Assembly: GCA_001949185.1 (NCBI GenBank)
Contig: BDGG01000008.1
Coordinates: 434,001-498,000, forward strand
From: Ramazzottius varieornatus
Lineage: Eukaryota > Animalia > Tardigrada
Direction: 5' to 3'
DNA: 64,000 nucleotides
Shown: one piece after another, positions 1 through 64,000 of the stretch
Numbering within the stretch: position 1 is the stretch's first letter
Layout: each line of letters opens with the position of its first letter
Notes under the pieces: model-generated
The model's database searches: none
Seen by the model: the letters and a program-made list of their open reading frames with translations, nothing else
What the model was told of the DNA's origin: nothing
Program-made: the position numbers and the translations under genes

Positions 1-378
1 TCTTATACGACGTGGAGTGGATTACCGATGTCGCGAGTACTGCTAGCGGTTCTATCCGCTCAGGCTATTATATTCTTACTCGCTTTCCTGGCTTGTACGA
101 TAGTGGGCTTGATGGAGAGTACGACGGTACTGAAGAGTCTGCCCAAGGATTCGGTGTACGGGTTGGTGTTGGGCATTGTCGCGCTGCAGGCATTCTCTAT
201 AGCGCCTTCTGGCGTGTTAGCACTTTTTATAACAATACAGATTATTATAACTACTAGTCTTTTTGGCTACCTGTGCTGTGCAAGATGCTACCCCGTACCG
301 GTCTATGTCGACTGGGAGAAACAGTGTGCGGCAACGAAGCGGCTGGTCATATACAGAGGGGACGAGCTTTTCGATTGA
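1..378 (+). CDS. 3' end of a multi-pass membrane protein (5'-truncated by window edge)
   Basis: Frame is open from position 1 to TGA at 376-378. It has three hydrophobic segments and a juxtamembrane CC/C cluster, and AATAAA follows the stop directly. Confidence 0.6.
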   Translation, partial: SYTTWSGLPMSRVLLAVLSAQAIIFLLAFLACTIVGLMESTTVLKSLPKDSVYGLVLGIVALQAFSIAPSGVLALFITIQIIITTSLFGYLCCARCYPVPVYVDWEKQCAATKRLVIYRGDELFD

Positions 379-796
379 ATAAATGCTCGAACTATCAAAC
401 TGAAACTTGCTTGGCTTTGGGTACCTTGTTCGATTCTCAATTTCTCAGAATGCCAGAAGCTCACGAGGTGTAATTTATTCTAAATTATGCGCAGGTCCGA
501 GGGTGGTCTGCCGGCCGCCAAAGCGTTTCGAGGAACTGGTGCTTTTACTTCCCTTCAAGTTCGCTCGAGAGTGGTGATCAAACAGGTTTAGTTCCTCATT
601 GATAATATTTTGATAACCTAACCTTCGCGGCGGTTGCAAAAGCTGGCTTAGTGCTCTGTGCTGTTGCAAGGTCAGCTGTTTATTCCGGCAGTTGTTGCGG
701 GAGAGATCGAACAGTTCAGTGTTGCCATTCCGGGGGTCCGCTAAGGATATTCTATCGTACACGGGAAGCATCAATTATCCGCAAAACCCCATAAGA

Positions 797-1279
797 ATGT
801 ATTTCTCACGGGAACACTGCCGTAGGGAGAACTTCCTGGTTCTCTGCTACCCTGCCATGCTTTTAAGTGTGGTTTTTCTTCCTCCAGCTTATGGGGACAT
901 CCAGTCCACCTTAGCAATGGCAGCTCTGGCCTCGAAGCTTGGCGGGAACGATTCGGGAAACAGTGGAATGATGGGTCTGGCTGCCAAGCACCTTCTTGGG
1001 ATGAACAGCGGTAATAGCGGATCTGGCGGCATGCTATCGTCATTGGTGGGAGGGAATTCCAACTCGAATTCCGGGGGAGGTGGCGGCCTCATGAAGACTG
1101 CAATGGCAATGATGGGAGGGAACTCAAACAATAACAACAACGGCGGTAGCGGAGGAGGACTATTGAAATCGGCCATGGGGATGCTTACCGGAGTCAAAGA
1201 TACAACGACGACCCCTTCTCCCGGTATACTACAGAGACTTCTCGCGGGAGCAAGTGCCGGTTTGAGTGGTAAACGCTAA
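797..1279 (+). CDS. Secreted Gly/Asn/Ser/Met-rich low-complexity protein (alternative start 857)
   Basis: Signal-like LLSVVFLPPAYG|D, then short amphipathic blocks separated by G/S/N linkers. Ends ...GLSGKR*. Single exon. Confidence 0.7.
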   Translation: MYFSREHCRRENFLVLCYPAMLLSVVFLPPAYGDIQSTLAMAALASKLGGNDSGNSGMMGLAAKHLLGMNSGNSGSGGMLSSLVGGNSNSNSGGGGGLMKTAMAMMGGNSNNNNNGGSGGGLLKSAMGMLTGVKDTTTTPSPGILQRLLAGASAGLSGKR

Positions 1280-2113
1280 ACTATTATTTCATCTCTTGAA
1301 AGTGCCTCTTCGGCAAAACTTCTCTGACAGCCTCACCTGAAGCAAGTCCTCTGCGGTACTGATGTTAAAAAGCGACAGAGATCAGCGTTCTTTCGAAATC
1401 GGAATTATATACGAGATACTGTTCTTAGGGAAAACACTATCGGAACGAAACGCAGTTCAAATGCATCTGGCAAACGCGTAAGAGTTACCTTATAACATCT
1501 TCTCAATGACAAAAGCATCTTCGGATCGTTCCCTTCTGGAGGTCGTAGTTGTGAAGAATATTCCCAAAGTAAAGGAAAAGCTCCATCTTTGCAAGGTCCT
1601 CCCCAAGACAAGCGCGCTTTTCTAACAATATACAAGCCTTTTAGTATAGTTGTACACGTTCCGAAAAGAGCAGTCATACAAGCAAATACCTTTCAATCTA
1701 TCGCGACCCGAATCGCTTTCCAGAGCCGCAAAAGTTTAAGCCAGAGCGATATTTCGATGTCTAGGGAAACCTGTTCATTCCACCAGGCTTTCAATTCACT
1801 ACGAGTAACTCGCGACTTTCTTTGCATCGATTTGACTTGAGAGCGGTCAGTCTGAACCCAAAGCACCTTTATATCACCCAGCTCCCAGAAGCCATGAACA
1901 TTGAATGCTCCTATGCAGGTAATAAACAGGTTTATAACGATGAGCTAGGTAAAGGGTGAAGGGTAACCGTGGCGATTTCCACCGGTTGACGATAAACGTA
2001 TAAAAAGATGGCCAAAATAAGTTAGCAGAAATTAGAAAAGAACAATCAGCCTGCTTGTTAGGTCTTCTGCGGTCCATTCTGAGATTTGGCGGCTTGGTCA
2101 CCACCGCCTTTCT

Positions 2114-4735
2114 TCATATCGCTTTCTTCTTCCCACCTGTATCCTTCTTATCTTTCTTTCCAACGGCATCAGTATCCCCTCCTGCAAGCTTCAAAAGCTT
2201 CTTGATATCGAGCAAAGCAGCCACAGCTCGATCAATCTCCTCTTTCGCTGCTTTGTTGGCTTTCAGCTCTCGAACAATCTCACCCTGTAACACAGTTTGC
2301 GGACTGAACAGGAGCTCGGCAAACAAATTCGACCAGATCGTTTCCCCAGGTGACGAACCTTCTCAGTGGTACACCGTACTGACCGGAAGCGCCCGCCACT
2401 TGGGAAACGATATGGTTGAGTCGATTCAGTTTTGCTGACCGATTAGCTCGTACCTGTTGATCATGTTCCAGTTTGAGCTTCTCAAGGTCTTCCACAACCG
2501 CAGCTGCAGCTCCCTCCTGCGCCGGCTTCTTTCCCCTTCCAGCAAACCGCTTCCTCAACTCTTCAGCTTCGGCGTCTTCGATCTTTCTGAAGAGTGGAGC
2601 AGGAGTACCAATCTTGTGCCCACTTTGTAGTCTGCAAATAACGTACTCATGGAGGACATAGCATTCATCCGAGGCGTTCAGCTGTTCCTGGATGACTTTG
2701 CTGTAGTGTGGCATGAACGGTTTCAGCATGATGGACAGCTGGAGACATAGGTTGGTTGCCAATCCAATGATGGTTCCACCCCTCACTTTCTCCTCCGCGC
2801 TTCCCTTCACCAGAACCCACGGCATAGCTGACTGCATCATCTGATTCCCTAGTCGCGAAACACTCAGCACACTCCGCAGAGCTTCACGAAGCCGAACATG
2901 CTCCATATGATCCAAGTACTCAGTAATTTCTGTATGAACACTGGACAGGAAGTACAAATCTTCCTGATTTAGTTTCATTTCTGGTACGACTCCACCAAAA
3001 TTTTTATCGAGAAAACTCAAAGCGCGATTCACGAAGTTTCCCAAGTTGTTTAGTAGCTCAGTGTTGTTCTTGAGAACCAAGTCGGTCCAAGAAAAGACTG
3101 TGTCTTGGTTTTCTGGTCGGACGAAGAGAAGGTAGAACCGGTAGATGTCTGCCTCGATGCCAGTTGTCTGGGCGTCGTTCCCGAAAACTCCGACGCCTCG
3201 GCTCTTGGAAAACTTGTCATCTTCATAGTTTAGGTATTCTGTCGCGCTAATGCTAGTCACAACGGTGAAGTTGTCGTCTGCACCCAGAAGCATGGAAGGA
3301 AAAACTGCAGCGTGGAACGTCACGTTATCTTTTCCGAGGAAATTAAAATATTCCACCTAAAAATAGAATGCAAGACTTCACAGACGCTTTTGCATTTCGG
3401 AGCTCGGAAAAAAACTCGGCAGGACTGATTTCCCAACTGGCGCTTTCGGTGTTACTGGCTGACAATTTGAAGCTCTGAAAACCGGTCTTGTCGAGCTTGT
3501 TGAGCCTCATTTTTAACAGTGAGTTTCAACCGTACCTGTTTCGGATGTTTCCACCATTTCTCCCAGTGTTCAGGTGTGTACCCCGCTGTGATGGAGATGT
3601 AGCCAATCGGCGCGTCGAACCAAACGTAGAAGACTTTGGACGTATAGCCTTCAAGCGGGACCGGAACACCCCAAGTGAGATCGCGGCTGATGCAACGAGG
3701 CTTCAGTCCGTCACGAAGCCATGCTTGGACGATGCCTTTCGCGTTGTTCGTCCATATTCCTTTCTCGAAGACACTTTTCAGATGGGCTTCCAGACTTGGT
3801 TGTAGGGTTGGTAGATCGAGAAACAAATGATTGGACGTCTTCTCCGTCGGAGAGGACTTGCAAATCTGGCACTTCGGAGTGATTAGCTCAATGGCGTTGA
3901 TAAGCTTCCCGCATTTGTCGCACTGGTCTCCTCGACAGCCATCCGCACCGCAGTAGGGACACATCCCCTCGACATACCGGTCTGCCAAGAAGCGGCTGCA
4001 AGAATCTGTAATCGAGAGAAGTGGTTACGATTCAGATACACTCCAGCAGTAGACTACGATTATTTCCGCATCTCAACATTGGCAAATCGGCCACCCCAAA
4101 CATCACCAGCGTGACGTCATCATACAATGCGATACAATGGAGTGGCCGAGTTATTGCATCTGCCCCTAGGGTATCAGATGTGCATTAACGAGCCTACCGC
4201 AGAATAACTGTTTGACGCTTTCTTCCAACATCAATCCCTTCTTCTGGAGCTTCCAAAATATATCCTGACAAATTTTCGTCTGATCTTCCGTGCTTGTTCT
4301 GCCGAACGTGTCGAAGTCGATGTTAAACCACTGGTAGATTTCTTTATGAATGGCATTGTACTTGTCGCAAATCTGTTTCGGCGTCAGGCCTTCTTCCAGC
4401 GCTTTCGTTTCCGTCGCCGTTCCATATTCGTCCGTACCGCAGACGTACAGCGAGTTGTATCCCCTTAATCTACAAAACCTTGAAAACACATCGGCGCTCA
4501 GGACACATCCGATGATATTTCCCAGATGAGGAACATTGTTAACATAAGGTAGTGCGCTGCTTATGAGGATGTTCCGGGCCCCTTCCTTTGGCAGTACTGG
4601 ATGAGAACGCTGAACTGGTGGACTCTGTGCCGCACCGGAAAGCCATTGCTCCTGTGTTGTAGCCAACTCCTCCGCAGAAAACTGCTGGCCTTGGGTCGTC
4701 CTTTTCTCTTCGCCGCTCTCCACACCTGAAGACAT
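2114..4735 (-). CDS. MARS1: Cytosolic methionyl-tRNA synthetase, 4 exons, C-terminal WHEP domain
   Basis: [17 protein letters not shown] (HIGH-type), CGTDEYGT, Zn-knuckle [31 protein letters not shown], and [33 protein letters not shown]. Exons about 4735-4197, 3997-3535, 3356-2453, 2285-2114. Confidence 0.96.
2311..2440. mobile_element. Palindromic intronic element copy (MetRS intron)
   Basis: GGAGCTCGGCAAACAAATTCGAC..TTTCCCCAGGTG...CGCCACTTGGGAAA; degenerate core. Confidence 0.65.
3399..3508. mobile_element. Palindromic intronic element copy (MetRS intron), degenerate
   Basis: GGAGCTCGGAAAAAAACTCG..TTTCCCAACTGGCGC..TCTTGTCGAGCTTGTTGAGCCTC. Confidence 0.55.
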
Positions 4736-5454
4736 CGCTACTTCTCGACACTTTCAAAGCCTTCCCCAGATCAAATTGTTAGTCCACTTCTTTTGGCAAT
4801 GAGCTCCGCGCTCGACCCACAGCAGCGAGAGGAGCACGTAGACGTAGAAACAGGGCCGAGACGGCGGAGGTGAACCTGAATGGGCAGACTGGACGAAAAT
4901 TACTGTAATGCTTCGTGAACTTCCCGAAACGACGTCACAATGTGCTTTAAGTTTACTTGACGTCATGCGCGAAGTTCATGAAGCACTACAGTACAGTAGA
5001 TTTTGATGTCGTCTGACAGGGTATGACATCGGTCACATCACCGGCCTGTAAGACCCAACAATCAAGTTGTTTCAATCAATCTGATGAAGCGACAACGCTA
5101 CTGTTGCTGTCATGTCATATTACCTTCGCATCACTGACTGTTCAATTGTAGGCTGTAGAGTACGTGGACCTGTGGTCATCGCTTCCGCCTTTCTTTCGGT
5201 TCTTCTCTCGTGCCTTTTTATCCAGCGCTACTCCAACGTAATCTTGAAAGCGGAGCATCGGATCCGTAAACATAATGGATGCTTCTGATTTCTTCGTGTG
5301 CGATTAGAATAAACAGCGAGGTCATCGCAGAGGTGGATTCGTTAGAGAAAAGGTCGCAATTCATGCTGGATTCTCCAACCACAGCTCCACGTGAGGAAAC
5401 TGGGACCCCCTCAGATTACTAAGCATATTATTCCCAACGACGGAATCATATGGT

Positions 5455-6316
5455 TCAAGGTTCTTCATTTTTAACACCCGAATCAACTATCGGTTTTTCT
5501 TTCACACCAGACGATTCTAACAGAAACGAGATATTTCTGTCGGACTTCGAAAGACCAGATATCGTAGGTTTATAGAACGCTTTGAGCGCTGTAAGAACTT
5601 GTTGCTGGAGTTCGCCCTGCAAGAAAAAGATGGTAACGCAAGACACGTGGTAATTTGTCTCGTTTTATAGCGGCACTTTTGTTCAGAGCGGAGACGATAG
5701 TTACCATTCTAGCCTTCATGTCTTCGCGTCCAAGTATCAACACCTTCAGGGAATCACCTTTCCGTAACCATGCTTCACCCTGCCTCAGCTTAGTCCTGAC
5801 ATCATTCTCGGATGCAGTACATGTGAGCTGAAGAATCTTTTGGGCAACTTGCTTCGTCTCTTTGCGTAATTCATGGTCCTTCTTCTGTATCTCAAAGAGC
5901 TCCGTCCCCGACAGTAGTCTGTAGATGGGATGTACGGAGTTTCTTTGGATGGATTCCTGTAACGCAGGATACTGCTCGACCGGTACTATCCGCATTCCTC
6001 TCTTCTTGGCCAACTCTTGTGCTTGTCCTTTGGTGTATATTCCCATGTCTTCTCCGTCATGCCCTATCACAATCACCTTCAGGTCCAAAGGTTTGGTTTT
6101 GACAGGCAACTCATCTTGCAGGATGTTCTTCTTTCTCCAGCTTTCAGTAGAAGTATGGAGAGCACTGATCAGTGAAGGCGGATGCGGAGGCCAGTCGTGC
6201 CGTAATGTGAGCTGGTTCAGATAAAGCATCAGATTTTCATTGCTTCTGTTGCATGGTCGACATTGTCCCAGCCTAAGTAATGGTAATAGTCGCGACGGAT
6301 TCCTCCTACAGTCCAT
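5455..6316 (-). CDS. MTIF3: Mitochondrial translation initiation factor IF-3, 2 exons (6316-5705, 5616-5455)
   Basis: Arg/Leu-rich presequence; IF3-N-like VIVIGHDGEDMGIYTKGQAQELAKKRGMRIV; IF3-C-like KILQLT..SENDVRTKLRQGEAWLRKGDSLKV; GT-AG intron 5704-5617. Confidence 0.8.
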
Positions 6317-6889
6317 GCCGCACAACGATGGCTTTCTGTACCTAAAACATACACAACCTACAGTAGATTACTTGGAGTAGAAGAACAGGAAGATTTCGTC
6401 CGGAATTGTGGGCATCGAATTCACGAATTGTAGCTTCGTTATCTCGGAACTTCCGTTCGAACCTTGGCAAGAGAAAATGTAAGAGAGGTCACCTGACCCG
6501 GTAAAACCCTCGATGTCTCTGAGGGTAGTTGGCTGAAGCGTGAAGGCACTGAGGGGAAAAAGTCTGAAATTTGTTGGTGTTGATCGCTTGATTTTTCCTC
6601 CATTGCAGTAAAACATGGGCTGTAGTTTTTCAGACAAGGGAGAACCCTTGTGCCGCAGCCCCACAGTTTGTTAGTTCGTTTCGTTAATTAAGCGAACCAC
6701 TTACCTAGTTCTGACTGAATCTTTCTTTGATTATTCCGAAGGCTTCTCATGCTCTGATCTGGGAGTGCGGATGGTACCGATGTGTGGTCGATCCGTGGTA
6801 CATACTCTGCTATCGTACGAGCGACGGGATCGAGTGGATATGAGCGGAAGGAACGGAAAGGCGCGACTCAGGAGCGACCAGCGGACGAC

Positions 6890-8578
6890 ATGGACGTCGC
6901 GGACTTTCTCAACTACCCAAGTTACCTCGATGATGACTACGAGGATGAGGACGATAGTGGACCGCACGAAGCTGAGGAAGATCTGGAACACTTCATACAA
7001 GACGTTGAAATTGCCCCCGACATCGCGGATGCTTACGATGTGGGTGATATGACAGCTTTCGAGTTATGGACAGACTGTACCAGTGCCGTTGTCGATCAAA
7101 CCGTCAAAAGCGTACAGTCTTCGGTTATGATCGTATTCTTCCTTCTCCTGATGCACTTATTGCTTCCTCGTACGTTTGTATCACCAAGTTAACGCTTTAT
7201 ACCCCGATGGATTACGATACGATTTGTATGGCCATTCGGTTTGCAGGGCGCGCTTCATGGCGAAACTCTGTAGTACACCTGTTGGTCGCCGGGAGTGGGT
7301 ACAGCAGTATGGTACGTTACTTTCATCGCCTACATCGTGTCGGCTTGACCTCCACGTTCGTCTTATTTGTTTCACTGGGATGGTTGCTGCTGATGGCTCT
7401 TCGGTCCATTGTCGGTGGTCGAGTGAGAGGCTTCATCTGCTCTGCAGTCGCAACGGTAGTCCTTTTCCTGTGTGACCGTGTGACGGATCCTACTACCACT
7501 CACGAATTGCGAGGTGTACAGATGATTTTCCTCATGAAGCTGATGTCTCTGACTTTCGACAACTATCGTCCTCTGGCAACCTTCGAAGGCATCACAGAAT
7601 ATTTTGCGTATGTTCTGCTTCCGGCGAACTCGATCTTCGGCCCGTGGATCTCTCTTGCAGAGTACCGAAAGTGGTGTCAGTCCGATGTTAGAGGTTTTTT
7701 CTTCTTCGTAACACAACTGTGGAGCCACTTTCGGTCCTGTGGTGTGGCTCTCTTCTTCTTACTGAGTTCTGCCTGTTTTGCTGAGTGGATCATTCCAGAG
7801 GCGATGTCCAGCCGATGGATGATCGCGTACAGATCCGCTATCAGTTTCCGGTTTTCTCATTATTTTGCCTGTTATCTGTCAGAGTCTCTGATGGCTCTAG
7901 GTGGCTTCCAGGATGTGATGGTAACGAAGCCGCTGAAGATTGAACTGCCTCGATCACTGGTGGATGTTGTCAAGTACTGGAATATCCCAATGCGAAACTG
8001 GCTACGGGAGTACGTCTTTGTCAATGTCAAACATGTCGCAGGTGTCCCGCTCGCGCTCTTCGCCACGTACGCTGCCAGTTCCCTACTTCACGTACGTTTC
8101 TCGAAACCATATACTAAGTATGCACAAACGACTTTGCGAAATAATATTTTGCGTTTCAGGGTTTCAATTTTCAGCTGTCGGCAGTGCTTCTAAGCCTTGC
8201 CTTCTTCACGTATGTCGAACACGAGCTGCGCCGGAAGCTGGCTCTTCACTTGGACGCCTGCATCGAAGCGCGAGCTTGCCGCGACTGCAACCATCGGTAC
8301 AGAGCGAGCCACCCGTATGTCTTCCTGACGAACCTTGCATTTGGACTGCTGGCGATGGTCAACCTGGCATATTTGGGCGATGTGTTCGACTCCAGCAGCA
8401 ATGCCGAAGCAGTATATACGGTTTCATGCAGTTTTAGATGCTTACATACCCGTTATTTTATTTTAATCTGTGATTGCAGGGTTACGATTACCTGCACACC
8501 TTGACCAAATGGAGTCAGCTCCAGTTCGCTGGACATTACATCATGACGGTATGTTACGGAATACAACTATTACTATGA
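6890..8578 (+). CDS. PORCN: Porcupine Wnt O-palmitoleoyltransferase (MBOAT), about 4 exons
   Basis: ELRGVQMIFLMKLMSL, IFGPWIS, FRFSHYF, IELPRSLVDVVKYWNIPMRNWLREYVF, and spliced SSLLH|GFNFQLSAVLLSL with the catalytic His; acidic N-terminus. Confidence 0.92.
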
Positions 8579-8771
8579 TCTGTCTCTAGAATCTTGTCAG
8601 TTTTTTACACATGTTGTCTTTCATTTTTAATCGAGATTTATTGCTCATTTTATCGATGGATTTTTTAACGGATTTTTTTGTTCTTTGTTGTTGTACAGAA
8701 TTGCACAGTATGAATTTATAACACAGTGGGGGTGAGTCAAAACGGTCCGTCGATCGTCAAATTGACCGCCG

Positions 8772-11700
8772 TTACAACCGCGTTTTATCTTCGATCCATT
8801 TTGCGACAGATCTTACACGAGAGTAGACGGTGGGTATTCTGACTTCCTGGTCAGCAGAATTCCGCACAACGTTCGAACCGCAGGGCAAACTGCAAAGGAG
8901 AGTAGAATAACGTATCGTTAATACGAGTCAACGGACTAATGTATCTCCACATCAACAGAATAAACTCACCCCCAACTTGAAAGGCCAACAAGAGTATAGA
9001 CTTCAGCTTCCGAATGCAGTTTGCATGCCAACGGCGAACCACCATCCAGATCGCATGTGTCGGTTATCTTGTTTGGGTCTTCGCCAATGGCGCAAAGCAT
9101 TGAATCGTCCACAAAAAACGTACTCGGTATCATGGAAGATGTATGCATGCGGTTCGAGCATTTCGGGTCCGCTGTCGATTCCGGGATTACGCTAACTCTG
9201 CCGATATTCAACGGACCAACATCAGCCGGACTTTTTCCCGCTAAATCAGACGAACGTGAAGGCTTTCGGAAACATTTATTCTAGCATAAAGTTTGTATAC
9301 TCGACCGTACCTTCGGTCGTTCCGTAACCGGTGACGATGCATTCCAGTGTGCCACTGGCTTCCGGGTTCTCCAAGGGTTTACTGGTGTCTGGTATACAGA
9401 CCCGACACGTGCAGTTGCTGTTGGTGATAGGTGAGCTAAGCTTAATGACGGCGAAGTCGAAGACCAGGGTTCGTGGGTCGTAGTTGTCGTTAAAGATGAC
9501 ATCGGAGACCTGGAAAGTCTCTGTGCAGCGTCCCGGCTTCTTCAGGTCGGAAGTGCCGGTTATTACAGTTACTTGCTTTAGGTTCTCCACATCGTTTAGG
9601 CTATAACCCGAACCACCCACATTAATGTTGTACGCAAAAGAACGACAGAATTACAATATTTTACGAACCAATGACCCGCTGTAACAACAAAGCGAGAGTT
9701 GATAGCGGCGCCTCCGCAAACGTATTTCCCGTCGACCATAATCGCGACCTGAAACAGAGTTCGAAGACTTATCAGGGGTTCCAGTATGACTTGACCGTTT
9801 TCTTCACGTCGCACTTTGAAATTTTTTCTGCAAAGTGAGTTGAGATATCACTCCGATTCTTTTTCTGCAGTTCAGTTCTAAGTTTTTTCCTCCAGATCTG
9901 CTTCTGAATACTTGGATCTGTTGCGGCTGAAGCTCAGAAAAAATAGTTATATCGACGCCAAAATTTTGAAAATATTTTGATTTAAAATGAAACTATTTTT
10001 CTTGTCCAAGCCTCAGCCTTCAAAAATCTGCTAAATACGGCAAACAGAGCACGATACTCGGTGCTCTCAAAATCCCGGTCAGAGCTTTTGCGAAACATTT
10101 TGGTTGAAAAGATATCCAGGCGGAAAGTATGATGAAATCCGCACATGGAAGGCGGGTTCTCCTAAAGTCACGGAGACTCCGATCCAGACTTGGTACCCCA
10201 AACTTCTAGATATCGATATGCGGAGCCTATCTTTTGACACCACAGCCGACAGCCTTCAATAGGTCAGGAAGAAAAACAAGTTTTAACTAATTAACCTCAC
10301 CCGGGTGGGTTTTATCGGGGGAATTTTCGAAAATTGGTTTTTTACAAACTGTACGAGTACGCAATCAAAAGGTTTTTAGACTTGATTTCGCGATAGTGAC
10401 TCCGAGATTCCGAAATACTGAATCATCTCTCTTGCAAGACTATTTTGATCCAGAAAATAACACAGAGAAGAAGAGGTAAGCAAAAACTTCTCGCGACTTC
10501 TTACGCCCCAGCTATCTAATCGCAGTATAATCGGAAGGAATCCGCTTGTGTACGAAAAAACTCAGAGAGCCTATATATGGTTCACAATATTTTTCGAAAT
10601 CAAAAAGTCCAACGGCGAAGACAGAAAAAAGTTTGAAAGCTACCCCACAAAATAACGAACAAGTCATATTGAAACCCCTGATACATTCTGCGAAATTGAC
10701 GGAAGTCTGCTCAACAATGTTTCATTACCTGCCAGCAAATTTCAGTCTGAAAAGCTTCAAGACCGCCCAGGATGCGCATAGGAACAGTGTCAAAGTTTTC
10801 CTCATCGGCAATACGCTGTAGCTCCCTCTGCGCCAGTTCAGGAGTTCTTCGTAATCCGCAGGGTACTTGGTCGAACGGAGTGTCTATGTGATCGTCCGCA
10901 GACAACTTGAAACAGCAAACTTCACTGTCCTGACAATCGCTCGACTTCAGCGTTCTAAAGTTCGAACAGCGGCGTTTGATAACCACGTCAAAGACGTTCG
11001 AACAGAAGCCGTTACTGGTTTGGTCATTCTTGGTGGACACACAGGTCTTTGCATCCGCAGGTACAATTCCAGACTCATCCACGTTGATTTTGTTGGTGTT
11101 CACCGCGGCGTTTCCAGATGGTATGATAACGTTGCCGGAAGATACTCCGGGAAGACGATCAGTGGGAACGTTCAACTCATCTTCTAGCGGGAATCTGTCC
11201 GCGCTTAGTGTGAATACATTAGCGGGGCCTCTTGGGTCTCCGCTTTGTTGTGACGGCGGCCTTTGTTGTTGTGGCGGCGGTGGCGGAGGACGTCCGAAAT
11301 TATTATTATTGTTGTTGTTGAACTGGTTGAAGTTATTTGGCCTGCCATTGAAATTAGGCCTGCCGAAACCGCCGAATTGCCGCGCTTCTAAAAATAAGAA
11401 ATGGTTTCGTAAAAACAAACGGCAACTCAGCGAACGAATTCGACAAGATTGATGTCCTGAGTGGTGCACGTTTTCCAATCGTCAGCTGGAGTAGTGCGCC
11501 ACTTCCAAAGGCGATCTCGCTGAATTCGTTTACTGAGCTGCCAAATAATGAACAGTTATAAACGAACTTACAAAACGTGGCGAAAGAAATATGCATATTC
11601 AGCAAAAAAATGTAGAAATCTGGATTGAGCAAGTAGACTAATAAATAAATAGTCTATCAACGGGGATCTTCAAACAAATCGAACAAGACTTGTTCGGAAC

Positions 11701-11831
11701 AAGTGAAAGTGAAATGATTGGGACTAACCTAGCAGATTAGCTCTTAATTCCAAAAACTGGGGAAGAAGGCCATCTATTCCGGTCGCCAACTGAACGGCGA
11801 CATAAAGTGAAACCAGCAGTAATTTGAGCAT
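8772..11831 (-). CDS. Secreted clip-domain serine protease homolog (non-catalytic), about 6 exons
   Basis: Signal peptide MLKLLLVSLYVAVQLATG; N/P/Q-rich segment; clip-like C..C..C..C..CC; RILGG; CGGAAINSRFVVTAGHC; DFAVIKL. DTCDLDGGSPL has Gly in place of the catalytic Ser. Last exon ends PTVYSRVRSVAKWIEDKTRL*. Confidence 0.85.
11421..11542. mobile_element. Palindromic intronic element copy (protease-homolog intron 1)
   Basis: Outer arms GGCAACTCAGCGAACGAATTC / GAATTCGTTTACTGAGCTGCC; core GAGTGGTGCAC-N24-GTGCGCCACTT. Confidence 0.8.
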
Positions 11832-13077
11832 CGTGAGTACGTCGAAAGGTTCTAACAACCAAAAATGGCTGCTGTCGACAGTGATAAGGAACGGACTAAT
11901 ACTGCAGTAAAAGTAATCATCAGGTCGCGCGGAGATCGTTTTGGTATTCCGCGGCCGTTTGACCGAACATCTAGTTATCCATCGGAAGAAACGCCCTGAA
12001 AAACAGCAGACAGCAAAAATCAAAAATCTACTCATGAAAAGGCGGACATGTAGTAATATTCAAAGGACAGTTTTTGTATGTCAGTCGAAGAGCGATACGT
12101 ATTCCGTAACGTTTTCAACGAGCTGTATTGTCTGTTGTCTGCGGCGAGCTCGAACAGTACACCCCCAACCGAAGCAAGGCTAACACGTTACTACATCCAA
12201 TGCCATTCGGGGAACAACAGCACAATGGCGTACACTCATACCCCAATACATATTACGGATTTATGAACTCACAATTAATTACCTCTGGCGTAACGCTTCT
12301 AACAGCTCCGTGTTGTAAGTAAACAAAATACCGTGGGCCGTAGGTCCTTTGCGCTTCAATTAGGTCCAGGGAACTCAGCGGGACGGAAGCCATACATAAA
12401 CCATTTCACACCGTGTGTTATCAAATCCAATGATAGGCGTCAAATTTGAGGGGAAACTGCAACAATTTTTGAAATTATTATAGGTCGACAAAGCTCATAA
12501 CGGATAACTCGGAAACGCGATGAGGTAATGCTGTAATCATAAATCTAAAATTACACAAAACGAGCTCGAAATGTGGCAGCTTTGAGTTGAGTCTTGAGAC
12601 TTGCACAGTGGTGATGTCGCTTTCAAAATGCTTACATGAAGAATCATTTGATTTTCAGAATATTTACTCTTCTCGTTCGCTGATACACTGACCTTATTCT
12701 TACGTGTGAAGCATCAGAATGTGTCCTGCCCAACGGCCAATGCGCCGCACCTGCACGAAAGCCTACAGATTCGTCCGCGGTCTACGAGTCCGCCGAGTGG
12801 TACTGCGCACTTATGTAGGTACAGTATGTGACGTCGCGCCAACCGGTTATTTTATTTCCTTTTGCTTCTCAGGGATGGAGGACTGCAACGAGATAACCTT
12901 CGTCAGCTTCTTGATCACAAAGAGATACCTAAGAACAACCATAGCATGAGGAGCGAGGGAAAACAACAACATGGGACCAGCCTAATGAAAGATATTACAT
13001 AAGAACTTAAAATGCGCGCACCTTAAAAACTTCGATATTCCACCACATTCCGAAAGACTCAGCCAGCGAAAAAGTAG

Positions 13078-14106
13078 TCACTCGATCTGTTTCTTTTTGG
13101 ATGGGTTGAATGTGGCACTCGCTGCTGGAAGGATCTTGACGACCTCGGACGATCCTGGAGCACTCAGCAGATTTCCATGGTTCTTAACCAAGTCCGTAAG
13201 TGCCGATCTACTGAACTTCCCTTCCGCGTCCACTGGGGTTTTCAGAACTTTCTGCGCCGCGTGAAGCGAATCTAAAGCAGCCGGATGGAACCTATTCGGC
13301 TGCGACAGGAAGGACTTTAGGTTGCCGTCCGCTTTCATATCCGTAAAACGCAGAAAATCTTCGATGTCCACTTCGTCCGTGGTGAAAGACAGCGCTGGAA
13401 CTTCGGTCGTTTTTTCCTTTCTCGCTTCGTCCGAGCGTATCAAAGCTCCGTCGAGTAGTTTTCCGGGGAATAGTCCGTGAATTCTTTGTAAGAACTCGGT
13501 CAAGTTCTCCCCAGGAAGGCCGGACAGAGCGCTGTAAGCTGCAATCAGACTGGGTAGTCCTCCGCCGGCTAGAACGACGGGACGCAAAAGACTTGCGTTC
13601 AGTTCGTTTCCATGTAGCTGTTGGAAAATCAGGCGAAGCGCATGACACTCTTCCGAGTTCTTTGCTCTGGCGTCTCTCCCTCGATAGTATGAACATCCTT
13701 CAGAAGCGAGGTAGTTGAGATCATAGCCCCTTTTGCGAGCCTGGAGTAGTGAAGCGCCGGAGTGAATACTCGACTGCATAGTACATGTCGCGATGTTGAA
13801 GTTCTTGACAGCCACTAGCTCCGATGTGCCAGACTCATTCTGCGGAACTAGAGATACACATGATAAACCCAAAGAGTGAATTTCATGGGAAAGGCTGAGC
13901 GTGGAGCAGCGGATGAAGAAGTCCGAGATAGTTTCGGTGGACCGGAAGTGCGGTGGATCGTGATCCCAGTTACAGTGAACAGCTAACGTAACGAACACTG
14001 AGTTCTCTAGACATCTCCGGATCAGTTCAGCATAGCGCCCAAGAGTCTGCCGGTTGATCTCCAGAAAGCCTAGAATACTTGTGCTGGAATCGGAGCCTGG
14101 TGTCAT
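13078..14106 (-). CDS. Divergent TOE1/CAF1-family (DEDD) deadenylase-like protein; N-terminus may extend into upstream exons near 14145-14260
   Basis: Block order matches TOE1: EINRQTL..LIRRCLENSVFVTL, IHSLGLSCV, KNFNI, GYDLNYLASEGCSYYRG, RPVVL, LPGENLTEFLQRIHGLFPGKLLD, HPAALDS. Confidence 0.65.
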   Translation of the reverse strand: MTPGSDSSTSILGFLEINRQTLGRYAELIRRCLENSVFVTLAVHCNWDHDPPHFRSTETISDFFIRCSTLSLSHEIHSLGLSCVSLVPQNESGTSELVAVKNFNIATCTMQSSIHSGASLLQARKRGYDLNYLASEGCSYYRGRDARAKNSEECHALRLIFQQLHGNELNASLLRPVVLAGGGLPSLIAAYSALSGLPGENLTEFLQRIHGLFPGKLLDGALIRSDEARKEKTTEVPALSFTTDEVDIEDFLRFTDMKADGNLKSFLSQPNRFHPAALDSLHAAQKVLKTPVDAEGKFSRSALTDLVKNHGNLLSAPGSSEVVKILPAASATFNPSKKKQIE

Positions 14107-14938
14107 TCCGTTTGTGAGTCCCCGCTTTTGCTCGTTGTGCTCCGGCTGAAAAGACAGTTCCAGTATTACCTAATACACGAACACTCACCACTCCTGGCGT
14201 ACAGCGGATGACCTTGCAGCCTGGGCCAACTCGGTGGATGCTCAGTCTGTAATCGGTACCTGCAAAGAGAGTTGGGAAGAAAACAGGGATCCCTGGATGT
14301 GTAAGGAAGTCAGAACCGGAAATGGGATAGCGGTGTTAGAGATTTTGTTGTGGTTTCAACTGGTTTGGATTTCGAAATTTCTGTAGAGAGTCTGTAATAA
14401 TTTGCCTGTATCTGTTCCCCAGGGGTATTCTAATCTGGTGCTCATGAGGCTGACCGGGCCCGTCCGGGTCCAGTTTTCGGTTCCAAAACTCCGGCCCTGG
14501 CAGGCGGCACTCGCATCTGGAAAACCGGTCCCCCCTCACCCTTTTGCTTTATCAGTTTATCTACTCTACGACTTACAAAAATGGGGTATATTGTTGACCT
14601 TTTTATTTAAAAAATGAGCAGTGGGCAGAGTAGATCAGTAAGGCGGGGCTAGTTTAAGAACTATGGAACGGCAACGAAATAGAAGCTGTCTTTAACTAGC
14701 CAATCAAGATTGTCGAAATTGGTGATTCTGTGCTCTCATTGGTCATCTACGGATATTCTTTAATTTCATGCCCCCGCCATATGATGTCATCTGGCCGCGC
14801 CTTACTGATCTACTCTGCCCACTGCTCAAATCTTCTTGCTTGTTTACCCAAGTTTGCTTCTGCAGCAATGATCTTCCTCTTGTGAGACGTAGCTCCGTCA
14901 TCTGGATACCTTCTTCGCGAGAGCGGCGCTTTGTGACG

Positions 14939-15976
14939 ATGGGGAACCAGCAAACCACGCGTCGCGTGCAGTTCGAGCGGGAGCAGACGGGCCTGATTGC
15001 GGTAAGAGTCTTGATTCCTGACTATCTCATCCTCCCTAAGGTGCTGAACCGTGGGTTGCAGTACTAGAGTTATTGTTTTCAGATTTCGGATAGTGTTGCG
15101 AAGCGGCTTCGGGATGCTGAACAGCAAGGAAAAGGCAACGAGCAGAAAGAACAAGCGCAGCAGGCTGACTCCAGCCGCTCCACTACTACAACCCCAAAGG
15201 CCGAGAAGACGGAACAACCATTAAAAGAAAACGCAGCATCCAGCGCGACGAAACAGCCTACAGACTCTCCTTCAACCACCCGCCCAACATCTCCCTTCAT
15301 TTCACCGTATACCTCGTCAAATTTCCTACCTCAGTCGCCCATGAATTCGACCTTCATTTCAGAACCTAAAAGTTATGGTGGAAAGGTAGAGCAGCAGGAC
15401 AACAGCAAGGAGCTCGCCCGGCTGGAACGAGAGTGGCAAGAGAAATATAAGCGGCTTGAAAGCGACGTAAGTTTTAGATTTTGAAATTGCTGACGCTAAG
15501 GCAGTACGAGATAGCTAGGCGAAACATGTGTAGGTGTGTATAGTTTTCCCATGTTTCTTTGCAGAACGATAGGATAAAGCTGACTTATACGGAGGAGTTC
15601 AATCGGGCTGTGAAGGATGTTGAGACGATTCTTGAGTAAGCCATACAGTAATTCTCCTGCTGTACCAGATTACCAGTGTTTGACTGGCTTCTGTTCAAGT
15701 TGTCCAAGAGAATGCGTTTCCAGGGCGACGCATTACCTTCCTCCTGGAAAATCCGAGTTGCAGAAAGCAGTCATGGACTGCTACAAAAAAAACACCTCCC
15801 GGTCCCTCAACTGCGCTCGAGAAGCTGAGGCGTTTATCAGACACATGGATGAACATAGAATGGTGGGTGAACCTTCTGCCCATTTTGGCACTTGTTGTGC
15901 TAGATCATTCATCCGATGAATGAATTTTACTAATGATTTTCTGTTTCAGGGTTTTCTGAACAAACAGGTGTTTTGA
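14939..15976 (+). CDS. CHCHD3: MICOS subunit MIC19/CHCHD3-like, 5 exons
   Basis: Myristoylation-type start MGNQQTTRRVQFERE|ISDSVAKRL, a coiled coil, and C-terminal ELQKAVMDCYKKNTSRSLNCAREAEAF. Confidence 0.8.
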
Positions 15977-16661
15977 TGGCCCATCAGGGTCGGGTGAGAC
16001 CGTGCGGGACTCGTGGAGGAGGAACCTGTGGAGTCTGAAGCTGACAGCGGTAATGTGTTTCAATTTTATTTATTATTGTTGCTACTTACAGCTCTTTTGT
16101 CGGTTGAGTGTGATAACGGCTAACTTCCGAAATCGGAAAGTTCTGGACGTATTAAAGTTTTAGAATTGGTAGATTGGCTGTAGCTCACAAAATTTATGGG
16201 AGATTTTCAGGGTACTGCAGTAAATTGGGATGACAGTTTCAGCTGGATACCGACATACAGTCCGTACAGAGTTCTAGGCAGGTTCTGCGAACTGATCTTT
16301 CTCGATGAATGGGCCCTCCAGTCAATTCTTTCAAGTCTGTTTTTCTGCACAATCGTTCATTAATCAGGCGACATAGAGGCACGCACATTGTAGTTTAACT
16401 GTCCATAGAAGTCTGACGGGCATAATGGTCGTCGAATTGTGTCAAAAGTACTTTTTCACCGAGCTCTTGATGAGGTAGACATAAACACTACCGCTATACG
16501 TAAGGCTGGAGGGCGATCCGTGAGACAAAGCCCAGTGTCTATAACGCTGCTGCAGAATCAGTGGTCTTCAGCTATTATCCGTAGTCGTCAGTATACCTGT
16601 GGCTCGTTTTCTTGCTAAAACTCTTCTCAGACTTTTCGAACTACTGTACCTGAAACCAGAG

Positions 16662-17585
16662 ATGGCAAAGCTTACTGCTTATGTGGGGATCTTTGGATGC
16701 CTCCTCGTTACGGCTTTCGCCGCTGACAGCTTTACACCGATTCTAAGCCTGCAGCAGGGATGTGAAGTGGCAGGAGTCAAGTGTCATGGACTTCCGGGTT
16801 CCTGCGCGAATGGAACGGACACGCCTTGTGAGGTGATGGCAAAGGTGTCGTCTCTCTCCGACAAAACCGTTCACGTTCAACTGGAAGCTCGAGCGAACCA
16901 GACAAACCTTCGCCTAAAGATGGACAGTCGATGGATCGCCGTGGGATTCAGTAACGTAAGTTTGATTGACTTCCGGCTTATGTATGGCTCCATTTTGAAA
17001 AACATTATACTGTAATCAAAAGCAATGACCGCGCTTTTTCTCTGCTAATTGAACTCGATCGCTACAGAGTGGCATGATGCCGGATACGGCTGTGGTACAC
17101 TGTTTCCGGGACGAGAATGGAACAGCGATCGCCAAATTGACGTACAACATTCCCGACGGACACTTCAACATTGGCTGGAAGACCGTGGATGTAAGTTAAC
17201 CTGGTTCCCCGTGTGTTTTTTGTTGTAAAATGTAGTCGAAGCCAGGAATGGTACGCCTTGTGACGTACAACCGAAGCGTTGATTCGTTTTATAGCAATCG
17301 CCGCTGGAGGTGTTGAGCGTGGAGCCAAGCTATGACGGTATCAAATGTGCGGTCAACCTGTCGAAAAAGTTCAAGATTCAAAACAGCGACTTCGACCTCA
17401 GTTCAGCGCACCATCTGTTGGCGGCAACCGGACCACTTGTTGACGGTAAGGGGACGGCGGTGCACTTTTTCCCATGATGATTCTTGAATTACAGATGAAA
17501 GAACAACGGCTTCGTTCTTAATGTAGGTGCCATCAATCGTCATGACAGAAAGCCGGAAATCACTGCAGATACCGTGTCATTCTAG
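16662..17585 (+). CDS. Secreted stand-alone DOMON-domain protein 1 (FRRS1/SDR2-type DOMON), 4 exons
   Basis: Signal peptide; Cys-rich GC..KCHGLPGSC..C; RWIAVGFSN|SGMMPDTAVVHC; FDLSSAHHLLAATGP; AINRHDRKP. Confidence 0.8.
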
Positions 17586-18125
17586 GATATTTGACTGAAA
17601 TCCGTAAGCATTGCTTTTCCTTTGGGAGTCGTTTTTCTTCGATGGTTTTCTATGCTTTGCTTTTTATTCTTGATGTTCAAACTTTGTCTGGGCTTTGGAG
17701 TGGAATCGCAGTGGCGTTTACTTGTTGGTTTTTCCGTTCCAGTACACCATCTTGGTTGCTGAACCGTGTTTTCCACCGCTTTCTGTAAGAACTCAATATG
17801 GTTTCACTTTTGATTTCACCAGAGAGAACTCGGTCCGTATGCGTAACGGACATCGGTCGTGCTCGACCTAACCCTAGATATCGCCTTGCGGTAATTACAT
17901 CGGTGGACGAGGAAAAATGTTTTCCGGTTATTTTGTCCACTCGAGCAATGACATCGTGATGAGAGGTGGAACGTGCTCTGAATACTGCCGCCACCTCCGC
18001 TGAAATCCGACCTTCCACATAACATTCATGTAGACCATTATATAACCAGCATTAGGTAAAGTCATAACTAGAAAGTCATTGCATAACTCTGCGTTCGGTT
18101 CCTTCACCATTTTAGCCGGTAAGTA

Positions 18126-18909
18126 ATGGGTTTCTTATGGGAACTGTTATTGCTCGGTCTTCTTCCGGTTGTCCTATGCGTCCATGATCTGGTTACAAGC
18201 TGTGTAGCTGGTGCTAAAGGAAAGCATTGCATCACTCGACCACCGGACTGTTTGAGTACTCCGAAGACATGTACGCAGGTCGCCGCAATATCAGTGGGAG
18301 CGGCAGGGAATCTCCATATTGATATCAGGGCCAAAGGACCCTTAAGGAACCGCTGGGTCGGATTGGCTTTCTCTGATGTGAGTTGGTCGATCATCTGATT
18401 TCACGAAGTGAACTTCCTTGTCGAAGTATTCTCGTGGCTTTTCTAGGATGACCATATGGGAAACGATGGTGTGATCCACTGTGTCCAGAATGACACGACA
18501 GCCGTGGCGCTGCTAACATACAACATGGAACACAAGAACATTGGAACAGTGGGAGTGGATGTAAATGCCATTCTACCGATGGGTTTTTCGTTTGAAAGTT
18601 GTTCCTGATGTGATACTGAGTGTTTGCTTTGCAGCAAAAGTATCTTCACCCACTGGATCTGAAAGCCGAGGACGATAGTCTTCACTGCAGCGTGGACCTG
18701 GACCGAAAGTTCAAAATCAAGAGTCAGGAATTTGATCTTTCAAGTCCACATTACCTCCTGTTCGCCACAGGACCAGTGAGAGCAGGTAGTCATTTGAGAA
18801 ACTCCAACATATTTTATAGGAAGTATATGTAAAAGGGTTTCTAATTGCAGGAAAAATCGTACCGCATGACAAGAATCCGATCGTCAGCACCGACGCTTAT
18901 TCCTTCTAG
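18126..18909 (+). CDS. Secreted stand-alone DOMON-domain protein 2 (tandem paralog), 4 exons
   Basis: Signal peptide; RWVGLAFSD|DDHMGNDGVIHC; FDLSSPHYLLFATGP; KIVPHDKNP. Same intron positions as paralog 1. Confidence 0.8.
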
Positions 18910-19499
18910 ACTTTCTATTGTTGTCAGCGGTTGTCGTCGTCCGAAGAACTTTTGTCGGTTGCACAACTGCCGCTTTAACTTATTGATCTATTTGATGCAA
19001 GATTGAATGTGCGATTTGTATCCGCCGTGTCGACGTACTAACTCTGTAAATTGTTATTTCCTCCCTGTTGTGATGAATGACGGCCAGATGCATCAAAGAT
19101 CCTCGCGCTGATCCAGCTCTTCACGAGTGGTCAAAAGCCATATCGATTCGGACAGTCAATTTAGAGTCCTCGCATGATAAGCTACACGTACATGCACGCC
19201 GGGAGCGCTTATGTGAATATCGATTCGAACCTTAGAGTACCTGTCGCAGTAACCACTTCTCGGTACCAAGGTTCATCGATCGGCGGACAGTTTCGCGACA
19301 GTCCCGCATCCCAATGTGCTGAGGTCGCAGTGATGCAGTGGAAGCTCTCGAGTGCTGACAGTCTGGCTGAGTTCAGTTGCCACTTAGCACTGATCGGATC
19401 TTCTAATGTCATAACTTATCCGATCAGACCTTCTATGATGTACTAACTTCATAAACAAAAAACCAACCCAAATTTTGTTGGCTAGGCCGATATCCGGAG

Positions 19500-21276
19500 A
19501 TGTCGGGCAGTATAAACAACGATGACATCCAAGATGTGCCGTCGGACTATGAGGAAGATTTTGAAGGCGACAACGATCCACAAGGTAAGCGCAACCACTT
19601 TAATGGACCACCATGCACGAAGTATGTGGGGTCTGAAAACGTCAGAAAGTTATGTTCATGATAGTTTATCATTCATGAACATGATTTCAGATGCGGTGGT
19701 GGAGGACAGGGACCCAAAGCCTTACGTGGATGATGTAGACGAGTTCTTCGGACCGACCAGAGCGAAGTCAGTTACCACTTCGAAGAAAGCCGACGTCGAC
19801 GCTGGGAATATCGCATCGCCTAAATATTTTGTACCCGGAGAACCGGGTCAATCCTGCGTCGAACCCTTGACCTCAGCCGGGAGCGTCAGCTTACCTGATT
19901 CCAATCTTGCTGCCAAGAAATTTCCGAGTCCTGTTCCGATCAGGCACGGTGAGCTGGATGCCAGTGGTACAATGTTTAAGATCCCAACAGTGGACCATGA
20001 GGCGGCTGACCACTTGGGGAACGAAGGAGATTCCAGAAGCTCGACGCCGTCTTGGCCACTTCCCAGTCTTTCATCACGTCCTGGAGAAAGAACTGTTGAA
20101 CACAAAGAACCTTCACGTCGAGCGACCTCTGTTCAACCTCCTTCAACTACGAACAACGGAGCAGCAGATGGCCACGACAACGACGACGATTTTCCACCTG
20201 AGGTTGTGCTCCGATCCGAAAACCCAGTCAGAACACGAACACTGAGTCCCGATTTGGAACCTTCGTCTGACAAGAACGGCTCGAAGTCCCCATCAGTACG
20301 CGTACTCATACGAAAGGCCAAGTTAATCCCCGCCGGAGAGCGACTTACAATTGCCCCTGGGACGAACGAGTGGCAACCTGTAAAGAGAAAACCACCGGTT
20401 CCCCGACTGGGACGGCGTCGAACAGGTAGCGGTACACCGGGAGAACGAAGCACAGCAGAGGTGTCCCAGACTGCTTCGAGAAATATTGGTGATGGCAGTC
20501 GCCCTTCCCGACTTTTCTCCACCGGAATACCCCAGTCAAAGTCTCGACCAAGCTCGACGTCCGCCAAAGAAGACGACGATGATCGATCGCGACGGGACAG
20601 AAGTAACCAGGAAGAAAGATATCAACTGGCCAGGAAAAAGGCTGTGGACAGACTGAAGCAATGGAAGGACAAGAAAGCGGCGGCGGATATTGCCAATCAG
20701 GAAGGCACCCATAAACCTGGGTTTGACAGCACTTACACACTCAGGCAAGAAGATGACATTCGGGAGGAACCACCAAAGCTTGATATCCGACAGCGTCAGC
20801 GATCAGTCAAGGTACCAAGATTTTCCCGGTCAAACAAACTGTCTGCGGTGGAGAACCCAAAAAGGGCCAAGAGTAGTTCGAAATCCCGGCCGTCGACTTC
20901 CGGCCTGAGTCGGGCTCGTGGTACGTCGGCTGGCATACCTTTAGGAGCTTCCGTCCTCTCGCAGTACAACCAGCCACTTCCTGATCTGCTACAAAAACGA
21001 TTAGTGGACTTCACAGTGAATGACTCGAAACATTCTCCAAAGACAAGCTACTGGCTTTTCCAAGAAGCGTTTCCAGAATTATTCTGGCTGCCGGATTCAG
21101 TGCAACGCGAAGAGCTGGGATCTCTGCTGGTGGGAAGCGCTTTCGATCGACGAAAGGAGAAGATGGATCTCTTCGACCGAATGTTATATTCGACTCCTGC
21201 ACCAACTCCCCCGAATATACTACGGGTCCAGTACGATGATAAGATTCGTCAAAATTCCCGGTATAGAAATAAGTAA
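19500..21276 (+). CDS. Large intrinsically disordered S/R/P/D-rich protein of unknown function; probably continues into exons near 21360-21460 and 21657+
   Basis: Exon 1 MSGSINNDDIQDVPSDYEEDFEGDNDPQ|gtaagc splices in frame to TTTCAG|ATGCG at about 19691, followed by about 1.6 kb of open frame. The 3' structure is uncertain. Confidence 0.65.
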
Positions 21277-21859
21277 AAGTTTGAAACGACGGAATCACAT
21301 TCTACAGTACCCTATCAGCGTGAAACGATATAACCTCTTGTGTATTCACTGCAATGCAGGCCTCTGTACAGGCTCGTTGATACACTGGAGCCTGTACAGA
21401 GTCACAATCACACAATCAAGCGTAGTCAGACAAGACAGGGCGGACTTTTCCTCTTGATCGTGAGTTAGCCCTTGGTTGACTAGGGCCGACTTTTGTAACT
21501 TTAGTTCCGCCGTTGATTTTGGACATCATTGATTGACTGGGGAAATGTGTATCAACGCGCACTTTCAATGCAGTGAATACACTAGAGGCAATATCGTTTC
21601 ACTCTGACCGTATACAGCATGATCATCAAAGTACAACTTTGTGGGCTCTTTTGCAGAGGAAACTCACCGATCAGTTGCACTCGACCATCCTCCACTACAA
21701 CTGCGGCTCGAAGTAATTCGCAGCTGGAACATCGCTCCTCAAAGGAAAACCATTCGGATGGTTTAGACCAGGTCAGAAGGGAGGAAGCTGCAGTCAAGAA
21801 CCAAGCCTTGGTTAAAGCGGCTGAAGTCGGCGACTTTTCTCCAGCGGGCTTGCAGAAGG

Positions 21860-22003
21860 TACTGTACACTGTCTTACCGAGATACACCCGACATACGCCG
21901 GGTATGCGCCCCCCGGGAAGGGCAGCTTCGTATTGTTATCGTACACCGGGGGTGCATGCCCGGGGTATGTCGGCATTGTCGGGTATATCTCGGTAGTACA
22001 GTA
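21860..22003. repeat. GC-rich inverted repeat (hairpin), unrelated to the intronic family
   Basis: Left arm TACCGAGATACACCCGACATACGCCGGGTATGCGCCCCCCGG pairs with right arm CCGGGGGTGCATGCCCGGGGTATGTCGG(CATTGTCGG)GTATATCTCGGTA; outer TACTGTAC/GTACAGTA. Confidence 0.8.
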
Positions 22004-22343
22004 ACACAACTATGCACTCTCGCCGATGTGGAAACCTGCTACGAATTCCAGAGAGTACGCAAATGCTCTTTGTAGGTTATCGACGATTTCTATGGCTTCT
22101 TCTGCAACAAAACAAAAATCCCTTCGACATTATCAGCAGAAAGAGTGGGACTCATACTGGCCGATGTTTACGACGAGCTAGTTGCAATCTGACGAAAGCG
22201 GTATAAAACAGACAACGAACGTTTTACATGGTGTTCTTTTGGAACTATTATTCTTGGAACACAAGACGGTGGTGAATAGAATATTTTGAAGCAAAAGATA
22301 AGCCCGAACCGTTCACGAAAACTGAAGTCATGAGAATGAAAAG

Positions 22344-24741
22344 CTATCGCGGTACTAATCTTGGTCGGTCCACATACTGCAGTCCGTTCTTGTGAATGAC
22401 TCCGGTGGTCACCACGAAAGCCCCAAACCAGATAGCGAACCAACTAAGTCGAGTAGTAAAGTCTGTTTCCGCCGGGTATAAAACACAAAGGGCGCCCATG
22501 GCAGCTGCAAATAGATCAAAGACCAGCAGAGTATTCCAAAAGAAGCCCCGGTGGGAGGCCAGCGGGCAGGGCTTGGTGGCTCCTTCTTCCGTCTCCACGA
22601 TATAGTTACCCAAGAACAGATCAATGGCGTCTTGACGGAAACCATCCATAAAGTTGTTTTTCACCCATCGCTGAGCACTGTTGATGCCATCACGAGCCAC
22701 ACCGTAATAGTTACGGCGACCAAAACGGGTGAAGTCGCTTTTTAGGGCACCTGTTCCTGCGTACTGTGTTGAGATGACGTCCCCGTTATCTGCCCAGATG
22801 TTTCTGAACGTGGAAAGGGAAGTTGGGTCGTCATCCAACTTTTCTTCTGGACCGAACAGACCGAAGAACCGAAGCTGATCTGTCAGTGCTCGTTTGGCGA
22901 TCATACCCTAAAATTCAAAAAAATAAGTGATTTTGGCTTGTTAGTACGAACATTCAACTGATCGGAGCTGGGCAAACAAACTCGAAAGAAGACGGTTTTT
23001 CCAAGCGGCGCACGTTTTCAGTGTTGCTGGCTCGAGGTGTGCGCCACTTTGGAAAAGAATTTGGACGAGTTTTCTGCCCAGCTTCCAAATTCCATTATAG
23101 ATATCGACTATTTCTGGACTTTCTTCCCCCCGTTTTTACTGCAGTTTTTATGTTTAACCCACCTGAACGACGTTGGTTCGGTCCAAGCAGTCCATGCAGC
23201 TCGTTCTGAAGATACCATTTTGGACCTGTCGCAGCTGTTCGCCCGGCGCAGGTTTCACAAAGAACCCCTGCTTGAGTCTTTCTGGTTCTATTTGATCCAT
23301 GAGGATGCTGAGACGCTCCCACTTCATGTTTTTCGTCTGTGCGTGGAAGTCAAAGGCAACGAAGGTGATGTTGGGATGACCAGACAGCTTGATGGCGTCG
23401 CGAACGACAGCTCCCACTATCTCTTCTCGTCCCCGATGGTTCACCAGCACAACAACAGTCTGGTCTCCGTACAAGACGATCTGTTCCTGGAAATGAGCTT
23501 GCAGGGCTTGCAGATGGTCGTGCTCAACATTCACACGAGGCTTTGGAAGATATCTGGAAAAAAAGACATGAAGCCGAACTATTGAGCAAAGATCGTCAGT
23601 CGGCCACAGCGAATAAGTCGGTTACCCAAGAAATTTACCGTATATGGCGCCTGTGAGTTCAAGGGTGGTCGACTCACCCCCTTTGGCTTCCAAATCGGAC
23701 AAACATGAGATACTACTGAACTAACTGAAAATTCCAGATATTTTCGAAGAGGAAGCTTTCCTTACGTCAAATCTGGTCTCTGGGACCAGTAAATCGGGGC
23801 AGATCCTCGACTCTGAACATAGCTGACAAGCTGACCACGGTAAATCAGGACAGCTTCTGATTCGACGTAGTTCGCCACGGCGCCCGTCTGGTCGATACCG
23901 CGAGTGTACAGTCGAACTCCAGCACGCCAGGTGCTTCGACGGCTGATGATTACGTATTCCACATCATTATTGTGTATATTCATTTTCTGGATCCCCACGA
24001 AACCCTGAACCAAAGGCAGTAAGTACCGACTCAGATTCTCCGAGCTGGAAGCGGTGAAGTTGAGCAACAAATGGCGATTCCATACAAAACGTCGGTCCGC
24101 TCGGCGAAAGAGCGAATCCTGAATAAAAACAAAGGTCCTCGAATACGAACTTAATAGTGGTTTCTTGTGACGGAAGGATCAACGCAATTTACTCGAAGCA
24201 CTTGTGGATCGCTAATCATGGCCAAGCGCTGGAACGAATGTGTCAGATCAAAGCTGGACGAGAAATACATCCCAGGTGTTCTCAGCACTGTCTCGATCAT
24301 CGACTTGTACACCGCATTGTACTCCAGCTGTTTCGCGTTGAGGAAGAGTAGGTTCTTGGTGTAGGGAAACAGCTCGGCGGAAGTCAGCTTCCATATAGTG
24401 TGTCCACGTACATCTCCCACACGTTCCCGTCCTGTCACCACCACGAGATACCAACCTCCGATTAGATGAATTCTGCCGAGTATCCCAAAGACAATCTTGA
24501 CCTGTAAAGAGTAGGATGTACACTAATGTATCAATTGGGTTGGGCGGGTACCCACTTCCGCTGCTCCCGGAGCAGGCAATATGCCAGGAATCTGGAAGGA
24601 AGTTTCTTGGGTGACTCTGTCGATGACAAGCACTTCGTTGACATCGGCGTCCAAAGGCTCAATATACATTTTATCATTTGTGACATGGAGGTGATAGGTC
24701 TCGTAAATTCGAAGATCAGCAGCAACCGCGGAAGACGTCAT
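22344..24741 (-). CDS. SACM1L: SAC1 phosphatidylinositol-4-phosphate phosphatase, multi-exon
   Basis: ISRRSTWRAGVRLYTRGID, ANYVESE, QSRGSAPIYWSQ, FDFH, catalytic RTSCMDCLDRTNVVQ (CX5RT), QYAGTGALKSDFTR, and two C-terminal TM helices. Confidence 0.95.
22964..23086. mobile_element. Palindromic intronic element copy (SAC1 last intron)
   Basis: GGAGCTGGGCAAACAAACTCG..TTTTCCAAGCGGCGCAC-N25-GTGCGCCACTTTGGAAAA..CGAGTTTTCTGCCCAGCTTCC. Confidence 0.85.
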
Positions 24742-26275
24742 TTTCTGCAAAAACAGTGTTAGTAAGGAGGCGAATAAGACTGAACCAAATCCACGCATTT
24801 AGGATCTGCACGGCAAGACGGAATAGCGGAACCTTAGAACAGCCTCCACCAAAGCTCACATGGGAGCCTGAGAAGTAAATTAGATCAGCAGCTTGCGCTT
24901 CCGAGGAAGGAAGATTCGAAGAAGACTCAGAAGAGAATCAAGAGACTCGGAAGAAAATCTGGCCAAAAATTCAAAGAAGTCGACTAGAACTTTTCGAAGG
25001 GACCGGGGGTATATTGCTTGACGCAAGTTCATTATAGCCATTCGCTCGATCATTTGATTGGTGATTTTTAGGTATAACGGTGACCGGTCATTGGGGAAAT
25101 TCAGTCGAGGGGCAAGGGGGGGCGTCAAATTTGCCAGATTTTGTTGTGATTTTTGACGTCGTCGAGATCTCGACGTGCTTTCACTGCTTCACAAAACGTT
25201 TACGCCACTTCAGGTTTTCAAACTCGCACCTTTCTACTCATTCGAACTCTGGATGGTATGGCAGGATGTAGGACACACGAGGATCCTGGAGTCCGTCCGA
25301 AAGCCTTATCCGCTGAGCTCTTCCATTAAAACGCTGGTGTGCTGTACGGGGAAACACAGAAGCACGTCAAACATCTTTGGAACCGCAGTGCGAAGAACCG
25401 CGTGGGCGTGAGTACTACAAAAGATCTCTTCGATATGGAATTGGCCTACAAGACCCGCGGCTTCAAGCTCCGTACATAACGTATCTATGACACAAGTGTT
25501 TAGTTTTTACAGAGACATTCAGTCCAAGGCACTGGGTCAGAAGAGCAGCAGTTGTCCCGGACGGATGCTTCTCGTCGTTGGCACCGACATATGCTCACTT
25601 ATGAAAAATCATCGCACCCTGCGGAACGCATCCGCAACAGTATCGACTTTTACCGGGACGACTTATCCGGAAAGGGAAAACAGCGGAGGAGGATAATACA
25701 CCTGTCGAACTTATCGACCCATGAGTCGTACTAACCGCAAGATCGACGAGCCTTGGCTTGTCCTTAGTCGATCACGGTGGATGCTATGGATTCGGCGAAA
25801 CAAGCACTCAGATACATTACGTAAATATCGGAGGGCCGTTGAGGGTGTGATGGATGTTCATTTGATCCTCTTTAGTATGCATCGAGTAGGGAGGCTGGTG
25901 CGGGACCCTGAAAGGAGCAAATGTAAACAAGAGGAGTGCGTTCCATTAATTTTCCTCCATTTGACAATACTATGAAGGCTGCGCCACTTACAGTGCATTA
26001 GTCCACAGAAGCCTTCCTCCAAGTTCGGGTTACCTTCGTGCTCCAGAGACACTGCGAAAAAGCTTATGGTTCGCAGTTTGCAGCTTATTTTATTCATGTT
26101 TCTCTGCATACCCTAATCGTCAGCGAAGGTTCTCGATCTAGTTCGCCACGAACTCCTGCCCTCAAATCTTTGAAACTTTTCTAGCTTCGGTCTGGATATA
26201 CAACCTCTCACAATACTTCTCTTCCACGGAACCTGTTATATTTCTAACATGTGACTGCCTAATATACACGCCGTA

Positions 26276-29200
26276 ATGGACTATTTTGGCTTTGGATGGA
26301 TCTTCGTCTTATCTTTTTTGCTAAACAATATTCTTGTCGCTCATGGACAGAATATTTCTGCTGGAAGTCCAGGTCCGAACTAACTTCACAACTCAGTCCT
26401 CATCGTAGGCTGGAATAGGTCTCTTTTTCTGCTGCAGTGGCCTGGTCACTACTTCAGTAGGGTCCGCTGTAAATCATCTGTTGTTTCGTTTTCTGTAGGT
26501 GTCTCGTCCATTTCGGTCACTAATTCGCCATCGACATCGGCGGCGGACCCGTTGTTCGATACGAGGGACTCCAATGTAACTCGTGGGACGACTGTCGTTC
26601 CTACCAGACAAACGGCATACCCAGTCCGAATAACACCGCCTCCGAATCCTACTGCCCGAACGCTGCTAGTGTGCAAGCTAATTGAAAGGAGTCGTGGCGA
26701 TCGTTCACTGTTTTACGACTATGACAGGGTGTCATCCGCCATCGACATTGCCGTTGATTACGCTAATAAGCAGCTGTTGCTGAATGGTTATCAGATAACG
26801 ACCTACTATCAGGACATCGGCCGGACCTGCACGAAGAAAAATGACGTGGTTAAATACGCATTGGAAACATTCACGAACGGTGTCAACTGCAACGCGTACC
26901 TGGGACCAGGTAAGCTACTGCTCGGAATCTGATACAAGTTTTTGAAATTCGGAAAAACTTAGGCGGTCGTTGAAAATTCAAACTGTTTCGGTAAACTTCA
27001 GACCAAAATCTGCGTGGATTTTCGTTCATTCGGAGTTTCGTATAATCACTGCCAAACGAATGAATATAGTCCCAAGTATTGGGTCAACCTTTCGGCTTCC
27101 GGGGCGCAATCCGGATATACAGCAGTTTTCTCACAGCTTTTTTAACTCTGTAGGAGAGCGGCAAAGTAAACGTGTAAGATTGTTACGTCGAGCGGCGCAC
27201 GCTTTCGGCCAATAACGCCGAAAACGTGCGCCACTTAACGGCTCGTTTGCCGGCCTCCCATGAGTTTCTACCTATTGTTTTTCTTAGGATGTGGATACAG
27301 CGCAGACAGTCTATACAACCTGGCTGAATACATGCAGACTCCCATGATGGCTTGTCCTGCAGCGGGGTTCGGCACTGCGGCTGCTCGAGAAGCGTACTTC
27401 ATGACGACTCGGACCAGTTTCACCCACAAGGATGTGGTCAACATGCTGCTGAGGTTTTTCGATCTCTACTCTTACAAACACGCGACGGTCATCCAGGATG
27501 ACGCCATTAGCTTCTACGAGCAGCTCAGTGTGACTTTTACGACCATCGTACGGGGTACCCGGCAAGACATCTTCTCCACCATGACGCCTGTTCCCATCAG
27601 AAGCTCGGATGCCAACAACGAACTGTACGACCGTATACTGCGCGAAGGCAACTCAACGTCTCGAGGTAAGGACCGTAACTCGATCAAACTTCTGATGGTC
27701 ATTGTGTGATCGTACGTTTTTCTTTCCAGTTTTCGTCATATTCTCCAACGCAAGTGTTGTGCGAACCATCATGGTAAGTCAAGGTATTCACCATTTGCGT
27801 TGTGGAACTTCTGACGTATAATCTCCAAATGCTCTAGATAACGGCGCATCAACTGGGAATGACAGGCGGAGATTACGTGAGTGAAACCTTTTTTCCACTT
27901 GATGAAGATTGTGCGAGTTATCGAGGTCGTGTACTTAGGTTTACATCGGTGTGGAGCTCTTTGATAGTCAAGCGTGGGGCAAATTTACCTGGAGCGTGGG
28001 AGACAGCGGAGATCGGGTAATTTCGTAGCAAAATAAAACTAAACGTATTGGCTCTTGTTAGCAAGTCCCAAATTTAACTTTGTGTAAATTGCAGGAAGCA
28101 AAACAAGCGTTCGAGTGTCTTCTGCTGGTATCCCTGCGTCAGAACCGGAATGACTATTATGACGCTTTCTCAGCCAACGTGAAGCGGCTAGCTCGAACCA
28201 ACCTGAACTACACGTTCGGAGCCTTTGAAGAGGTAAAATTGATCAATAAATTTTGCATGAGGTCGTTATGTAAAATGAAGGATGCTTCGGGTTCCTTCGA
28301 ACAATTCATAATAAGCGGCTAAGCCTTTTTTCTTCGTTCCAGATTGACCCAGTCGTCACCAGCTTTTATGATTCCATCATCCTTTATGCCACCATTGTAA
28401 ACCAAATTATCCGAGCAGGCGGAAATGTTTTCAATGGAGTCCAGATAGCGCGATTGATGAAAGACGTGACCTTCGATAGTCCCGTTAACGGGGAAGTCAG
28501 GATCGACCCGGTTGGCGACCGACAGTTTGACCTGACGATAAAAAGCATGAACCCAGCCACCGGTCGTTTCGAGGTACGAATATCTACATAGAGCATTCCA
28601 GGTATCCTCCAGCGTACTTTTGTCCAAAAATTCGAGGCGATAGTGGGTCCGTTCCTAGGTCTTCTACTCTTACACAGTAATTGGTAATACGATGAACCTG
28701 TCCGGTCCGTTGTACTGGCCCACAAAGAGCTTACCGCCAGATATCCCGCGGTGTGGCTTCCAAGACGAAAACCCCGTCTGTCACCCTCAAGGTATGCAGA
28801 AGGCATTGGCCGCCGTGCCGTGTTTCTTTCGAAGTACACCCTTGTCTTCTGTCGTCTGAAGGGCTTTCCGGAGGGACTTTAGCAGTGGCAATCATCATCC
28901 CGATCATCGCGGTCCTGGTCATTTGTGGCTTGATTGGTTACTTCCTCTTACGGTAGGAGTCTGTTGTCTATCTTTTAATTATACTTTGTTGGCACGGTCC
29001 GAGTATCCGTTTATCACTAGATCGCTCCGAAACGAAGGTTTTGATCCAAACTGGTGGAATGTACCGAACCACGAGCTGGACGTTACTGGAACCAAAGGCG
29101 GAAGTATGGGCAGCCGAGTGGGCAACAGCAAGCGTAGCTTGGTAAGTACGAAAACTATGCCTGGACAAAATTATTGATAGAGTACATGAGCGGAAGTCCA

Positions 29201-32106
29201 TTCTTTACCATAGGGAGACGACAATGCGTCGATAGGAACAAAGCAAACAGACGCAACCTCGACGATGAGCAACATGGCCGGAAGAACAGCAACATGGAAA
29301 GGCAACATGGTCAGCGTCATCGATGTTACGGAAAAACATATCAAGCCCAACCCATTCCTCATTCGAGAATTGAACCAGGTAAGCATACATTGGTGCTGTC
29401 AGTAAAGGTACCATGAATTTCGATTTATTGATGGCCACCGTATTTCATTACAGGTTCGGATAATTAGCCATCAAAATCTTCAACGACTTCTAGGAGTGTC
29501 CATTAGCGATGATGGGTTCTGTGTGTACCTGATCGGGGAACTCTGTCAGAAAGGCTCGTAAGTGATCTGACTTGAGTTGCCCGAGACTCGTGGAATCTCA
29601 GCACCCCGCGAGAGAAATAATCATAGATATACTGGATTGGTCCTCATTGTCAGGTTGATGGACTTGCTAGAGAAAGACAGTCTGAAGCTCGACTGGTCCT
29701 TCAAGAACTCGCTCATAAAGGATATCGTGATGGTAAAGGTTACGGATATTCTTGAAGGTTTCTATCCTGTAATACATCCACAGACAGTATCTGCGACGTT
29801 GTTCGGTGCGTAGGGGATGGCTTTTCTGCACAATAGCGCCATTGAAAGTCACGGAAACCTGACAGCCCATACTTGCCTTGTGGACAGTCGTTTTATGCTG
29901 AAGGTAGGTCGCCGCGATTAAGGTTCTTTGGAGCATGTTAACGTGGTAGATTGTTTCCGCAGGTTACCGACTTTGGCCTTACATCGTTCCGGGAGTCTCG
30001 CGACCTCATGCCTCCCGCCGAAGACCAGGACGATCGCAACTTCGATTTCCTCTTGTGGAGGTCCCCCGAGCTGATGCGGCAGCAAATGCCACCCAAAGGA
30101 TCGCAGGTATATTTGCCATCGTCTGAAGTCCTCCGTACTGGAAATGTATTCATTCGATGCGGTAATTCAACGTTTCTTGTTTATTCACAGAAAGGTAAAC
30201 AGAATGGATTTCTTCCCTCTTCACGGTCATCGTGTATTGAATTACAAGGGTTCTCCGTTCCTGCCATACAGGCGATGTGTACTCCTTCGGCATCCTGTTA
30301 CAGCAGATCATTGTGCGGTCTGCGCCGTTCGATACGGGAGGTGATCACCGGACGGCTAAAGAGCTCGTAATGGAAGTGAGTAATATAAGCGACATGTTCC
30401 GTAATGTTTTCCGCTCGTTGATGAGTATAGATTATTTGACAGATCAAGAAGGGCCTTTCACCGCCATGCCGACCGGTCGTTTCTTCGTCGGCATGCAGTT
30501 CGGAACTCTACAACCTAATGGAACGTTGCTGGGATGAGTACCCAATTGAAAGACCCACCTTCGCAAAGATAAAAGATGGACTGAAAAAAGTCATTGGCAA
30601 TTCCGGCGATAATATTATCGACCACCTGCTGAAACGTATGGAGCAATACGCAAATGACCTGGTGCGTAATTGCTTTTAATTTAGAGTTTCCGTCCTACTT
30701 GACAAATGAAGTAGTTGAAAATAACGTCATGAGGAAGTAGTGAGCGGTAATAATGCAATTTTTGTTATCCGTCCAACAGGAGGCGCAAGTGGCGGAGAAG
30801 ACCCAGCAGTTCATGGAAGAGAAGCGCCGATCTGAGGAACTCCTTAGCCAGCTGTTACCTCGGTACGGGTTGGGCAGCTCTTATTCAGTTAATGACTTAC
30901 AATACATCTTTGGTTGTTCGACTGCGCCATCGTGTTTCACTTGACACACTTCACGTAGATGGATTATGTTATTGTTGCACCTTAGGTCGGTAGCTGAAGC
31001 CTTGACCAGAGGACAAAACGTGGATCCGGAGTCTTACGACAGCGTCACGATATACTTTAGGTATGTTGGTGTGGTCGAGGTTGTCTTCTCACCTCACAAA
31101 TAGAACGATATGCCCGGCTTTGCAGCGATATTGTCGGGTTCACTACCATATCTGCAGCTGGTAAGAAAAAAACATATGTTGAACTTATTCTTGTTATTTC
31201 TTGTCGAACCCGACCTGCCAGCTTCTCTGTCGCTCAAGGGACCCCTCTGGACGTCGTAGGACTGTTAAACAATCTCTACACTATGTTCGACAGTATTCTG
31301 GAAAAGTTCGACGCTTACAAAGTGGAGACGATTGGGGACGCCTATATGGTAAGCCTACCCGGAAGTGGGCTCCATCTGTTACCGAAGGCCTATGGGTGAC
31401 TCTCTACACTCTTGAATTACTGAGTAGGTTGCTTCGGGGTTGCCTGTGAGAAATGGAAACAGACACGCCAGTGAAATCGCCTTAGTGTCGTTACAAATCA
31501 AAAAAGATTTGGATACTTTCAAGATACCCCATCAACCCAATGATAAGCTGCGGCTTAGGATCGGCGTCCACTCAGGATCCTGCGTGGCCGGTAAGAGCTC
31601 TCACCTAATCTGCTATACTAGATTCGATGCGTCGTAAACGTTATAATTATTGCGTTAAAAAGGGATCGTCGGATTGAAAATGCCTCGTTATTGCTTGTAA
31701 GTAACCAGTGGTAATTTAGAAAAAACTGAACTTTAGTCCGTTTTGACGAAATCAAGGCGTGCTCTTCTATATCAGATTCGGAGATACTGTTCAGATCGCC
31801 ATGAAGATGGAGTCCTCGGGAGAACGTGCGTTGTTTGAACAGTTGAAGCGACGCTGTTAAAAGACATTTTACGTTATTTTTTCTTCATGTAGCGATGAAA
31901 ATTCAGTGCAGTTCGGCAGCCAAAGAGCTGTTGGATGACATCGGTGGCTTTCAGCTGCAGGAGCGAGATAGGACGGTGGAATTCAAAGTAAGTCCAAGGC
32001 ATCTTCCGTCTCCGGCCAATTTACAAGTGTCCGTTTAACTACAAGTGTCCGTTTTCAGAATGGGGATATTAAAACCTTTTGGCTGCTGTCAAGCTCCGCG
32101 AAGTAG
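26276..32106 (+). CDS. Receptor-type (membrane) guanylyl cyclase, more than 20 short exons
   Basis: Signal peptide, S/T-rich stalk, ANF-receptor-like ectodomain (AYLGPG|CGYSA), [26 protein letters not shown], pseudokinase HGNL..VTDFGL..LLWRSPE..DVYSFGI, coiled coil, and cyclase [32 protein letters not shown]. Confidence 0.93.
27153..27259. mobile_element. Palindromic intronic element copy (guanylyl cyclase intron)
   Basis: GAGCGGCGCAC-N25-GTGCGCCACTT..GCTCGTTTGCCGGCCTCC. Confidence 0.75.
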
Positions 32107-35100
32107 GCACTTTCTTCCAAATACTCCGCCCTATACATATCGATTGTCCGTCCTGGGGGATGATTCCGGTCCATGCATACGGCAGCACTTCTCTTTCACA
32201 TTTGAGACAATTCTGGTCATGAATCCCTGATTATTTTCGGTGAACGATTTTCCTTTGAGTTTTCAGGTCATCACAATTTTTTACAAAGTTTGCTGATTCA
32301 TGTTGTCCGTGGTTTTGCAATCGTCCCATACGCACGTGCGCGCAGGAAATCCGGGCACACGACCAGTAATAACAGGACTCACCTTTGATTCCGCTAATGG
32401 TTCTGACAAGCTTCGAATCATAGCGGGAATTATGATGTGGCTTTTCATTACATTCTATAAGGGATGTAATGATGTCGAGTGCGTCTTCCAAACGGAAATC
32501 GGATCAACAGCCTTCATTACCTTTATTAGGTAGAGTGCCGTACTTCCCCTGAAAGAAATATAGTTGATGATAGTGGTAATACCGCAGTGAAAAAATAACC
32601 ATCATGCAGTACCCGAATTTCTACTAGACTCCGGAGAATATGATCCAGCGGCTCGCGTTCAGAATGCACGGAAACTTCCGCTAACTGTGTGAGCGATGAA
32701 GCGAACAGGGAAGATGCATCGGCTTCTGGGCGCAAACTCCCGCGCTTCGCCACTTCGTTTCTAGTGGAATCTAGGCCTCGGCGCTTACTCTCTCCATCTT
32801 GCGCCAGAGCCAGATAAGCCGAAAAAGTTGGTCTATTCCAGAGCCGTTTAGCTTGCACCCATATGGGGTTACGAGTAAGAAGTACGCATAATGCAAGGAG
32901 CTCGCCCACTGCGACGAAATTTCTGCGGTTTGTTCTGGATTCTATAGAGCTTGAGATGGATCTTCGTAATGGATTCGGTCTTGCAGTAGGAATATGTCGA
33001 ATAAGGAAGGGGGCAGGGTGTCGCATTTCCGCCAAAGGCCAGCTCACGGAATGAAAGCATCTGGATACCGCTAATGCAAATGGAACCTGCAGGGTGATAC
33101 TCTCACATTTTCCGTTTCTGGTCCGAACGGATGCGCCGCGCAGTGGGTGAGATAACGCTCGAAGGACAAGAACTACTCTTCATCTGTCGGTGACGACAGT
33201 AGCCTTCTGTAGGGTTGTGTCGGCCTAACAATTGCAAACATTGCCGTTCTGTTCGGCAGATGTGCTTACAGCTGTTGCCTCTGTCCATATCTCGCCCCGC
33301 ACAAAATCCGGTATTCGCAATATTTGGCCTTGAGTTTTGATTGTAACATCGACTGCCCTGTGGCTAGTTGTGTGTTGTATATTTCTCCCAGCGGCTTCCA
33401 GCAACAGACCTTCGCATCTATAATCTGGCCAGAGTGACTTCCGGATCAGCCGCCACATTCATCCGTCCTGGCCGCGCGCAACATGTCATTCCTCAACTCG
33501 TGGCAGGTAATGTTGAAATAGAAAGCACTGCAAGGGAAGCTGATAACTAACTCTGAGCTGTTTTCTTTCCACCTTTCAACTCTGTCAATAACCTCAAGAA
33601 AGTTCTGGCCTACCCTACCAGATCTTACACGCTCGAAAACCATTTTGTACTGTCCCGTAATTTATGATAGTGCGAACATTGTGGAGACGTTTTATACTTC
33701 CGCGTGTGTGTATAGCTGCGTTGATTAGCGGACGCTTAACCCAACAAGACTGTCATAGAGCTATCTGCCCAAACTAACCGCGACCCCTGACTTCCTTGTT
33801 TGCTTGGTGGACTTCTGGTCGATTTGCGCACGGTGTGTTACACCGGCCGGTTCGCTTCGAGACAGCCACAGGTCAAGAGAGCGCGTAATTGATTTTAGAA
33901 TGGAAATTTGTCGTGTCGTCGGCCAGTTCGGATCAATTTTAGTCGTGATCAAAAACCTCATGACTGTTTTCCGGAAATGATAGGAAGCTTCTGGGTCCTG
34001 ACGAAAGCTGACTGTGGACCTAGTGTTGTTTTGCAAGGTAAATGCGGCATCAGGTTGTCTAGTATGTCAGATACGAGTTCGAAGTGGACACTGGCCTTCC
34101 AAGCCTGCGGCTGTTTGTATTGGTCTAGCGCCTGCGGTGAGGGCGTGATGTCATGTCGTAAGACAGACAGGGCATAATAGGCCTGAGAAAAGGTGGACAG
34201 GATTCGGAACCTGCCAGGTTGCTTCGCTCACCTTCACGATCAGCGCATCTTTCTTCCACAAGTTTAAACTTCTACCTTCTGACGATACTTCGTAAGAGTG
34301 CCTCTAGTGTCCCTAATCTCCGATCCTAGCTAACGGCCATCTGAGTATTAACTCATCAGAGTCTCCATCACCACATCGCGCGCGCGCGCGCGAAGATCTT
34401 GCGCTGAACTTTTCGAATATAGGAAGGATCCGAAGAAGAAAGATGCATCACGTCCGGAAGATGCAACCGTACTCTCCGTTGGCTTTACGCAAGAACAACG
34501 ACGAGGATAAGGCGCTGGAATGTTCGGGATCATCGATGAAGGACGAAGGAGACTCGGACGAGAAGGTACTGTCACGTCTTTACGAACCATCCTAACATCA
34601 TAGCTAGCATGCCCTTCCAGACGATCAAGATGAGCCACGTCCTGCGCTTCTTCTCTTTGGTGTGATTTCTAGGTGAAATAGTACCGTCGGAATTTGGTCA
34701 TTTTTTCTCAAGGACTGGATGTGTCTTTTGCGTTGTTGGCTTGTTTTGTTTACAGGCAGTTTGACGGTATCAGTACCAGGTACTGAAGACAGAGTTTTTG
34801 GAGTTCGTGCGTACTATAGGCGAAGGCTTCTTTGGGTAATACTGTTCTAATCGGTACGACAGGTTATGCTAGACAAGATTGGTCACTTCGACGTCGAGCT
34901 CTGACGTTATCGATGCGAGGCTGGTTTAAGATCCAGAAAAGGCCACTTTGGTCTCAGCAGGACAGAAGATCCCATCATACCGTACTTCATGATGGTGTCT
35001 CGGAATATCCACCCAAGGCACGAGAAGAAGACAAAAGGAGTAAGAAGTGTCGAACAGACACTGGGCGAAGAGAGCAAGGGGAACTCTGCAGTCTTGTGTG

Positions 35101-38100
35101 CGTTAAGAAGGCATTACGATGGTTAACTTAGCCTGTTATTATTGTCCGCTACCTACTCGGCCCTTTGATTATTCTAATTGCTGCCGAAGGTGTCTGTCTG
35201 GACTTTCAAATTTTCCACGGACTCCGACCTGTCTTGTTGCGGGCATTGAAGCCGAGCACACAAAGTGTCGTTGAGGAAGGAGAATGCAGGCACAATCGAC
35301 ATCGCGGTCAGGGATGAGCAGTTCGTGCGTGTAATGCGGCTAACTGAACGAACGAAGCGAGCGGTCAAGCAGGAAGTCGGTTAACTATAATACAAGCTGT
35401 GCTTCTTTAACCTGTTCTTGCTTTTGAGTTATCTATCTTTCTAGTGAGGTACACCACGATTAAACTTCGACGAATGCAGGATCAGGCAGCTTCTGTTTGC
35501 TGAGTCAACAGTAGAAAGGCTCAAACGCGTGAATAGCTTCTTGTTCGCACACCGAAATCTTCTGCCTATGCATAGTTTATTTACTTAGGTTCTGTCGGCA
35601 TGGTTCAAGCATTCCTGACCAGAATTGAACCTTTCGAAAGTAAAGTCTGTAGAAGTCATGGCGGCTCAGAGACCCAATAGTCCCAGGTTAAAATTTTCCC
35701 TCAAAATTTTCGCATTTGAAATTGATTGAAAAAAAGGTTTTTCATTCAAGTGATTGATTTAAATATTTTCTTCTGTTTTTTCTTGGAGTGAATCGTGACA
35801 GAAATGCACGCCGATCCGAATATGTCGTCTGGATCTTCCGTGGAATGCAAGATTGGTAGAAGCAAAAGGCGTCCTGGTCTTCGCTTGGCGACTTCATTCT
35901 TCTGTCAGGGAATTACCTGTCTCAACTTTCGAAGATACTTTCCTCGTTTCCCCGTCTGTCCGTTGATTAGACAGTGATGGAGGCGACGACATCGGACCTT
36001 TAAGTGCCATAAAATAGTGTTCCTAATAGATTTTGATAGCTGCGTCTGACCTCTGGTCATTTGATTCCCGCATTGCTCGCCGCGGATAATGGTCAGCCGT
36101 ACATGAGCACGGATCAACGAATTGTCCACCTGTCTCTTCTTTGTAATTCCCGTTTAGCCAAACAATACGGCCTTCTACAGTCTGCGCTCTCTCAGCAGTC
36201 CATCCGAGACATTCGAGACGAGCGGAGATACTCTGATTGCCGTAATTAACCCTGTTGACGTTCTCGCAATTACCCGCTCTATCTCCGTGCCATCTCATAC
36301 TTTCCTGCCATATCGAATTTTCACTCTAATAACCCCTACAACACACTCTCCGCGTTTGAATTCTTCACCGTCAGAAACGAAGAATTTCATACTGATGGAA
36401 GCTCGTATGATGGTTCTCTAATATGATGAAAGGTGCGTAAGTCGAGTGGGTGGTTACGGAGACCGTGTGTTTCAGTGACACAGTCACACAGACAGTACAA
36501 ACACGGAAGAAGCAATTATGAGAAATGAAATATGGCGCTGTCATTCAATAGTCGGATTTGCCAGTCGAGCTTAATGACATATTACCTTTTCTTCTGGCTT
36601 TTTGTTGTTCAGCGAGCGATGGGTTTTTTTATGCCAGAAAAGTGGAAAAACCACTTTGTCCAAAGGAGCCTTGCACATTGAAACAAAACTTATGGTATTC
36701 GGTTCTGAGCCGTCGAGTGAGACACGGAAAATCTCCGTTGATTGCACCAACCCTCGTTCGTTGGTTGTTTATCATTACTGTCGGTTATCTGGATTCTAGA
36801 ATTTAGAAACCTTCTCAAAATTAATGTACATAACAGAAGAATCTGACTTGAAAAATAAAGATAGGTCTCCCGAAGACTGCAAATCTTTCGTGTTGGGTCG
36901 TCGCAGTTTTGTTGTGTGGTGTACACAACGTGTGCTTGGTGGGACCTAATTGGGTTCGCCGCTTTGTGTTGTGACCCATCGGCAAAACAGCGGTTCTTTC
37001 TTTTGAAAATTTTGCCTTGGCAGCTTGGCCTATCAATTACGCCTTTTTAATGAATATATTCTAACTGTAAGGCACAAAACACCTACTGTGCAAAAGTAAG
37101 CCTGTAGCAAATCACAAATGAATGCGTAGTGTATATTTTAAAGTGTGCTAGACAAGAGCTTGAGGATCTGTCGGGGTTATCCGATGGGCATTGGCGGTCG
37201 AACACTGAATACTGAAACACACCCAAGTATAGTATACTGTAGATGAAGTATAGAGAAGCCATGATGGTCGCCTGCAGAAGTGTTATTGTTCGAATTCATA
37301 ATCCTCCGCCGCAGAACCTGTGGGCATGTTGTCCCTTCATGACCTACGGTGATATTCAAACATTAAATTCAGCTCTTGGACAAATTCGCTGATCGAAACA
37401 TCGAAGTCAAACCGCAGTGAGAAGTTTCCAGACTTGCCATGTGTTCATGAAAGCGTGGGGATATTTTCGGGATTTTAAGTTCGAGGATGTATCGAAACGG
37501 GATAGTTTATGGCAGTCCATTTTCAGACAGTCGGAGTATTATTTTGCGCAGGCGATTAAACCTTTACAGCATCTGTGAACGGGTCGTAAAGGAATATAAT
37601 AACGGCATCTTTCTTCCGCTTGCTTATGCAGGTTCGAAGAGGCTTTTCGACGCAAAGAGTATTAAGCTGATGGGCCGTTCCTTATTGTTCCGGCTGTTCT
37701 TCACCAGTCTGCCAATTGTCCGCCTATTGTGTCAAGGCCATGCAGACATACTTTCAGCTCAGGTTCTAAAATATGATTGATGATGTTTGAAGATGCGCTG
37801 CGTGCATTGTCATGAACAGAAATAGTGTGGAAACCACCTGTACGAAAATTTGAACTATAAAATTTCTGCAACGCCATCAGAAATGGGAGGCCGGGATACA
37901 GTTTTAGGATGACCGTCATGTTAAGTGGCGCATTTTGTGTTGCTGTTGGCCGAGAACTTGCACCACCTGACGTGACGTTCACCCCGAATTTTTTTGCCGG
38001 CCTCTTAGATCTTTCTTATTTTAAAGTTGGTAGAGCCAAAATCCACCAGTCAGAGTACAGTGCAGGGAGTTTACTGCTAGCGGGCAACTAAAATTAGGCT

Positions 38101-40116
38101 GATTGGTAATGCGGTGGCTTTTGATGGATCAGGTGGACAGTGTCCACATGTGTTCGCAGCAGGAAGTTTGGAAAATATTAGCATCTGTGCCTTCGTTTAC
38201 TGTATGGCGAAAGTCCATACTCTACTTCATCCGGCGAGGAACGCATTGTGTGGGGAAAACATCTTGCAGTTTGCGAGGAGAATGAAGTGAATGAGCGGAT
38301 GGATTATTTGTAAACGGCAGAGTAGCGCACCGGCCCTCATCGAAATCAAAGATAATTGGCCGCCAAGGCCTAGAGTAAACAAATCACTTGGAGCGCTCGA
38401 AACAATAGCCTCATTTGCTAAAGACACTAATCTGAGGACTCTGTCAACAATGCTCTCTATGGAACGTGCTCTTGAAATTAATACTTTGATCCATATTGCC
38501 TAGCCCGTTTGACACAGGAGCGCGCCGACTTTCGACACGGAACCTCTCAGTGGAAACTTGATCCAGGCCTAAACTTAACACATGGTCATGAAGACCCATT
38601 CAAAACATCCTAGTGAATTTTTGACAAATTTAGGAGTAGTCTGAATTTCTGTCCGCACGAGGAATCGAAATATAGAATTGGGAACGCAGACAATTTCAAT
38701 ATTAAAATATACTGCAATTGAAAAGAAAAACGTTTCTGTGCTGAAGACTATGGTGTAGCCTTCGTATGTGTACTATTCTCTCATGCATGATTTATCTTCG
38801 CCTAATGGCAGATCATATGCATATGCGAGCCGAAGAATAATTGCGGAGCTCGTGCGGCGAAATTGTCGTCAAACCAGTTTTATGACTTCGCCCGCACTAA
38901 GATTTTCCACTTTGCTTCTTGGTCTTAATAGTTGCACCTTGCAACAACCACTTAATCTTCCGCATAATTTTGGGTTATGCAGTATATTCTCGGTTCCGGC
39001 CGAACTCTTGATCGACGTCAGACGATTTTGGCTTGGCGAACCAGTGCGAAGCAGGCTTGGATGTGGCAAAGACTCTTACCGGTAGGACGTTCACTGCATG
39101 AACCGGTCTTTCGTAATCTCCACAAAAGTCTCTCTCGTTTACCGTTGGACAATATTGTGCGCGTGGAGAAAATGATTACAGACTGTTAGACGTGGAAAGA
39201 TTGATATTCACCTTCACGTCATGGACAGAGTAGAAATGGCAGCCAGGAAAGAGCTCGTCTCGAAGAGTGAACGGTAAAGAAAGAGACAAGATATGATTCG
39301 ACCTGTCTTGCTAATGGAAGAATTTTGATCGTCGAAGCTCGGGCTTCTGCGGTAATCAAGGCGAAAACCCGTTCTGACACGCATTGCTGCGTTGCTTCGA
39401 AGAGAAGTTGCACAAAAGTTTTATAGTTTTTCGTCGTGAGTAACGCATGAAGAAGGAAGCCATACTTTGACTTATTGTTGCTCGTTCGGTCGACGACGTC
39501 GGCGGTAGTAGCTGCTGCTTTAGTATACCCCACTCAAACGTTCTTTGCTTCTTCGCGACTCGGAAGGTCTCTCTCCACTTTTTTTACAAGTCTTTCACTG
39601 GGGGCGATCGTGCTTCGAACGTTGTGTTAGTGCTTCGCTTTTGGTATGCCCGGAGGAAGACTTGATGAGAAGTAACTAGCTTAGTTAGCCAGAGGAATTG
39701 TATGCTCGCCCGTGCACGACATTTCTCCTCCCGGCACCGGGCCACCAACCTTACACCACAGAGCTACCCAACCGAGGAAAGAAGGCAAAGTGGCTCCTGC
39801 AAACTCCTCCCGGCCATAGCGCCGTTATCGATATTGTTGTTTTTTTCTTGCGGATCTTTCCGTACACTCTCCTCGGCACCATCGGTCCTTGATCCATTCG
39901 TGGACCTCGCACAGCACGTTTCGTCGTTGAAAACCCCGGAAGGACTCGGTACCGTAAGTATAAAATATATTTCTCTTTTGTTAACATAATTATTCCGGAC
40001 TATTTTTGTATATCTGGGAACGGTTTATAGGCGGAAGAATCGATTGAGAAAGGACGGACAAACAAGAAGGGTATTCTGTGCAGCAGGAATTCGGGATTGG
40101 GATTTGAAGAAGTAAA

Positions 40117-50350
<10,234 letters not shown>

Positions 50351-50474
50351 CTCAATGCAAGAGAATGATTTATCAACCAGCGTTAATAATTTACTGGTAT
50401 CAATCAAAACACAGATAATCGAAACGTTGCTGTCGGTATTTTGTCAGAAGAAAGTTCTCAATTCTTTTAAGACA

Positions 50475-50488
50475 GACACACACGTACA

Positions 50489-50536
<48 letters not shown>
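50475..50536. repeat. (CA)n microsatellite downstream of the AP-2 stop
   Basis: Direct reading: about 30 near-perfect CA units. Confidence 0.95.
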
Positions 50537-50537
<1 letters not shown>

Positions 50538-50935
50538 TCTTTCGCGTCACCTCTTCTCCGGTATACGTATAAAATCTGACAGCGTACCTAATGTTGTTTA
50601 CTAAATTGCACGTTTTCGTTTAAACAGGAAGCAGACGTTATAGGCAGTCTTGTCAATGAATACTCATCATTCGTCTAAACAAACCGATTTTACTCTTTTC
50701 AAGCAAGCCGATTTTACCGAACAAACCGATTTTACTCTTTTGTACATGCTTTTCTTGCTAATTACAACCCTTCAATGTGCTAGAAATTTGTTTTATTCAT
50801 TTCTGTTCAGAAGTGTTCGGTCACGCAATGAAAAGCTGCTTTCTGAAAAACTGAAAAAATATCTTCATCGTTGTACAGTAAATTACTTTTCGAACAGGAA
50901 AAAAATGAGCAGAATTGAAACTTGGAAAAGAAACT

Positions 50936-53900
50936 CTAAAAAACGGACGGATACCTCGGGTTGAGATGCATGAGAGCAGCCTTCGCGGCATTGCTCTTCG
51001 CAGCCCGCGCGTTATTGCCGCGGCCTTTGAACGTACCTTTCCCCAGGATGGTCACTTGCATGGTACAACGTCCGTTTCCCAATGGCTCGACAGCCCTGCA
51101 ACCCCACATCAAAAGTACTTACAACCACAGCAGCACTTGGGTAAGAGTAAAGAAGCTAGAGCTCAGGTACGTACCCGAAGCGGCAATTGGGTCCTTCGGA
51201 TTCCATCAGCTCTCTCACCGAGTTACGCGGGCAGTGCCGAGCCACGTATTCTGGAACCAACAACGGAATTTCAAATTTGCTTATTACGCAGTCACAAGGT
51301 TCCCAGAGTCACATTTTACCTAGCTGTGGTCGCATCATGTTGTAGTAGACTTTGAAAACCACATCCAAGGACAAACCGCTATCGAGGAAGATCGCTCCCG
51401 CTACGGCTTCGAAGACGTCACCCAGGGCTTTCGGCGCCTCAGATTCCTCAAAGCCGGCCTCTTCCGCCTGCCCTTCTTCGTCGTCGCAGTTAGTGCATAA
51501 CTATGCAACGGAAAGTATTAAACATGAGACACGGAGCAAGTTCGGACGAGAATATCTTCGATACAAACCATGTCATCTTCCAGTCGGAGTATCTCACTGT
51601 TTTCCTCCCGGACCGTTTCGACGAACGCGTCAATCATGTTATGCAATCGCATACTGCGGAACTTGATGTGGTTATGGTAGTTGTACTTGACGGCCAAGTG
51701 TGACAATGTCCTGTTGTTGACCAGTGCCGATCGCATGTCCGACATGACACCCGGTTTATGTATCCTTCAAACGCGCGACCATTGACATGAAGCAAGAAAA
51801 CCGTGCGAAACAACAGAAGCCTTTTGTGGGCTTGCGTAATGTACTTACTTAACATCATCGTAAACGTAACGAGTGACCAGGAAGTCAATTAAGGCATCAC
51901 CCAGATATTTCAACCGCTGATAACAGTCGGTGATGTCGTTTGGATCGTAGGAGCTGTGGGTGAGAGCCTGAAGAAGGAATGCTTTGTTCCGGAACCTAAT
52001 AAACAAGCCTGCTATTTAGAACATAGGCAAATAAACCAGACCAAATCTTTATCCCAAATGGCGCATATTTTGGTTATCAATAGCTGACCGTGTGCGTCAC
52101 TTGGGAAAAAGATGTGGTTCAAAGGATTTGCTTACTTTTCTACACTTACTTGTATGCAATGCGAGCTTCGAAGTCATCAAAGCCCGCTGAAAGCCGCGTC
52201 AACACCAGCTCGGCATCCGGATCATCCTTCAACATCGGATTGGGGATGTCGGACGCGGTGAAGTACCCAAAACGGTCCGCCAGTATTTTGCTCTGACTAC
52301 TAGCCAACTCAGGAAGTACATGCAGACCCATCCAAGACATGAACAACTGAGCACTTCGTGCACTCGAGTGCATCAGGAACACCCCCGTCATGGCTTCGAT
52401 CATGTCGGCAACCGTCTTGTCTTCTAGCGCTTGGTAGACTCTAGGTGACGGAAACTTCTCGGCCTTGGTCCCTGAGTTGGCTAGGAGCATGTTGGATTCT
52501 TCTTCGTCAAAGTAGTATCCAGGGGGCACGAAATTCTCCAAAGGCTCAAACGCTTGGTTGAGCACGACGTGGTGCAGATCGCGTTCCTTCGCCAGCCGGT
52601 ACAGATTGTAGTTGGAAACCTGTAGACCACATTGTGTACATAAATTTAGTGCAAGATTAGCCAACAAATTTAACAAAATTGTTTTCCCAAGTGGCGCACT
52701 CCTTCGGTGGTACTTGCTGGAAGCGTGCGTCGCTTGGGAAAACACTGTTGTCGAGTCCTAGTCCCAGAAAGAGATGCATTTCTGCAAAAACCCTAACCTG
52801 CTGGTCGCACAGCTGCGTCAAGTAACCTTCTTGTCGTTTCGGAAAACGGAAGAACATGTGAATGTAGGAAGACAGTTTCAAGAAGGAGTCGCCAATGACT
52901 TCCAGACGTTCCAGGTTGAAGCCATCGCTGGCTTTGGCTGTTGTCAGCGCGTTGAGTATCTGGTTCGGGTCAGGTAGCGCCACCTTCTTGACATCTAGAT
53001 GGAACTCGGCATCCACGACGACAGGGGCTTCGGCCAGGTGGGCAGCCGGACCGTAGTGAGAAAGCTTTATCCGCTTGGCCTTTCCGTTTGGGATCATCGT
53101 CAGAGTTGTCTCGGGGTTAGCAAGACGCTGCTGTTTCTTCCACTTCTCCATCATGTAGAAGCGCTGTCTTTCGTAAGTGGCATAGACCAGCCCACCGTAG
53201 TCCGCAATGGTCTCGGCGTTCACATCAGCGACTTCCGGGTTAGCGGCCGCGCCTCTGGGCGGAAGTGAATTGGGAGCTTTATCCATGTCGACCTCCGTCG
53301 GCTCCGGCTCTGCTTCACCTAAAAAAAACCAGTTTTTCTGCCAACAAAGTTGTGCTAGGCACGATATATTCATAGCCTGTACGATATTTTCATAACACAT
53401 TTCGAAGAAAAAGGGCTTGGTTGACGCGATGCAACTGTTCCTACTCAGTTTCCCGGAATTTCAGTGTTGGAAATATCACGCTTCAGATACAGAAATGTCG
53501 ACAAGTGACATTTTTCACGTACCTGCAACATGAACGAGACATTGCGCATTACTATTCTGCCCACTACTGACACTTGCGATGGGTGGTGTCTTGTGAAAGT
53601 TGTATAGCAGAGGCTGCCATCCCTCTGGATCAGCAACCTCGCAGCCAACACCAATTTCTTCCCGGAATCTTTGTCGCAGATCCAGGACTTCGCAGTACCA
53701 ATGCAGACGGTGCATCACGGCAGGCAAGATCAAGGCTTTAACATACAGAGTGGCAGAGATAGGAAAGAGCTGGCAGAGTTCGGGGACCAGCATCAGATGG
53801 TCCCTGTTCCTCTGTTCGCTTCGCGGCTTCGATAACTGCTCCTCCTCCTCCTTTTGCGCTTGCGGATACCTCAGAGTGTTCAACCTGTAAAAACAATGCG

Positions 53901-56900
53901 ATGTGTAATCCAATCAAAACATCCTTATTGGTAAATCCGAGCCAAAATAGACTACGGCAAATGCATAATGAGCTCGGCAAACAAACTCGACAGGATTGTT
54001 TTCCCAAGCGGCGCACGCTCCTGGTATTATTGCCTGTAAGCATGCACCACTTGAAAAACTGATCTGACGGAGCTTCTTTGCTTAGCTCTCAGATAAACTT
54101 TCAAGAAGGTCAATTCGGAAAACATCTCGAGTATTAGATTCGGAACCCAGAATTCAGGAAGAATACTGACTGTCGGCTGCAGAAACAGGTCTCTAGGGTC
54201 GGTTGGTCCTGGTGCTGAATTTCGATCCCGTATTTCTTCTCAAAATACTCAGCATACGACATGCTTTCGTCCACCTTGAGCGCCATTCTTGGTGTGATAT
54301 CTGCCCTGATCCTAAGCACCAAATATCTTTCATCTGCCATCTTGTACCAGCGTACTACGACGCCATCCAAGAACTTCTCCGCTACGATCTTCATTCTCTT
54401 TCGGTTTTCAGCAGGCTGCGACACCACGACGTACTGCGCAGGGTCCTTCACCTTGTCGATCAGTGCCCAGTCAATGTCTAACGATCTCGTTAAAGGTACA
54501 GTGTACAAAGCTTCGTCAGTCACTTTAGGATCGAAATGTACGGCGATGGTTTCTGAGAAGCGTAGCACGTGCTCAAACACCGCGCAGTGAAACTTTTGAA
54601 CAGCATCGATCTGCGAAGCGGATAGCCGAAGTCCGTCACGGACTTCGGCCATCTCAATTCTGTACTCGAGCTTCAGGACATATACGAAAAACGGAGGGAT
54701 CTGCGGAATGGGGGAAGCGGAAAGCAAGCCTATGAAATGGCTCTCACTGCTCATGAACTGGGACGCCGAATTCAGTTGAGGCTGCTGACTCGGTATGGTG
54801 CGTATCACGTACAGGTACAGTGGGCGATCCGGCACGGGACGACAATTTCGCAGTGCAGCGGCGCTCTATGAACAAGAACAGCAAGACTTCAAAGCAAATC
54901 TGGTCTGACTTTCAGTGCTTTCCTACCCGTTTCACGTAGTATTGGCGTCGTCTTTTGGTACCAGGAAGAGGTTCGTTCTCGGGCACCATCTCCTTCACAT
55001 GGTCTCCCATGATGACTTCCATATCATTCAACAGCTGCCGCTCTTTCGGCAGCAAGTTCAAATCGAAGGCTCCTGCTTCGTACAGCAAGCGACAACACTC
55101 CAGCGCGGCGGACTGCTTCGCTAACTTTCGGTTCTTCATCAATCGACCCTTTGAAAACGATACCAAACATCCGATTTGCCAACAGAACCGCAGGTTGGCT
55201 TTGTACTTTACGTAAGACAGACTTGACTCACAGTAACCGGATGTTTCACTTCAGAGCTCAGCGGCATGTAGATGCGGTACAGAAACCAGCCGGTGCCTAT
55301 CGTATCTTCTGTATCGAGGAACTGGCCACGTGTCGCACTGAGGCTACTTCGTTCTGTTGGCATCGATTTGAGGTACCTACGAGTAACAGTTACACGTGAA
55401 AACTGTGTCCTTACCAAAAAGAACTACAGGAAGAAATCGGTTACTGTTGGAGAAGGGACATGGCCGAGCTCAAAGTGACCACGGCGCTCGATCCTGAAGG
55501 ACGGAATGAGTCGTGTGGCTTGTCGTCGAAATGCACTTTCTGCTTCCGGGCGTCCGGAATACTTCGCTCCAAGCAGGTTTTCTTCAGAGTATCGTCCATA
55601 GCGATATAAGCAGACAAATCCTTCTCAGTCACAGCACGATCCTCGTCGGACGTGAGTACGATGTATTTGGAGTTCTGGGCTCTCGCCCTACCTTTGGACT
55701 GCAAGTACGAGCAATAGTTCATAGGTCGATCAAACCTGTAATTAGGCAAAGCTAAATGTTCGGAAAACATACCAAAATCGAATCTTAGACGAACTTGCCG
55801 ATAAGTACGTACCGAACGATGAAGTTGCAGCTTGGCACATTCAGTCCTTCTTCCACTACACTGGTCGCGATCAACAGGTTGATATCCCCACGGCGGAACT
55901 TCTCGATGGTAGCCTGCGACTGCCGATAGCAAAGCTCGACCCGGTGGGGAAATTGGCCTGTATATTTCAAACGTCCTTGTACAACCGATGACAAAACTAA
56001 TATACGTAGACGAAATATCGTATTGACAAATTTGCGTACCTGCGTCTCCGTAGTCAGTTAGTTGGCCTACCAAGTAGCCACTCTTGATGTGCGAAAACTC
56101 ATTGTCCCTCTTGAGAGTCAAGAACTCGAAGAACTTGTGGAGGACCCATGCATCGTACCGTGTCGTTACGAAGACGATGCACTTCATACCTAAAACCACA
56201 GAAAAATAAGCAAGTCTGAATTCTTTATGTTTGAGATGCAGATAAGCATGCCTTACTCGCTTCTTGTTCCGAGGGTTTATTAGCCCGAAGTACTTCCATC
56301 AGTTTCTGCAACTTTGTGGACGACACTGCGAGAAGGCCGGCGACATCTCTGCTTTCGACTTTATGGACGCGGAAGTGAATCTCCAAGAGAGTTCCGAACA
56401 TGTGAAGCTCTGTGATGGCCATCATCACTGGCTGCGTCATCTCTTTACTAAAGCAGCTATTCTTAAGCATCATTTCGAAATCCTTCTTGATCATACATGC
56501 GATCTACGAAGTCATAAAGATAGCAAGATTAGTCCAAGAAGCGTATAAGTGATCTGAAATCTGTGGGCACCTGGTATCCGCACCATGGTCCCAGGATTCG
56601 TAGTGAATTGAGCAGCTGGGCGAATGTAGACTTGATGAGCGCTAGAGATCGGGCAATGTTCATCCGGAACTTGTCGTCCGTGGAATTCGTGAAGGCGATA
56701 TTCTTCTTCTGCTGCTTTGCTTCTTTCTCCAGTGCAGTCATGTAGCTTTTAGCCGAATCGATCCAGCTGATGTATTTACGGATACCCTCGACAGCTTCTT
56801 CTTCCCCACCTCCCGCCTGGTTTTCCTATGACAAGAACCCATTAAATGAGTAAACTTCACTGACCGAATCACTGCTAGGTATTTTTTCAGATGAAGTGAA

Positions 56901-57880
56901 TACGGCTACCAACCTTGAAACTTTCCAGACAGAGTGTTGGTTTAGCCTCGTGTTTCTTGATGGACTCATCGATGGATGTGCAGACTTTGGCGCCCAGACA
57001 ACTCTCCAGCTTCTGGATGAGTCCTTCCATTTCTGTGCCCACCTGTTCACCCTTCTTGATCTTGCAGTTGATGATGGAAGCAGTGAGACCTACGATGCGA
57101 GGTCGCTGTTCGGCTAGGCGATCTTGAATAATTTGCATGATTTCCCTGTACGGGTGATCACTGACGGCGTGATGGCACTCGTCAAAGATAAGCAAGTTGA
57201 TTCGGGCAACCTCTATAAAAATGAAAAATGAGACATTATGGGATCAAAGCCTGATACTTACATACGGAACGACCGGAAGTAACTTACCTAGCAAAGAGTG
57301 GAGAAGCAGTTTCAGTAGAATATCATGGATCAGCACCAAGATGCAGTTGTCTTCAAGCTGCTGGTCCCAGAACTCTTTTGTCCATGATAGGCCAGGACAA
57401 TTACCGTGATAGCCTTCCACCGGAAACGATGTCCAGCGTCGGATGTAATTAACCTGCTGCTCCACCAGAGGTACAGAAGGCACCACAAACACCGTGCGTT
57501 TTCCTCCTTCGTTCCAAGGCTTGAAATCGTACTCGAGACGTTTCATAATGCTTACCGCGACTTGCATTTTCCCCATGCCTGTTAAAACCAAACCAGTAAT
57601 CAGCACGTACAAAAACCACAGCACTAGTACACTCATATCGACCTACCGGTTCCAAGAGCGCAGATGATATTCTCTTTCATAGCTTTGTCAATCATTTCTT
57701 CCTGCAACATTTGATGCGTTGATAATAAGAAGGATGTTATTCCCACTTGTTCACAAGATAGATCAACGACCATACCTGATATGGTCGGTTTAAAATAACG
57801 TTGTCCTGATCTATGGGCAAATCTTCCTCTTCTTCTCCGTCCTGAGCTTCCCCATCAGGAGGATACACCATCCCGTCCAT
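50936..57880 (-). CDS. DICER1: Dicer-family endoribonuclease (helicase-DUF283-platform-PAZ-RNase IIIa-IIIb-dsRBD), more than 20 exons
   Basis: [105 protein letters not shown], and dsRBD ending [13 protein letters not shown]. Confidence 0.95.
52023..54090. mobile_element. Three palindromic element copies in Dicer introns (about 52023-52135, 52655-52765, 53970-54090)
   Basis: For example TTTTCCCAAGTGGCGCAC-N25-GTGCGTCGCTTGGGAAAA, and GAGCTCGGCAAACAAACTCGACAGGATTGTTTTCCCAAGCGGCGCAC. Confidence 0.82.
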
Positions 57881-58289
57881 GCTGGTGAGCGCAGATTTCG
57901 TCTCCTTCTAGATAAAAGATACTGAAACCGAATTCCGGAAAGAACGCTCCTCTTCGAATCTGCTACTGCTAGCAGTGCTACACGGTAACTGCCGAAGTCC
58001 AAACTTTTGCGAGAGCTCCGCCCAACAGGATGGCCTTCCAGCGGAGCTTTAGGATGAATCATAGACCGCTTGAGTCATCGTAGAAAGCTGTTCAGGCATT
58101 CTAAAGCCCTTAAATTGGGGAAACTATGGTAAGCCTGAGCCTATGGCGGAAAGATCAAAGGATGGGAACCAAGGTTCATTCACATCTGACGTAATGAAAA
58201 GCCCAGACCGGTTACCACGCCCATTGACCAATAGAAGAGAAACGACAAGCCAATAAACCAGCTGCGGTTGGGCGGTCAACCTATCAATG

Positions 58290-58460
58290 CCAATGACTAG
58301 TATCGGTGGTCAAACATAGCAATACAAATGGCCGACTCCTAGTGCTCAAGCTAGAAAGACCAATGGTCAACCACTAGTGGTCAAGACAGCAAGACCAACG
58401 GCTAGCCACTAGTGGTCAATCTACCTAGATCAATAGTCAACACTCGTGGTCAACCAACCT
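58290..58460. repeat. 35-bp-period minisatellite, 5 degenerate copies, between the divergent Dicer and TMEM170 starts
   Basis: Units start at 58290, 58325, 58360, 58395 and 58430; consensus about CCAATGGTCAACCACTAGTGGTCAAGACAGCAAGA. Confidence 0.75.
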
Positions 58461-59274
58461 ACCCACCCACCCTGGAGATTTTACCATTGCACGATCATCT
58501 TCCTACCTTCCTACCTAGTTACCCAGCCGCGTCGCTGCCGATCGCGCAGCAGGCAGCACGAGTTACGTCATACGCTGTCGGTCGTACCATTGTCCTACCG
58601 GCAGGGTCCTGAGAGTAATCAATTCTTTGTTAATCCACTACCTGTTTTCGCCAGTTGATTCGTACGAATTTGGTTGTTCAGACACAAATTCATGATTCAG
58701 CAAAAACTATAAAACTGGAAAAACCAGAAAAAAATCGGAGAAACATCCTAAAAAAAGGATCGTGCTGTCTGGAGCTCGAGCTTCCTCTGATGAGTTTGCG
58801 ATTCAGAGTCTCCTTGGGTATCCGCATTAAAGTTGCGCTAAAAACCACAACAAACGTCGCGACTCCAAGTACCTCCTGGCTTGCCATCGTAAACACAGTG
58901 GCTTAATCAAGTAATCAAAGCTTTCACTCTGAAGAAAAAAAACCGTTCCCATCAATCAACATACATGAAAAATCGATCACAGTCGATGTCAGCCAGTAAG
59001 GGCCACAACCATCGTACAATTAAATTTTAGTCAACTTTTGTGGGAATTTTTGAACCATTATTTTTTCCGCGGAAAGCTTTACACTTCCGTTACGGTTCCG
59101 TATCTTGTTCTTGGGTGCAGACTGCAGAGTTTAGATTAGCTGTACCAGCCCACCATGGAAGACCGTATCAGGCGATACAGACGACGGAATCTCTGAAGAG
59201 CTCGGCGGTTACTTGCGGATACGGGCAAGATCAGAATCGGCAGGTTAGCGGAACCACGCAGGTTAGCTGGCAAG

Positions 59275-59889
59275 ATGGGACCCTTCATATATGGAGTGGA
59301 CATGCTGGCCTTCCTACATACCATCTGCCAAGTATCCGCGGTGGACGACAGTGTAGTTCGAGACTTCCGTCCCGGCGACTCTATTTTCACCGTCCTTGCA
59401 TGGCAAGGAAACACGCCGCTAATGTTCTTTGCGGGTAATGGTGTGACGATAAGCGACCGGAAAAAGGACATTCCACCCTGTTTGTATAGCGATGAAGTTT
59501 ATGACCCGTGTTCTTTTGTTGTAGAAATGTGGTACAACATATTCTTGTGGGAGCTGTTTGCCTCTTTCATCATCCACTGCATTGCCGGATTCGTTGCCTT
59601 CATCGCCTTGCGTCGCCACAGAGTCATGAGGTGGTATGGGGGACTCATTGTGATTGTCGGACTCCTCTCTTCGCTAACAACCGGCGTCATTACGAGTACG
59701 TAGCACTATCGAAGACCCGGCTTCCTTCTTGGAATCATTGCAGTTCTTCCTTTCGTAGGTGCAGCTATAGCGGGAGTCTATCGGGCGTCAAACATCGAGC
59801 TGGCGCCCATCTACGCCATGGTTTGGGGTGTTGGTCAAGCAGCGTGTAAAGTCGGGCTTTCCTTCAACAAAATTCTCGCCTCGTTATGA
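59275..59889 (+). CDS. TMEM170: TMEM170-family ER membrane protein, about 3 exons (start 59275 or 59302)
   Basis: EMWYNIFLWELFASFIIHCIAG..LRRH..GVITS|AAIAGVYRA..VWGVGQ..SFNKILASL*. Confidence 0.88.
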
Positions 59890-60478
59890 TATCCATGAGT
59901 GTGAGTGTTGATACTGTAGTATTTAGGCTGATAAGCTGTATTCCGCCGCGTTCGAGAAACCCTTTGTCACAAGGCTTTGTGCTTTCACACCGTTTACGAT
60001 GTTCGTATGATTTTATAACATGGGCGTTTACTTCCGCTTGTTTTTTTTAGCTTTTTCGAAAGTGCGTTCTGTTCATACTGTTTTAACTTGTTAGCTGGTG
60101 AAAACCCACCGGCCATCCAGGACTTTAGCGATCTGGATGAAGTAACAGTATGCCTCACCCACTTATCCGGGGTCTTTTCCGTCGCCTAAGAGGTTAATAG
60201 TGCTTGTTGGTGTAAGAAGGCGACGGAAAGTAAATCGATATCGTTTTTTGATTATGTTATGTAGCCGATGATCGCCAACCAGGCATCTGGCTTCAGGCGA
60301 TCAGTTTATTTGTACTCCACTAAACCGATTGTCGCCAGACACATTTCATCATTATAGTCAATGCGGAGGAACCCCATCGAGTTGAGGTAGACGGAGCATG
60401 CAAACTGTCGGTACGCGAATAGTTTGAAATGACATTTTAATACGGGGATACGGGAATTACGCGATGGCGACCCTACAG

Positions 60479-61982
60479 GAAATTCACAAGAATGTGCTTT
60501 GGCATGGCAATGAATTTGAATCTTGCCTAAACCGCGCCATAAACGTTTGCAAGGACGCAGAAGACTGGGACAAGCTTCTTACTTTTGTGGTGCGTTTATC
60601 CTGCATACTCGTGGACCATTCTGAATAATTATGTCACTGTATTCTCAAATTTACTTTTTCAGCGGGTGTATTTTTCTTGCAGAACAAGACGGAAGACATT
60701 TTGCGCGAGGCGAAGCGGGAAATTCAAAAACGGTATGTGATGCTTCGGCTCTTTGGAAGCTGGAACAATGTGGAACATCCTAATTTGGATATCAATTGTT
60801 CCTCCGGAGCTTTGCATCCCTCAGCTCTTGGAAACTGATTTCAAAACAACGGTCACGTGCCCCTCTCAGGTACCCTCCTTCGCGACCTCCCAGCATACAA
60901 GTCAGTGGATATACCCCATCCGCCAGCAAGCCTGCATCCGGCGGATCGGTCGCGAGCTACACTTCTTCGCCTGACCAGAGGCTGTTTGGTGGCGTGGCAA
61001 AACCAGTCGGTTTCTCCAAGCCGTTCGGTTCTCAGTCCTATGAGAAGAAGGACGTGTTATCCGACCGGCTAAATGGGCAACTGCTAGTAAGACCAGTACT
61101 GACTTCCCCAACGAGAACGAATTCGAAAGTGAAGTACCAATGGTTCGACGATATTGGCAAGCCAGCCGGCGACTTCCCCAGTACGGAAAAGCAAAAGCTC
61201 GAAATGGATCTTCAGTAAGTGTGATTTTCAGTCGGAAAAGTGCGCGAGTTGCTAGAAAATGTGATGCGGACAGACTTTCGTCTGTTTTCTTTTTGACTAT
61301 CTTTTTTGGTTCTTGTGTTTTGAAATATCACAGTTCATTGTGAATTGTGTCGTGCTCGGAAGTAACGGTTTTTTCAACAGGCGGATACTCATACCCAACC
61401 TTCCGCCCTTTACGACGGACGGTACTTTACGGTCCGCACTGAGCCGTTATGGAAAAGTCACAGAGGTACGAACATCTGTCTCCCCAGATGGAAAAGGAGG
61501 AGAGGGCATCGTTCGTTTCGAGTCCCGGGATACGGTTACCCAGCTCTTGCATAAGACACTTGTCCTAAACGGCACCGAAGTCAAAGTGAAGCCTTTCTAC
61601 GTAAGTTTAGAGTGTCCTCAAAACAAACACACCTTATGGAGGACTTTTGTGCTGGTGGTATTATGTGGGTTATTTGCAGAGCAAAACAGAGAAGGAAAAC
61701 AAGCTTCAGAGTGGTGCGAAGGATAACAGAACACTGGAAATGTTGACGGAGTCGACGAAGACCCGTAAAGTCACTGCGGGAGATAAACAAGCATCGACTT
61801 CCTCCTCGACGGATGGCACAAATAAGAATGACACAGCTGATAAGTGTATGATATGTAAGACGTCAAGAACCAACTGCGTCCTGCTGTGGTGCGGCCACAG
61901 CGTTGTGTGCTCAGCTTGTGGAGGTAGGCTAAAGAACTGTCCGAAATGCGGGGAATCGATTGAAAAACTGTCGCTAGTCTAA
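60479..61982 (+). CDS. RRM + C-terminal C3HC4 RING protein (5' exons uncertain, possibly from about 60150)
   Basis: Spliced frame EIHKNVLWHG..|NKTED..|S/P-rich|RILIPNLPPFTTDGTLRSALSRYGKV..GEGIVRFES..VLNGTEVKV (RRM)|CMICKTSRTNCVLLWCGHSVVCSACGGRLKNCPKC (IAP/MEX3-type RING). Confidence 0.78.
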
Positions 61983-62394
61983 CTTTCGATTTTTCTCCGC
62001 ATTGTCGCGTTAGCTTCGAGAACACTCTCATAATTGATCAGACAATCGATTTGTCGTTTGTGATGTTTACAAAAGCTGCTTTCACCGTCTTCATTGTCTG
62101 TCGGTTCTTCCCTGATGGGCCTGCCTTGGTTTTGTCGATCTGTGAAACCCACTTTTCCGTTACTCGGTGGTGGGAATCTTCCATTCGCACTTTTTTTTCG
62201 TAAGACAGACAATGCAGAACCCTTCTCTTTCTGTGCTGGTGTCATGAGTGGACGGACATCTCGTTGGGAAACTACAAAAAGCCTGAGCTTGACACAATTT
62301 ACCGTTTTTCAGCTATTCCAACAGTTTTAATTCCTTGTTTTACTTCGAGAAATTTACGTTTTGTCGGAAGCAATATCGGGCTTTTGGTTCTACG

Positions 62395-62850
62395 ATGGCT
62401 GACGGTAAACTCGTGGCTCTGCTCTTGTCCTCGTTGGCCTGCAGTGTCTGGGGAGGAGGATCTGGTTGGGGTTCGACGTATGTTCCACCGACGTATCTTG
62501 TCGGCGTCGGTTCGCGTCTATTGGGAAACACACTCGGCTTCAATGGCGCGGGTCTTGGCGGCATCGGATTCCACGGCGCGGGCCTCGGCGGTCTCGGCTT
62601 CTCAGGAGCCCCCCTTGGGGGATTAGGGTTCTCGGGAAATGTGCCAGGTGGCCTTGGTTTCAACGGGAACGGGCTGGGAGGAATTGGGTTTAACGGAAAC
62701 GGACTAGGCGGGCTGGGCTTCACTGGTCCGGGTCTTGGAGGCGTCGGGTTCAACGGAGTCGGACTTGGAGGACTAGGTCATCATGGAGCTGCTCTCGGTG
62801 GTGTGGGCTGGGCTCCTCCTGTGCTTGTGAATCGTGGCTGGAGCCGATGA
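62395..62850 (+). CDS. Secreted Gly-rich protein with about nine 10-aa repeats (structural/cuticle/eggshell-like)
   Basis: Signal peptide MADGKLVALLLSSLACSVWG; repeat (L/I/V)GFxGxGLGG with a 30-bp period. Confidence 0.8.
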   Translation: MADGKLVALLLSSLACSVWGGGSGWGSTYVPPTYLVGVGSRLLGNTLGFNGAGLGGIGFHGAGLGGLGFSGAPLGGLGFSGNVPGGLGFNGNGLGGIGFNGNGLGGLGFTGPGLGGVGFNGVGLGGLGHHGAALGGVGWAPPVLVNRGWSR

Positions 62851-64000
62851 GGAAATAACGAACCAGTTCTTTGTCTAACAGTTGACATTGGACACCTTCA
62901 GTACATGCGTCCTGAAAACTCTTTGTTTTGTGTGGATAAACACTTGTGGAGAGCCTTTTGATAGTTTTACAGTTTACCGAAATATTTCGTGAGATGTTTT
63001 ATGGCAGCCGTATGTTTCTTCTCGTAAGATAAACTCGGTGTCCAGATTATTCTTCGTGCTATCGTATAAAATCGCTGCCTCAATGGCCGTTTAAAATATA
63101 CCGGCAAATCAGTGCAGGAAATGCATCCCTTCCGGGTCTTTCGTTCGGATTCCATTCAGCTTCCAGTTGGCACCGCCGACTGGAAACCGAACTTTCAACT
63201 AAAAAACATAAACAACATCCAAATGGCAAACCTGAAAGGGACGCTTTTTCTATATTATACTTCACTCACGAAACATTTGAGTACTATGGAATGAGCTAAG
63301 TTTTCCGGACGTGGAGGTCTGGAACAGACAACTCTCCCACTAGATAGAAATAAACGCAGTTGAGGAGTCCTCAACATGCCGGCGCACCAGTATGCGTAAT
63401 CACCCTGCACGTTGGTTCTCCATGCGGGGAGCGAATAAAAAATTTTAGATCATGCAAAATAGTCGAAAAATAAAACAGCGACCATAATCTGGTCATGAAT
63501 CACGATATAATTTACGAAAAATTTACCGAATTTTTCGGCTAACTATCTTATAAATATTGATAGTTAGCTGTGGTCTTTCACGATATTACAAGAGGCCAAA
63601 GCAAAGCAGCAACTTCACATCAAGCAGCATTCCCCTTGAATTTTGTTCATCTACAAAGTTTAATAGAGATAGACTCAATAAACCTAACGCTGCATAGTGC
63701 ACCGTTTGGGAATTCCAGCAACGCGCCACTGGATCGCTGCGAAAGTGACTGCGGCATGACGCCATACTGTCCAAGATTTGCGACACAAAGACTGGCCTTC
63801 AGGGAAATGGATAGTGCCTGATTATGCCAAGGTTTACCCTCTGGAAAGGACCACAAACGACAATTGACATACTTGCATAGGCAATATCGAGTACCTATGA
63901 CCGACTTCCAGTCTTGTGTCGGAGTTTCGTTATTGTGTCTCCATGAACGACCTACCTTTCTATTACGGCTTCATTATAGAGGAAAGCTGGACATACGCTA

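Follow-up and report, generated by a model that had tools for sequence, protein, structure and literature searches.

A lysine at a metal-ligand position of RNase IIIb in the Dicer paralogue tDicer2 of the tardigrade Ramazzottius varieornatus

Closest described systems and the tDicer2 gene

In human Dicer, the RNase IIIb residue E1705 coordinates metal A (MgA) together with D1810 and E1813 (PMC13334501). In tumours, DICER1 is hit repeatedly at this hotspot by the substitution E1705K, and in molecular dynamics (MD) simulations the catalytically competent two-metal state was occupied at 28% in E1705K versus 61-71% in the wild type (PMC13334501). This occupancy was higher than in D1709N, G1809R, E1813G and D1810Y, and E1705K is among the milder hotspot mutants in that analysis (PMC13334501). 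In general, the IIIb hotspot alleles lose the 5p products and keep the 3p products (PMC13507251). At the equivalent position of DROSHA, E1147K recurs in Wilms tumours and impairs processing (PMC4062040). The bacterial enzyme was also affected by a change at this position; the E. coli E41A mutant loses activity through a lowered metal affinity, and this loss is Mg2+-dependent and rescued by high Mg2+, as quoted in PMC4062040. Moreover, nickases have been engineered from E. coli RNase III (E41A or D45A) and human Dicer (D1709A or E1813A), in which one composite site is disabled and the other is intact, so that a single-strand cut is expected.

One Dicer gene of the tardigrade R. varieornatus encodes Lys at the position aligned with human E1705. 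The amino acid change (Glu to Lys) and the nucleotide change (a G-to-A transition) are both the same as in human E1705K, and the tumour alleles likewise retain the other three acids and an intact RNase IIIa. However, human E1705K is a somatic tumour allele, found in DICER1 syndrome and sporadic tumours, whereas the tardigrade Lys belongs to the germline reference of a free-living animal. The two enzymes also differ in type: human DICER1 is the miRNA Dicer, whereas the tardigrade protein is a Dicer-2-like (siRNA-type) paralogue beside two canonical Dicers. DROSHA E1147K shares the Glu-to-Lys change at the equivalent IIIb signature glutamate, but it concerns another enzyme with a pri-miRNA substrate, in a somatic, heterozygous and dominant-negative setting. 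The engineered nickases are laboratory constructs, whereas the tardigrade enzyme is a natural protein for which nicking is predicted.

The gene is located in a window of 64,000 nucleotides, which is the whole stretch of DNA that was analysed (contig BDGG01000008.1, positions 434,001 to 498,000). Its complete coding region (RvY_12855; protein GAV02265.1, 1670 aa) lies on the minus strand at 50936..57880 and is composed of 20 exons and 19 introns, with a CDS of 5013 nt. When GAV02265.1 was threaded through the minus strand by a script, the protein was reproduced exactly by 20 exons between positions 57880 and 50936. The introns, 19 in number, all have GT-AG borders, and the reading frame is open throughout the 5013-nt CDS. 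Pfam analysis of GAV02265.1 revealed, from the N-terminal end, the DEAD/ResIII (32-198), Helicase_C (399-533), Dicer_dimer (607-698), platform (745-865) and PAZ (890-1023) domains, two Ribonuclease_3 stretches and the Dicer_dsRBD (1580-1662), all above the cut-off. The full multidomain RNase III architecture is present, and RvY_12855 is a member of the Dicer family. Judged by its residues, this family member by homology nevertheless departs from the Dicer catalytic signature in RNase IIIb.

Three Dicers of R. varieornatus were given by Weinberg et al. 2025 (PMC12505628), in which the tDicer2 clade is sister to the arthropod Dicer-2. RvY_12855 is the tDicer2 of that study, as identified by its length of 1670 aa and by the orthologues OWA52488.1 (Hypsibius exemplaris) and XP_055329020.1 (Paramacrobiotus metropolitanus); the lengths and accessions of GAV02265.1 and the orthologues agree with Table 1 of PMC12505628. 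Within this clade (PMC12505628), the Ramazzottius member has the same architecture as the two orthologues and is located on the same contig as tDicer1, but no other tDicer2 member has Lys in place of the IIIb glutamate. According to the same paper, the gene is expressed over the whole life cycle (PMC12505628). The words 'catalytic', 'active site' and 'residue' are each absent from the text of that paper, and the catalytic residues are therefore not covered there. A literature search on RNAi efficiency in R. varieornatus found nothing specific.

The RNase IIIb signature and the other catalytic residues

The start of the RNase IIIb domain, including the signature YQRLKYLGD, is encoded by exon 16 (51849..51995, minus strand), as indicated by the open reading frame, the phmmer search and the exon chain. 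The frame of this exon is a 56-aa open frame at 52015-51848. The minus strand reads TGT TAT CAG CGG TTG AAA TAT CTG GGT GAT, with the AAA codon at 51910-51908. This codon (51908..51910, minus strand) encodes Lys1447, which occupies the position of the metal A ligand E1705 of human DICER1 according to alignment and translation. A phmmer search of exon 16 against all PDB chains retrieved Drosophila Dcr-1 (E-value 2e-21), human and mouse Dicer (5e-20) and Drosophila Dcr-2 (9e-13). In the alignment with residues 1675-1724 of human Dicer (5zak), query residue 33 (Lys) falls on 1705, with yqrlKylgd in the tardigrade versus yqrlEflgd in human. The codon is seen in a single species, a single strain and one assembly, from which GAV02265.1 also derives.

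The four acids that define the RNase IIIb site in human Dicer (E1705, D1709, D1810 and E1813) correspond to K1447, D1451, D1560 and E1563 in tDicer2, and only the first of these is not acidic. Asp1451, the equivalent of human D1709 in the phmmer alignment and translation, is encoded by GAT at 51896..51898. The second IIIb motif, PKALGDVFE (51408..51431), retains Lys1556, Asp1560 and Glu1563, which correspond to human K1806, D1810 and E1813. Asn1484 (AAC at 51713..51715) is also retained in an LVNN motif, which is 100% conserved in the alignment of other Dicers; its human counterpart, N1742, was assigned from the offset to E1705 rather than by direct alignment. A role of N1742 in human Dicer is described in PMC13334501. 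In RNase IIIa, the signature ERLEVIGD (52888..52911) is canonical, with Glu1227 and Asp1231 for human E1316 and D1320. The second IIIa motif, ADMIE, is canonical too; its D-M-I-E residues (52395..52406) include Asp1333 and Glu1336, for human D1561 and E1564. All of these motifs are on the minus strand, and the four acidic metal ligands of RNase IIIa (E, D, D, E) are all present.

These data bear on several claims of a preliminary description, which was made from the sequence of the window and proposed a Dicer paralogue with Lys at the human E1705 equivalent and with all other catalytic acids intact. The Dicer assignment is confirmed by the Pfam domain set and by the phmmer alignment to human and Drosophila Dicers, and the position of the Lys by the codon reading and the alignment with 5zak. 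The acids described as intact are indeed found, both in the LGD and PKALGDVFE motifs of IIIb (D1451, D1560 and E1563) and in IIIa (E1227, D1231, D1333 and E1336). The gene is also a paralogue as proposed, being one of three Dicers in the genome, of which the other two are canonical. The intactness of the other active-site residues fits a recent change or a retained function equally well as a settled loss of activity.

Origin of the lysine and constraint on tDicer2

Among 197 Dicers gathered by two database searches, the IIIb signature position is Glu in 196 and Lys solely in RvY_12855, which goes beyond chance variation. When 156 other Dicers were aligned, this column held Glu in 100% of them. 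Such invariance of the E1705-equivalent column in all other sampled Dicers argues that the residue matters. A comparison of orthologues and paralogues, as had been suggested with the preliminary description, showed that the Lys is unique to the Ramazzottius tDicer2, and that both orthologues and both paralogues carry Glu. The signature is YQRLEYLGD in H. exemplaris OWA52488.1 and YQRLEFLGD in P. metropolitanus XP_055329020.1. The tDicer1 paralogue, about 218 kb away on the same contig, has YQRLEFLGD; the tDicer3 paralogue on contig C2 has an intron-split signature, YQRLEF/IGD. The acid sets of both IIIa and IIIb are complete in tDicer1 and tDicer3.

An alternative or mutually exclusive exon encoding Glu was considered as a candidate and rejected. 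A search of the genome (55.8 Mb, 200 contigs) for further copies of exon 16 found none besides those of the two paralogues, both with Glu; these are the only other matches, and therefore there is no alternative Glu exon. Independent fragments carrying the Lys were also sought at the exon level, by a protein search that used the 56-aa frame; none was found, and the one match obtained is unrelated and has Glu.

A quick maximum-likelihood tree placed the three tDicer2 proteins as (Paramacrobiotus, (Ramazzottius, Hypsibius)), with SH-aLRT values of 100 for the tDicer2 clade and 96 for the grouping of Ramazzottius with Hypsibius. The tDicer2 orthogroup excludes other Dicers, and the full-length identity of the Ramazzottius protein is 58% to Hypsibius and 51% to Paramacrobiotus. 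Because of this topology, and because the orthologues carry Glu, the Lys is placed by the sequence comparison as a derived state of the Ramazzottius terminal branch. K1447 would have arisen once the Ramazzottius lineage had separated from that of Hypsibius, by one G-to-A transition that turned GAA into AAA.

The evolutionary rates were compared by a relative-rate count in three taxa, in which the changes unique to the Ramazzottius and Hypsibius branches were counted with Paramacrobiotus as the outgroup. In RNase IIIb, 22 changes are unique to Ramazzottius versus 19 to Hypsibius (chi-square 0.22), and the three species agree at 109 of the 185 sites. The counts in RNase IIIa (18 versus 16) and the dsRBD (4 versus 4) show no acceleration either. 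Across the whole protein, unique changes are modestly more numerous in Ramazzottius than in Hypsibius (183 versus 134; chi-square 7.6), and most of the surplus lies in the helicase and connector regions; the branch lengths in the tree are 0.57 and 0.41. At the IIIb columns with at least 95% conservation in other Dicers, six departures are specific to Ramazzottius, and only the Glu-to-Lys change is radical. On these sequence measures, RvY_12855 is not a decaying gene, and its IIIb domain is still under constraint.

Other catalytic motifs of tDicer2 have also changed in this clade. The helicase Walker A motif (57565..57573, minus strand) is G-K-M, with Met58, in place of G-K-T. This motif is GKN in Hypsibius and GKT in Paramacrobiotus, and GKT occurs in 26 of 29 Dicers with a recognisable motif. 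The Walker A GKT/S motif, which is needed for ATP hydrolysis and expected of a processive Dicer-2-type helicase, is thus not present in the Ramazzottius tDicer2, although this protein keeps the DECH box and motif VI. The Hypsibius orthologue has IGE for IGD in RNase IIIa (the human D1320 equivalent), which is unique among 226 IIIa signatures. Ramazzottius and Hypsibius share a Tyr for the otherwise invariant Phe beside the IIIb glutamate. That several tDicer2 catalytic motifs are changing in the superfamily lowers the likelihood of a simple base-calling error and may point to a shift in function.

Predicted effect on cleavage and alternative explanations

By analogy with human E1705K, DROSHA E1147K and E. 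coli E41A, the best reading is that K1447 is a real substitution which probably weakens or abolishes RNase IIIb cleavage. With the positive charge of K1447 at the metal A site, metal should be bound less tightly and IIIb cleavage should be slowed or lost. The strand cut by IIIb is the one whose 5' to 3' direction leads away from the PAZ-bound end; in a hairpin, this is the 5p arm. As IIIa is untouched, the predicted outcome is a tDicer2 that nicks only one strand of dsRNA, or that is a very poor dicing enzyme. A one-sided tDicer2, either nicking or 3p-biased, may reasonably be expected from the same three mutants. Canonical dicing would fall to tDicer1 and tDicer3, the paralogues with complete active sites.

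To our knowledge, the Glu-to-Lys change at this position has otherwise been described only in disease, as alleles of human DICER1 and DROSHA. If confirmed, tDicer2 would carry it naturally, in a Dicer that is intact, expressed and conserved in other respects. It would provide a test case for the role of a one-site Dicer in vivo, whether this is the nicking of dsRNA, the production of arm-biased small RNAs or binding alone, and would show how labour is divided among duplicated Dicers. The gene is experimentally tractable, and tardigrade genome editing has been reported (in a review discussing CRISPR-Cas). Moreover, the companion departures in Hypsibius suggest that the domain-level survey of tardigrade Dicers (PMC12505628) missed functionally relevant divergence.

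Some residual IIIb activity is possible, because E1705K is milder in the MD simulations and E41A is rescued by high Mg2+. The substitution might even be tolerated, with IIIb still cleaving (for instance at higher Mg2+ or with Mn2+, or if the other three ligands all matter more than this one) and tDicer2 acting as a two-strand Dicer. This is considered unlikely. The Mg2+-dependent rather than absolute loss of activity in E. coli E41A (as quoted in PMC4062040), the 28% competent state of E1705K, above D1709N, G1809R, E1813G and D1810Y, and the conservation of the remaining IIIb active-site residues, as expected of a working site, are consistent with tolerance; however, E1705K is a recurrent hotspot, DROSHA E1147K impairs processing, and the column is Glu in every other sampled Dicer. 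A different possibility, on the unlikely side but of real weight, is a recent and slightly deleterious mutation that was fixed by drift in a clonal strain or narrow lineage and is covered by tDicer3 and tDicer1, with no evolved specialisation. The codon is one transition away from GAA, two canonical paralogues are present, and the intact catalytic residues and the unaccelerated IIIb domain fit a young change. The sequenced strain is a parthenogenetic line that goes back to one animal, which would also favour drift. However, the Hypsibius orthologue departs at catalytic motifs too (IIIa D-to-E, Walker A GKN and the shared F-to-Y), which suggests a longer trend in the clade. Such a trend might mean that the hypsibioid tDicer2 is leaving ATP-driven two-strand dicing, by the loss of the Walker A Thr and the F-to-Y change in the ancestor that Ramazzottius and Hypsibius share, followed by the IIIb E-to-K change in Ramazzottius and the IIIa D-to-E change in Hypsibius. 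In that case the Ramazzottius tDicer2 would have evolved naturally, and been kept by selection, as a strand-selective Dicer that nicks or as a factor that binds dsRNA without cleaving it; this scenario is put forward tentatively, as a possibility below even chances.

Explanations in which the gene product does not carry the substitution, or has no function, are much less probable. An error of assembly or base calling, with GAA as the true codon, seems improbable. The base does rest on one assembly, and the exon-level search found no independent fragment from R. varieornatus; but the site is outside any long homopolymer or repeat, the adjoining F-to-Y change is common to Hypsibius, so that the motif is truly diverging in the clade, and a random single-base error on precisely this AAA codon is a priori very unlikely. 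It is very improbable that tDicer2 is decaying as a pseudogene or is a duplicate without function. Although one catalytic residue and the Walker A threonine are gone and the Ramazzottius branch is somewhat longer than that of Hypsibius (183 versus 134 unique changes; 0.57 versus 0.41), the 5013-nt frame is open over 20 exons with canonical splice sites, every domain scores above the Pfam cut-offs, IIIa, IIIb and the dsRBD are not accelerated, and expression has been reported (PMC12505628). The preliminary description had also raised the idea that A-to-I editing of the first A in AAA restores Glu, so that the protein is canonical or conditionally active. This rescue is unsupported and is regarded as very improbable, even though AAA is one A-to-G step from GAA and the A_deamin domain (PF02137, ADAR or ADAT1) scores above the cut-off at three genomic loci. 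No inverted repeat covering 51890-51930 was found within +/-700 nt, and in a 1-kb fold of the pre-mRNA the target A has a pairing probability of 0.01, while the partners predicted for its flanks vary with the fragment folded. There is thus no stable duplex over the codon. The base 5' of the target A is G, which is the least favoured neighbour for ADARs. The intronic hairpin upstream of the codon, which had been mentioned with the editing idea, does exist. It is an imperfect palindrome at about 52142-52017 within intron 15 (51996..52149, minus strand; 154 nt), with an MFE of -40.5 kcal/mol and its end about 110 nt upstream of the AAA codon; however, it pairs with itself and not with the exon. 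The hairpin is one member of a dispersed palindromic repeat family, of which the genome holds at least nine further copies; copies also occur in the window outside the gene.

RNase III and helicase signatures of the related Dicers

In R. varieornatus tDicer3 (G000:C2, about 1,958,357), the RNase IIIb signature is interrupted by an intron (YQRLEFI-G / GD), and the intron position is absent from both tDicer2 and tDicer1. Two exon-level fragments (P0002 and P0005), which share 66-68% identity with tDicer2 exon 15, were derived from a tardigrade in an environmental assembly (ENA metagenome contig of 27,379 bp). With the IIIb exon of this tardigrade, the E-to-K change could be dated more closely.

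The RNase IIIa domain of the H. exemplaris tDicer2 ortholog (P0151, OWA52488.1) has the sequence [14 protein letters not shown] at residues about 1230-1243. The invariant Asp of the metal ligand equivalent to human D1320 is replaced by Glu in this protein, which was the only one with this substitution among the 226 IIIa signatures sampled.

The helicase Walker A motif of tDicer2 reads GKM in Ramazzottius (window 57573-57565, minus strand) and GKN in Hypsibius (N-terminus of P0151); the canonical GKT is present in Paramacrobiotus (N-terminus of P0001). Moreover, Hypsibius tDicer2 has QSRARARA in place of the motif [13 protein letters not shown]. The tDicer2 proteins of both Ramazzottius and Hypsibius may have lost ATP hydrolysis.

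Intronic repeat and adenosine-deaminase loci

Introns 12-15 of tDicer2 (window 51996-54170) are 154-286 nt in size, whereas the remaining fifteen are only 61-88 nt, and these four contain copies of a palindromic repeat. Further copies were found outside the gene at window 46291-46332 and 49919-49976, and at least nine additional genomic places showed 71-83% identity. The repeat looks like a MITE-like element rather than a Dicer-specific structure.

Adenosine-deaminase domains (A_deamin, PF02137) scoring above the Pfam cut-off were detected at three R. varieornatus loci, which are candidates for ADAR or ADAT1: G000:C2:3184120-3185216, G000:C2:3220181-3221155 and G000:C4:3504123-3505187.

Other features of the window

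An (AC)n-type dinucleotide microsatellite (window about 50500-50560, plus strand) lies just 3' of the Dicer stop codon, and its translation gives an HT repeat run. An open frame at window 62335-62850 (plus strand), which is not related to the Dicer Lys finding, encodes a glycine-rich protein with repeated GLGG(L/I)GF(N/S/T)G units.
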